64,000 bases of DNA, from the NCBI GenBank assembly GCA_000165345.1, contig CM000432.1:864001-928000 (forward strand), written 5' to 3'. The position numbers and the translations under genes were made by a program. The notes below the pieces were generated by a model. That model was not told the DNA's origin, did no database searches, and worked only from the letters and a program-made list of their open reading frames with translations. Each line of letters opens with the position of its first letter. Positions within the stretch are counted from its first letter, which is position 1. Shown here piece after piece: positions 1-64,000 of the stretch.

Positions 1-10600: not shown

Positions 10601-11198
10601 GATAGCATATTTATATTGATGGCTATTAGGATGTTTAAATGTGTTTGGCTTTGCTCATTATGAAGTTTGTAAGTAAATACCTACTGTAGTCACTTAATGA
10701 CTTGGATGTTAATCATTACACACTATTATTAGTTCTTTTTCATTTTTTTCTGCATCACGTTTCTTTATTTCTCAATTGATTACTTTGTTACCACATTCAG
10801 TATTACATTGCACTAGAGGCAAAATTTGACTTACAGTAATCATCATTGCTATTCTCTTCTGTGTTGCATGCAAATAGTTATTCTCCATAACATCGAATAA
10901 TATTCAACTGTACTACGTAACATTAGTCGTTATTCAAGGTATTTTAAACAGATACATATACACCAACACCTATGATTAAGAATCCCAAATTATCATTCTA
11001 AGACAAGTTTAGTTAGTTTATCAAGAAAGAAATTGAGAATATAGATTAACAACCTTAATAAAAAACACTCTATTGTTATTATTATTGGTATTAAAGTATA
11101 CAAGGGAACTCCCAGTTTAATTTTTCAATTGTGAAAAGTTCAACCCATGTTAAGTACTCTCTGAGTGTACAACTGCTAAGGCATTTTTTAACAATAAT

Positions 11199-11534
11199 TT
11201 AGGCATCAGCTGGCTTGTCTTGTTGAGCAGCAGGTTCAGCAGCTGGAGCTTCAGCAGCTGGGGCATCAGCTGGCTTATCCTGTGGAGCAGGTTCAGCAGG
11301 GGCAGCAGGAGCTTGGGCTGCTGGTGCATCAGCAGCTGGAGGATTATTGGGAGCAGGCTCGGACTTCTTTGGTTCTTCTGGCTTTTGTTGAGCTTGGTTG
11401 CTGATTGGAGCTGGATTCTTTACAGCCTTGGCTAATTGAGCCTTCTTTTCAGCTAATTCTCTTTGTTTGTTAGCATCTGCTGCAGATTTATTTTCAGCAA
11501 CTTTAGTTTCTGGCTTTGATGATGAACAACCCAT
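11199..11534 (-). CDS. Small N-myristoylated, possibly palmitoylated, Ala/Pro/Lys-rich protein (111 aa).
   Basis: ATG ORF with an MGCSSSK N-terminus (Gly2 myristoylation consensus, Cys3). It is GC-rich against the AT-rich background. It carries repeated DKPADAPAAEAPAAEPAAQQ-like units. Confidence 0.7.
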   Translation of the reverse strand: MGCSSSKPETKVAENKSAADANKQRELAEKKAQLAKAVKNPAPISNQAQQKPEEPKKSEPAPNNPPAADAPAAQAPAAPAEPAPQDKPADAPAAEAPAAEPAAQQDKPADA

Positions 11535-12018
11535 TTTTAATATTGAATAATAAAACTAAAAATACTTTTTCTTTCAAGTGGAAGGAACGTAAAAATAATT
11601 TTTCAAAGTAAATAAATAATGATTTGTTATTCACTTTTTCTTTGATGACTGAATATTATGTCTAAAAATCCAATCAAATCCTTAATGCATGAATTTGTTT
11701 TTAAACGTTTTGTATCTTATGTCCTGTCAATTATTTTAAAATTTGCCGTCTATTTTTCCTTTACCTTTCCTTCCTTTTCTTTTCCTTTAAAAAAAAGTTA
11801 CACTGTCTTTTTTTTTTAAATAGTTATGTAAAGTACTAATGTCTTTATTTACTTTATTATTATTTTTTCACAAATTATGCACACAAAAATTAATGTCTGG
11901 TCTTTTCTATACTAACCTTAAAAATGTTATTTACTGAGTAGTTTATTTTATAGTTTTTTTATACACTGTATATATATCTGTGACTTCCCCATACCTATAT
12001 TTTTTTCCTACATGTTTA

Positions 12019-12046
12019 GGCGCCATTTTTGCGTGCATGCGCATGC
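12019..12046. promoter_or_regulatory. Composite GC-box plus tandem G-box: GGCGCCATTTTTGCGTGCATGCGCATGCG.
   Basis: GGCGCC is followed by two adjacent GCATGC hexamers. It lies in the divergent region between the gene at 11534 (-) and the family gene at 12729 (+). Further GC islands are at 12371-12381 (ACGCGCGCAAA) and 12423-12440 (GAGGCGCGATATTAGCGGG). Confidence 0.4.
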
Positions 12047-12728
12047 GTCTTAGCTATCAATATTGATAATTTGTCATGGAGAAATATAAGAAATGAAGAT
12101 AATACAAGGATGAGGAGAGAGGAGAAATTATATTAGAGAAATGTTATGAAAAAATGTACATAAGTGACTAGTTTCGTTTGAATAAAAAAAAGTTAAGCCC
12201 ATTCTTAATATTAATCAAATAAAGACACATTAATAAACCGATTAGTATTTCTTTTTTTTAATAATAATTTTCATTTTTATTAACATATATATAATAATAA
12301 TAATATTTATATATTAATATTTTTTTTTAATTATAAATATTTAAAGAATATTAATATATAATAAAAATTAACGCGCGCAAATGCTCTGGTTTAGGAATTT
12401 GAATTAGATATATTATTTTTCGAGGCGCGATATTAGCGGGTAACGAGGGAAAATGATTGAAATATGGTGTAACATTCTGAAATTAATATAACTTTGGGTA
12501 TGTAAATATTTTAAACAAATTGTTGGATGTTAGTTTTTTTCATTATTTACATATTTTTCCTATAAGATACAGTGGATTATAACACGTGATTACTATTTGT
12601 GTAAGAGAAGTTGTTGAATGGCAGTAGCAATATTTGTCAGAATATTGATGCTATCAATTATTACTTAAATATAGAAATTTCTATTGATCTTTATTTATTT
12701 CAGTTTTTTGAAGTTTAAATGTTTTAAG

Positions 12729-15632
12729 ATGGGTTTAAACAATCTTGGATGTTTATTTTTGTTATCATTATGGTTATTTTTATGTGATTTACACAATTTT
12801 CAAGATTACTCATGCTTGAGAATATCAATTCTGAGTTTAAAGAGCGAAGTATGCGAAAATAGTGATACTGGAAGTGGTTCTTCGGATTTGGAGTCATCAG
12901 GGAATAGCGATAATGAGACGGAGAGCGATGCTGCATCTCAAGGCAGTCATGGAAGTAATGCAAGTTCTGGTGGAGAATCTAGCACTAACAGCCAACGAAG
13001 AATGTGGGCCCCACCTTCCCAACTTCAACCTTATGACGTTGGAGATACTGCATCTCGGGCTCTTTCACCTGCAGATCAACTAGATGCAGCACTTCAATTA
13101 GTTAGCGGTCTAGATTCTGATATAGGTAACGGAGGAGGATCAGAAACAGCTTTACAGTGGTGGGTAGACTATGGTGACGGGGGAAAAAAGCCAAAACCTG
13201 TGTTGACTTCATCTAGATCCAGCTCTTCTCGTGATTCTAGTAGTTCAGGAAAAGGTAAAACGGATGTTGATTCTGGATCCAAGAAAACTAGAAAAGGTAG
13301 CGCTGGATCAGGTGCAGCATGCGGAACTTCTGGAGGGCCGAGTAAGGCAGATAAAACAGGGAAGGTTGGCACGGCAGGTAAAGGAAAAGGCACTAGAGAC
13401 AAACAGGGTAGAACTCCAAGCAGACCAGGAGGAAGAGGAAGCGCTCAAAGCAGTACTTCAAGAGGTCCAAGCAGTGCTTCAAGAGGCCCAAGCAGTGCTT
13501 CAAGTAGCACTCCAAGCGGCCCGAGCAGCACTCCAAGTAGGGCTCCGAGCGGAATAGGAGGAAGAGGAGGCGCTTCAAGCAGCGCTCCAAGAGGTCCAAG
13601 CAGCACTCCAAGTAGCACTCCAAGTAGCACTCCAAGTAGCACTCCAAGTAGCACTCCAAGTAGCACTCCAAGTAGGGCTCCAAGTAGGTCTCCGGGCGGA
13701 TTAGGAGGAAGGGGAGGCGCTTCAAGCAGCTCTCCAAGGGGTCCAAGCAGCACTCCAAGTGGCCCGAGCGGCACTCTAAGCGAGTCGAGGAGCACTCCAA
13801 GTGGCACAGGCAGTGCCCCGACAGGAGCAGGCAAAGTTGCCACTACAGGCGGATCCAGCAGTAGCCCAAGCGCTCCAAGTGATACAGGCTCATTAGGGGG
13901 AATAAGTGGAGGTGCCACTTCAAGCGGAGCAGGAGGAAGCGGTAGCGGAGCAGGAGGAAGCGGTAGCGGAGCGGGAGGAGGTAGTAGTGGCGGAAGAGGA
14001 GGAGGAGGAGGAAGAAGAGGCAGGGAAGATGGCAGAGAGGAAGGAAATGAAGATGAAGATACAGACGATGATGAATCAGGCAATGGAGAAGATTCTGATA
14101 CCTCATCCAACTCAAGTGGATCTAGAAGAGAGGAAATCTTGAAAAAACTTAAAAAGATTAAAGAAACTGCAGCAAAAATGAATCAAAGAACCAAAGAATC
14201 TAGAGAAAAAAGAAATAAATCCCATAAGCCAGGAGGATTTTCCAGTAGCAGCTCCTTGTCATCATCATCAGGGTCATTATTTAGCAGTGATTTATCAGAT
14301 TCACACCGCGATTTATCTGAATTACTTTTATCTGCCTCAAGTAGTTCGACAAGTAGAGAAGCATTAGCAGCTCAAGGACCTCTTGAAACATCAGAAAGTG
14401 GAACAGGAGGCGGCGCAGCAGCAAGCGATGGAGGAGCAAGTGGTGGAGCAAGTGGTGGAGCAAGTGGTGGAGCAAGTGGTGGAGCAAGTGGAGGAGCAAG
14501 CGGGGGAGTAGGAGCTCTAGGTGGAGGTAAAAGAGGGGCTGGAGGAGCAGGTAGAGGAGCAGTAAGAGGAGCAAGTGGAGGAGCAAGTGGAGGAGCAAGT
14601 GGAGGAGCTAGTTCAGGAACTAGGGCCCGCTCTTCTTTGGTTACCAAGTCTATGCAAAGATCAAGGTCAAGATCAAGGTCAAGATCGAGGTCAAGGTCAT
14701 CAAAATCAAGAACATCAAGATCAAGGACATCAAGATCAAGATCAAGATCAAGAGCCATGGAAGAATCAAGTTGTGCAGCATCTTCATCAAGATCTTCGCT
14801 TCTTTCAACTCGTCAGTCTTCTGTAAGCGCAAGTTCTGTGTTTTTATCTATTTCCGCTCCAGTTAGTTTGTCAGTTTCAGTAAGTAGCTCAAGTTCAGGT
14901 CTAGTTGTACTGAAACTTTCGGATTCTGAAGTAGGAATCGTTGATCCATCCAAAACTAGAACAACTAGTAGAGGAGGAAGTGAAGGAGGAGAAAGAGGAG
15001 GAAGAGGAGGAAGAGGTGGAAGAGGTGGAGAAGGTGGAAGTGGAGGAAGAGGTGGAGGTGGGGGTGGAGGAAGAGGTGGAGGCGGAAGTGGCGATGGAGG
15101 AAAAAAAGCGCCTAAAAGTTATCTGGAAATGACGTTCGAATCTATATCCCAATTGAGAAGCAATTTTGGTTCCACTTTCGGCGCTTTATTAGACTCATTT
15201 GCTCTGCTAGTTGATTCTAGTTTCTCTGAGTCGTGCTTATCATTGATTGATTCTCTGGTTGATATCTGCAGCAAAAGGGATCTTACAAAAACAGCATTAT
15301 GTACAGAGATTTCAAGCATTATTAGTAAGTTAAAACAACTTGAGTCAAAATACTTGAAGTTATTATCAGAAGTTTCCAGCATTGGACCCCAACTAATGAG
15401 GGTAGATGAAGAATTATCTAAATTACAAAAGTCTTTAATAGGTTATGGTGGAGTGTCTTTGAAATCAACATATTTAAGTAGTGTTGAGACTCTGATGGAA
15501 AATGCAAAGAATTTGACTGAAGAAATAAGAAAGCTCCATAAAAGTTTAGAAGAGGCAAACTTACATCATTGTCAAGGTGGGCATTTGGATTTACTTAAAA
15601 CTCAACTTTTGACTTTCAAAATATTAAAATGA
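12729..15632 (+). CDS. Secreted mucin-like / SR-repeat protein, array member 1. The track ORF starts at TTG 12684; the first ATG is 12729.
   Basis: From the ATG the protein reads MGLNNLGCLFLLSLWLFLCDLHNFQD (signal peptide). It carries (STPS)n encoded by a 12-nt tandem repeat, GGASGGAS repeats, an RSRSRSRS tract and a Gly/Arg-rich tract. The C-terminal non-repetitive domain (SFALLVDSSFSESCLSLIDSLVDICSK...) resembles the C-terminal domains of the other array members. Confidence 0.75.
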   Translation: MGLNNLGCLFLLSLWLFLCDLHNFQDYSCLRISILSLKSEVCENSDTGSGSSDLESSGNSDNETESDAASQGSHGSNASSGGESSTNSQRRMWAPPSQLQPYDVGDTASRALSPADQLDAALQLVSGLDSDIGNGGGSETALQWWVDYGDGGKKPKPVLTSSRSSSSRDSSSSGKGKTDVDSGSKKTRKGSAGSGAACGTSGGPSKADKTGKVGTAGKGKGTRDKQGRTPSRPGGRGSAQSSTSRGPSSASRGPSSASSSTPSGPSSTPSRAPSGIGGRGGASSSAPRGPSSTPSSTPSSTPSSTPSSTPSSTPSRAPSRSPGGLGGRGGASSSSPRGPSSTPSGPSGTLSESRSTPSGTGSAPTGAGKVATTGGSSSSPSAPSDTGSLGGISGGATSSGAGGSGSGAGGSGSGAGGGSSGGRGGGGGRRGREDGREEGNEDEDTDDDESGNGEDSDTSSNSSGSRREEILKKLKKIKETAAKMNQRTKESREKRNKSHKPGGFSSSSSLSSSSGSLFSSDLSDSHRDLSELLLSASSSSTSREALAAQGPLETSESGTGGGAAASDGGASGGASGGASGGASGGASGGASGGVGALGGGKRGAGGAGRGAVRGASGGASGGASGGASSGTRARSSLVTKSMQRSRSRSRSRSRSRSSKSRTSRSRTSRSRSRSRAMEESSCAASSSRSSLLSTRQSSVSASSVFLSISAPVSLSVSVSSSSSGLVVLKLSDSEVGIVDPSKTRTTSRGGSEGGERGGRGGRGGRGGEGGSGGRGGGGGGGRGGGGSGDGGKKAPKSYLEMTFESISQLRSNFGSTFGALLDSFALLVDSSFSESCLSLIDSLVDICSKRDLTKTALCTEISSIISKLKQLESKYLKLLSEVSSIGPQLMRVDEELSKLQKSLIGYGGVSLKSTYLSSVETLMENAKNLTEEIRKLHKSLEEANLHHCQGGHLDLLKTQLLTFKILK
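13602..13673 (+). repeat. Six tandem copies of the 12-mer AGCACTCCAAGT, encoding (STPS)n.
   Basis: A perfect 12-nt tandem repeat is read directly in the sequence. Confidence 0.9.
14657..14753 (+). repeat. AGATCAAGGTCA-type repeat encoding an RS-dipeptide tract (RSRSRSRS...).
   Basis: An imperfect 6- to 12-nt tandem repeat lies inside CDS 12729..15632. Confidence 0.8.
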
Positions 15633-16065
15633 ACAAAACATAATATTCTTTACTAAAAAATATTAATTTTTGATGATTACTTCTAAAAACATTTGGGGCG
15701 GTGGTTTTTTTTTATTACAATCAATAATATATGGGTGAATATGTATTAATATATTTACATGTATATTCCGCTAACAAGTTATCTTCTTTCAAAGTTGAAT
15801 AGAATTTTATTCTTTACTCTATTGTTGCAATATGGAATTTCAGTAAATTTTCAATAAATTATTGAATTATATGTTAATAATCTTGTACCTATATTTGGTT
15901 GTAATTGACTAATTTTATTGGATTTACAAACTAACCATTCATTATTGTAATATTCCAAATTGCATGTTTGTTTCATATTCAACTAACTAAATCCGCATTT
16001 GTACGCATTCCTATTAATCATACAAAAAAATTTTGAATTAAGAAAAGGCCAAAATTGACACGTAA

Positions 16066-16078
16066 TTTTTACCGCCAC
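16066..16078. promoter_or_regulatory. TTTTTACCGCCAC GC-box variant upstream of the family gene at 17362.
   Basis: The variant TTTTACCGCC recurs at 28495, 32641, 38055 and 19155. Confidence 0.3.
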
Positions 16079-17361
16079 ATATTCTCAGAGTTGCCAAATG
16101 GAAAGCTACATGCATTTGCTCGAATTTTTGTCAAAGAATTTGCAGAATTAAAGTTTTAAAGTGAAGAGCATTTATGCAAGTCTATGCATGTATTTTTTGT
16201 GGCATATTAATGATTGTTAGAATCCGAAGTTTTTTTTAAATGAGTATTTTACGGGAGAAATCACTAAATAGTTATTTACTATTATTTTCACAAGTTATTT
16301 TTCCCTTATTCACACCGATCTTAGAAGACTGGAAATTAATTTAATTGGATAAAAGTTTGACATTTATGAATAATCCAAGTTCTTCAAAAAAAAAAAAATA
16401 ATAAATAATATATTGAGTTGTCTCGCATTTGGTCAGCATATGACTCGTGAGGTACTACTTTCTTTAGTGATTCCGTGTGTTTTGATGGGTTTTGTAAAGC
16501 GATTCAAAAAAGAAGTTATTATTATTATTATTATTATTAGCTCAGAATTTTTCTTTATTGAGATAAATTTGCAGGATCTAATAATTATTTGTGTACTTAG
16601 ATGTTTTTTATTCTCTACTTATGACTTAAGAAATTTTAGGTATGAATCATTAATATATTTTAATAGAGAGGAAGAGAAAATGGAGGTGAGTAGTAGAAAT
16701 AGAGGAAAGAAGGAGGTGCTGTAGAAGTTCATATTGAATAGGATTGCCGATTGACTGGTTAGACGGTCTGAATAATAAAATATATACTTTTCATGACTTT
16801 ACCTACAATATAATACTTCTTTAATTAAAAGAGACAATAGAAAGAAAAATAATGATTAAAGCGGTGGATATAAAGTGGGACGAGCTGAAAAAGCAGAAGC
16901 ATAAATTAAAATGCACAAATATCTACAAGTATTAAGTATTCTAGTTGACTCTGATCTTTTTTTTTTTTCTTAAACTCGAAAATAGACATAAAATGATTAT
17001 GGCGGGAGTGAACACTTTTTCTATGCAATAGTTACATATGCGGTATCTAAGAATAATTTCAAAATTGACAATTTAGATATTAAATTAAAATTCAATTATT
17101 TGATTTCAAATAGAGAAAAAAATTAACGTTTGTATTTTCTCTATGGTTTTTGATTTTTTTCTTAAAATATTTGTTTCTATGGAAATTTAAGTTTCTTGGC
17201 AAGTTAAACAGCATATTTATTACATGATAAATATATTTGATAAAGATTTAGATCATTTTTTCTTTTATAGATTGGTTTTCTTTAAAGAGTTTATTCGTAA
17301 GCAGTCTGCAAGTTTTATATTATAGTTTCGTATTTTTTTTTACTATAGGTCAAGCATAAGA

Positions 17362-18342
17362 TTGCAAAAAAAAAAAAAAAAAAAAAAATTACTCTATGAA
17401 ATAATCTTCATAATAAAGATTATAATATTTTTAACTATTATAATATTTATTCAAGTTCATTTTGAATTAAAATTTCAGAATGAATTGAATTCAATTTATG
17501 TTATTGACAATTTCTCGTTTCTAACTGCAGCTTCTTCACTTCATTCTAATAGGAAAGGAAGTAATAGTCGTCATACAGCAGGAAGAGTTGGAGCATATAG
17601 TGGTTTGAACTCTGAATTCAAAAGACTCTGTTCAATTGATATTAATGAACAAGAATCTACCGAGTGTAGAAAAGAAGTCTTGTTTGAAGATGTTTCTTGT
17701 GAAAAGTTAGAGGAGCTATTACTTGAGGTTAATGAAGAATTTGAAGAACTTGAACATAATACTGAACCATTAATGAATTTGAAAGTAATTAGTGTCTGTT
17801 TAGCTCAGTTAAAGGAGATTGAAGGTCAATCAGATCCTGTTGGGATGGCTAACTATAAACAATTCAAAAGATTAATGCAATCAGTTAATGCTGTTAATAA
17901 AGCTAATGAAAACTTTTTGAAATTTATTATTAAGCTTGAAACAGAAATGTCGATTGCTTCAAGCTTAATATCAGAACTTGGTATCTTATTATTAAAGTGT
18001 ATTGAATCTATTTTATTAGAATCAACAAAGCTTTCTGAAATTCATCATTTTATTAAAAATTTAAAATTAATGAATAAAATGATTAGAAACATAACTAGAC
18101 ACGTACAATCTGTATTTAATAAATATTGTCAAGAAAGAAGTTTAAGAACCCTTGAAGAGTCAATTCTTGGGCTAAAATCTCAACTTTCCAAGAAGCAAAA
18201 GACTAAAAGTCAAAGTTCCACTCATTCTTCTGTTACTTCAACATCTACATCTACTCCTAGGAGTCGCCCTACTAGACCAAAGGCTTATATGGCCCAAACT
18301 TTAAGTTCTAAGACAAAAGGAAGAGAAAAATACTCTAAATAG
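17362..18342 (+). CDS. Secreted family protein, array member 2. The 5' end is unresolved: the track start is TTG and there is no in-frame ATG upstream of the hydrophobic segment.
   Basis: The frame is open from 17362 to 18342. It has a hydrophobic N-terminal segment IIFIIKIIIFLTIIIFIQ, then HTAGRVGAYSGLNSEFKRLCSIDINEQEST (family motif), a coiled-coil region and a Ser/Thr-rich tail. A 23-nt poly(A) run at 17366-17388 lies at the 5' end and would encode K8. An acceptor-like ...AAATTTCAG|AATG at about 17475 is also present. Confidence 0.55.
   Translation: MQKKKKKKKLLYEIIFIIKIIIFLTIIIFIQVHFELKFQNELNSIYVIDNFSFLTAASSLHSNRKGSNSRHTAGRVGAYSGLNSEFKRLCSIDINEQESTECRKEVLFEDVSCEKLEELLLEVNEEFEELEHNTEPLMNLKVISVCLAQLKEIEGQSDPVGMANYKQFKRLMQSVNAVNKANENFLKFIIKLETEMSIASSLISELGILLLKCIESILLESTKLSEIHHFIKNLKLMNKMIRNITRHVQSVFNKYCQERSLRTLEESILGLKSQLSKKQKTKSQSSTHSSVTSTSTSTPRSRPTRPKAYMAQTLSSKTKGREKYSK
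17366..17388 (+). repeat. (A)23 homopolymer.
   Basis: Read directly in the sequence. It is a sequencing or slippage hotspot at the 5' end of the gene at 17362. Confidence 0.9.
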
Positions 18343-18643
18343 ACCTAAAGACATTAAACTTATTGTTATTCAACATTTTTCTATCAATAGAATAAAACTT
18401 TTACTTGATCTATTCCAAGTATAGGTTTATTTATTTAAATACATATAAAGAAAATGAATGTATTAATTTAATATTTCTCATTTTTATTAAACTCTTTTTC
18501 TAGATTTGACTTAAAAATATGATAAATTGAGAAATTTAGAATATCAGGTAAATTCTATTTAATGTTATAAAGGAAGAATTTCTATGTTAGTATATTAAAG
18601 AAAATTCAACATACCGTTCTTGTATATATGCAATATTTAAATT

Positions 18644-18660
18644 TTGCATGCATGCATTTC
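18644..18660. promoter_or_regulatory. TTTGCATGCATGCATTTC double G-box.
   Basis: Tandem overlapping GCATGC elements lie in the intergenic region between the family genes at 18342 and 19415. Confidence 0.35.
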
Positions 18661-18808
18661 AAATTCTAGCTATCATATTAGTATATTAATTTTAGTAAAA
18701 TGACAAATTCCCTCATAACATTATTCAAACCCACAATTCAAGATCCTTTCGATAATTCCTCTTCATTCTTCCAATAATTTGTTCATATTTTTTTAGAAAT
18801 TTCTCTAA

Positions 18809-18856
<48 letters not shown>

Positions 18857-18930
18857 CTAAATTCTAGATTAAATACATATTTTAATACACGAGTTTATTA
18901 GCTACTAAATAACAATAATTTTTTAAAATA

Positions 18931-18941
18931 TTTCCCGCCAA
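18931..18941. promoter_or_regulatory. Canonical E2F-like TTTCCCGCCAA, about 470 bp upstream of the family gene at 19415. A second ATTACCGCCAAT lies at 19155-19166.
   Basis: Matches the TTTSSCGC consensus. Confidence 0.45.
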
Positions 18942-19414
18942 CAAATAGGGGAAAATAAAATTTAAATGGGTTTTTTTGCGTAAGCTTTAAAAGTTATTAA
19001 ATAGAAATTATGAGATACGACATATACAAGTTATTATAATTACTTGGAGTTCACTTTGAAATAAGTTGTATAGATTTTAAAGTTTTTTGCAATTGTTAAA
19101 AATTTTATTCGTATGCAATATTTTTGTTTTTATTTAATTTCTTTTTAAATGGGAATTACCGCCAATATCAAAAGTAAGATATTCATTAAATAAGGCGTAC
19201 CGAAACTTAAGACATGTTTTTTGTTGAATGAATGTTAATTTGGGATTATTCTATATGTATTATTGGAAATAATCTGTCCACTTAGTGAAACTTATTTACT
19301 AAGTGCTTAATGTTTGCCATAAAGAATTAATTATTTTTTTTTGTTAAGGAAAAATAAAAAGTTTTCTATTGGAATTTGGGGAGTTCATATTAATAATTTG
19401 TGTTTATTATCAGA

Positions 19415-20152
19415 ATGAAGCTTTGTAACTTATTTGTATTGATTTATTCTATAGCTTTAATTAAGCAGAATATTATTGACTTATTTGGAGGTCAAAACAA
19501 GATTATATCTCCATTATTGTATTCATTACTTCAGTTGACTGCAGGCGTTCAAGGTACTGCTGGTTCAAGAGAAGATCTTAATTCAGAATTTGGCGGGTTG
19601 AGTCTTATCGAAGATGAGATTGATGGTGAGGCTGAAGCTTCTGGCAGACAAACTGTATCATATTCACATGCCGAATTGGTCAGCTTAAAAGACTCTACAA
19701 AGGAGCCTTTCAAAAAAATTGAGGAATCGTATCGAAGGTTAGTTGAACATCCAGTAGATAAGGAATGTGTTGCCGCAATGTTTTTAATTCTTCAAGCTTG
19801 TATTTCTGAACTTGGTCGATCAGATGCCTTTTGTAAAATGTTAAGAAGAAATTACAATATTGTTAGGAAACAAGTAAAGAATTATAAGGTGGTTACTGAA
19901 AAATACGCATCTTATTTTAAAAGTGCTGTATCTACTTTATTCTCCTTAAATTCTTTAATAAAATTAAATCCGCAAAATGTTGAGCTAGAATTATCATTCG
20001 TCAATGATATTGAAAAATTTCTGGAAGAGATCCTTTCATTCTTGATGAGAACTGAGAGTTTCATAGAATATATTATACTATTGTTTATGAAATTTTGTTC
20101 TCCACAAGGGCTCACTTACTACACAAATAGAATTGAAGGAAGAATTAAGTAG
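19415..20152 (+). CDS. Secreted family protein, array member 3. The track ORF starts at GTG 19400; the ATG is at 19415.
   Basis: From the ATG the protein reads MKLCNLFVLIYSIALIK (signal peptide). It carries LTAGVQGTAGSREDLNSEFGGLSLIEDEIDGE (family motif) and CISELGRSDAFCKMLRRNYNIVRKQVKNYK, which is homologous to 28706 LICMNKKHSKYLGCSIIRKSLYKVRKQIKK. Confidence 0.7.
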   Translation: MKLCNLFVLIYSIALIKQNIIDLFGGQNKIISPLLYSLLQLTAGVQGTAGSREDLNSEFGGLSLIEDEIDGEAEASGRQTVSYSHAELVSLKDSTKEPFKKIEESYRRLVEHPVDKECVAAMFLILQACISELGRSDAFCKMLRRNYNIVRKQVKNYKVVTEKYASYFKSAVSTLFSLNSLIKLNPQNVELELSFVNDIEKFLEEILSFLMRTESFIEYIILLFMKFCSPQGLTYYTNRIEGRIK

Positions 20153-20643
20153 TACACAACTAATGGAGAAATTAATTCTATCAAGCGACATTGGTGTGCT
20201 AAGATGTTTTAAAGACAAATCAATTTTCTTGTTAGTATTTTTAAAAGCTAAGCATTGAAAAGACAGCAAGAAGTTATCAAATCTCAAAAGTGTTCTTTTA
20301 GATATTCAAGTACAATTACTGGAAACGAATGCTATTTGAGCAGTCGGCCAATTATCAGAGATTTGAATAATAACAGACTTTAAGGTTGATTTGACCATGA
20401 TGTGTGAATTTCATGTGTGATTGAAAATGATCAATTTGACAAATATTTCATATTTTGTACAAATATGAAATTCAATTTTCCCTTAAATATCATAATAGAG
20501 AACAAGCTTGACGTAGTTACTTTCAAGCATTGTCTCTTTATTTGTTTAATGGATAAATTTAATAAATTAGGACAAACGAAGAAAACATTCTGGAATTTGT
20601 TTGTTATGGTTTTGGCTCAGTTTAAAGAATATATTATTCGTCA

Positions 20644-20656
20644 TTTTGGCGCCAAT
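20644..20656. promoter_or_regulatory. TTTTGGCGCCAAT E2F-like GC-box, about 900 bp upstream of the family member at 21574.
   Basis: Near-palindromic GGCGCC core. It lies inside the spurious track ORF 20417..20665. Confidence 0.4.
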
Positions 20657-21573
20657 ACTCTATGAATTATTTGTAATATTGTCATTTTAAGATTTTCTAT
20701 TAAGATGACAAATGTTGCATTTATTCTTTGGTCAAATAAGCTATTTATTTGTCTATAATTTAATGTATAAAGTTAGTTAGGTTGGCGTACTTGGTCGTGA
20801 GTTAGTTAGGTATGTATTTCTCTATTTCTCAATACTTCACAATTTATTGTCAATTCCTACGATTCTCATCTATATCTTAGTTTTGGCCATTTCTGATTGG
20901 TATTTTTTAAATTTCTTTAGATTTTTAACGTAAAAATTTTCTGAATTAATGTTAATTTAATCAAACAAATCATTTATATTAAGTAATGAGGGGAGATATT
21001 TCATGTGATTGGAAACTATAATAAGTGATTGTTTTAACGAATAGTTACTATTTTAACAGTATTATTATATCTATTTAAGATAATAATATTATGAAAATAT
21101 AATTTATTTGGTGTGAGAAAAACACATTTTAGTTTTTTTTTACAGGAAATAACTTAAAAATTTAGTAAATTATTCTTTCTATTATACAAACATTCAGTTT
21201 CCCGCTCAATTCAACAAATGAATTCGAATAATTTAAGAATAAGTTTCTACTAAAAATTGTTGACATATTTAATTGGAATATTATGTGTAAGTTTCACTAG
21301 ATTTCTAACTAGTGCTGAGTCATTGATTTGTGTGATTAAGAGTTTTCCATTAAATATTTCATTCTTGCTCATTTTATGAAACTGGTGCAATAATGAATGT
21401 CAACAATTGACCAAGATTTTCTCAGATGTTTGTCGGCTACAATAGTATTTAAAAGGGTTTAATATCAAGTAAATTTATTTATTTGCTTTTTATCATGATG
21501 TTTTTTTCTTATTTCGATCAGGGTTTTATTCCTGTTTTTTTATCTTTACGTTTGCTCATTCAGCATCAAAGAC

Positions 21574-22553
21574 ATGAATTTGAAATGGGCCTGCTTTAAC
21601 AATGTTTCTATTCTGCATTTAAAAGCTAATTATTTAAACCTTGAGGGTGGTAGTGAATTTGAAGATACTGAATCACAAGAGCCATTGAGTTCTTCTGAAG
21701 AGTATTTGAGACTAAGTAAAATTCAATTAGATCATAGCGAGGAGGAGGAGGAGAAGGAGGAGGAGGAGGAGGAGGAGGAAAAGAAAACAGAAAGAATGAG
21801 CTGTAGATCAATTAATATACTTTTTGCTCATATGGAAGAAGCTAAAAGTGAGTTTTCGTATAGAGTTTATTGCTATGATAATTTAAAGTTGGGACAAAAT
21901 TGTGAAAACTTTCTTGATGAATTGGTTGCAATGTGTAAGCAAATAAAATATTTAAGATTCCCTCTTTGCGGAAGAATTATCAAATCTCATAAATATGTGA
22001 AACGAATGAAGAAAAAACTATTATAACTATTCCAAGGAATTGCATAGATTACATAATAAATTTCTGGCTATTTACTCTAAAATTTATTTTTACAAAATGT
22101 CTTGTAATATTTCAATATTAATTGAATCAAAAACCAAAGAGCAAGCCTTGAAATTCATAAGTGAAATTGAACAAGAATCACCTTTAAATGAACTACTCAA
22201 AAAGTTTTCTGTTTTTAGTTATGAACATTGTCGTCCTAGAATACTTTATAAGTATAAAGACAAACTACTATGTTATAGACCTCGGGTTCATTTTAAAAAA
22301 GGAACAAAGTTTTTTACTCAAGGTTACTCATACTATTAAAGGTATAATACGATATTTAATGAAGCTTATCCTTTGAAAGCTAAATCAAGCAATAACCTAG
22401 AGACTTCAGACTCTGGTCAATCTTTGCATGATTCAAGTTCTTCCTCAAAGTCTTCTAGAGGTAACATGAGCCCTACAATTAGTTATATTAACAAGATGAA
22501 AGACAAAGGAGCTCGAGCATCAAGTTTAGATAAAAAAGGAGATTGACGACAAA
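21574..22553 (+). pseudogene. Fragmented member of the secreted family (array member 4). Its homology is split over three reading frames: 21574..22026, 22040..22339 and about 22377..22553.
   Basis: Frame 1 (ATG 21574) has LEGGSEFEDTESQ (family SEF motif), a poly-Glu tract and VAMCKQIKYLRFPLCGRIIKSHKYVKRMKKKLL, then stops. The +1 frame (a TTG ORF with no ATG) continues with KLLCYRPRVHFKKGTKFF, matching 28706 KLLSFKPRVTFKKGTCF, then stops. A third frame encodes a Ser-rich tail (SDSGQSLHDSSSSSKSSRG...). No GT..AG pair restores the frame. Confidence 0.4.
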
Positions 22554-23380
22554 AAAAAGAAAAAAGTTATTGTTTTTTCGAATTCTTATTTTAATTTTAA
22601 AACTTTTATTTTGTTTACTTCATATAAAATAGTAGTAATGGTTAGTATTCAAGACAATGAATAACGGAAAGATTATACAAATTTTAATAATGGGTTAATA
22701 TTTTTCTTTAAAATTGTGTTATTTGGATGGTTATTTTTATTTTATTTAATAATAAAAGCTTGCTCACACACATCTATATATATGCATGCATGTATGTTTT
22801 TTTTTTGGATTGAAGATAATAATAAACCGGTATTTGTATGGAAACAATGTGGTGCATGCAAATCACTAAATAAATAAGAGTACGAGAGTGTAATTTGATA
22901 GAAAAATAAATTAGAAGAATGCTTATGAGCAAACAAAGATAAAAAACGTCTAGGAAATTAGACTGAACAAGTATTTGTTTTATAGCAATATTGAGTTGTC
23001 TAGGATTATAAAGTTTTAGAACTAATGTATAATTTAGAGAAGTAATGGATTATGTTTGATGAAACCTTACAATAAATAATAGAAAAAAATTAATTTAACT
23101 GAAATATATTTTAATAGTAATATATTATAAATAAATATTCGGAATATTGAGATAAATTTATGTTGGCACATGCGAATAAAATGTTTAATTAGTAAAAATT
23201 CTACATTAAATTCATAAAGTTCTCTGGAAATAATTGTATTGTCTTTTTATTTAGTAAAAGGAAAGAATTACTGTAGCTAATATTTTTGATGGTATTCATT
23301 TGTTGAATACTATTACTTCTTAACTACAAATGATGATGGCGATTATTCTTGATTGATTCTTTAAATTTGTCAAACCAATT

Positions 23381-23394
23381 GTGGCGCCAATTTG
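23381..23394. promoter_or_regulatory. GTGGCGCCAATTTG E2F-like GC-box, about 350 bp upstream of the family gene at 23736.
   Basis: GGCGCCAA core. Confidence 0.4.
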
Positions 23395-23735
23395 AAACTT
23401 TAATAACTAAAAAAAATTAAAAATTTATAGAATATCGGCAAAAATCATGGAGGGAAAAAATGATAAATTGACGGGAAAAAAAACTTTTTTTTTTTTTTTT
23501 AATTGAAAAAATATTATTTTTAATAAATTCTTAAAAGAGCATATATTATAAATTTGAGTATTTAGTGACTGAAATTTAACAATTAACATATTTTAGTTTT
23601 CCTTATAAATGATTTTCAAGAACATTTTCTACGAAGAATTTATAATGTAATTTTTAGACGAATAAATTAAGAATTGAGAATACTATTAATTTTTATTATT
23701 TTCAAAGAAATAACAAAAATAAAGTTTAAAACAAG

Positions 23736-25142
23736 ATGGGTGTTAATTGTTTATTGAAAGTAAATTTTAATAAATATTTTTTACTAGTAGTTACAATAAT
23801 AGTATATTTCAATAATTTGATGTTCAACAATGAAGAAAAATTAAATGCAAGCATTGCTTCATATAATTTTAATTTTCCTGAAATAGAAGACAATTCTCAA
23901 AATTATATATTTTTTCCACAAAGCTTTTTGAATTTGTCTCTAAAAAATAATATATCTAAAGGCAGTTCCGGTGATGAGGGTTTGGGTTCAAATTCACGTT
24001 CAAGAACAAGCTCCGCATCTAGATCCAGGTCGGTGAGCTCGACTGGATCAACAAGACCAACAGGATCAACAGGACCAGCAGGATCAACAGGACCAGCAGG
24101 ATCAACAGGGCCAGCAGGATCAACAAGGCAAACGAGATCAACAGGACGAACAAGTTCGACAGGATCAACGGGACAAACAGGCTCTACAGGATCAACAAGG
24201 CAAGCGAGATCAACAGGACGAACAGGTTCGACAGGAGCAACAAGGCAAACAAATCCAACAGGATCAACAAGTCAAACGAGATCAACGAGACGAACAGGTT
24301 CGACAGGACCAACAAGGCAAACAAATCCAACAGGATCAGCAGGATCAGCAGGATCAACAGGACCTGCAGGACCAGAAGAAAGAGAACGTAACACTACTCC
24401 TGAAAATTTCTCTGAAAGTTATGAAAATGAATTTAAAAGATTGCAGAAAATAGATGCTAGCTATACTGAAAAAGAGAAGGTTTTAGTTACATGCCAACAA
24501 CTTATTGATTGGAGCGAATTGTTATCATTACTTTTGGACATGTTTGTAATTAAAGCTAGCGATCTCGATAGCTCTACCGCACTTGAAGAATGTTTAGCAA
24601 AATTGCTTGAAATTGGAGAAATAAAAAATCTCAGTTTGTACCCAGGGAATAGAGGAAGTTCACTATTACTCAAAGCAATTAAAAAAGTTTCTAGTGCTTT
24701 AAGCTCTCGAAATTCTTTAGAAAAGAAACTGCAGGATCTCCTTGCAAGCACTGTTTCATTACAAGATATGCTTTCTAGTCTGATCCTTGATTGCACTGCG
24801 AGCGCTACTCAGGTTATTTTGCTTTCTCACTTGCAATATTCAAGATTGACAAGCACTTATAATGAACTTAACACTAGAATCGAAGATGTTACTTCACTTA
24901 ATTCACATTTAAAGACTGTTGATGCAAATTTTTGCGATGAAACATTCATATCTAATATAAAATATTTAATTGTCAATATGAAAAAGAAAGTAAGATTTAA
25001 AGATGAATCTTCATCAAGTTCAAAAACTAAAAAACAAACTTCAAAGAAGCATTCCAGTCAATCAGCTGTAAGGAAACATTATATGAAACATACGTTAAGT
25101 TCAAGTGCTAAAGTTAGAAAAAAATACAATGGAGACAATTAA
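23736..25142 (+). CDS. Secreted family protein with ([12 protein letters not shown])n repeats, array member 5 (468 aa).
   Basis: ATG ORF. It has a hydrophobic signal and an [11 protein letters not shown]-terminus shared with the gene at 25751. It carries about 20 degenerate hexapeptide repeats ([25 protein letters not shown]...), [12 protein letters not shown] (family motif) and [14 protein letters not shown] (a KPRVxFKKG-like block). Its C-terminal domain is paralogous to that of 25751. Confidence 0.75.
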
Positions 25143-25574
25143 TTATTGTTTTTCATGAAAAAAATATTCAGTACATAATAGCCCGCCCATTCGACGATTA
25201 CAGATTTGCATCTACTCTCATTACATGTAAATTTTTGCGTTTTTGCCAATGCATGCAGTTAATTTATTAGTAATTTGTGATTATTTTTTCTCAAAATTCT
25301 GAGAATTTTACTAATAAAAATGTGTTTAAAAAAAGGTATTTTATTTTTATTAAGGTAATAGAATAATTCTCTATAATATTTTATAGTTAATTTAATTATT
25401 ACTATTTGGTCATTCTTTTAAAAATATTTGTACTAATCTTATCAACAGTTTCAATTAGTTCAAATAATTTCTAAACAGATTATTCAAGTAGTGTGGTGTA
25501 ATTGTTTCTTCTTGAATGTTCTTAATAGTATTCATTTTGAAATAAAAAAAAGAATCCAACTTATTAAAATAATA

Positions 25575-25585
25575 TTTGGCGGGCC
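25575..25585. promoter_or_regulatory. TTTGGCGGGCC E2F-like site, about 170 bp upstream of the family gene at 25751. A G-box CCAATGCATGCAG lies at 25246-25260.
   Basis: Matches the TTTGGCGGG form of the E2F-like motif. Confidence 0.45.
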
Positions 25586-25750
25586 GTCATATTTAATATT
25601 ATGCAAATAGTCCATGTTTACATTGCCGCTAGATGTTACAGTATTTAAATTAGATATTCACTAAAAATGATTGTTTGAAAAATTAGACACGCTTTCATAA
25701 CTCATATTTTACAGATTAGAATAAAAATTAGCATTACTTATTTATTGAAA

Positions 25751-26611
25751 ATGAATTTCAATAAGTATTTTTTGTTGGTAGTTACAATAGTAGTATATAT
25801 TAATAATTTGAACTTTAATAATAATGGAAGATTATATACAAGTATTGCTCACAATGATTCTATCTTCGTTGGAATAGAAAGAAACTCTCGTAATTATTTT
25901 CTCTCTTCACAAAGTTTTTTGACTCTATCCCTTAAAAGCAATGCACCTAGTAAGAAATCAGGTAAAAAGTCTTCTAAAAATGATAGTAGTAATAGAGGAC
26001 AGGGACAGAATTCACAAACTTTTGAAGAGACCATGGATGATCTAGCTAAAAAACTTGAAAAGTTTAGTATTAGCAGTTCAAGCAGGAAAGTTATTGAAGT
26101 TACATGTCTTGATTTAATTTCTTTGTTGAATGTGCTTACTCAAGGGATTCAATTTTTACAAACATTGATTACTATGATTAGTGACTTTAGTTTACTTGAA
26201 AGTTGTTTACAAGCGTTAATTGCAAGGAGTGTTGGAAAGGGATCAACTTTGTCAAAGTTGCTTTCTTCGATTAGAAAGGTTTCTAAAGCACTTGAATCAC
26301 AGAAATCAATGTTTAAAAGTTTATTAAAACTGCTAAATGAATCTGAATCAAAACTAGGTAGTATTTCCAGTTTGATTCAACAATGCAAAATGACAGTTTC
26401 TCAGTCATTGTTGTTAGGTTATCCAAGGTTTGAAGGTTACTTTAGCTTACCTGAAAAAATTAATGGCTCTCAAAAAAAAGTTACTTCTTTTGATAGTTTC
26501 TTTAGTAAAATCGTTACTGAGTATTGCAACGATGGCTTCTTAGCTAGCATTGATGATGAAATTTTGAAGTTACAAAGTAAAGATATTGTAGAAGATATGG
26601 AAGTTAGTTAA
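25751..26611 (+). CDS. Secreted family protein, array member 6. The track ORF starts at TTG 25745; the ATG is at 25751.
   Basis: [20 protein letters not shown] (signal peptide) matches the N-terminus of the gene at 23736. Its C-terminal domain aligns with 23736: VIEVTCLDLISLLNVL against [18 protein letters not shown], and LSKLLSSIRKVSKALESQKSMFKSLL against [28 protein letters not shown]. Confidence 0.7.
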   Translation: MNFNKYFLLVVTIVVYINNLNFNNNGRLYTSIAHNDSIFVGIERNSRNYFLSSQSFLTLSLKSNAPSKKSGKKSSKNDSSNRGQGQNSQTFEETMDDLAKKLEKFSISSSSRKVIEVTCLDLISLLNVLTQGIQFLQTLITMISDFSLLESCLQALIARSVGKGSTLSKLLSSIRKVSKALESQKSMFKSLLKLLNESESKLGSISSLIQQCKMTVSQSLLLGYPRFEGYFSLPEKINGSQKKVTSFDSFFSKIVTEYCNDGFLASIDDEILKLQSKDIVEDMEVS

Positions 26612-26825
26612 TTAGTAACTGATTATTTCCATACAAATTTTCCATAAACTGTTATTTCATGCAGAATTAATAGAGAAATTTTTTATGGCTTAACCCATTT
26701 TAACTTTTGAAAATAAAAAGCAAATATCAAGATCAACTGAAATTGTCTCATTTTACAATTTCTATTTGTTATAATTATTCCGCATGATTTTTATTGCAAC
26801 ACATAAATACAAGAGGAAGTATTTA

Positions 26826-26897
26826 GCGAGCAGAAAATCCGCCTCTAGTAATCTCGGATTTGCGCGTGGGGTGATATTGTACACTGGGCTTTTTTTG
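26826..26897 (+). ncRNA. Candidate small Pol III-type RNA: a GC-rich 70-nt island ending in a T7 run inside a 2.1-kb gene-free interval.
   Basis: GCGAGCAGAAAATCCGCCTCTAGTAATCTCGGATTTGCGCGTGGGGTGATATTGTACACTGGGCTTTTTTT. It is far more GC-rich than its surroundings, has internal complementarity (CCGCCTC / GCGCGTGGGG) and an oligo-T terminator-like end. No known family was recognised. Confidence 0.2.
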
Positions 26898-27595
26898 ATT
26901 TGTGAACAAATGAGATTTGTTTCCAATTAATGATTATTAATTTTTATCGCCAATATATTTCATTTATTATAGCTAGTATATTGTTTGATCAAATATATAT
27001 AAAGATACAAACATATATAAAACAAAGGTTTTATGATCGAAATTATTATTAATAATATAATTCACTATTCTATGGAACAAGAATAGAGGCATACTAAAAT
27101 GTGATGGATAAATAAGTACGTTAGAGTTAAAAAGAAACAAATACTTTACTTTCTAAGTTGTTAGATATTGTTTTTATTGGCTGCATGATATATTAAGTTT
27201 GAAAGATATATTATTAGTTAATTGTTTTTTGCGTGTGTGTCTGTGTTGAGGGGGGAGGAGTAAGTGAGTGTCAATATAGTGATAGTTTTTTTAAATCACA
27301 CTTACTTGATCTTATAGTTATTCATTAAATATAAAAATTATTAGGTGAATTTAAGATTATTAGAATTATAAGTTAAACAGAAGAATATAATTATTTGATT
27401 AAATAAAACAAAAAAAAAGAAAACTATATATTATTTCTAGATTTATTAAATTGAATTTCCACACAATTCAAAATATAAAACTTACCATCAATTTAATGAA
27501 AAGTTTTATCAAAAGGTTAATTTATCTTTTTGTTTTTTCTCCTTTATTTTCATTAATTTTTTTATTTTTAGTAATTATACAAAAAATTCATATAA

Positions 27596-27606
27596 TTCGC
27601 GCCAAA
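27596..27606. promoter_or_regulatory. TTCGCGCCAAA E2F-like GC-box upstream of the family gene at 28706. A second site TTTTACCGCCCTAC lies at 28495-28508.
   Basis: GC islands in the AT-rich promoter region. Confidence 0.4.
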
Positions 27607-28241
27607 TCATGCATAAATGTCAAATGGTCGTAACTGACAAATTGCATGTTTACCGCTCAATTGAATTTAAATTAAAATTAAATAAGGATTTGAATAAAAA
27701 TTTTGTAGAAAATACAAAAGCGAGAATGATGCTGAATATAGAAGTAATAATATAATTATATAAAAGATATTTAGTATTTATGTAAGAAAAATAATAAAAT
27801 ATTATTGATAATTTTAGACAGTATGTTTTTCCTATTAAGAATACTAAAAAAAAAGGAAATCAATCAAGTTCTATAATAATTAAATTTGCTGTTTGGTTAT
27901 TTAAATTTGTAATTTTATTTTAAGAAGTTAATTATTAGATTTCTACATAGCATTATAAATATAGAAAGAAAATGAATAAGGTATTTTGGTATGGAGCGGC
28001 GGTAAAAAAAATAGCTAATATGAAATAATAAATTTAAGAGATGTTTTGTCCGAATAAAATTCTCTTTTATATATCTATCAGAATATATAAATCGTTGATT
28101 TATTCTTAAAAGTTCGTATTTCCATTAAAAAATGATTAAATTAATTTCTATTTATAGGCTATGAAAAGTTTTTAACCAATAAAAAAAAAAAAAGAAATTA
28201 CAAATATGGAATAATGACACGTATTAATATTATGCAAATAT

Positions 28242-28271
28242 ATTACATGCATTTTTATATATTGCATGTAA
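28242..28271. repeat. Perfect 10-bp inverted repeat ATTACATGCA...TGCATGTAAT with a 10-bp AT spacer.
   Basis: Read directly in the sequence. Both arms contain the CATGCA half of the G-box motif. Confidence 0.8.
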
Positions 28272-28705
28272 TATATTTGTTTATTTATTTATAATTTACA
28301 TACTAAAATAAAAAATGAGTATGCACTTAGTTACTGATAGCCACACATCAAAGTAAACATCTTGATTAACAAGAATTTGAAGGATTATTTACTTGGATAA
28401 TTTATTTAATATAAATGTATATAAATATAGAAATTATGGTTGATTTCAATCATTAAATAATTAAAAATGACTAAATCCAGTCAATTCATAGAAATTTTAC
28501 CGCCCTACAAATTTAGGCCATTAAGAAAAGAATATCGTCTATAATTCAAGAAATAACAATTATTCATGTCAGGTGGTTCTATATAATCATTTTTCAAGGC
28601 TGGTGGATTGTTTATGTGTTGGAATGATCCTATTGTTACTTTGATATTTACTTGGTTTTACAGTAACTCGTTTATTTTGTATTAAATATAGTAAATTAAT
28701 AAAAG

Positions 28706-31700
28706 ATGCAGCTAATAAATATCATAATAAAAATAATTGTGATATTTGTGATTAATATAGAGTATTTTCCGAGAGAAGATAAAAAATTAGGCTTGGTTAT
28801 AAACTCTTTATTACATTTAACTTTGAAAAATAATATTGGTTCAAATTCTATATCAATGACAAATAATTTGGTTACTAGTACATCTACAAATGATCAAAGT
28901 ATAACGAGCGAATTCCAAAGAATGAATTCGATTGACATTAATGATGAAACCAATAATATTGAATCTGTGACTGTAAGTATAAGTTGCAATTCATTAGAAA
29001 GTTTGATTCGTGAATTGGAACTACGAAGTCAAATTCTTTCAATACAGGGACCAGCACTATTACATTCTCTAATAAGCAATGAATGCTTGGCTCATTTAGA
29101 AGAAATGGCTTTAATATGTATGAATAAGAAACATAGTAAATATCTTGGCTGTAGTATTATTAGAAAAAGTCTATACAAGGTTAGGAAACAAATTAAAAAG
29201 AATAACAGATATTTATTAAAAATAGCAAGATTTGAAGAAGCATTTATTACAATAATTCCAACTCTTAAAGGATATTATAGGAGTTGTGGTAATAATGTGA
29301 ATATTCCAGAGACTAAATTAAATGAATTTAAAAGTTTTGCTTCAAGTTTTGGTTTTATTTCTTTTTTGGCAGATTTGAGAAATGAAAATGAAAGGATTTT
29401 TTCAGAAATATGCGATTTTTCAATATTGAATGAGATGAAAAGGAAATTATTATCTTTTAAGCCACGAGTTACTTTCAAAAAAGGAACATGTTTTAAACCA
29501 AGAGGGAGAGATATTAAAGCACTAAGTCTTTCTCAATATTTAGATAGAAATGATAGGCTTTATGATTCTGAGTTAAAAAGTGGTGATTTTGGAGCTAAAT
29601 TGGGACAGAAAGTGGCCACAGTGCCAGAATCACGCTTAAGTTCAACTAGGATTACTTACTTTGGTGGGAGATCTAAGACGGGTTCAGATTCAGACTCCGA
29701 TTCAGATTCAGATTCGGACACAAGCTCAGATTCAGATTCGGATTCAGATTCAGATTCAGATTCAGATTCAGATTCGGATTCTGACTCAGATTCGGACTCA
29801 AATTCGAATTCAGATCCAAATTCAGAATCAGGAGGATTAGGAGGAGGAACAGGAGGATTAGAAGGAACAGGAGGAGGAGGAGAAGCGGGAACAGGAGGGT
29901 TGGGAGGAGGAGGAGGAACAGGAGGATTGGGAGGAGGAGGAGGAGGAACAGGAGCAGGGGAAGCAGGAGCAGGGACTGCGATGGGAAGAGGAGCGGGAAG
30001 AGTAAGGAGAGTATTACACTCAGCATTTTTCTCTGGTAAAAGCTCTGTTTTTTGCTCCAGCATTAATTTAGAATCTAGGCCATTTTTAAAAGAGAGGCAA
30101 GAGACTAAAAATGTTAAGGAAGAGCGTTTAGCAAGCATTCCAGAATCTGAATCGGATACTGACTCGGATTCAGACTCTGAAAGTTTAGGAAGCTCAATTG
30201 AAAAGCCAAGCGTTGAGGGAAATTTAAGAAAAGAGAGTGGATTATCAGGTTCAGAAACGAATACAGGAGAAGAAAGCACTAAGGCACTAGAGCGAGTTTC
30301 ATGCACGGGAGGAACAGATTCTGATACAACTGGAGACTTTGATAGTAGGTCGAGCGGAACACTAGGTTTTGTAATAAAAGGTTCAGGTTTGGGAGGATCG
30401 AGTTCAATAGAAGCTGCATTAGGGAGTTCAGGTTTAGGTGTATTGAGCTCAAGAGGAAGAGGCTCAGGTAGAGGAGGCTCAGTCCGAGGAAGAGCGAGCT
30501 CAGGAGCAATTAGAACCAACGGAGGCTCAAGTGGAATAGGAGCAAGCTCTGGAGGAAATGGTATGGGAAGACTCACAGGTAGGGGAGGATTAGGTTCAGG
30601 AACAGCTGGAAGCTCAAGCAGAGGAAGGGGCTTAGCCAGGGGAGGGTTAAGTTCAGAAGTAGTTGGAGCAATTGGAGGTCCAGATAGAGGAGGCTCAACT
30701 AGAGGAAGAGGCTCAGGCAGGGGAGGGTTAAGTTCAGGAGCAGTTGGGATAATTGGAAGCTCAAACAGAGGAAGAGGCTCAGACCGGGGAGGCTCAGGGA
30801 GAGGAGGCTCAAGCAGAATAGGAGCAAGCTTTGGAGCAGTTGGAGCAATTGGAGGTCCAGATAGAGGAAGCTCAAGCAGAGGAGGAATGAGCACAAGAGG
30901 AAGAGGTACGGGAAGATTTCCAAGTAGAGGAGGATCAAGCTCCGCAACGGCTGGAAGCTCAAGCAGAGGGGGGGCGAGCTCAGGAACTGTTGGAACAATT
31001 GGAGGCTCAGTAAGAGGAGGGGGCTCAAGCAGAGGAGGTCTGAACTCAAGAACAAGAGGCACGGAAATAATTCCAGGAAGGGGAAGACTAAGTTCAGGAG
31101 TAGTTGGAACAATTGAAGGTTCGGGTAGAGGAGGCTACAGTAGAGGAGGGTTAGGTTCAGGAACAACTGGAAGCTCAAGCAGAGGAAGGGGCTTAGCCAG
31201 GGGAGGGTTAAGTTCAGAAGTAGTTGGAACAATTGGAGGCTCAGTTAGAGGAGGCTCAGTTAGAGGAGGCTCAACTAGAGGAAGAGGCTCAGGGAGGGGA
31301 GGCTCAGGGAGAGGAGCAGTTGGAACAATTGGAGGCTCAGGGAGGGGAGGCTCAAGCAGAATAGGAGCAGGCTCTGGAGCAGTTGGAGCAATTGGAGGTC
31401 CAGATAGAGGAGGCTCAAACAGAGGCGGAATGAGCACAAGAGGAGGTTCAGGCAGAGGAGGAAGTGGTATAGGAAGACTCACAGGTAGGGGAAGGTTAGG
31501 TTCAGGAACAACAAACCATTCAAATTGTTCTTTAGGTACAACTGAACAGAGTATTACTTCCGATCTTCTAAACTCAAGATCAAGGTCAAGTTCAAAATCA
31601 ATAACAAGATCAAGATCAAGGTCAAGAACAAGATCAAGAACAAGAACAAGAACAAGATCAAGATCAAGATCAAGATCAAGATCAAGGACAAAAACAGATC

Positions 31701-31846
31701 CAGAATCTAATTCTAGATCTAGTCCAAAATCAGGAATAAGCTCAAATACTTCGCCGGCAAAAGATATTTCTGGTCTTAATAGAAAATTACCTTCATATAT
31801 GAAATCAACAATTAGTTCCAGAAACAAATCAGTATCGAGAAATTAA
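28706..31846 (+). CDS. Secreted mucin-like / SR-repeat protein, array member 7 (1046 aa).
   Basis: ATG ORF. It has the signal peptide MQLINIIIKIIVIFVINIEYF. It carries SEFQRMNSIDINDE (family motif) and KLLSFKPRVTFKKGTCFKPRGRD. It has a (DS)n tract from a GAYTCR hexamer repeat and Gly/Pro-rich and GGSSRGG Gly/Arg/Ser repeats, including a near-identical internal duplication of about 0.5 kb. It ends in an RSRSRSRTRSRTRTR RS tract. Confidence 0.75.
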   Translation: MQLINIIIKIIVIFVINIEYFPREDKKLGLVINSLLHLTLKNNIGSNSISMTNNLVTSTSTNDQSITSEFQRMNSIDINDETNNIESVTVSISCNSLESLIRELELRSQILSIQGPALLHSLISNECLAHLEEMALICMNKKHSKYLGCSIIRKSLYKVRKQIKKNNRYLLKIARFEEAFITIIPTLKGYYRSCGNNVNIPETKLNEFKSFASSFGFISFLADLRNENERIFSEICDFSILNEMKRKLLSFKPRVTFKKGTCFKPRGRDIKALSLSQYLDRNDRLYDSELKSGDFGAKLGQKVATVPESRLSSTRITYFGGRSKTGSDSDSDSDSDSDTSSDSDSDSDSDSDSDSDSDSDSDSDSNSNSDPNSESGGLGGGTGGLEGTGGGGEAGTGGLGGGGGTGGLGGGGGGTGAGEAGAGTAMGRGAGRVRRVLHSAFFSGKSSVFCSSINLESRPFLKERQETKNVKEERLASIPESESDTDSDSDSESLGSSIEKPSVEGNLRKESGLSGSETNTGEESTKALERVSCTGGTDSDTTGDFDSRSSGTLGFVIKGSGLGGSSSIEAALGSSGLGVLSSRGRGSGRGGSVRGRASSGAIRTNGGSSGIGASSGGNGMGRLTGRGGLGSGTAGSSSRGRGLARGGLSSEVVGAIGGPDRGGSTRGRGSGRGGLSSGAVGIIGSSNRGRGSDRGGSGRGGSSRIGASFGAVGAIGGPDRGSSSRGGMSTRGRGTGRFPSRGGSSSATAGSSSRGGASSGTVGTIGGSVRGGGSSRGGLNSRTRGTEIIPGRGRLSSGVVGTIEGSGRGGYSRGGLGSGTTGSSSRGRGLARGGLSSEVVGTIGGSVRGGSVRGGSTRGRGSGRGGSGRGAVGTIGGSGRGGSSRIGAGSGAVGAIGGPDRGGSNRGGMSTRGGSGRGGSGIGRLTGRGRLGSGTTNHSNCSLGTTEQSITSDLLNSRSRSSSKSITRSRSRSRTRSRTRTRTRSRSRSRSRSRTKTDPESNSRSSPKSGISSNTSPAKDISGLNRKLPSYMKSTISSRNKSVSRN
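29684..29830 (+). repeat. (GAYTCR)n hexanucleotide repeat encoding a poly(Asp-Ser) tract.
   Basis: About 24 tandem hexamers are read directly in the sequence. Confidence 0.9.
30575..31500 (+). repeat. Internal tandem duplication of an approximately 0.45-0.55 kb unit inside CDS 28706..31846.
   Basis: Segments 30575-30700 and 31135-31260 are near-identical: GTTAGGTTCAGGAACARCTGGAAGCTCAAGCAGAGGAAGGGGCTTAGCCAGGGGAGGGTTAAGTTCAGAAGTAGTTGGA. Segments 30860-30920 and 31400-31460 are also near-identical (GGAATGAGCACAAGAGGA). The protein repeat is GSSSRGRGLARGGLSSEVVG[AT]IGG. Confidence 0.75.
31574..31690 (+). repeat. AGATCAAG / AACAAGATCAAG tandem repeat encoding an RS/RT-dipeptide tract.
   Basis: Read directly in the sequence. 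It is the same repeat type as at 14657-14753 in the gene at 12729. Confidence 0.85.
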
Positions 31847-32640
31847 TTAAGAAAATCTCCACACAAAGCTAACTTCTATTTGTAATTTGTATTTTCACGT
31901 TTTATTCAAGTACTTGTGCTTTTTAATTTAGGTTTTATAATTATTTAATTAAGAATTTATTAAGCAATAAAAAACTCATCTTTTCACTATCCTTTTCTTT
32001 CTCTTTCTCAATTTTTTTTTCTATAATTAAATATAAATCTTTACTTTCTCCCCCGCTTTGATTTTCAATTGCACTGTGCATCGTACCCGCCAAACACCGG
32101 TACTGAATATATTACATTTTCCACATGTAAAAAAAAAAACTTTTTTTTTCTACATAAAATGATTAACTAAGTAATTATTAAGAAGAATACCTTTTGTTTC
32201 TCTTTTTTTTCATACTCAATATTTTATTTGAGCTTGTTTGCAATTGAAAGTATTTAAAGGTACCACTGCTATTTCCCCACAAAAGTGTGAATATAAATAT
32301 TATTGAATAAGAACAAAAAATAAATTTTTGTTAATAAATATTATTATTATTCCTAGTATATATCAGGTTTCAAAACTTAGGTAGTAAAAATGAATATAAA
32401 TGAGTTCTATTATTGTGATTAGTTTGATATATTATGATAATCATTTGATAAAAGAAAAATTTGTTGAATAGTAATAAAAATCATATATTTGAGTCCAATT
32501 CATATAAAAAAAAAGAAAAGTTATTTAAACTAATTTGAAAGAAGTTATAAGAGTAGTAGAATTATTATTATTAATAATTGTTTCTTCTTTATTTCAAATT
32601 CATTTCTGACATGACTAATATTTGAGATAAATTGTCTCGA

Positions 32641-32655
32641 TTTTACCGCCCAAAG
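32641..32655. promoter_or_regulatory. TTTTACCGCCCAAAG GC-box variant. A related TACCCGCCAAAC lies at 32084-32095.
   Basis: Lies in the intergenic region between the genes at 31846 and 33323. Confidence 0.3.
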
Positions 32656-32877
32656 TTTATATTTTTTCTAAATGCTGTTTTATAGGTGGTTTGACAAAGA
32701 AGGGATTGAATAAAAAAAAGTATTTATAATCAAGTGATAAATATTTTTAATAGTAATAGCAGTAGAGATATTAAAGTAAATAAACTAGTTTTAAATGCAA
32801 AATTTATATTTCTAATTTAATAATATCTTACTTATAATGAAAAAGAAAAAAACCATTATTAAAACAATTAAAAATAT

Positions 32878-32886
32878 GGCGCCAAT
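32878..32886. promoter_or_regulatory. GGCGCCAAT GC-box, about 440 bp upstream of the gene at 33323.
   Basis: GGCGCC core. Confidence 0.4.
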
Positions 32887-33060
32887 ATTGCATGTTGTTA
32901 CCATAAATTAATAAAAGAATAATGATTATATTAAAGTATTGATCTTACAAAAATAAAATAAGAATTAAATAATAAAACAGAAATACTTTTTTCCCCAAAA
33001 GAGATTATTTATATAAAATAATTAATTGATTTTTTTTCATCCCACATTTAAATATCTACA

Positions 33061-33089
33061 AACATGCATGCATGAATGCATGCAGTATC
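33061..33089. promoter_or_regulatory. Dense G-box cluster AACATGCATGCATGAATGCATGCAGTATC, about 240 bp upstream of the gene at 33323.
   Basis: Four overlapping or adjacent GCATGC / ATGCAT elements. Confidence 0.4.
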
Positions 33090-33322
33090 TTTTGCAGTAA
33101 AGTCTAAGTATAGGCCTATTTTGATAAGATAACTCACTTTTTAGAACTCAAATTAGAGAGAAAAATTCATTAAATAAATTATATGATTAGATAAGAGCAA
33201 AAGATGATAACAAAACATGAAATTGTTAATATCTGTTCTAGTCTGAAAATTATTCTTCTAAATAATCATTAATATCTACTTTAACAAATATTGATAAATA
33301 AGATAATTCTGCTGATTCCATC

Positions 33323-34090
33323 ATGATTACTAATATTAAAGGTAACAATGCAGAACTCTGTGATTTCTATAATGATCCAAAAAGAAGAGAAAGGGAAAAC
33401 GATTACATTAATAAAGAAACATTTCCAACCCTTGATCTTTCTATAGAAGGTATCCAAGAAAGTATATCTAAAGTTTGGGATGAATGCCAACAGGGACAAG
33501 AATTATTAGAAGAAATTGATCGTATTCTTACCATTTTATACTCAAAAATTTCAGCATTTTCATCTTCAAATAATGCTTGCTTTTCATTACAATCAGTTTC
33601 TGAGTTAGATTCTCTCGTTAAAGAATATGAGATTAAAAGATCTCTTATTTATGAAACTTTGAGTGGAAAAATCAATCTAAAGAGTGAGCTGGAACTATTA
33701 TATCTTGATTTTATAAAAAAACAATTCCAAGAAACTCATATTCCATTGGAAGGTGTTCAAGAGACTACCAACATAAATCAATCTTTTTTCTCCAATAATA
33801 TAACTCAAATGTCTTCAAATTCCTGTTCTGATTGGAGTATGATCAATGAAATAGACCAAAATGCTTATTCCAGTGGTTTAGATAGCTTTGAAGATGATGA
33901 TGATCAAGATAATGAATCTATGATACTCGATATGAGCATTTCAGGTAGCCATTCAACAAATTTCGAGTATATTCATCAAACCCAGGAAGATAGGCTTGAA
34001 CAAAATGGGCAAGAGATTCTTAATGTCTTAGAGATTGAACAAGAACGTAGCGATGATGGTTTTATTCCTTCTTTTATCTTCCACTTTTAA
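33323..34090 (+). CDS. Hypothetical acidic protein (255 aa) with no signal peptide.
   Basis: ATG ORF with low pI, a predicted coiled-coil and a DDDDQD tract. No recognisable domain. Confidence 0.55.
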   Translation: MITNIKGNNAELCDFYNDPKRRERENDYINKETFPTLDLSIEGIQESISKVWDECQQGQELLEEIDRILTILYSKISAFSSSNNACFSLQSVSELDSLVKEYEIKRSLIYETLSGKINLKSELELLYLDFIKKQFQETHIPLEGVQETTNINQSFFSNNITQMSSNSCSDWSMINEIDQNAYSSGLDSFEDDDDQDNESMILDMSISGSHSTNFEYIHQTQEDRLEQNGQEILNVLEIEQERSDDGFIPSFIFHF

Positions 34091-34428
34091 TGGCAATCGC
34101 ATACCATTCCAAATCAAAATAAATTATCGGGAGAATGAGAATTCGACTTCTTGCCTTTTCTCTATTTACCCAAATGGTTTTTTTTCTTGTTGATATTGAA
34201 TAAGAGCCAATAACCAAACAAGCATTTTAATGATATTTTATAGTAAAGATAATAACATTTAAACTTATTTAATGATTTACCAAAATTTCCCAAAAGAAAA
34301 CGTTACTTCTTTAATAAAAAACACGATCAGTACTCTTTTTTGTTCTCCTCTTCCTCTTTTTGAGTTAATTTATTACATTACTCGTTACCTAATTATTAAA
34401 TGATCAATATATAAAAATATGTGTTATA

Positions 34429-37400
34429 CTAAATATCTCCTTTTCTGTATGTGGTATTCAATGTATTTACAGAAGGTGGTGATGGGATTGAAACTTCCTT
34501 TACTAGTGAAATATACTGTGATATTGCCAAATTATTTATCATACTCTGATCACAAGATCCTTGTTGCTGAGATGACTGATTTTGATCAACATTTAAGTTC
34601 ACCTTTAGTGCCTCAAATAAGCTATAAAAGAGGAAATTTCCATTTGTCACAATGTTCCACCTCATTGATGAAAGATATATATTCTTTGGTTTTGAGTTAT
34701 ATAAGCCACTTATTGGTATTGTAGATTTAAACAATAACTCCAGTAAAGCTGCTCTATCCTCATCAGTTTGAGTGTTATGTTTCAAATTAGATATCAAATA
34801 ATCATCAGATATTGATGGATGCTTATTTGATATACTCTTTGGTATTTGTTGCATTACATATCTTGAAACTATGCAAGTATCTATAAAAGGATGTGTTAAA
34901 AGCTGATTCACGTTAGGCCTATTTGATGGATCCCATTGCAGTGTCCATTTTAATAAATGCCTTAATGCATCAAACCACAATGATTCATTCTCGGTTTTCT
35001 CTGAAAATGTGATTCCCATTTCTCTTGGAAATGAAATCTTGCTCTGGTCATTCTGTAAAAACATCAATATTTCATGAGGAGCTATATTCGACTTTCCAGA
35101 TGATCCACCTTTCTTGCCTCCAGCAGTTGTACTAGATGAACCTTTACTTGTATTTGATATTGGTTGTTGGAATAAATGCCTTTTGTAAGTTATTCTATAC
35201 AATATGGCACCTAAAGACCAAATATCTGCAGTTCTAGACATGACTTGATGTGGCATCCTTAACTTTGAAGCAACTGCAGCAGCAGCAAATTTACTTTCTG
35301 GTATTGTTACTGGACGAACAGTCTCTGGAGCCATAAATGGTAAAGATCCAACGGCCTTGTCTCTAAATATATGCGTTGTATCATCAGCAATAGGTCTAGA
35401 AATACCAAAATCTATAATCTTGACAGTTTTATTATGCAATTTGGACTTTTCTATACTTGTACTATTACTAGTACTATTTGAAGACGATGAAGAAGAATTA
35501 TCACCTAAAAGCTCTGAAGGAGCAACAGATGAACCACTATTTGGGTGATAAACATTCTCAATATCAAGATTTACCAAACTATCTCTCGTGTTAGGCATTC
35601 CATTTCCTTTCTTTTCCACAAAAACAAAGTTTGCTGGCTTTATATCTCCATGAACTATTCTTAAATCATGTACATTCTTTAGTGCAAGTACCATTTCTGT
35701 CCAAATAGATCTTAACACACTTATACTGGGTAATGGAGTGCTTCCTTGCAAGATCCCATTTAAGTCCTTGACCCCCAATTCCATAATTATGTCAATCGCA
35801 CCACAACTGAGTGCAATTTCCGAATCTATAAGTTGTATTACATGAGGACAACCTCTAAGCTTCTTTAGCAGATTCACTTCCTCTGTAAACATTAATAGCA
35901 ACTGCTGCTCTTCGTTATCATCGTCCTCATCCTCGTCATCTTCTTCTTCATAGACCCCATTGTCATTATTGTTAACAATACTCTTGCGAATACTTTTCCT
36001 GGATCTACCTCCACTTGGAGGACATAAATCTTTCTCCGAGTTCTTCTCTTCTTGTTCCTTGTGAGCATTACTGTGATCATGATTTTTTGTAAATACTCGA
36101 ACGCATTTAAGGGCATATAGTTCTCCCGTTTTTGACTCTTTTACTTTGTAAACCTGAGAAGATCCACCTTTTTGTATGGATGATATAATTTCATAATACT
36201 TTCCATTCACTTCCAACTTATATCCTGGGTATTTCACAGCAGGCTCTAATGAATATTTACAAACAAATGGATTTAGGCTCAAATCATTTTTTTCTGCACC
36301 ATTAGTCATATAAACTTCATTGTCTGTATCCATTCTGACAGCTGAATTATTAACGTTAGTGCAATTACCACCATTAATATTAGTATTATTAGTATTAATG
36401 TTACTGCTAGTATTACTATTTATTATATTTTTCCCACTTTCTTCAATGTTAAAACCGATCCTTCTTCCATACTCCCTTTGTCTGTTTACTTGCTGGTTAA
36501 TATTATTACTATCAATATTCATATGATCACGCATTGAATTTGTGTTATCATTTAACTTTATATGAGGTTCATCAACCCTTTGCCTTCTAATGGGTATTGG
36601 CGTTTTTGGATCGCAATTCATTGAACCATATATATTATCATTCGAGCCAGTAACATTCAACTGAGAGTTCCCAACATTAGAAGACGAATATCCACCATAT
36701 TGAGTAGAATCGTTGATCTTATTTACAGCTGGTGTAGCCGCCATTGTTGAGGATGTTGTAGAACTTAAAGAAAATACATGTGCCCTCCCTCCTAACCTCT
36801 TCGATGGAACATATCTTATTGCAGCACGGTGAGATTCAACCGGTTTAGCTGAAGTACTACTACTGGACGATGAATCCTCAATAGTTGATGTTGTTTCTAC
36901 TCCAGAGGAAGAGTTTCCACTATTTTGATGATTATGATTATGACCTATATTTTGATTCTGAGTCAATGTTACAATTTGTTCCAAATTTATGTCTCTAGGT
37001 GACTTAATAGACCCTCCTGATTTACTTTTTTGCATAATAGATGTAAATTGTGTAGTAACAGCCGTTAATAAAGCTTCAGGTTCAGATTTATAGAATCTTC
37101 CTTGCTCAATCCTTTTCATTCCTTCCTTAGCTGCATTATATATTAAACTACCATTCGAAAAAGTCTCACTTTGTTTTCTGGAGTTGTTAAGAAAGTCCAA
37201 AACTGCCCACAAACCCCATATTCTTGAATCTTTCTGACCTACTGGTTGTAAGGAAATCTCATTTAATAAATCTGTACCTATTTCTAGCTCTCCAAGATCT
37301 GGATCTGAGTTCTCACTCTCATTCTCCGACAGAGAACTCCAACAACTTACAATGGTTGCTTCCAAATACAACTCTACATGCTCTTCTGTCCACTTTATCG

Positions 37401-37668
37401 GTAGTTTTGCATTAGCTGCCTCTACTGCATTACGATAAACATAAGATAAGCTCAATGAAATAGTTGAAGGTACCTCGCTTGGCCTGCATAAACCCCAATT
37501 TGGAGGTCCTGATGACAAATTAAATGGAAATGAACTTCTTACTAATCTGTACAACTTTCCATCACAGGCATCATGATGTAAAAATCCCAATATACTTGTT
37601 ATATCTCCCTTTGATAATTCAGAGAGTCGACGCAAGTCTCTCTCAATAACACTCGTCCAATCCATCAT
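34429..37668 (-). CDS. Mps1/TTK-family dual-specificity protein kinase (1079 aa).
   Basis: ATG ORF. The kinase domain has Mps1-characteristic motifs: KYYEIISSIQKGGSSQVYKV (Gly loop), YALKCVRV (VAIK Lys), IVHGDIKPANFVFV (catalytic loop), IIDFGISRPI (DFG) and DIWSLGAILY. It has long Asn/Ser-rich low-complexity inserts and an acidic tract. Confidence 0.8.
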   Translation of the reverse strand: MMDWTSVIERDLRRLSELSKGDITSILGFLHHDACDGKLYRLVRSSFPFNLSSGPPNWGLCRPSEVPSTISLSLSYVYRNAVEAANAKLPIKWTEEHVELYLEATIVSCWSSLSENESENSDPDLGELEIGTDLLNEISLQPVGQKDSRIWGLWAVLDFLNNSRKQSETFSNGSLIYNAAKEGMKRIEQGRFYKSEPEALLTAVTTQFTSIMQKSKSGGSIKSPRDINLEQIVTLTQNQNIGHNHNHQNSGNSSSGVETTSTIEDSSSSSSTSAKPVESHRAAIRYVPSKRLGGRAHVFSLSSTTSSTMAATPAVNKINDSTQYGGYSSSNVGNSQLNVTGSNDNIYGSMNCDPKTPIPIRRQRVDEPHIKLNDNTNSMRDHMNIDSNNINQQVNRQREYGRRIGFNIEESGKNIINSNTSSNINTNNTNINGGNCTNVNNSAVRMDTDNEVYMTNGAEKNDLSLNPFVCKYSLEPAVKYPGYKLEVNGKYYEIISSIQKGGSSQVYKVKESKTGELYALKCVRVFTKNHDHSNAHKEQEEKNSEKDLCPPSGGRSRKSIRKSIVNNNDNGVYEEEDDEDEDDDNEEQQLLLMFTEEVNLLKKLRGCPHVIQLIDSEIALSCGAIDIIMELGVKDLNGILQGSTPLPSISVLRSIWTEMVLALKNVHDLRIVHGDIKPANFVFVEKKGNGMPNTRDSLVNLDIENVYHPNSGSSVAPSELLGDNSSSSSSNSTSNSTSIEKSKLHNKTVKIIDFGISRPIADDTTHIFRDKAVGSLPFMAPETVRPVTIPESKFAAAAVASKLRMPHQVMSRTADIWSLGAILYRITYKRHLFQQPISNTSKGSSSTTAGGKKGGSSGKSNIAPHEILMFLQNDQSKISFPREMGITFSEKTENESLWFDALRHLLKWTLQWDPSNRPNVNQLLTHPFIDTCIVSRYVMQQIPKSISNKHPSISDDYLISNLKHNTQTDEDRAALLELLFKSTIPISGLYNSKPKNIYLSSMRWNIVTNGNFLFYSLFEALKVNLNVDQNQSSQQQGSCDQSMINNLAISQYISLVKEVSIPSPPSVNTLNTTYRKGDI

Positions 37669-38046
37669 TCACCTATTATTAAATCCATTAATTTACCAAA
37701 ATTTGCTACCTTAATAATTTATCCAAAAGCAATTAAAAGAATGGATAGGTAATAAAGATAGAATGATAAAAATGTTATACCTATAATTATGGCCTTTGTT
37801 TATTTATTATTTCGCTATGTTTATCTTTGCCACCCCACAAATTCCTTTCTTTTCTTACTTTAGCTGGGAACCTTAGTATTAATAGTTGCTAGTATCACTT
37901 CACTCGGAAATTTAATGAGAAAATGTCTTAATCTTTTATTAGAGTTGCATGAATTATCCTTTTTTATTTACTTTGCTTTTCTTATCCTATTCTTGTTATT
38001 CTTTTTTTTTTTTGATAAAGTTCTTACATTCCCACATTTAATAGAG

Positions 38047-38064
38047 TTCGCGCCTTTTTACCGC
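38047..38064. promoter_or_regulatory. TTCGCGCCTTTTTACCGC composite GC-box, about 380 bp upstream of the Mps1 ATG (37668, -).
   Basis: A GC island in AT-rich sequence. G-box elements lie further upstream at 38473-38490 (AAATGCATGCATGTGAGC), 38546-38578 and 38581-38593 (TGTGCATGCTG). Confidence 0.4.
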
Positions 38065-38734
38065 ATATTACTTACGTATTTATGATTTAAATATGATATT
38101 ATGGTAAAATAAATATAAATTTAAGTTCCTATTCTTTTTCCTTCTTTCTCGAATATTTATCTTTATATTTAGAATATAGATGGGATATTATAACTAGTTA
38201 TTGTTATTGTAATTTTAAGCAACACTCTGAATTTCTATTCAAAGTTGTAGAAATTAATTTGTTTTCTTGATAGATTCTCAGAATTTCGACTCATTATTGG
38301 CATCTTTCTAATGATATTTTTAAATAAATTCCATTTTTATTCGTATATTCAAAGATAGAAAATATTCTAAAATAGAACAGAAATTGTAATTTTTTATTTT
38401 TTTTTGTTTTTAGAAAATTTAATTCTTGGTTTGAAATTAACTAGATTATTGCTATCTGCTTCCACGTAATTAAATGCATGCATGTGAGCAAATTTTTAAA
38501 AAAATATTCATGTGGAAGGCCGGTATTGAATGAGTGAGTGGCGTAATTACATGCAATTATTGCAAATGAATGCAAAAAAAAATGTGCATGCTGTTTATAT
38601 ATTTTTAATATATAAAAAAAAAAAACAAAATGGAAATAAAGTTGAATAACATTTCTAATTTACAAATATATCAATAATGACTAATTATATTTAAATTTGA
38701 AACAAAGCTAAAGATCATACTCTGAATTTGGAAA

Positions 38735-41700
38735 TTATAATAAAAATGACTGACAAAGCCAATTCAAAGAATCAATATCATATGGAATATCATCCTCAAG
38801 AATTGCATGTTCACCTTGGTAATGACTTGGATTGAGAGCAATACTTAGAGATGCATTAAAAGCTTGAACAGAAATAACTGAATTATTCGAATAAATTGTT
38901 GGACTGATTTCTTTAACAATTGAATTATATCTTTCTCTAAGCTGTAAATATGAAATATCTCCCAATGGAGGAAGAATTGAAGGGCTATTTTCCGCATCAT
39001 CAGAAGTGATTGTAGAAGGAGTATTTTCGCCATTATTTGAATTTATCGCATTTATTTTAAACTTTAGTTTGGTAAAATTATCCTCAACTCTAAACTCAAA
39101 TTCAATACTATCTTGAATTTCAAACATTTTTTGTGGTATCATATGTAATACTGGCTTCCAAAATGTTGTTTTATGATAACAAATCTTTTTATTAAGATCA
39201 TTTTGAATACTTTCCATTGGTATGGTATTTTCAGTTAACTCATTTATTGCAGAATTTACAGAATTTGATGAAGAAGTTGTTGTTGGAGTATTTTCTTCCA
39301 AATAATTAAAAGAGTTGATCCTTTCAGTATTATCAACAAATAATGGGCTTGTTGTAAGCACATTTCCATCATCAATCCAAAGATCAAAGAAAACTACAAC
39401 CGAATTAACTCTTCCTTGCTTAATTATTTTCGAGTTTATCTCCTTCTTCCAATCAGAAAGCTTTAAAAATTCTTCAGAATTCAAATCTAATGTTAAAATA
39501 TGGAAAATTTTGCTCATTTCAGATATGTTATACTTATTATTATTTTTAATAGGAATCCATTGTGAGTTTCCTTCGAATCTATAAGTATCCCAAAAACTTA
39601 TATCAATATTATGTTCATCACATAAATTTGGACCAATTCTCGCAACAAATCCATAAAATGAAATTCTATTTGGTACTGGAATATTTGGAACCTTATTATT
39701 ATTATATTTTCTTACTAATCCATTACTAAATGCAGTTCCCCAAAGTGGAATTATTCCTTCGCTTAGACCATCATGGTCAAAATTCAATCCAGTAAATAAT
39801 CTAACCTTTTCCTCAACAAAGTAATATTGAATATTACTTGTATTTGGACCAATATTTGCAGTTTTTGGTAATATTTGCCTTACATCACAATTAAAAAACG
39901 TTAATCTTTCAGATAGCTTTTTATTTAAGATATGCTTTGCTGAAGAGTTATTCGAAATCCATTGATAATACTTCATCTTTTCTTGGTATTCTTTTTCTTT
40001 ATTCAGATTCTCCAAACCACGACAATCTTCTGAAACTTCACTCATTGGTTTCCAGTATTTTGATTGGTTTGCTTCCAAATTATCATTTAAAGACATATCA
40101 TGATTATATAGTTTTTTTATTTCATTTTCAACAACATCAGAAAGTAAAATATGGAGATTATCTTTAATTATTTTCATATATAAATCTTGAACATTTGGAA
40201 GATTTTCAATACAAGTAAAATGGAAATCAGATTTTTTCCAATTACTATATAAGTTATTTTGTGTTGATTTATTCATTTTAGAGCTTATAAAAAGTAATAT
40301 CATTGGTAATATAGCTCCAGGAGATGTTGAAGTTATTAATCCTTCAAATATTTTACCAGCAGTATTATGTATTATTGAGGATTTGTAATTATTGATTAAA
40401 GCATTGGATAACATTTCTATGGATTTTGTATCCCATAAGTATTCTATAACACTTCTTGGTAATGAAGTTGAGAATTTATTTGGTAATTTGTATTTAATCA
40501 ACTGTTCCTTTTTCAATAGACTTAGAGATTCAGCATTGGGATTAATTACTATTCGAGTTTCTTCAATTTGGAAATCAAACTTAATTTTTACTGCATTATT
40601 CAGATTATCATTTGTAATATTACCTCCAATCCAATTAATTGCTGGAGGAATAATTGACTCCATTCCAATTTGATTAATATCACGAGAAGAATCTATTAAT
40701 AAAATCTCTTCATCATTAAGTTCTTTAATGGCCTTAAAACTGAGTAATATTGAGTTTATTTGAGTATTTGGTTCAAGTAAATAATCTATTGTTCCATTAT
40801 AAGTTTGCTTATCTGCATCATTTTCATCTTTACATTCAATTCTTGAAATGGTAAAATTTTCACTGGAAATTGAATTTAAAGTAAAGTAATTCATTTTATT
40901 CTTATTTAGCATTTCCTCTAATGGTAAATAACCTAATAAAATTGGTTTTGAAATATATTTGATATGTGAATATGCATTATTCACTTTAAATGCTTCCCAA
41001 TAAGGAGACCAAAGGCCTTCATTAAGTCTGCTCATATTAATTTCAGAAATACTTTGATTCTCTAAATTTAATGATGGAATATTTATATCAGAAAATTGAA
41101 TATAAACTTTAATTAAGCTTGGAGTAACAGAAATATTCATTTTTTGTTCATTTCCAACAATATTACTTCTATTAATATTTATTGGTATACTTTTTAAGTT
41201 TGGAATTAAACCATAACCTAGAATTCCTGGCTCGAAAATGCTTGGATCAATTATTATGGAATTTGGATTAAATATATTCCAAAATTCAGACTTCAAATGT
41301 TGAACATTTCCATGAATTATTTTCAAGGATTTATTTTCATTGGATTCTGAACTTAATTCATCAGAAGAGATTTTTTGTGATGATTCAAAATCTTTCAAGA
41401 ATTCTGAATGATACAAGTTAAAGTTTGCGAATTTGACATTATTAGATAATGAAATGTTTGAATATAAACGATGAATTATTGATGAACTGGACTTTGCTTG
41501 GGTTATTGCAATAATATTACTACTCATTCCGAACTTTCTATAATAATTTACTGGTAAAATAAAAGATCCAGTACCAATAAAAACAACATTTTCTGCATTC
41601 AATTTATTCAAAAGATTAATCCAATTGTCTGCATATAAATAATATTGATCAACAAAATTCTCAATAATTCTCTTAAACCATTGTATTTCTGAAGAAATCT

Positions 41701-42664
41701 GAAGTAATCTAGAAATTCCTTTAATATTATCACTTTCGGAATCTTTTGGATCAGATTTAATAAATTTCATGGATGGTTCAAAAATTAATTTGTCACCATA
41801 TTTAGATTTAGCCCTTTTCTTCTTATTTTGGTTTTCTGTATTGCTGTCTAATGGAATTGTTCCTCCCAATGAAAGCTTTAAATTCTCAATTTCTTCTTGG
41901 GAAAGGTCAGGAGAAAGCTCTAATTGAAGATTTTCATGATTTCCAATTGAAGAAGCAAATTCTTCATTTCCAGATAACATGCTACTAAAGTTTGAAGGCA
42001 AATTGATGATATTCTGAGAATTGGGTAGTTCTTCTTGAGAGTTATTTTTTGCATTTTCTGCAAGTTCCTCAAGCTCTAACTCCCTTAAAGCCTCCTCAAA
42101 TCTGGAGTAATCTACTGTAACTCGTTTTAATGCATTGTTGTGGTCAGCCTTCTTTTCGCAAATCTTTATCAGGTTTTCTATTTCTTTAATTGAATTTTCA
42201 TTATTACTCTCATTTTCTCGTTTTAGGGCTGCTTTAAACACAATTACAGCTTTATCAAATATATTAAGATAATATAATGCTTTTCCAGCTCTGTACCATC
42301 CTTTGGACCAGTTTGGATTTAATAAAATACATTCCTTTGCATCTTGAAAAGCTTTACTATAGTTATCTTCTTGCCCTAGTTTTAAGTAGCATTGACTTCT
42401 ATTTGATAATAACTTGGAAAGTTCTATTTTATCTTCATCCTTCAGGTCTATCTTATATCCAGAAATTGCTTGCGTAAATGAATTTATTGCATCAATATAT
42501 TTACCCTTACCAAACTCTATCTTTCCTTGTTCTGTAAATTTACCTAGAGAATATTTTACTATTCCAGGATCTATTCCTTTAAGTGTGGATTGTATTCCTG
42601 ATAAGTTGCCATTCCCAAGCTCGCTCATTAATTTGCAGACCGTGTCCTCAATATTAGGGTTCAT
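38735..42664 (-). CDS. TPR-repeat protein with a central Rossmann-fold methyltransferase-like region (possible PRMT9-like arrangement), 1309 aa.
   Basis: ATG ORF. N-terminal residues about 45-150 form three TPR motifs (LLSNRSQCYLKLGQEDNYSKAFQDAKECILLNPNWSKGWYRAGKALYYLNIFDKAVIVFKAALK). The downstream VVFIGTGSFILPVNYYRKFG...NIIAITQAKSS resembles SAM-binding motif I plus post-I (VLDVGSGTGIL...VYAVEAS) of protein arginine methyltransferases. The rest has no clear similarity. Confidence 0.7.
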   Translation of the reverse strand: MNPNIEDTVCKLMSELGNGNLSGIQSTLKGIDPGIVKYSLGKFTEQGKIEFGKGKYIDAINSFTQAISGYKIDLKDEDKIELSKLLSNRSQCYLKLGQEDNYSKAFQDAKECILLNPNWSKGWYRAGKALYYLNIFDKAVIVFKAALKRENESNNENSIKEIENLIKICEKKADHNNALKRVTVDYSRFEEALRELELEELAENAKNNSQEELPNSQNIINLPSNFSSMLSGNEEFASSIGNHENLQLELSPDLSQEEIENLKLSLGGTIPLDSNTENQNKKKRAKSKYGDKLIFEPSMKFIKSDPKDSESDNIKGISRLLQISSEIQWFKRIIENFVDQYYLYADNWINLLNKLNAENVVFIGTGSFILPVNYYRKFGMSSNIIAITQAKSSSSIIHRLYSNISLSNNVKFANFNLYHSEFLKDFESSQKISSDELSSESNENKSLKIIHGNVQHLKSEFWNIFNPNSIIIDPSIFEPGILGYGLIPNLKSIPININRSNIVGNEQKMNISVTPSLIKVYIQFSDINIPSLNLENQSISEINMSRLNEGLWSPYWEAFKVNNAYSHIKYISKPILLGYLPLEEMLNKNKMNYFTLNSISSENFTISRIECKDENDADKQTYNGTIDYLLEPNTQINSILLSFKAIKELNDEEILLIDSSRDINQIGMESIIPPAINWIGGNITNDNLNNAVKIKFDFQIEETRIVINPNAESLSLLKKEQLIKYKLPNKFSTSLPRSVIEYLWDTKSIEMLSNALINNYKSSIIHNTAGKIFEGLITSTSPGAILPMILLFISSKMNKSTQNNLYSNWKKSDFHFTCIENLPNVQDLYMKIIKDNLHILLSDVVENEIKKLYNHDMSLNDNLEANQSKYWKPMSEVSEDCRGLENLNKEKEYQEKMKYYQWISNNSSAKHILNKKLSERLTFFNCDVRQILPKTANIGPNTSNIQYYFVEEKVRLFTGLNFDHDGLSEGIIPLWGTAFSNGLVRKYNNNKVPNIPVPNRISFYGFVARIGPNLCDEHNIDISFWDTYRFEGNSQWIPIKNNNKYNISEMSKIFHILTLDLNSEEFLKLSDWKKEINSKIIKQGRVNSVVVFFDLWIDDGNVLTTSPLFVDNTERINSFNYLEENTPTTTSSSNSVNSAINELTENTIPMESIQNDLNKKICYHKTTFWKPVLHMIPQKMFEIQDSIEFEFRVEDNFTKLKFKINAINSNNGENTPSTITSDDAENSPSILPPLGDISYLQLRERYNSIVKEISPTIYSNNSVISVQAFNASLSIALNPSHYQGEHAILEDDIPYDIDSLNWLCQSFLL

Positions 42665-43297
42665 TTTCTTATTCTCTTTTTTTTCCCCCTATATTTTCAA
42701 GTAGAATAAAAAAAAAAAGCAAAAACCTAATTTAATTAAAGTTTTTATCAAATTTAAAAAGAACAAAAAAACCTTAATTTTTTTTTCTATAAAAGTAATT
42801 GACATTGCATTTATATTGCAGTTGTGCATAACAATAAGTTACCGGCATTTATAACTAAGTTTCGTGTTATTTTCTATTAATTCCTCTTGTGGGGGCAAAA
42901 AATAAGGAGACTCCTAAACTATTCTATTATTTAAATTAGTACTAAAATTAATAGTTTTACTATTTTTATTTATTAGAAGACGTGAAGTATTATTATTAAT
43001 AAAAAATAATTTATTTAAAATTGACACACATCAGGCGGGCTCTGCCCAACAAATTAATTTAAGAAAATGCAGCTTTAATGTTAGAGCATTTAAATACTTA
43101 TAATTATTTCATAAGAAGACGTCAATTTGAATTGTTGTTTAGCAATATTAATCCTTTATAATTCTCTCTTTATTTTTATTAACTCTGAAGACAACTATTA
43201 ATGGTTTTTTTGTTAAAACCAAATAATTATTATCCTAAATTATATTATCCTCGCATTTTGCTTTATATTACGTAATTACATGTAATAATTACAATTA

Positions 43298-43313
43298 TTT
43301 GCATGCATATTTG
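43298..43313. promoter_or_regulatory. TTTGCATGCATATTTG G-box, about 640 bp upstream of the ATG at 42664 (-). A palindromic ATTACATGTAAT lies at 43263-43274 and AGGCGGGC at 43033-43040.
   Basis: Read directly in the sequence. Confidence 0.35.
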
Positions 43314-43804
43314 TTTTCTGTTAGAGTTTTGTAATGTGGCAATGAAATTATTAAATTACATACCGGTGTTCAAGTTGGAAAATTATGTGTCACAATAACA
43401 TTTATTTACAAAAACTATTAATATTATTTTATTCTTAAATAAAAACATTATGAAATATTTATTTATTATTGATCATTATTTCTTTTCAATTTTTGAAAAA
43501 ACATTGTAATATCTTGATAAATTCTTTCTCTAAATAAATATAATTTGTGTAAAATTAGAAACAATAAAAATCAATAGGTAGAATAATAGCTGTAAGATAA
43601 TAGGAGAAATGAAATAAGGTAATTGTAAGGAAAAAAAAAGTTGAAAAGTTTATATTCTAGATTTATTAGAATAATAATATTAATAGTAGTTTGCGAAATA
43701 TAGGTGAATTCTATGTATTGACAAGAAGGAATTCGCGAAAAGAAAACTTGAAATTCAAGAAATTCCTCCATATAAAAACTCCCATCACTTTGGTGGAGAT
43801 AAAT

Positions 43805-44222
43805 TTAATGTTCTTCAGCTTTGTGGATAGGATTAATGAGTGGAAACATTTGAGAAAGGTAAACGCAAAACCACATAATCCATAGGCAGAAAGTCATCAT
43901 TACTACCACAACAAGTGAAATCCTGAGAAGGCAAAAAAGTTATTAGTAGGTAATTTGCAGTTCTAGCCATCGTTTCAATGCAAAATTGATCTGTTTTGTA
44001 TTACTTTTTGTAAACAAAATCAGCAAATGACCAGAAGAAAATGCATCCTTTGACTAACAAAAGATACATATCCAATAATTAAACTTACTTAGCAGTATCA
44101 GATCTGGAAAGATTCTTACTTCCCTTAATACCAAAATATACTGTTGAAGAAACCGCAGCAATGAAACCCAGTACTCCAAAAATTATTGAACCAAAAATCG
44201 CATTATCATAAGGAGGAGCCAT
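43805..44222 (-). CDS. V-type H+-ATPase V0 subunit e (ATP6V0E/Vma9-like), 83 aa, two exons: complement(join(43805..43922,44089..44222)).
   Basis: Exon 1 (ATG 44222) encodes MAPPYDNAIFGSIIFGVLGFIAAVSSTVYFGIKGSKNLSRSDTA, ends in phase 2 and is followed by GTAAGT. A 166-nt intron ends in ...TTTTGCCTTCTCAG. Exon 2 encodes KISLVVVVMMTFCLWIMWFCVYLSQMFPLINPIHKAEEH. The protein has two TM helices and resembles metazoan subunit e: [20 protein letters not shown] aligns with FGVLGFIAAV..GIKGSKNLS, and CYLFWLIAILAQLNPLFGP aligns with CLWIMWFCVYLSQMFPLINP. Confidence 0.55.
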
Positions 44223-44356
44223 AATTTCTCAAATACTTAATAGTAACTCCAGAATCTCTTATTCTTTATTTTATAAAGCTATTTTCAAGCCTTTAATTTT
44301 ATTTTTTATATTTATTATTTTTTTGTATCTTTATATTAATTTTTTAAATTATTGGC

Positions 44357-44370
44357 TTTGGGCGGGAAAG
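44357..44370. promoter_or_regulatory. TTTGGGCGGGAAAG E2F-like site in the divergent promoter between the V-ATPase e gene (-) and the BCNT gene (+).
   Basis: Close match to the TTTSGCGGGAAA E2F consensus. It lies about 135 bp from ATG 44222 and about 460 bp from ATG 44828. Confidence 0.45.
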
Positions 44371-44827
44371 TATTTCCATTTAATTACTATGTGACAAATA
44401 ATTACCCATATTATTAAGAGGGAAAGAAGGTAAGCTAAATGTTAATAGAGAAATTGGGAAAATAAAATAAAGTAATATTGGTTAGTGTTAAAAAATAAAA
44501 ATAATATCTATGAAAAAACAAATGTAATGTATAAGAACTAACGTTGTATAGTGGAATTTGATAAAGTTTGATATTTTTCCATTATATGTTGAGTAATGTC
44601 TTGAATAGTATTTTAGATGTAGAAGATTCAATTTCTAAGAAGAAGAAAATAAACTTTTCAATTTATTGTATAGCTAATTATATATTAATCTATTAGTTTA
44701 CAATATATATTCACATTTAATATTAGAAAATTTATTTTGGGATATTATATAATATATAGCGAAATTCAAAATATTTTGATAATTTTTAAAAAAAGACTAT
44801 TTCGAGGTTTATTGGTGTGTGTAAGGT

Positions 44828-45958
44828 ATGGCAACTATTAATAATGCAGTATTTTTGTCAGATGATGAAGAAGATGAATCCTTTCATGGATCTGATGCCT
44901 CTTCTATAATAGAAGGTGAGAGGTAAGTCTTTAATAAATTAGATGGATTTTTTTTTTAAATATATTTAATTTCTACCACTTTAATATTTATGAACATAAA
45001 AGTTCTGAAGAAGAGGTTTCTAGTTCAACAAATAGAAAATCGAAAAAATCATCTTTAAAAGATGTAATTAATGATCGAAAAGTAGAAAAGATATACAAAG
45101 AGTTATTGGAAGAATCTAAAAAGGAATTTCAAGAAAGAGTATCTACTGTAAGTAAAGACCATTTTATGTTGGAATTTCAAAAGAAGTGTTTTGATCCATT
45201 AAGAAAGAAAAATTCGAATTTACATGAATTAAGACATTATGTAGATCTTGGTGTAAGTTTACAATTCCTCAAAACTAATGGAGAAATTGTTTGGAAAGAA
45301 TTATCAGAGAATTCTCAGCATAACAAAATTAATATAAGTTATGAAGCAAAGAGATTATCACAATTCTTACTTACTTAATCTCCATTTGATAATCGATTTT
45401 CTATTCACTAATTTCTTAATCACCTTTTCTTATAAATAGATTTCCAAAGTATTTGAGAATCCAATAAACTTTGATATTTCAAAATTCAAAATTTCGAGCC
45501 GAAATCTGAGCAAAGAATCAGAGAAAGAAACACGTAGGATGATTGAGGAAGCTCTAGGAAGTTTAGAGGAAAAAGGAGTGCGATATATTGATAAGAAAGT
45601 TAAATATGCAGGTGAAACGTACACTATTAAAGAAAAAGTCGACCCGGAGACATTTTCAAGGAAAAAAGCACGAACATCTTCCACAGGAATGCAAGCTCTT
45701 GATGAAATTGTTGCTAATCTTAATAAGGAAATTAACATTAACTCAATACAAAAATCACACTCTGATTGGACTGAATTTAGACAGATGGCGGGCCTCGAAT
45801 CTCAGCTTGAGCGCCAAAGAAAACATGGCTATATTTCAAAGACGGCATTTCTGCAAAAAGCAGATTGGAAATTACATGAAAAAGAACTTGAGATTAAGAG
45901 AAGAAGCGGTGGTAATAACAATATTAGCAGTAGTAGCAATGCAAGCGGTAACTAAAAG
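44828..45958 (+). CDS. BCNT-C domain protein (CFDP1 / Swc5 homolog), three exons: join(44828..44922,45003..45252,45440..45958).
   Basis: Exon 1 encodes MATINNAVFLSDDEEDESFHGSDASSIIEGE and is followed by GTAAGT at 44923 (phase 2). An 80-nt intron ends in AG at 45002. Exon 2 encodes SSEEEVSSSTNRKSKK...RHYVDLG and is followed by an in-phase GTAAGT at 45253. An alternative in-phase GTAAGT exists at 45148. A 187-nt intron with a pyrimidine tract ends in AG at 45439, and the frame is continuous into exon 3. The C-terminus SHSDWTEFRQMAGLESQLERQRKHGYISKTAFLQKADWKLHEKELEIKRR matches the BCNT-C domain (human CFDP1 [50 protein letters not shown]). Confidence 0.6.
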
Positions 45959-46155
45959 ATAAAGGTGTTGATTTAAACTTCTCTTTCCCCTCTTTTCCAC
46001 TCCCACAGAACTGATCTCTTTTAAATTCAGTAATTAATCTGAAAAATATGAGAATTGTACTTATTAATGCTATAGAGTAGCAACAACTAATATATTATTC
46101 TAAACAAGTTATATTTTCTTAACTAGCTTTATAATTGGAAAAAAAAATGTGGATG

Positions 46156-46183
46156 TGCGCGCCTTTTATATTTGCATGCAAAT
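46156..46183. promoter_or_regulatory. GTGCGCGCCTTTT plus TTTGCATGCAAAT composite GC-box and G-box in the convergent 3' region between the BCNT gene and Mtq2. TTAGGCGGGAATAC lies at 46246-46259.
   Basis: Read directly in the sequence. These motifs are not restricted to 5' regions. Confidence 0.3.
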
Positions 46184-46345
46184 TTTTTCATTTAATACTT
46201 ATTTTCATGTTAATTTGATAATGATTTCAAAATATTGATTTTAATTAGGCGGGAATACTTATAAATAAATTATATATAGATTATTATTGTTAAAATGGAA
46301 TAAACATATAATGATAAATTCGGATATATCTTAGAATGATGATAT

Positions 46346-46357
46346 GGGGGGGGGGGG
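46346..46357. repeat. (G)12 homopolymer, C12 on the coding strand, immediately 3' of the Mtq2 stop codon.
   Basis: Read directly in the sequence. It is extremely unusual in this roughly 30%-GC sequence. Confidence 0.9.
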
Positions 46358-47122
46358 TTATTTTGGAGTTAACTTGAGAATGTACAGATGTTCTAGCTGA
46401 ACTTTTCGATCAATAATGAACTGAACATTCCAACCAGAATATCTTGGTTCTTTCAAAATTTGCTCAAGTGTGAACTTAGGACAGTTATTTTCTTCTAAAA
46501 GTAAATAACATACTCCTTTTGGAGCTAAAACATCTACCAAAGATGGAAAACTATTAAATTGATCTTCAATTCGAATAATTTCTTCTTCTTGAAATTGGTG
46601 GCTTGTTTCTGATAAAATCAGTCTATTGTCACCGAATAGAAAATAACTCACGAAAAATAGACCATTGACCCCACCAGACCATGCTGAATCAATACCACAA
46701 TTCAAAATTGACTGATTAAGCTCTTTATTTGAACTCGGTACATAAGGAGGGTTGAAAATAATTATTTCAAATAGCCCTCGATTCCTATTCAGACAAGTAA
46801 AAAGACTCATTTTTATTAATTCTATTGGACTGTTTATTTTATTGTTGGAAATCACTTTTTCCGACATTTCCAATGCTTTTGTATTTACATCTACCAAATA
46901 TGAAATAGGCAAAGAAAATTCTGCATCCGATTCTTTAATTATTTTCAATAAACATGCCGTCAAATATCCGCTTCCGCATCCTATTTCACAAATGAGTCTT
47001 GGTTTTGCTTTCAAAATCTCATTCTTTTCTAAAATTAATGCATCCTCCATCAAAAAAGAATCTTCTGAGGGTTCATAAACATTTTCCCAATCACTCTTCT
47101 TTGTGAATGATAGGTCTATCAT
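46358..47122 (-). CDS. eRF1 glutamine-N5 methyltransferase (Mtq2 / HemK2 / N6AMT1 homolog), 254 aa.
   Basis: ATG ORF. VYEPSEDSFLMEDAL and LICEIGCGSGYLTACL (SAM motif I). IIIFNPPYVPSS (NPPY substrate motif). IDSAWSGGVNG. The order and spacing match human N6AMT1 (VYEPAEDTFLLLDAL...VFNPPYV...IEAAWAGGRNG). Confidence 0.85.
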   Translation of the reverse strand: MIDLSFTKKSDWENVYEPSEDSFLMEDALILEKNEILKAKPRLICEIGCGSGYLTACLLKIIKESDAEFSLPISYLVDVNTKALEMSEKVISNNKINSPIELIKMSLFTCLNRNRGLFEIIIFNPPYVPSSNKELNQSILNCGIDSAWSGGVNGLFFVSYFLFGDNRLILSETSHQFQEEEIIRIEDQFNSFPSLVDVLAPKGVCYLLLEENNCPKFTLEQILKEPRYSGWNVQFIIDRKVQLEHLYILKLTPK

Positions 47123-47330
47123 TTCTAAAATTTTTAAATATTATCTCAACTTTTAATCAATTGTTGTACTTGTAACTTAATATATACTTTAAATAATTAC
47201 TTAATCTCTGAATTACTACTTTTTCCATGTAATTTCTGCCTACTCAGCTCTTTGTTATTATTCTACAAATTTGTACTATATTCTTATTTGCATTCTTAAT
47301 TTAAATGACAAATAATCACACTTTGCCAAA

Positions 47331-47349
47331 TTGCCGCCGGCGCCATCAG
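47331..47349. promoter_or_regulatory. TTGCCGCCGGCGCCATCAG GC-box, about 210 bp upstream of the Mtq2 ATG (47122, -).
   Basis: GCCGGCGCC core. The same 9-mer occurs at 50124-50140 and 53753-53764. A further GC island at 47708-47750 contains tandem palindromic TCCGGA hexamers. Confidence 0.35.
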
Positions 47350-48168
47350 ATTTTTATGCATAACAACCTAGTACCTGCGAGACTAAATGAAATATATATA
47401 CATATATTAATCTATTTAAAAAAATGTTTTAAGAAAATAAGAAGAAATTCATTTTCAAAATAATTAACAAATATTACAAATCTAATTTTGTTAAAAATCC
47501 TGACAATCTTTTCTCCTAATCTTTCGTGATCTCAACTTCTTTGGAAAAAAAAAGCAAAAAGAAACGTTTTTTTAACAGACAAGTTATTAATAACATAACA
47601 AACTTGTCTATACACTTTGATTCATTATCTATAATTAATACCTTCTTATTTCTACTATTAACTAATTATTCACACTACATCTTCCAAAAATTCCCGTCCT
47701 AATCTTATTTACCCCCCCGTTGTTTATTCCGGACTCCGGAGACAAGACGTAGGAGGCTATTGAATTTAATTAATGCCTTTAATAAATATAGTAGAAATAA
47801 GGTGGCGGTATTAATAAAGAAAATGAATAGTTAATAAATAGCAATATTATAGGTATAACGAATATAGAATATGAATCAATTAACAAATAAGTCATAATTG
47901 GATTTTAAGGGGAGTTTAAGGGAAATTAATTAATTAATATATATATTTATTTGTGTATATGTATAAATATTTAAGTACATTTTTATAGTTAAACCGACAC
48001 TGAACAAGTAAATAATAGATTATTGGAACAACTCTAATTATCTATTATTTGACAGGAATTGTCAGTAAAGATTCATTCAAATTAAGTTTTCTATTTGTTC
48101 TTATGTACTCGAGGCACTCAATAATTTATGAGAGTTTGATAAAAAAAATGTTCACTTTGCAAATTTAA

Positions 48169-50109
48169 ATGAGATTGAGAAACTGGTGTATCCTTTCAAT
48201 CTTCATACTTCTGATTAAATCGTTAGATAATATATGTTTTGCTTCTAATGGAGAATTTAATTCGTTAACTATAGCTTCATATACGCAGCAAAATCAACAA
48301 AGAATAGCAACATTAGCAACTTATAAAAAGAAGATCAATGATTCCAATAAAAGGATATTTAAGCTAAAAAAAATCATTTGTAGAATATTACAAGTACAAC
48401 AGGAAAATAATCAAACGGGATTTAATTCAAACTCTAAAGCTACAAGAATTTCAGATAGACATCAAGATGCCATTGTTACTACTAGTGGAAGTAATAATAA
48501 AAGTAGTACTTCCGATAATGATGAACTTGAAAAGAAACTTTCTGAAGTTGTTGTATCTTTATTAGACGAACAGGCTAAATTCGCAAACTTGATATTGAAA
48601 AGAATAATAATATTTTGGAATCCAAGTTTAAACTTTGGAGTTGATATCTCATCTAAAGGAGCATTAGAACGAGGATTTCTTGATATGCTTGGTTTAGGAG
48701 ACAAGCAAATTTGGAGTGGATCTAATTATGGTGGTAAACTTATAAGAGCTACAGACTCTGAGAATAGAATACAAGAGTCTCTATCAAAATTGATTAGTCT
48801 TACTGAATTATATAGATATCTAATGGTACATAACTATCTTCATATTATTGGTTCCATTTATAGACATACAAAAAATTTTGAAAGAACTGTCAGATCAAGA
48901 CTTAGGTTATTTAAAAAAATGAGAGATAGGCTGGTAAGCACAAGAGATTCTTTAGCTTTGATATTAAATACAGATTTACCAGATGACGTTAATTTACCAC
49001 ACCCTATTTCTCCTCCTTGTTATCTTAATATGGGAGAGAATTGTAATGAAGAAATGTATAATCAAATCTTGAATGAAATAGCTTTTTTCAAAACAGTTCA
49101 AGATGAGAATAGAGAGCTTTCAACTAGAATTCGTGATGGATCATGTGGAAACCATGAAGTTACAGGATGTACATTCTGTGAAATCAAGAAAGCAAGGATA
49201 TCTTTGATTGAATGGGCATTTAATGATATTCAATCAGATTTAACTAGACTAGAAAGGGATTTGAAGCTTTGCCAGGAAACAATTAAACGGAATAATGGAA
49301 ATGATTTATCCATTTCCAAATTTAATAGAGGCGGAGGAGGTTTTGAACCAAACTTGGATTATAACATTTCTGATTCTTCAGAAACTATGCTCGGATATGG
49401 ATCTAGCGAGCTAAGCAATGATCAAAATGAAACCAATTCATATGGTAATTTTTCAAGTGAATTTGGAAATAATGCAAGGCCAACAGGAAACATGAATAGA
49501 AGATCACGAACTTGCTCAAGCACGGAGATTAAAAGATATAAAAGAAGATCCTTTCATCATAAAACGTCAAAAAAGACTTCGAAGCGTAGATATCTTAAAT
49601 CAAGGAGGACAAAGACAATTAGGAAATCTAAAGATTGCGATGCTGATCCTTTTTTAGCGGATAACAATAATGATGGTGTATCAAATGTAAGTAGTTCCCA
49701 CAAAAATCAAATTCATTCCACAGATTCTAAAAATAGTAGCTCACCTTCAGGTTTTAAGAGTGATTATAATAACAGAAGAAGATCTATATCAGGAGGAGGC
49801 AAACAAACAACCGAAAATAATGATCTGGGTATATCTTCCCCCTTTCTTAGTACCTCTGAAACTAGTAGTCATTCTTCAGATTGCGAATATGAGTCAGAAA
49901 CAGACGCATCCTCACCTTTTAATGGTGAAACAAATTCTATTACGAATACACCCGAGATTCATAGCTCTGTAAGTCCGAAAAGTACCGTATCACCGGAAAC
50001 CAAAAGGGGCTACTCTTCAGCTCCAAATGATTCCATCCAATCGCTTAAAACTGAAGTTCCACAATCTCTCTCCAACACACAAAACAATAAAAGAAAAAAT
50101 AGGAGGTAA
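48169..50109 (+). CDS. Hypothetical secreted protein (646 aa).
   Basis: ATG ORF with signal peptide MRLRNWCILSIFILLIKSLDNICFA. It has a Cys-containing central region (SCGNHEVTGCTFCEIKK) and a basic, Ser-rich C-terminus. Confidence 0.65.
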   Translation: MRLRNWCILSIFILLIKSLDNICFASNGEFNSLTIASYTQQNQQRIATLATYKKKINDSNKRIFKLKKIICRILQVQQENNQTGFNSNSKATRISDRHQDAIVTTSGSNNKSSTSDNDELEKKLSEVVVSLLDEQAKFANLILKRIIIFWNPSLNFGVDISSKGALERGFLDMLGLGDKQIWSGSNYGGKLIRATDSENRIQESLSKLISLTELYRYLMVHNYLHIIGSIYRHTKNFERTVRSRLRLFKKMRDRLVSTRDSLALILNTDLPDDVNLPHPISPPCYLNMGENCNEEMYNQILNEIAFFKTVQDENRELSTRIRDGSCGNHEVTGCTFCEIKKARISLIEWAFNDIQSDLTRLERDLKLCQETIKRNNGNDLSISKFNRGGGGFEPNLDYNISDSSETMLGYGSSELSNDQNETNSYGNFSSEFGNNARPTGNMNRRSRTCSSTEIKRYKRRSFHHKTSKKTSKRRYLKSRRTKTIRKSKDCDADPFLADNNNDGVSNVSSSHKNQIHSTDSKNSSSPSGFKSDYNNRRRSISGGGKQTTENNDLGISSPFLSTSETSSHSSDCEYESETDASSPFNGETNSITNTPEIHSSVSPKSTVSPETKRGYSSAPNDSIQSLKTEVPQSLSNTQNNKRKNRR

Positions 50110-50118
50110 AGACCGACT

Positions 50119-50152
50119 GCAACGGCGCCGGCGCCGGCCAAGCCCCGCCAAC
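50119..50152. promoter_or_regulatory. GC-rich palindromic island GCAACGGCGCCGGCGCCGGCCAAGCCCCGCCAAC, 10 bp downstream of the stop at 50109.
   Basis: It contains GGCGCCGGCGCC, the same 12-mer found inside the eIF3c CDS at 53753. Its function is unknown (terminator-proximal element or distal promoter element for the SPCS1 gene). Confidence 0.25.
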
Positions 50153-50361
50153 TCTCTATGCATTTTGTTTAGCAGAATTTTATGAGTGAGAAATCCGAAA
50201 GAAAATTGTAATGTATGGAAAAGAAATAACTTTATAAACATCTTGTTATTTGATAGCCCACATTTATTGTAAGGAATTATGATTATTCATGCTATTGGAG
50301 CTAATTGTTAGACTTTGAGAGTTAATACACGATGGTTGTGCAGAGCTACTTTGCAGATGTG

Positions 50362-50384
50362 TATATATATATATATATATATAT
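50362..50384. repeat. (TA)n microsatellite, about 11 units.
   Basis: Read directly in the sequence. Confidence 0.9.
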
Positions 50385-50951
50385 GTATATTTTACTTCTC
50401 ACTAGAGGATGTTATTTTTTGGTAAATATTGCGAAATATTGAAGATATTAAGATAATGCATAAGAAGAGATAAGAGAGGGATGCATTTTCTTTTTATTTT
50501 CTAATTTGAGAGAAAAAGTTACTTAAATTTATTTTAGAGCTATAGTGTAAGATGTTTTGTAGTATATACTTATGGCATCTTCATTTTATGTTTATGGTTA
50601 CACATGCTGGTATTAGTGGCGGATTAATTTGAAGTTTTCTTAGATTTTTTTTTCTTCCGAATTCAAATAATCACGAGCTCTAATTCTTTTGCTAAATTCC
50701 AGCTAAGTTAGAAAGATGTTTCAGAGGCGTATATAGGGAGAAAAAAGTACTGAATGTGGGGAGTTCATACTGGGGGTAACAAAAAGTTTGGAATGTTTTA
50801 TAATATGGGTCTTTCCCGAATTATATATATTTAGTAATTCACTATCTTTTTACTTAAATCTACAAGGTGGGTTCAGGCTTTGAGGGAGGTATGAATTTGG
50901 ATACTGCATAGAAGAAGTAATATTTTTTGTTTTAATTTTCTTCCCGATCTT

Positions 50952-51378
50952 TCACTCTTGCTTATCAGCTTCACGCTTTTTCTTTTTTTCCTCTCTATTT
51001 TCAGAAGGGAGCCAGTTAACTTTGTTTCTGCAATACATTGGCCAGGAAGGAACACAAACCTGAAATTAAGAATTAAAAATGCAAAATTATTAATTCCCGC
51101 GACTTACTAGAAGAGTGATAGCCAGACCTAATAAAGTTGTCAGTACCGTATAATAGAACTTTTGGTGGTAAAATCCAATAATAAACGACATAATCCCTGT
51201 TAATATAACCAGTCGTTCTTGAATCTTATATGCTAGATCTTGTCCGGAAAAATCCTAATTTTTCAGTAAATGTAAGTGTTTTTAAGTTAAAGTGATCAAT
51301 AATTATTTCTTTTTCTTTTAAACTTACGTGAATATTTTCCTCTAAACAATTTTTGATGTGTAGTATTGTTCCTAACAT
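50952..51378 (-). CDS. Signal peptidase complex subunit 1 (SPCS1/SPC12 homolog), 101 aa, three exons: complement(join(50952..51059,51108..51254,51328..51378)).
   Basis: Exon 1 encodes MLGTILHIKNCLEENIH and is followed by GTAAGT. A 73-nt intron ends in AAAAATTAG. Exon 2 encodes DFSGQDLAYKIQERLVILTGIMSFIIGFYHQKFYYTVLTTLLGLAITLL and is followed by GTAAGT. A 48-nt intron ends in TTAATTTCAG. Exon 3 encodes VCVPSWPMYCRNKVNWLPSENREEKKKKREADKQE. All junctions are phase 0. The protein aligns with human SPCS1: [29 protein letters not shown]...LTLPPWPIYRRHPLKWLP. The track ORF 50873..51055 is the wrong frame of exon 3. Confidence 0.7.
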
Positions 51379-51894
51379 TGTATTTCTTTTAATCTTTTAC
51401 TTTTCTTCAGTTTGTAATATTTGCAGATTTTCAAGAAATAGGTGATATATCTTGAATATATATAAATATATATTTTGTAGTTAGAATAAGTTAAGTTTGA
51501 GTGTACTGTGTGTGGGAAACTGTTTATTTAATTTCTATATTTGAAATTCTTAAGAAGAAAAAAAACTTTAATTTGCTCCTGTAAAAGTTGGTATTATTAT
51601 TTGTTATTTTAGACTCAAAAGAATTTTTCCTATTCGGTACCTTGAGCGTGTAAATTGTATTCTTAAATCTTGTGTTTATTGAAATGAGTGAAGTAATTAA
51701 AAAAAATACTCTCTAATTTTTAATTAATGAGGTATTTTTAATTCTCGCACAGTTTGATTTTTTTTCATTTAGGTTTTTTATTTTTTTTTTACATATTAGG
51801 GTACCTAGTTTAATCTGCCCCCTTAAAACTTGTATACCGGCGAAATTATAATTTAAAAAAAAATGCCGGTATTAAAAATTATAATTGGAAGAGA

Positions 51895-51910
51895 AAGCCC
51901 GCCCAAATGC
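51895..51910. promoter_or_regulatory. AAAGCCCGCCCAAATGC GC-box in the divergent promoter between SPCS1 (-) and eIF3c (+). Short CCGG-containing elements lie at 51834-51847 and 51863-51873.
   Basis: Read directly in the sequence. Confidence 0.35.
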
Positions 51911-52441
51911 CAATTAGGGACAAATAATAAAATTAATTAGAGACGGAAAGTAATAAATGAAATAAAATAATTAGTAAACGGTATTGACATTAATTGAGAT
52001 GCCGGTTGAATGAAGGAAAATTGAGAAAAATTGAAAAAACTTTATTTTCTCTTTTTTTTTTCTATATATATATAAGAAGAAAAACAACAAAGAAAACGCA
52101 GAATAAAGTAGAGCCCTATAAGTGGGAGGTTCTGTGAGAAGTTTGTTGGGTGGAAAAGATCAAGAAAATAAAGAATAAGGTACTACTATTTGAGAGGTTA
52201 GAATAAAGGTTATTGGATAATAATATCTGATTCTTTGGGTTTCAAAGTAATAACTGATTAACTGGATAATACTAGTAAGATTCAGTAGAGCTTATAAAAG
52301 AATCAAAGTTTGATAAGTATAATAATATAAGAGATCATATTATAGGATACCTAAAGATTAATTATTTGATATCCCATTTAAGATTGAATACAATTATTTA
52401 TAGAATAGGAAGATTTGTGTACATATTAGGAAAAAGTAATC

Positions 52442-55400
52442 ATGCAGGGTAAATTTTGGGCAGAAGGCTCAGAGTCTTCTTCAATGGACTCCTCCAATAG
52501 TGAAAGTGAGAGCTCGTCAGACTCCGAGATGGAGATGCAGGCAGCTCGTCGTCGTCAAAGAGAGATGAATAATTCTAGATGGGCAATTGATTCCGACTCT
52601 GATAGCAGTGAAGACGACCGTAGAGTTGTACGAGGAGCTAAAGAGAAATTTCATGATGAATTGAGGATGATTATTAGAAGGGTTAATAACCATGTGAAGG
52701 TGTCTGATTTCAGCTCTCTAAGTGATGAATACGATAAATTATTAAAGTGTATGCAAAAATCTCAAAATGCTATTAAGAATTATGGAATTCCAAAGTTTTT
52801 CATTTCAGTTTTAGTTGAACTGGAAGCATTTCTTGATGAGAAATTTAGAGACAAGGAGGCTATTAAGAAACTTTCAAAGGCAAAGGCTACAAGTTTCAAT
52901 ACTTTAAGGGCTAAATTTAGGAAGTCAGTAGAAGAATATCGTGATCAAATGGATGATTGCAAGAATAATCCTCTTGCCTATCAGGATGATAATTTAAGTG
53001 ACGATGATTCAGATTCTAACTCGTATTCAGATTCAGATTCTGATTCTGATTCAGATTCTGATTCATCTAGCTCATCATCAGGTTCAGACTCAAGATCAGT
53101 ATCAGGATCTGACTCAGATGGTAATGGTAGCGGCTCAGACGAATCGTCATCAGACTCTGATTCATCATCATCTTCTTCTTCTTCAGAATGGTCATCTTAT
53201 GAAGATGAATATGAAGATCGTCACGCATCTGCATTAGCTAAATGGGGAACCAGAACAAAGAGTGTGAAAAAGAAGGAAAGTGGAAAGAAAGCTAATCGTC
53301 AAAAACAAGTTAAGAAAGACTTGCAAGATACTACAGTAAGTGGAGGAGCTAATAATAATATTCCTTCAGGAGATCTTTTGTCATTTGAAGGTGAAGTAAC
53401 TGTAGATATGATTGTGGAAAAAGTTGGTGAAATTGTTGCAGCTAGAGGAAAGAAAGGAACTGATAGACAAGAGCAGATTCGTCTGTTGAAAAAGGCTGCA
53501 GAAATCTCCAGACCACTTTCACTCCAGGCCTATGCAGATGTTCTTACCCACTTAATATCAGCTCAATTTGACACAATTACTGGAGCTTTCCATTGTATAA
53601 CATCTGGAATATGGTCAGAAATATGTGATAACATTAACATTTTACTGGATCTAGTCCTACTCAATAACAAAGACAAGAGAGTGTACATTTCAGGCTTCCA
53701 AAGCTTTATTTCATCCAAAGATAAAAAGAAAAAGGCTTCAGGTGACAGTTCTGGCGCCGGCGCCAATTCTGGAATGGATGCACATGGAAATAGCTTGGAT
53801 GGTGAAAATGCTAATACTGATGAAAACTCTTCTTTAGGTGATATTGTAGATCTAAAGGAGCAAGACAAAAGTACTGTTACTTTCCTTGTTTCATTTATTG
53901 AGAGACTTGATGGAGAGTCTCTCAAGGCACTTCAACTTACTGACGTGCACTCAAGTGAATACAAAGATAGACTTGTTCAGTCACTCCATCTTTTGGCGCT
54001 CTTATGGAGATGCTATAAGATCTGTGAAGAAAGAGGCTATTATGATCTTGTTTCCAGTCTCTCAGTACACTTAATCAATCAACTTCATTTTAAAAATGAT
54101 TCCCTTGCTATAAAAGTTTGGGAATTTGTCAGACAAATACTTGAAAAAACAGTCAATTCATCCCTCAGTTCTGAGGAATTGAGCGCCAACTCTGACTCAT
54201 CCAATACTGATTGTGCAGGAAAAATCCCTGATATACCGGTACCTAAGAAATTTAAACCAAGTGAGCTTATTACGGAATTGGTGGGGAATGTTTACAAATA
54301 TGGGGATTCTAAGGACAAACTGAGGGTTTTGATTCAGCATGTTTATAATATGGCACTTCATGATAATTATAATGAGGCAGTGACTTTATTCCAATCTATA
54401 GGAGTATATGACATGGCATTAGGATCTGATGTAAATATTCAGATCCTCTATAACAGGTCTTTAGTTCAGCTTGGTCTTTCTGCATTTAGACTTGGACAGA
54501 TTTCTGAAGCCCAGCAACTTCTAAGTGAAATTTGTATGCCAAATAGAAATAGAGAGTTGCTTGCTCAGGGTATGAGTAATATGAAATCACAAGAAAGAAC
54601 ACCAGAACAAGAGCGGGCTGAGAAGAGAAGACTTTTACCATATCATATGCATCTTTCACTTGAAGTTATTGATTGTATTTATCTTATTTGCTCTATGCTA
54701 CTGGAAGTACCTTATTTGGCTTATCACAAATCTTTAATTATGCAAAATGAAGCATCAAATAGCCATATTAAGTTAAGACCTATTTCTAAACAGTTTAGGA
54801 GATTATTAGAACAATATGAGCGCCAAGCTATTACTGGTCCTCCTGAGAGTCTTAGGGATACAATCATTGCTGCTACAAGATCTCTTCAACTTGGTAAATG
54901 GAGAGAATGCAGAGACTACGTATTTTCTCTATCTATTTGGGACTATAATCAAGAAGATTTACAACAAACACAAGAAAGATTGGAATTAAATATCAAACAA
55001 GAAGCACTCAGAACATATTTATTTACTTATGGACACCTTTACAGCTCATACTCGGTTAATAATCTAATTGAGATGTTCCAACTTCCTAGAGAAAAGATTC
55101 ATTCACTTCTTTCTAAGATGATGCTCAAGAATGAATTACAAGCCTTATGGGATCAAACCGGAGAGTTTGTTTTATTAAATCATAAGCAAGCAAGTAAGAT
55201 TCAAAATGATTCTTTAATTGTTGCTGATAAGCTCTTACAATTTGTTGATTGTAACGAATCTATGATTTCTTCTAAAGGCAATGCAAGTGGAGGTAAAAAT
55301 CCTAATGTTATTAATAATAGAAACTCTGCAGGAGTAGGAAATCCCAATAATCAAGGAGGAATTGGCCCAGGCTCTGTACAAGGAGGCGGACCAAATAATA

Positions 55401-55564
55401 CAAGCAACACTAATTCATCCGGTACTGGTAACCAATCATTCAATTCTAATTACTATTCAAGAAAAACTAATTCTGGACAGTATAATAAGCACAAAAATAC
55501 TTCATCTTCATCATCGTCAGTACCTTCTTCATCATCTATGAATCTTAGACCAATCCGTGTATGA
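52442..55564 (+). CDS. EIF3C: Eukaryotic translation initiation factor 3 subunit C (eIF3c/NIP1), 1040 aa.
   Basis: ATG ORF. It has an acidic Ser-rich N-terminus, then RVVRGAKEKFHDELRMIIRRVNNHVKVSDFSSLSDEYDKLLK matching the conserved eIF3c N-terminal domain. It has a C-terminal PCI-type helical region and a Gly/Asn-rich tail. A (GATTCW)n repeat at 53007-53063 encodes a DS tract. Confidence 0.85.
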   Translation: MQGKFWAEGSESSSMDSSNSESESSSDSEMEMQAARRRQREMNNSRWAIDSDSDSSEDDRRVVRGAKEKFHDELRMIIRRVNNHVKVSDFSSLSDEYDKLLKCMQKSQNAIKNYGIPKFFISVLVELEAFLDEKFRDKEAIKKLSKAKATSFNTLRAKFRKSVEEYRDQMDDCKNNPLAYQDDNLSDDDSDSNSYSDSDSDSDSDSDSSSSSSGSDSRSVSGSDSDGNGSGSDESSSDSDSSSSSSSSEWSSYEDEYEDRHASALAKWGTRTKSVKKKESGKKANRQKQVKKDLQDTTVSGGANNNIPSGDLLSFEGEVTVDMIVEKVGEIVAARGKKGTDRQEQIRLLKKAAEISRPLSLQAYADVLTHLISAQFDTITGAFHCITSGIWSEICDNINILLDLVLLNNKDKRVYISGFQSFISSKDKKKKASGDSSGAGANSGMDAHGNSLDGENANTDENSSLGDIVDLKEQDKSTVTFLVSFIERLDGESLKALQLTDVHSSEYKDRLVQSLHLLALLWRCYKICEERGYYDLVSSLSVHLINQLHFKNDSLAIKVWEFVRQILEKTVNSSLSSEELSANSDSSNTDCAGKIPDIPVPKKFKPSELITELVGNVYKYGDSKDKLRVLIQHVYNMALHDNYNEAVTLFQSIGVYDMALGSDVNIQILYNRSLVQLGLSAFRLGQISEAQQLLSEICMPNRNRELLAQGMSNMKSQERTPEQERAEKRRLLPYHMHLSLEVIDCIYLICSMLLEVPYLAYHKSLIMQNEASNSHIKLRPISKQFRRLLEQYERQAITGPPESLRDTIIAATRSLQLGKWRECRDYVFSLSIWDYNQEDLQQTQERLELNIKQEALRTYLFTYGHLYSSYSVNNLIEMFQLPREKIHSLLSKMMLKNELQALWDQTGEFVLLNHKQASKIQNDSLIVADKLLQFVDCNESMISSKGNASGGKNPNVINNRNSAGVGNPNNQGGIGPGSVQGGGPNNTSNTNSSGTGNQSFNSNYYSRKTNSGQYNKHKNTSSSSSSVPSSSSMNLRPIRV

Positions 55565-55760
55565 AGATTTGTATACAAAACTCAAACAGGACGTGAAACA
55601 CTATAAACTAACTGGATAAGCTCCACAATTCAAAAAAGAGGTAACTTGCAAGTACAATAGAGTGCTTAATTCCTCTTATATTTATTCATTGGAACTTAAA
55701 ATAAATCATAAATATTAACTAGAAACTAATTTGAATGATTAACATTCTCTACTGAAGTTA

Positions 55761-56129
55761 CTATGAATGCTTCCACATTATACTTAATGTATCTATATAG
55801 TTGATATTCTGTAATTCACATTTTATACATTCTTTTAAGTATTCTTTACTATTTTCAAGTTTTTGAGTTATTTTTTCCAACTTTATTTTATCCTGGAATT
55901 CTTTAATTCTCTCTAAATCGCTTTCATCTCTAACTGAACTCTCTAGAATATATTCGTAAAACTCTTTCTGATCTTTACATAGAGTCTCTATCTTATTATA
56001 TAGTTTGTCATACTCATTCATAATATTAAACTCTTTATTGCTACTATTTTCCAATATACTATTTCTTGTGATTTCAATTGCAGCCAAAACTCCCATTTCT
56101 AAATTCTTAATCCATTCACAAACCTCCAT
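55761..56129 (-). CDS. Hypothetical small coiled-coil protein (122 aa).
   Basis: ATG ORF (56129) with charged, heptad-like composition. It is divergent from the gene at 56935 and shares the GC-box promoter region with it. No homolog recognised. Confidence 0.45.
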   Translation of the reverse strand: MEVCEWIKNLEMGVLAAIEITRNSILENSSNKEFNIMNEYDKLYNKIETLCKDQKEFYEYILESSVRDESDLERIKEFQDKIKLEKITQKLENSKEYLKECIKCELQNINYIDTLSIMWKHS

Positions 56130-56402
56130 ATTTTTGTATATTTCACGAGCTCTACCCAGTTTAATGGTAATTTTAAGTAATTTTTCAGGATAATAATTCC
56201 ATACCTTTTATGATCTTATTGTTTTCCTACCTTTTTTCTTCTAGAAAATAAAATATCTCTTGGGTTTTCATCCAAGATATAAACTAGTAGCTATTGAAAA
56301 AAGAGAAACCTTATCCAAGTAATTGATTATAAACTGATTATTTTCTTTTTGATCTAATCACCAATTACTTTTAATATTTATATTACTACTATTAATTGCA
56401 TG

Positions 56403-56424
56403 TTGGCGCCATTGGCGGGAAAAT
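56403..56424. promoter_or_regulatory. Tandem E2F-like sites TTGGCGCCATTGGCGGGAAAAT in the divergent promoter between the ORF at 56129 (-) and the gene at 56935 (+).
   Basis: GGCGCC and GGCGGGAAA elements lie 4 bp apart. Confidence 0.45.
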
Positions 56425-56934
56425 TAGTATTTATTATTTATACATAAGGTAAAGAAATTGAAGTGGGAAAATATTAAGTCAAAGTAAAATTATTTTTAAT
56501 AATTCATCAACTCCAATCAACAAGTAATAAGATTTTTTTAAAAAAGAGACAATAATTTCAACATTTCCAATCAGGAAGTTTGTGAGTGTTAACGCGTATA
56601 ACTAGCCATTTATAGTCGTTATTAACTTTTAAAAAAGATATTAAGTAATAAAGCAAAAGTGAAAACTAGTTTGTTTAGAAAAGAAAGATAAACTTGCACT
56701 AATAAGCTAATGTGAGTGTGAGGGAGTAATTTAGCTTGCTTAGAATCGATTATAAACTCCAAAAATCTTATATTTGGATGAGTATTTAAAAAGCAGGAAA
56801 GTAAATAATAATAATTGAAAAAAAAAGTACATACGTGTAAAAGGATGTATGAACTTGCATGGGTATATAAAAGAACTAAAATAATAATTTAATTATTGGA
56901 ATACAGAAATTGAAATTAATCTAAAGTGGAAATA

Positions 56935-57936
56935 ATGCTTGATATTAACTATAAGAATGTATTAAGTATTGGAGATCAACTATTTCCTGAGTTAGAACTG
57001 AGACCATTTCTAATAAATTTGCCCTTAAACAAGAATGAGAATACTAGGGATGGTATAAAGAAGAAGATTTATAGAAGTTTTTCTTACAAAATTGAAGAAT
57101 ACAGAAAAGAGCTGAATATTTTTATGAATGAGGATAATGTCTTTAACTTAATATTTGATAATATTGAGAGTTTGGATGAAAATATTTTAAGAGGATTTTC
57201 TCAAATAATTGATTTAAATGACAAAGATAGCAATACAGTTGAAGATGTTATAGGACTTTTAAATGATCCAAATATTTGCGGGTTTATATTTATTATAGCA
57301 AAACCAATTCATATTGAGGAACCAGGAAAAACATTAAACTTTAAACCAATTCTGGGAGCAGTGATTGAACTTGTAGATGACAATGAAAGAGCAATCAGAA
57401 TGATGTTTTGTAAGAGAAGATTCCCTTACAGTATATCTGAAATGTTAATTCGGCTTTCAATTGGTAGAGTTTTTATACATGCACTTAAATGGAATTATGA
57501 TGATGGAAGTAAGAAAAGAAAGAGTAGCAATAAACTAGTTTCCATTTTGGACGAACATATTCAATTTTTTCCTATTCCAGCTTATAATATACTGATCAAA
57601 GAAATGAATATGTCACCTCATTGGGAATTATCTACAAAGAAAATTGCACATTCTGATAGCTTTAAAGCAAAATGTCCTTGCTACAAGTTCTCTAAATTGG
57701 AAGAATCCAGAAAATTCTGGGGAATTTCTGAATCACGTTACATATCTACTATTAAATCAAATCCTCAAATTTTCGGGTCTTTAATTAATTTGAGTGACTT
57801 TTCAAATTGTGACCTTTTTAAACATGTACAAAATAATTTAAAACATAACGAAATCATTTCCAATGAATCTTCTTCATCCATTTCAAATATTGATTCACCC
57901 TCCTCATCTATAAGTAAAAAAAGAAGAGTTACCTAG
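56935..57936 (+). CDS. Hypothetical protein (333 aa). The track ORF starts at GTG 56926; the ATG is at 56935.
   Basis: Open frame with coding-like composition. No signal peptide and no recognisable domain. Confidence 0.6.
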   Translation: MLDINYKNVLSIGDQLFPELELRPFLINLPLNKNENTRDGIKKKIYRSFSYKIEEYRKELNIFMNEDNVFNLIFDNIESLDENILRGFSQIIDLNDKDSNTVEDVIGLLNDPNICGFIFIIAKPIHIEEPGKTLNFKPILGAVIELVDDNERAIRMMFCKRRFPYSISEMLIRLSIGRVFIHALKWNYDDGSKKRKSSNKLVSILDEHIQFFPIPAYNILIKEMNMSPHWELSTKKIAHSDSFKAKCPCYKFSKLEESRKFWGISESRYISTIKSNPQIFGSLINLSDFSNCDLFKHVQNNLKHNEIISNESSSSISNIDSPSSSISKKRRVT

Positions 57937-57983
57937 TTTTTTTTTTTGTCTTCACCTCTAAATGCCTCTATTCAACATGCATT

Positions 57984-58013
57984 TTCTAGGCGGGAATATT
58001 TGACCGCCCTGGC
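57984..58013. promoter_or_regulatory. TTTCTAGGCGGGAATATTTGACCGCCCTGGC: two inverted E2F-like half-sites about 310 bp upstream of Rrp8.
   Basis: GGCGGGAA on the top strand and GGGCGG on the bottom strand are separated by 8 bp. Confidence 0.4.
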
Positions 58014-58316
58014 TATTGGCTATTAATATAAATATAGATGAATTAGAGTATTAAAGTTGGAATAGAGCAGAGTTTTGAGTTTTTTGCTAAATTTGTATTA
58101 TTAAATAATACTTGAATGTAAGGTTTACTTGGTTTGTAATTTTGTTTTTATCAACTGGAGCATAGAATTGGAGTGAAGTCCTTATTATAGTATATTAAAG
58201 AGTATAATTAATCGAAGAGCTTTTAGTGTCGATTAATTTCGAAAAAGAAGTAGGAAAAAAGGTGTAAAAACTAGAGAATTATCCAAATTTTTAGCAAAAG
58301 TGTCTATAACACCATT

Positions 58317-59426
58317 ATGTTGAGTATTAGAAGCAAAAGTCGAAAGTCAATAAAAGGAAAGGAACTTTATAGTGTTAGAAGTATTGGAATTAAGAAACAA
58401 AATGGTATAGAGGTTACTAATCGATCCGGTAATAGTCATACAAATAACTATGGAAATAGCAAAATCATTGGTGATAAAGTTAAGAATACTATAATTAAAG
58501 CTTATAATCAATCAACTAAAAATTCTGGTCCATTAGAAATTGAAGATAGTGGAAACAATATAGTTTCAACCAGACTTCAAGGAAGTTTATTTAGAAAGAT
58601 AAATGAATTTCTTTATACTAGTGATAGTGAAAAAGCATTTAATGAGTATATTAAGGATGGTAATATGTTTGAGAACTACCATAAAGGTTATGAAATCCAA
58701 AAGAGATCTTGGCCTATTGACCCTTTGGATAATATAATTAATTATATTTCAAAAAATAAACATCTTAAAGTTATTGGAGATTTTGGATGTGGAACAGCCA
58801 AAATAGGTCAAACTTTTGGCCATATTAAAGGATATAAAGTTTATTCTTTTGATTTGAACTGTTCCAAAGAAATTTCTGAAAAATATAATATTACTATTTG
58901 TAATATGAAAAATATACCTTTAAATCATAAAGTCTTAGATTTAGCAGTATTTTGTCTAAGCCTTATGGGTACTGACTGGCCTTTATTTATTAAAGAAGCA
59001 TGTAGAACTCTGAAAGATAATGGAATTTTAGTTATCGCAGAAGTATCATCCAGAATTGAAGATTCAAAATCTTTTATATCAAATCTACAAAATCAACTCA
59101 ATCTTGAACTGGTTCAAGATCCTACCAATCTTACTAACTATTTTACTTTATTTATTTTTAGAAAGAAACAGTCAAATTCTAATCAACCTAAAAATTTGCC
59201 CACTTATATACAAAACATATCTTTCAATAATTTCTCAAGAAAAAATAGATATTGTTTTTCAAGCCTCAAATATAAATATGGGCTTAAGCTTTATTGGATT
59301 CGTAAAGTCTCCAAAACCCTCAAGTTTCTTAAACTTACCAATCAATCACTTCCTGATTCTCATCGTGAAAAAATATTTTACATTGATCACAAATTACTTA
59401 AACCTTGCATGTATAAGAAGAGATAA
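58317..59426 (+). CDS. RRP8: rRNA-processing protein 8 (Rrp8/NML) SAM-dependent methyltransferase, 369 aa.
   Basis: ATG ORF. [15 protein letters not shown] (motif I) and [36 protein letters not shown] match Rrp8 (VADFGCGDC...[35 protein letters not shown]). Confidence 0.85.
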   Translation: [369 protein letters not shown]

Positions 59427-59494
59427 CTTAATTTATATTTTCATTTTTACTTTTCCTTGTATATCCCTTCTTATCTAAATATTTTAGCACCGTT

Positions 59495-59516
59495 GGGCGC
59501 CAAATTTGTGGCGCCC
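59495..59516. promoter_or_regulatory. Near-perfect palindrome GGGCGCCAAATTTGTGGCGCCC, a double E2F-like site, between the Rrp8 stop and the TFIIE-alpha ATG.
   Basis: Two GGCGCC cores lie in inverted orientation around an AAATTTG spacer, 69 bp after the Rrp8 stop and about 400 bp upstream of the ATG at 59912. Confidence 0.45.
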
Positions 59517-59911
59517 AGGGGGTATCGAATGTTTAAGATCGCAAAAAAATTAACAAAGCAATTTTTTTTTAAATTGTTATTTTCAAAATAAAGGGGCAGA
59601 AAGAGGAAGGAGAAAGGCGAGGCCATAATACAGGTGAACATTTATAGGTATATCCACTCTACTGGTAGAAATTATTTTTGGTTAACTAATCATATAAATT
59701 ACATTTTTTATAATATATATTAAGGTATTAAATTTATTAGAAGAATAAGTAAAAGTTTAACTAACGACCCTTTTTTGTGAATTCTATTAATGTTGCAATA
59801 ATAATATTAATTGATTTTAACTTTATTGACTTACTTTATACTAATAGCTTCTTATAGCATACTATACATATAAATATATATAAATATATTAAAAGACACT
59901 TTTATTTGTAT

Positions 59912-61426
59912 ATGAATAAGCAAGACTCACATCCAAGCAGAAATAACTACGATACCCAAAAATTCCCCTATAACCCAGAAAATTTTAAAACTTTTGTGCA
60001 GATCCTTCTAAGACTATTTCATGATTCTCCAGCAATTATTGTTGGAGATTGTTTAATCAGAGAGCAAAAATCATTCACAGATAGAGATCTTGCTACTAAA
60101 TTAAACTTATCTGATAGGCAGGTTAGAGAGGCTTTAAGACAATTAGAAGAAGACTTGATTGTTGTTAAGGATCAGAAATCGAACGATGGATCTCAAAGCA
60201 ATAGCTCAAGCTCTGATCAGTTTTCAAATAAAAATAACGGTACTTTAAACTTCTCTACTGATCTTGAAAGTAAATATTCTTCAAACCAAGGAGGATCTGG
60301 ATCAAATTCCGCATATTTTATCAATAATAGTACCGGACTACCCTCTAATAGGATTGGCCCATCTTCTTTCAGGATCAATCCATATTTACCTGCTGTTGTT
60401 GAATGGCAATATAACACAATTATTCGTGAAATTGACCAAGAAATTAAAGATGCTGTGAACCTTGATGAATTAATGTGCAATAGATGCAATGCAAAGTATT
60501 CTTCACTTGAGGCTCTATCACTAGATTTAAATCCTGATGATGGGTTATTCTTATGTAGGTTTTGCAACGAAAAACTTAAATCTGTTGATTCTGCTTCTTT
60601 TAGAAATGCTGCTAAAGATAAAGCTGAAAGAGTCAGATCACAACTTCAAATTCTGTCAAACTCTTTAGAACTTGTAAAAAATATGCATATTCCTGTATTT
60701 CCTCCATATCAAAGCAAGAATGACATCAATTTTAATAAAACAAAACTCCCTAATAGTTTAGAGAATGATGGCAATATTGATAGCAAAATCTCAGATGATC
60801 AAATTACTAAAACCTCTTTATCTAATGAAACCTCAACTCCTATTTCAATAGATAATAATTCTTCCCCTATTAGTAACCAAAGTAATTTCAATATAAACAT
60901 TAATCACCCATCATCTGGTATAAGGAACTCAAACTCAACTTCATCAATTTCATCATCTTCTTCTCCCCAAGTACTTCCTCAAAATACAATTTCCAAAGTC
61001 AAGTTTGGAATAAAGCTTTCTGCCAAGTCAACAAGCTCTATTATCGGAACTTCTAATAGCCATTATTCCAAGCTTTCTGGTAATAATAATGCTATTAAAC
61101 AAGAGAATTCCAGTATTATTTCTTCTTCTAACCTTTCTAATAACTTTACAAATAGTAGTAATATTAAAATTACTAGTATTATTACTGATAATATTAAAAG
61201 TATTGACCAGGAATCTAATCGCCATACACCTACTACAGCTAGCTCCTCTTCAAAGTCTCCTGCTAAAATTGAAGAACCAACTTTTTCTGTCTCTGCTATT
61301 AAGGATAAAGTCTTTAAGATTACTGAAATTGATGATGATATTATTAATCAAATGACTGATACTGAATACTTAAAGTACGATGAACTACTTCAACAGTATC
61401 AAACTCTTGGATTGATTAATACATAA
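59912..61426 (+). CDS. General transcription factor IIE alpha subunit (TFIIE-alpha/Tfa1), 505 aa. The track ORF starts at TTG 59906; the ATG is at 59912.
   Basis: An N-terminal winged-helix region (FKTFVQILLRLFHDSPAIIVGDCLIREQKSFTDRDLATKLNLSDRQVREALRQLEEDLIVV) and a zinc ribbon (CNRCNAKYSSLEALSL...FLCRFCNEKL) lie in the order typical of TFIIE-alpha. The C-terminus is Ser/Asn-rich low complexity. Confidence 0.8.
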   Translation: MNKQDSHPSRNNYDTQKFPYNPENFKTFVQILLRLFHDSPAIIVGDCLIREQKSFTDRDLATKLNLSDRQVREALRQLEEDLIVVKDQKSNDGSQSNSSSSDQFSNKNNGTLNFSTDLESKYSSNQGGSGSNSAYFINNSTGLPSNRIGPSSFRINPYLPAVVEWQYNTIIREIDQEIKDAVNLDELMCNRCNAKYSSLEALSLDLNPDDGLFLCRFCNEKLKSVDSASFRNAAKDKAERVRSQLQILSNSLELVKNMHIPVFPPYQSKNDINFNKTKLPNSLENDGNIDSKISDDQITKTSLSNETSTPISIDNNSSPISNQSNFNININHPSSGIRNSNSTSSISSSSSPQVLPQNTISKVKFGIKLSAKSTSSIIGTSNSHYSKLSGNNNAIKQENSSIISSSNLSNNFTNSSNIKITSIITDNIKSIDQESNRHTPTTASSSSKSPAKIEEPTFSVSAIKDKVFKITEIDDDIINQMTDTEYLKYDELLQQYQTLGLINT

Positions 61427-61508
61427 TCGTATTTATGATGTTATATTTAGTTATCATTCCCATCTAAAATACAATTTATTCGTTATTTTTGTTAATTTTA
61501 TTACCTTA

Positions 61509-63977
61509 TTATATATTTGTATTGTTGACTATATTAACATTTGATGTTAAATCTTTAGAATTTCCTGTGTAATTACTCCATTCTGTATTTAAATTTGTAT
61601 TATTTTGTATTAAAGAAGGAAATATTGGCATCATAAATGGATTTATGGATGGAATAAATGGTGAATAGGCTTGATATGGTAATTGTGTAGAAGAATATAC
61701 TCTTGCATGATTTTCCATGCTTAATTGATTATATCCTTGATCATTTTGCATATTAGAACTATTATTCATTCCAATACCATAAAATGGAGGATTACAACTA
61801 CCAAATAAAGGAGGTATACAGAAATTCAAAGGTAGAATATTTCCAAAAATAGGAGCATTATTTGAAGCAATACTTCTTGAATTTAAATTTGTATTAAACA
61901 TTTGTATCAAATTGGATCCATGAAATATGTTTGGAATACCATAAATGAAATTAGAAGATGCTAAATCTTCGGTACCATTTTCAATATGACTACTATCATT
62001 GATATTTTTGACCTCAAAACTTAAAGTATTAATAGTGTTATCATTTTCGTTATTTGTTTGTATTCCTTTTTTTTTATTTTCTTCCTGAGTTGATAAGTAA
62101 AAACTATAAGCTTGTTTATACTGTGATTCTCTTTCCATATTTGTGGAATTTAATGAAACCCTGAAAATTTGAGAAAGCTTCTGACCCTGTTTAAAATAAG
62201 TTACTTTCCATCCTCTTGGCTTCTTCCACCACTCAATCTTACTTTTTTGTAAATCTAACTTTTCGTGATCCAACCTTTGAATCTTACTAGCATTTTCAGA
62301 ATCATTATTAGATTTTCTCTTTTTTATCATCTTTTTTTCTAATACTTGATTTTGATTTTCATCAGTATAAAAGTATTTTCTATTATAATTAAGATTTTCA
62401 TTATTATTAAAATCTCCATTATCTTTGTTTTTATCATAATAAACTTTGTTATTTCTTAACATATCGCATAAAATCTCCTTACTTTGTCCCCCCTTAATAC
62501 CATATTTGATATCTAACAAAGTATAAATACCGTTTGACATTTGCATGCAATATTGCCCGCCTTTAGAAGTTTCAATTTGATCTTGATTAAACTCGAGATT
62601 ATCTTTAAGGTTTGAGTTAGATTCCAGTAATTTTGAAGATGAAATACCAGAACACTCACAATTTTCAAGAGTCTGAACTTTACCTTGTAATCTTGTGGCA
62701 ATCCTCCTTTTTTCGTTATAATTGGGGTAAACAGATCTATATCCATTGTCTTGAATATCAGTATGTAGCAAATTCATACAAGACTTTTTGTGGTTAATCA
62801 TTGTATTAAGGCAGACTTTTGAATTAGAATTTAAAACATTCTTAGAATTAAATTGAAAGAATCCATTTCCATAGTTTGTACAGGCAATAGGAGAATGTCC
62901 GGCAAGACCTCCTTCTGATAAGTAATTTAAATCATCATTTATTCTGGATGCATTTTCTATAATTTTATTCCATTGATTCAAATTGAATTCATTCTTTTGA
63001 GTTCCAATTTCTTCTACTCCAGCCATATTGATAATTTGAATGATATCATTTACTGCATAAAGGTGCTGTAATTCTCTTCTCGTTGTTTTATTTAATACTT
63101 CCTTGACAGTTTTCACGCCAAGAATGGAATCAAATATACCCCTAAGCAAAAAATTATAGTCATTGCTCCCAGCCTGATTAACCCCAAGTATCTGGGTAGC
63201 TTGACTAAATAACAAATCATATTCATCAATTGTGAACTTTTTGTTGCTTGTATATTCTAATACCAAGTTTCTTAGTTGTTTTCTACAGCTTGAATGTAAT
63301 TTTTCCCACTCAAAATGCTCACTATTATATTCTTCAAGTTGATTAAAGAAGTCAGAGTCAATGGATGAGAATAATAACATTATCTTTTGAATTAAATCGA
63401 CTGTTTTATGCTCGTGAGAGCTTTGAATTGAACAAAACTTCAAGGAAGGATCACTAAATTTATAGTATTCCGTCTCTTGAACTACCTTTGAGTTTTTATT
63501 TAAATTCTTATTAGAACAATCAGCAGTTTTTCTTTTAGAATAAGTAGATTTACTACTTTCTATAGATCCAATTTCCAAAAGAGTAGAATAAAATCCCTCA
63601 GGTAAACAGTTGATTGTTGCTCCATGTATTTTTTCTAGAAATTGAATTGCTCTTTTTGCAGCTCCTTCTTTACCAAATTTCTTACAACTCCATTGCTTAC
63701 AAGACCATTCATTATTATTTAACCATTCTACAATTACTTTACGTTTTTCCTTGTCTTCTTTAATGACTGAATTAAACTTGTTCATTTTTAAATTGATTGA
63801 ATTTTTATCATTTTCATGAGCTTGTATTTCATTTAAATGTGAATTTGACTCAACATTGGACTTTTTATGCTCTTCAAATTCTCTGATAGGAAAAGCTGGG
63901 TTACAACAATCAATCACTTGATCGCTACTACTAGCTGTTGTTGTTAAATAGTAATTTTTAGAATTTACTTGGTCCAT
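61509..63977 (-). CDS. Hypothetical protein of at least 822 aa. The frame stays open upstream of ATG 63977 to the window end, so the true N-terminus may lie outside the window.
   Basis: Long minus-strand ORF with coding composition. It has an Asn-rich C-terminus. No confident domain assignment. Confidence 0.6.
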   Translation of the reverse strand: MDQVNSKNYYLTTTASSSDQVIDCCNPAFPIREFEEHKKSNVESNSHLNEIQAHENDKNSINLKMNKFNSVIKEDKEKRKVIVEWLNNNEWSCKQWSCKKFGKEGAAKRAIQFLEKIHGATINCLPEGFYSTLLEIGSIESSKSTYSKRKTADCSNKNLNKNSKVVQETEYYKFSDPSLKFCSIQSSHEHKTVDLIQKIMLLFSSIDSDFFNQLEEYNSEHFEWEKLHSSCRKQLRNLVLEYTSNKKFTIDEYDLLFSQATQILGVNQAGSNDYNFLLRGIFDSILGVKTVKEVLNKTTRRELQHLYAVNDIIQIINMAGVEEIGTQKNEFNLNQWNKIIENASRINDDLNYLSEGGLAGHSPIACTNYGNGFFQFNSKNVLNSNSKVCLNTMINHKKSCMNLLHTDIQDNGYRSVYPNYNEKRRIATRLQGKVQTLENCECSGISSSKLLESNSNLKDNLEFNQDQIETSKGGQYCMQMSNGIYTLLDIKYGIKGGQSKEILCDMLRNNKVYYDKNKDNGDFNNNENLNYNRKYFYTDENQNQVLEKKMIKKRKSNNDSENASKIQRLDHEKLDLQKSKIEWWKKPRGWKVTYFKQGQKLSQIFRVSLNSTNMERESQYKQAYSFYLSTQEENKKKGIQTNNENDNTINTLSFEVKNINDSSHIENGTEDLASSNFIYGIPNIFHGSNLIQMFNTNLNSRSIASNNAPIFGNILPLNFCIPPLFGSCNPPFYGIGMNNSSNMQNDQGYNQLSMENHARVYSSTQLPYQAYSPFIPSINPFMMPIFPSLIQNNTNLNTEWSNYTGNSKDLTSNVNIVNNTNI

Positions 63978-64000
63978 ATTATGCGGAGAAAATCCTTGAA

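Follow-up and report, generated by a model that had tools for sequence, protein, structure and literature searches.

A once-spliced gene predicted to encode V-ATPase subunit e in nine Cryptosporidium lineages, with annotation gaps in four species

Subunit e of the V-ATPase is a 9-kDa protein with two membrane helices and a short cytosolic tail; its loss in yeast produces the Vma- phenotype, it is a partner of Vma21p in the late stages of V0 assembly, which it has been proposed to complete, and its precise function is described as elusive in the same V-ATPase review (PMC9280200). Chains of this subunit are available in the PDB from plants (VHA-e: 36qu_e, "subunit e2", and 7uw9_e, "subunit e1"), yeast (Vma9p: 6m0r_M and 5vox_c) and mammals (ATP6V0E1/E2: 6vq6_e and 6wlw_S). 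For Cryptosporidium, subunit H of the C. parvum V-ATPase has been mentioned in passing (PMC13432881), and a literature search on Cryptosporidium V-ATPase subunit e, or on the presumed gene identifier cgd4_3725, returned nothing specific. The locus described here lies on the minus strand of a 64,000-nt stretch of DNA (hereafter, the window), and it is very probably the Cryptosporidium V0 subunit e gene, spliced once to yield an 83-aa, two-helix hairpin with a presumed role in pump assembly. Its predicted features are as follows:

43805..44222, minus strand: V-ATPase V0 subunit e gene (Vma9/ATP6V0E family), ATG to stop, 418 nt, two exons, 83 aa
44089..44222, minus strand: exon 1, 134 nt; ATG at 44222..44220; aa 1-44 plus two bases of Lys45, ending in phase 2
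43923..44088, minus strand: intron, 166 nt, phase 2; donor GTAAGT at 44088..44083, acceptor AG at 43924..43923
43942..43948, minus strand: branch-point-like TACTAAT, with the A at 43943 as candidate branch base, 20 nt 5' of the acceptor G
43925..43939, minus strand: pyrimidine-rich tract CTTTTTTGCCTTCTC, read from the sequence, immediately 5' of the acceptor AG
43805..43922, minus strand: exon 2, 118 nt; third base of Lys45 plus aa 46-83; stop TAA at 43807..43805

The splice borders read AA/GTAAGT at the donor and CAG/G at the acceptor, and the 3' end of the intron reads ...ACTTTTTTGCCTTCTCAG (also given as ...TACTAATAACTTTTTTGCCTTCTCAG); the TACTAAT looks like a branch site, as a candidate only. 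The spliced coding sequence is 252 nt long and its 83-aa product is MAPPYDNAIFGSIIFGVLGFIAAVSSTVYFGIKGSKNLSRSDTAKISLVVVVMMTFCLWIMWFCVYLSQMFPLINPIHKAEEH, or, split at the exon junction, MAPPYDNAIFGSIIFGVLGFIAAVSSTVYFGIKGSKNLSRSDTAK followed by ISLVVVVMMTFCLWIMWFCVYLSQMFPLINPIHKAEEH. Exon 1 holds the first predicted transmembrane helix (approximately aa 8-30) and most of the loop KGSKNLSRSDTAK; exon 2 holds the second (approximately aa 46-72) and the motif W62...Q69-M-F-P72-L-I-N-P76, with aa 46-83 including ISLVVVVMMTFCLWIMWFCVYLSQMFPLINPIHK and the protein terminating in AEEH. The Kyte-Doolittle hydropathy profile has two peaks that coincide with these segments, and an AF2 model of moderate confidence (pLDDT 68) consists of two helices, at residues 4-33 and 41-81. 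The initial annotation had proposed this two-exon layout, with a phase-2 GTAAGT donor, a 166-nt intron with a pyrimidine-rich 3' end, a 45-codon first exon carrying one membrane helix, and a second helix in exon 2; the layout proved exact to the base, and both helices are present.

Without splicing, the frame from the ATG at 44222 comprises 45 codons followed by TAA at 44087..44085, and the final G of codon 45 (AAG) doubles as the first base of the donor. The exons appear in the ORF list as two unlinked ORFs of 45 and 34 aa, both of which fall under the default cut-off of 60 aa for that list; the gene is missing from the ORF track because a bacterial-style list cannot join exons. The initial description of the gene as "not represented" is accurate for the ORF list, where it reflects a property of the tool, but the gene is already present in public annotations. 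Scans of the whole window against Rfam (at gathering thresholds) and for tRNA gave no matches, and no other V-ATPase subunit was identified among the ORFs scanned in the window.

Membership of the subunit e family, as the initial annotation had assigned it, is borne out at the level of sequence by the spliced protein's match to Pfam PF05493 (ATP_synt_H, V-ATPase subunit e/Vma9) with E = 1e-12 and 48.8 bits, above the gathering cut-off of 25. Residues 9-78 of the protein align with positions 3-60 of the 62 in the profile, across the exon junction; with exon 1 alone as the query there is no Pfam match. A phmmer search of the PDB returned subunit e chains from plants, yeast and mammals as the top seven matches and as 10 of 11 overall, with alignments that run through the junction. 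The E-values are 5e-9 and 3e-6 for the plant chains 36qu_e and 7uw9_e, 0.035-0.1 for yeast and mammalian e, and up to 3.5 for other e chains; the sole match outside the family, in eighth place, is a SemiSWEET sugar transporter (E = 0.43). The reconstructed C. andersoni orthologue has the same top PDB matches. Foldseek comparison of the AF2 model with the PDB returned only generic helical hairpins (best E = 1.7), as expected of a two-helix protein with so little information in its shape; the outcome counts neither for nor against the assignment, and sequence profiles were relied on instead.

Among the structurally described proteins, plant VHA-e is the most similar: its two chains are two-helix V0 proteins that align with the Cryptosporidium protein over aa 10-82, including the pattern CxWxMWxxVYxxQMxPLIxPI, and CLWIMWFCVYLSQMFPLINPI forms part of that alignment. 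Plant VHA-e has 70 aa, and the Cryptosporidium protein differs from it in a loop that is seven residues longer (KNLSRSD) and in a short N-terminal extension (MAPPYDNA). Yeast Vma9p and mammalian ATP6V0E1/E2 likewise belong to PF05493 and share the hairpin layout and the C-terminal motif Q-x2-P-L-x2-P, although their pairwise similarity to the Cryptosporidium protein is weak (E = 0.035-3.5). An exhaustive HMMER scan of 1.84 billion representative sequences yielded 60 proteins at E <= 1e-3, and the matches from outside Cryptosporidium are mostly 67-126 aa long and 26-44% identical; the top-ranked of them cover approximately aa 8-81 of the query, and some of the lower-ranked are shorter fragments of the C-terminal part only. 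An alignment was made of 25 of the representatives together with the window protein and the reconstructed protein of C. andersoni, 27 sequences that all belong to PF05493. In this alignment P72 and P76 are invariant, G11, W62 and Q69 are at least 90% conserved, and no gap falls at the exon junction. The family motif at the end of helix 2, W...Q-[ML]-x-P-[LIM]-[IV]-x-P, is represented in the window protein by W62, Q69, P72 and P76, so that the resemblance to the ATP6V0E C-terminus noted initially holds at its invariant and near-invariant positions.

To compare the locus across the genus, sequences were gathered via orthologues of the downstream 1309-aa TPR protein and via annotated subunit e matches, giving nine lineages: the C. 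parvum type, the C. hominis type, C. meleagridis, C. ubiquitum, C. canis, C. felis, C. ryanae, C. bovis, and the distant gastric species C. andersoni. Both exons were located by tblastn in all nine, between the BCNT gene and the TPR gene. In each lineage the reconstructed product has 83 aa, the intron follows the second base of the same Lys codon, the donor is AA/GTAAGTT, and unspliced read-through ends at codon 46; the acceptor is CAG, with C. bovis (TAG) as the one exception. Intron 3' ends are T/C-rich in most orthologues, the exceptions being C. ryanae (...GAAAACAG) and C. bovis (...CATAAATAG), and CTAAT/TTAAC-like motifs lie about equally far from the acceptor in the introns of the hominis type, C. 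meleagridis, C. ubiquitum, C. canis and C. andersoni, although the match is not strict in every species. The intron itself ranges from 108 to 278 nt, in lengths that differ modulo 3:

C. andersoni: 108 nt
C. felis: 155 nt
C. canis: 160 nt
C. parvum type (window), C. hominis type and C. meleagridis: 166 nt
C. ubiquitum: 172 nt
C. bovis: 230 nt
C. ryanae: 278 nt

Relative to the window, the lineage set as a whole has coding identities of 0.66-0.99 and intron identities of 0.44-0.97, the latter near-random at the larger distances: in the five most distant lineages (C. canis outward), intron identity is 0.44-0.58 versus 0.66-0.85 for the coding sequence. Amino acid identity in exon 1 is 58-100% over all Cryptosporidium loci. 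For the five species below, coding identity to the window is 0.78-0.90, and the codon differences are predominantly synonymous:

C. ubiquitum: 22 synonymous, 2 non-synonymous; intron identity 0.70
C. canis: 34 synonymous, 2 non-synonymous; intron identity 0.58
C. felis: 39 synonymous, 6 non-synonymous; intron identity 0.51
C. ryanae: 39 synonymous, 10 non-synonymous; intron identity 0.44
C. bovis: 32 synonymous, 13 non-synonymous; intron identity 0.50

As read from these comparisons, the locus consists of two coding exons under purifying selection and a freely evolving spliceosomal intron, and the in-frame conservation of both exons across the genus, together with the PF05493 match, is far beyond what chance would produce. 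Constraint is unusually strong within the genus on the helix 2 region (residues 47-83, 37 aa; 43808..43918, minus strand), as judged from its sequence: it is identical in all intestinal species examined but for one substitution in C. bovis, with 13-21 synonymous codon changes in the more distant intestinal species (C. ubiquitum to C. ryanae). The adjoining TPR protein is just 50% identical between C. parvum and C. ryanae, two species in which residues 47-83 remain identical. Such a frozen helix may represent a Cryptosporidium-specific contact within the pump, a less speculative idea than that of a single-helix decoy, which is considered next.

Five AG dinucleotides lie between the donor and the chosen acceptor, not two as the initial annotation had counted, although it was right that nearer ones exist; with every AG enumerated, exon 2 would begin at 44053, 44047, 44003, 43990 or 43962, their products would be 55, 53, 64, 49 and 87 aa long, and the four shorter ones (49-64 aa) reach a stop 4-19 residues past exon 1. 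The 87-aa product (exon 2 from 43962), the one among the five that the Pfam scan covered, has no PF05493 match. If the acceptors at 44053 and 44047 were used besides the one that gives the 83-aa form, a single-helix isoform of 53-55 aa would result and could act as a regulated decoy in V0 assembly, but we regard such alternative splicing as improbable. Less probable still is that these sites replace the chosen acceptor altogether, with exon 2 starting at 44053 or 44047, the product a single-pass protein of 53-55 aa, and the segment resembling subunit e left untranslated. The AGs do exist, TTTTGTTAG at 44053 being preceded by a short T-rich run, and the C. ryanae annotation likewise uses another acceptor, for a product of 57 aa; that model, however, omits a perfectly conserved exon 2, and the introns implied in the window would be only 35-41 nt long, against a C. 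parvum mean of 99 nt (PMC4637869). The nearer AGs lack a conserved counterpart because the intron sequence is not conserved between species, and in-frame purifying selection on exon 2 would be senseless if that exon were untranslated. Conservation of the exons alongside a diverging intron therefore excludes the nearer acceptors as the conserved form, and the acceptor at 43924..43923, initially chosen on homology, is now also backed by the comparison of nine lineages. A 26-nt probe across the exon-exon junction had no matches in JGI metagenome contigs, a collection in which Cryptosporidium RNA is not expected.

It is exceedingly unlikely that the unspliced 45-codon ORF (44222..44085) is a stand-alone, single-pass microprotein to which the similarity in exon 2 is coincidental. 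Prokaryote-style gene callers do report the 45-aa ORF on Logan and ENA contigs, and approximately 90% of C. parvum genes are without introns (PMC4637869); against this, the ORF by itself has no family match, GTAAGTT overlaps its last codon in all nine lineages, exon 2 always lies in the required phase despite intron lengths that differ modulo 3, and homologues from other eukaryotes align continuously across both exons. As a separate observation, the 90%-identity protein cluster of these 45-aa ORFs also includes an unrelated JGI metagenome sequence, a 293-aa membrane protein rich in Ala and Leu, apparently through a clustering artefact of the database.

E2F-like boxes of the GGCGGGAA type are a recognised over-represented upstream motif in Cryptosporidium. 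One such box precedes the subunit e gene:

44361..44369, minus strand: TTTCCCGCC, an E2F-like box 139-147 nt 5' of the subunit e ATG (reverse complement GGCGGGAAA)

Eight of the nine lineages have its core, TTCCCGCC, at -131 to -146 relative to the ATG; in C. andersoni the upstream region shows TTTCCCGC at -123 and, at -101, a TGGCGCCA box. The core occurs five times in the window versus 0.17 expected, the other copies being at 18932, 46248, 56414 and 57989. The box is probably a promoter element. It sits in the intergenic spacer common to the subunit e gene and the divergent BCNT gene, and therefore either or both of these genes may use it.

Under the preferred reading, of a once-spliced subunit e gene, transcription would probably start from this short intergenic region, a single splicing event would remove the 166-nt intron, and the mRNA would be translated into an 83-aa hairpin whose two transmembrane helices are connected through a short basic loop. 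If it behaves like yeast Vma9p and the subunit e of plants and animals, the 9-kDa hairpin would be inserted in the ER and take a peripheral place in the V0 sector, where it would be needed for the assembly or stability of a functional pump while carrying no protons itself; the assembly role is established for Vma9p in yeast, and it extends to the Cryptosporidium protein by analogy only. That the locus is instead what remains of a subunit e gene in decay or no longer expressed is hardly credible, given a frame, an 83-aa length and splice signals intact in nine lineages (distant C. andersoni included), a large surplus of synonymous over non-synonymous change, a conserved upstream box, and the read-mapping support that Isaza et al. 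required for new gene models in their RNA-seq-supported re-annotation (PMC4637869), from which the public model probably stems, judging by its accession series.

The gene is already known: it is present in public annotations of C. parvum and C. hominis, and it is an ordinary housekeeping gene rather than a discovery. The exact 83-aa sequence is found in NCBI (CUV05815.1, KAK9173120.1, KAL3128530.1 and KAL5369063.1) and in UniProt (A0A0S4TFK7_CRYHO, "ATPase V0 complex subunit e1/e2", equivalent to CUV05815.1). CUV05815.1/A0A0S4TFK7 and KAK9173120.1 represent the same gene without any difference, in the same order of neighbors (methyltransferase, BCNT, subunit e, 1309-aa TPR protein), and the public model agrees with that of the initial annotation in its 418-nt extent, intron and product. 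The same 418-nt gene is called on 12 public contigs of C. parvum or C. hominis type, and the contigs carrying the 83-aa product are all genomic and at least 0.2 Mb long. One of the sequences in which it is called, CP029783.1 (GCA_031892065.1), has no mismatches to the window over 12,418 nt; identity to the window is 99.86% for another C. parvum-type chromosome and approximately 96.5% for C. hominis-type assemblies. The window accordingly comes from a C. parvum-type chromosome, probably number 4 to judge by the locus tag of the gene. Close orthologues with an annotation include those of C. felis ("putative V-type ATPase V0 subunit e", 93% identical), C. ubiquitum ("hydrogen-transporting ATP synthase") and C. 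xiaoi. The label "hypothetical protein" persists in some records of C. parvum and C. hominis, among them KAK9173120.1 (C. parvum, "hypothetical protein CPHLJ_4g3725"), and the supplement of the re-annotation paper contains cgd4_3720 and cgd4_3730, with the subunit e gene absent (PMC4637869).

What is new here is a set of annotation gaps in C. andersoni, C. bovis, C. canis and C. ryanae, with no novelty for C. parvum or C. hominis. In the first three of these assemblies an intact gene (83 aa, same intron position) is uncalled, and in C. ryanae it is mis-spliced:

C. andersoni, LRBS01000034.1 (locus L009), 3698..4057: uncalled; ATG at 3698, last sense codon ending at 4054, stop at 4055-4057
C. 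bovis, VHIT02000053.1 (locus L011), 3281..3762: uncalled; sense codons end at 3759, stop at 3760-3762
C. canis, JAPCXC010000053.1 (locus L014), 3601..4012: uncalled; sense codons end at 4009, stop at 4010-4012
C. ryanae, FG386_003319 (locus L002), 5001..5530: mis-spliced; true exon 2 from 5413, last sense codon ending at 5527, stop at 5528-5530

The C. ryanae model (57 aa, "hypothetical protein") is correct at the donor but passes over the true exon 2 and resumes at an acceptor approximately 60 nt past the real stop, so that its annotated second exon extends from about 5591 to 5630, the end of the gene range. Inventories of V-ATPase subunits that rely on such annotations would wrongly count subunit e as absent. 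For biology the finding carries little weight, subunit e being standard in every eukaryotic V-ATPase; for annotation, the base-accurate joining of these exons from sequence alone indicates that short split genes are recoverable without RNA data.

The surroundings of the gene include a second split gene that is hidden from the bacterial-style ORF track. The BCNT-domain gene (PF07572, 286 aa; 44828..45955, plus strand) spans approximately 1128 nt in the public gene table, of which about 267 nt must therefore be intron; all that the ORF list shows of its first exon is a 32-aa ORF (44828..44926). On the other side, a spacer of 1.1 kb (42665..43804) separates the subunit e stop codon from the TPR gene's ATG, roughly twice the C. 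parvum mean intergenic length of 552 nt (PMC4637869). This spacer contains no ORF longer than 66 aa and gave no match to Rfam or in the tRNA scan; UTRs or an unannotated non-coding transcript may lie in it. Elsewhere in the window there are three islands of high G+C content (0.39-0.54, against approximately 0.28 in the remainder):

12684..15632, plus strand: high-G+C island
23736..25142, plus strand: high-G+C island
28706..31846, plus strand: high-G+C island

These islands have a strong purine skew and coincide with long ORFs rich in 6-96-nt tandem repeats (with units such as GGAGGAGCAAG, GGATCAACAGGACCAACA and TCAAGA). The repeat ORFs have no Pfam match, and from their composition they look like low-complexity repetitive proteins.

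Follow-up and report, generated by a model that had tools for sequence, protein, structure and literature searches.

The question raised by this locus is whether a 2,332-bp interval of Cryptosporidium parvum chromosome 4 (50110–52441), left by the flanking open reading frames (ORFs) within the 64-kb window (the whole stretch of DNA analyzed), contains a protein-coding gene. An earlier, sequence-only reading had described the interval as free of any ORF longer than 60 codons and had proposed that splicing of two introns of 73 and 48 nt yields a 101-aa homologue of the signal peptidase complex subunit SPCS1/SPC12. The description of the interval was accurate: the longest ORF inside it, on the minus strand at 50873–51055, encodes 60 aa and is, as had been suggested, an out-of-frame read of exon 3, and a 74-aa ORF (50017–50241, minus strand) straddles the left border. 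The exon and intron coordinates, the intron lengths, and the protein length all proved exact when compared with the sequence and its translation (Table 1).

We propose that the C. parvum orthologue of SPC12/SPCS1 is, almost certainly, a three-exon minus-strand gene, with a 101-aa product that would require excision of both short GTAAGT...AG introns. The three exons, joined and translated, read MLGTILHIKNCLEENIHDFSGQDLAYKIQERLVILTGIMSFIIGFYHQKFYYTVLTTLLGLAITLLVCVPSWPMYCRNKVNWLPSENREEKKKKREADKQE. Left unspliced, the frame opened by the SPC12 ATG runs into a stop after 50 codons, and intron 2, a multiple of three in length, nonetheless contains three in-frame stops.

Table 1 Predicted features of the C. 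parvum SPC12/SPCS1 gene and its product (positions in the window).
Feature	Position	Strand	Basis or remark
Complete SPC12/SPCS1 coding region, ATG to TGA	50952..51378	-	427 bp in the genome; 306 nt after splicing; 101-aa product
Start codon (ATG) and stop codon (TGA) of the SPC12 gene	51378-51376 (ATG); 50954-50952 (TGA)	-	Sequence and translation
Exon 1, 51 nt, MLGTILHIKNCLEENIH	51328..51378	-	N-terminal extension, presumably cytosolic, ahead of the Pfam domain
Intron 1, 73 nt, GTAAGT...TTAG, phase 0	51255..51327	-	Position conserved
Exon 2, 147 nt, residues 18-66 (DFSGQDLAYK...)	51108..51254	-	TM1 and most of TM2
Intron 2, 48 nt, GTAAGT...TCAG, phase 0	51060..51107	-	TBLASTN gap coincides
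Exon 3, 108 nt, residues 67-101 and stop	50952..51059	-	End of TM2, PSWPMYCRNKVNWLP motif, lysine-rich tail
Predicted TM1, residues 32-46, LVILTGIMSFIIGFY	51168..51212	-	Hydropathy peak; aligns to TM1 of 7p2p_D
Predicted TM2, residues 53-69, TVLTTLLGLAITLLVCV, split by intron 2	51051..51149	-	Hydropathy peak 2.0; human TM2 alignment
Conserved membrane-proximal motif PSWPMYCRNKVNWLP, residues 70-84	51006..51050	-	Family consensus CVPxWPxYNRxPxxWLP

The identification as SPCS1/SPC12 held up in profile, structure, and nucleotide-level searches. The predicted protein matched the Pfam SPC12 family (PF06645) at 88.9 bits (E = 2.3e-25), relative to a curated gathering cutoff of 23.6 bits, and the match ran from residue 18 to residue 86, crossing the exon 2/3 junction and covering profile positions 2–70 of 71 (69/71). 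Human SPCS1, as resolved in chain D of the cryo-EM structure 7p2p of the signal peptidase complex (7p2p_D), aligned without gaps over residues 17–94 (E = 9.4e-13). The claim that the protein aligns with SPCS1 over its whole length therefore needs qualification: residues 17–94 do align with the human protein, whereas the Pfam domain covers residues 18–86 only. Searches in the reverse direction led back to SPCS1, with SPC12 the sole Pfam family above cutoff and SPCS1 chains the sole matches among solved structures in the PDB. When human SPCS1 was searched against the 64-kb window by TBLASTN, it gave a single significant match (51254–50976, minus strand, E = 6e-12), in which a 16-residue gap fell exactly on intron 2; all other matches in the window had E > 1.

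In an exhaustive HMMER scan of 1.84 billion representatives, the SPC12 protein had 535 relatives at E ≤ 1e-3. We built a 41-sequence alignment from the C. parvum protein, its counterpart in C. canis, and 39 of the top-ranking relatives from outside Cryptosporidium, which were 27–43% identical to the C. parvum protein; every aligned member (41/41) matched PF06645 and no other family, and a profile of this alignment retrieved only SPCS1 from the PDB (7p2p_D, E = 1.8e-32). The invariant residues of the family (D18, Q22, P70, and W72) and the near-invariant ones (G21, G44, P73, and W82) are all kept in C. parvum, and P70, W72, P73, and W82 exist solely in the spliced frame of exon 3. Judged by these comparisons, the SPC12 match is far beyond chance. 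The GQxLA motif cited in the sequence-only reading is present as GQDLA, and the PxWPxYxxxxxxWLP motif as PSWPMYCRNKVNWLP. The third motif cited, GFxYG in TM1, is absent as written: the C. parvum protein reads GFYHQ where human SPCS1 has GFIYGY, and within this stretch only G44 is near-invariant in the family, with F45 matching the consensus.

To place the gene model in a comparative setting, orthologous loci were collected from C. hominis, C. meleagridis, C. canis, C. xiaoi, the Logan isolate, and an ENA metagenomic contig, which together with C. parvum represent seven lineages. The lengths of exon 1 (51 nt) and exon 2 (147 nt) and the phase-0 intron positions were identical in all seven, and every one of the 13 introns recovered was GTAAGT..AG, with lengths ranging across lineages from 59 to 175 nt for intron 1 and from 48 to 416 nt for intron 2. 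The spliced frame was intact and complete in six lineages, in all of which the PSWP...WLP frame was conserved, and intact through exon 2 in the seventh, the ENA contig, which ends before exon 3. SPC12 lay between eIF3c and a gene of ~630–720 aa at all loci with enough flanking DNA to show it; the ENA contig, at 533 bp, has too little.

Substitutions in the spliced frame were concentrated at third codon positions. Exon differences by codon position (first/second/third) numbered 0/0/7 between C. parvum and C. hominis, corresponding to 0 nonsynonymous and 7 synonymous changes, 11/3/52 relative to C. canis, and 19/8/51 relative to C. xiaoi, and the third-position bias was seen in all three exons. 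The introns, which accumulate indels, were 59% and 58% identical to those of C. canis, compared with 73–76% for the exons. As read from these substitution patterns, the comparison shows the spliced SPC12 frame to be under purifying selection. The G+C content of the C. parvum SPC12 introns was 22%, versus 35% for the exons; genome-wide, Cryptosporidium introns have a G+C content of 22% and a mean length of 84–100 nt (Isaza et al., PMC4637869). With GT...AG borders, short length, low G+C, and fixed positions combined with free length, the SPC12 introns have the properties of Cryptosporidium spliceosomal (U2-type) introns. The proposed splicing of SPC12 rests on these comparative data and on the public annotations described below.

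Exon 1 needed separate support because the Pfam domain begins only at residue 18. The possibility that exon 1 is wrong, with another start or a non-coding first exon and a protein beginning near DFSGQ, draws on that domain boundary, on the many SPC12 homologues that start directly with MD(F/Y)KGQ (as in MDFKGQ...), and on the deposited C. xiaoi model, which places an ATG two codons before DFSGQ. In C. parvum, however, a stop codon in the frame of exon 2 stands directly before DFSGQ, at the end of intron 1, and exon 2 offers no in-frame Met before M39, within TM1, so that the coding sequence must begin in an exon further upstream. Enumeration of all ATG/GT/AG combinations within reach upstream of exon 2 returned one in-frame, stop-free solution, which was the exon 1 originally proposed; no other choice of exon 1 was both in frame and free of stops. 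This 17-codon exon is also kept in length and sequence across the seven lineages. Its peptide follows the approximate pattern M-x-x-x-[IL]-x-[HY]-[ILV]-K-[NK]-C-L-E-[ED]-N-[IV]-H across the genus, with the end ..CLE(E/D)N(I/V)H/GTAAGT common to all seven lineages, and differences inside exon 1 alone again favor third positions (3/2/9 for C. canis, 4/1/12 for C. xiaoi, and 5/1/12 for the ENA contig). In several remote homologues, the invariant Asp is preceded by comparable extensions (for example ...IECLSAGEMDY and ...FRCLKEGKMDY) with the pattern ..CL..G.MD. Given this evidence, we regard an error in exon 1 as very improbable. A minor possibility is that the 17-residue peptide (..IKNCLEENIH) serves a cytosolic, lineage-specific function within the signal peptidase complex.

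An older model of the same locus differs from the three-exon gene. The 2004 Iowa II annotation deposited a 111-aa "hypothetical protein, partial" (P0003; window 50873–51254, minus strand), which starts at DFSGQ and continues into the 50873–51055 ORF, an ORF that does exist on that strand. Enumeration of shifted joins showed that this model connects exon 2 to exon 3 over 46 nt, not 48 nt, and the 2-nt deficit in intron 2 shifts exon 3 into the wrong frame, that of the 60-aa ORF. The older model would need an intron of 46 nt with TC where the AG acceptor should be (or a pair of borders shifted to the same effect) in place of the canonical 48-nt GTAAGT..CAG intron, to which the PSWP...WLP frame of six lineages points; it has no start codon, loses the invariant P70 and W72 together with the WLP motif, and scores 44.8 bits over profile positions 2–51 of 71, versus 88.9 bits for the three-exon model. 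It has also been superseded in later annotations, and we see practically no chance that it is correct.

Unspliced read-throughs of the SPC12 gene have been called in other species and assemblies. They comprise C. xiaoi RS030_192905 (P0006, 95 aa; L009 2281–3164, JAWDEY010000010.1), a 90-aa call in the Logan assembly (L010 2472–2936), and an 86-aa call in the ENA contig (L011 74–396), and these models begin inside or upstream of intron 1 and end in intron 2. Resplicing raised the SPC12 score from 53.3 to 91.6 bits for C. xiaoi and from 45.6 to 88.2 bits for the Logan isolate, with the domain and the PSWP...WLP motif complete in both. The C. xiaoi entry RS030_192905 is still unspliced and truncated and could be corrected.

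That the locus is an unexpressed, decaying pseudogene or a chance similarity, as its shortness, its lack of a long ORF, and its AT-rich, intergenic-looking surroundings might suggest, is a negligible prospect and already effectively refuted by a spliced frame that is intact wherever assembled, the absence of nonsynonymous changes against C. hominis and the strong third-position bias against distant species, SPC12 matches with E-values of 1e-12 to 1e-25, and the conserved synteny with eIF3c and the 646-aa gene.

The three-exon gene is present in public records. The exact 101-aa protein is found in NCBI and UniRef for C. hominis and C. parvum (CUV05819.1 and PPS96374.1 from C. hominis, KAL5369059.1 from C. 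parvum, and KAL3128526.1) under the names "Microsomal signal peptidase subunit (SPC12)" or "Signal peptidase complex subunit 1". Deposited entries of C. tyzzeri (TRY52017.1) and C. meleagridis (POM83589.1) are near-identical, and these two and the C. canis protein (OJ253_2140) are 82–99% identical to the window protein. The annotated Cryptosporidium SPC12 genes have the same three-exon structure and the same synteny, between eIF3c and the gene for a putative 646-aa secreted protein, and show no substantive difference from the gene described here. Public assemblies carry a 427-bp gene call with a 101-aa product over the same span; one of them, CP029783.1, is identical to the window over 6,427 bp.

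The locus is most likely cgd4_3760/CHUDEA4_3760, as indicated by the tag CPHLJ_4g3760 and a matching dN/dS row. The supplement of Isaza et al. 2015 (PMC4637869) lists cgd4_3760/CHUDEA4_3760 with identity 1, dN 0, and dS 0.096, in agreement with the 7 synonymous and 0 nonsynonymous differences counted here. The 2015 re-annotation drew on cDNA libraries and RNA-seq, and its intron total was more than twice the earlier one (Isaza et al., PMC4637869); the IOWA-ATCC annotation claims, as a statement about the whole annotation, 100% RNA-seq support for its introns (PMC8744675). The exact SPC12 protein is contained in these annotations made with cDNA/RNA-seq (PMC4637869; PMC8744675). A literature search that extended to apicomplexan SPC12 and to signal peptidase and SEC11 in C. 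parvum found no paper on this gene, and the Cryptosporidium signal peptidase complex appeared only in passing mentions.

Because the exact gene model and protein are already publicly annotated, the gene is not a discovery: model and protein were already known, for an ordinary housekeeping gene. The observation of a three-exon SPC12 gene is confirmed and its reading as SPCS1 supported; the sole overstated part was the word "hidden", as the gene is annotated in present-day deposits, among them the assembly that is identical to the window. The model has been public in Cryptosporidium annotations since the 2015 re-annotation and, for a near-universal eukaryotic housekeeping subunit, carries little biological weight. 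The case does illustrate that a reader with nothing but the sequence can uncover a small gene of several exons that ORF tracks missed and that was mis-modelled in 2004.

The most likely function of the C. parvum protein, as suggested by homology, is that of an accessory subunit with two TM segments in the ER signal peptidase complex. Hydropathy analysis identified two hydrophobic segments (residues ~32–46 and ~53–69) separated by the six-residue loop HQKFYY, a profile that matches the human one. Consistent with the positive-inside rule, the C-terminal tail contains 9 K/R and the loop 1; the N-terminal segment, with 3 K/R and 5 D/E, has an excess of acidic residues. An AF2 model predicted helices at residues 22–46 and 50–80 with low confidence (pLDDT 56, pTM 0.29, from a three-sequence alignment). 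Because this model was too poor for a fold search, we relied on the alignment to the solved 7p2p_D chain, from which we infer a hairpin fold for C. parvum SPC12.

Human SPCS1/SPC12 (UniProt Q9Y6A9; chain D of 7p2p and 7p2q) has the short-looped two-TM hairpin that is predicted for the C. parvum protein, its short isoform is of similar size (~100 aa), and sequence identity over the aligned residues is roughly one third. The two proteins share the D-x-x-G-Q start of the domain and the membrane-proximal P-x-W-P...W-L-P motif. They differ immediately before the invariant Asp, where C. parvum has His and human SPCS1 has Met. A basic C-terminal tail is common to both, that of C. parvum being lysine/glutamate-rich. 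A further difference is that the C. parvum gene is interrupted twice, by very short introns, the second of which falls within TM2. The yeast homologue of SPC12, Spc1p, belongs to the same family (PF06645) and has the same predicted accessory role; yeast SPC1 is intronless and non-essential.

By analogy with the family and with 7p2p, C. parvum SPC12 would form a two-helix hairpin in the ER membrane with both termini in the cytosol. It would pack on the TM helix of SPC22/23, thereby lining one side of a lipid-filled "TM window", and SPC12 and SPC25 together would act as a cytosolic clamp that orients SEC11 and SPC22/23. As an accessory, non-catalytic subunit without contact to SEC11, it would probably be dispensable for catalysis. 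In the human complex, SPC12 forms a three-helix bundle with the SPC22/23 TM helix at the side of the lipid-filled TM window (Liaci et al., 7p2p), and on the cytosolic side it joins SPC25 in a clamp; SPC12 makes no contact with SEC11 (Liaci et al.). Human SPC12 is the subunit least important for catalysis, and SPC12, SPC22/23, and SPC25 are present in essentially all eukaryotes (Liaci et al.).

The start codons of SPC12 and the divergently transcribed eIF3c are separated by 1,063 bp, about twice the mean intergenic length in Cryptosporidium (~550–590 bp; Isaza et al., PMC4637869), and this spacer contains blocks conserved in five species. One block of ~75 nt (52103–52179, plus strand), located 5′ of the eIF3c ATG (52442), contains no ATG and always ends in AAG/GTA; it is kept in C. 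parvum, C. hominis, C. meleagridis, C. canis, and the Logan isolate. Its distance to the eIF3c ATG varies from 121 to 262 nt, and an acceptor-like TAG/G site lies ~10–13 nt before that ATG. As judged from the sequence comparison, 52103–52179 is probably a non-coding 5′UTR exon of eIF3c, and 52180–52429 would be its ~250-nt 5′UTR intron. Midway along this spacer, the elements TGCCGG (51864–51869), GCCCGCCCAAATGCCAATTAGGGACAAAT (51897–51925), and GAGACGGAA (~51940–51948) are conserved in five species and are probably promoter elements shared by SPC12 and eIF3c. The 51864–51948 region includes the motif GGCGGG, which is E2F-like.

It is unlikely that the 52103–52179 block and the promoter-like elements at 51864–51948 instead represent an unannotated conserved non-coding RNA, and a second small gene within the 2.3-kb interval was rejected, since the conserved block has no ATG and is better explained as eIF3c 5′UTR or promoter. 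We prefer the combination of an eIF3c 5′UTR exon and a shared promoter over a non-coding RNA. Rfam and tRNA scans of 50000–52500 returned nothing credible: a sub-threshold mir-297 match at 50352–50387 corresponds to a (TA)n repeat, and a MicC match (E = 0.89) was attributed to chance. Microsatellites of the (TA)n type occur at 50362–50386 and 52064–52076.

On the other side of SPC12, the neighboring ORF (48169–50109, plus strand) encodes a serine/asparagine-rich protein of 646 aa for which no Pfam match is recorded; one deposit calls it "putative signal peptide-containing protein". A G+C-rich stretch with tandem GGCGCC (50117–50150, CTGCAACGGCGCCGGCGCCGGCCAAGCCCCGCC) follows directly after its stop codon, in a genome of 30% G+C, and this downstream intergenic part is poorly conserved (0.37–0.44 in a six-species alignment). 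The row for cgd4_3750, listed just before cgd4_3760, gives a C. parvum–C. hominis dN/dS of 0.7, versus 0 for SPC12 (PMC4637869). We took this row to describe the 646-aa neighbor, which, if so, would be a fast-evolving secreted protein.
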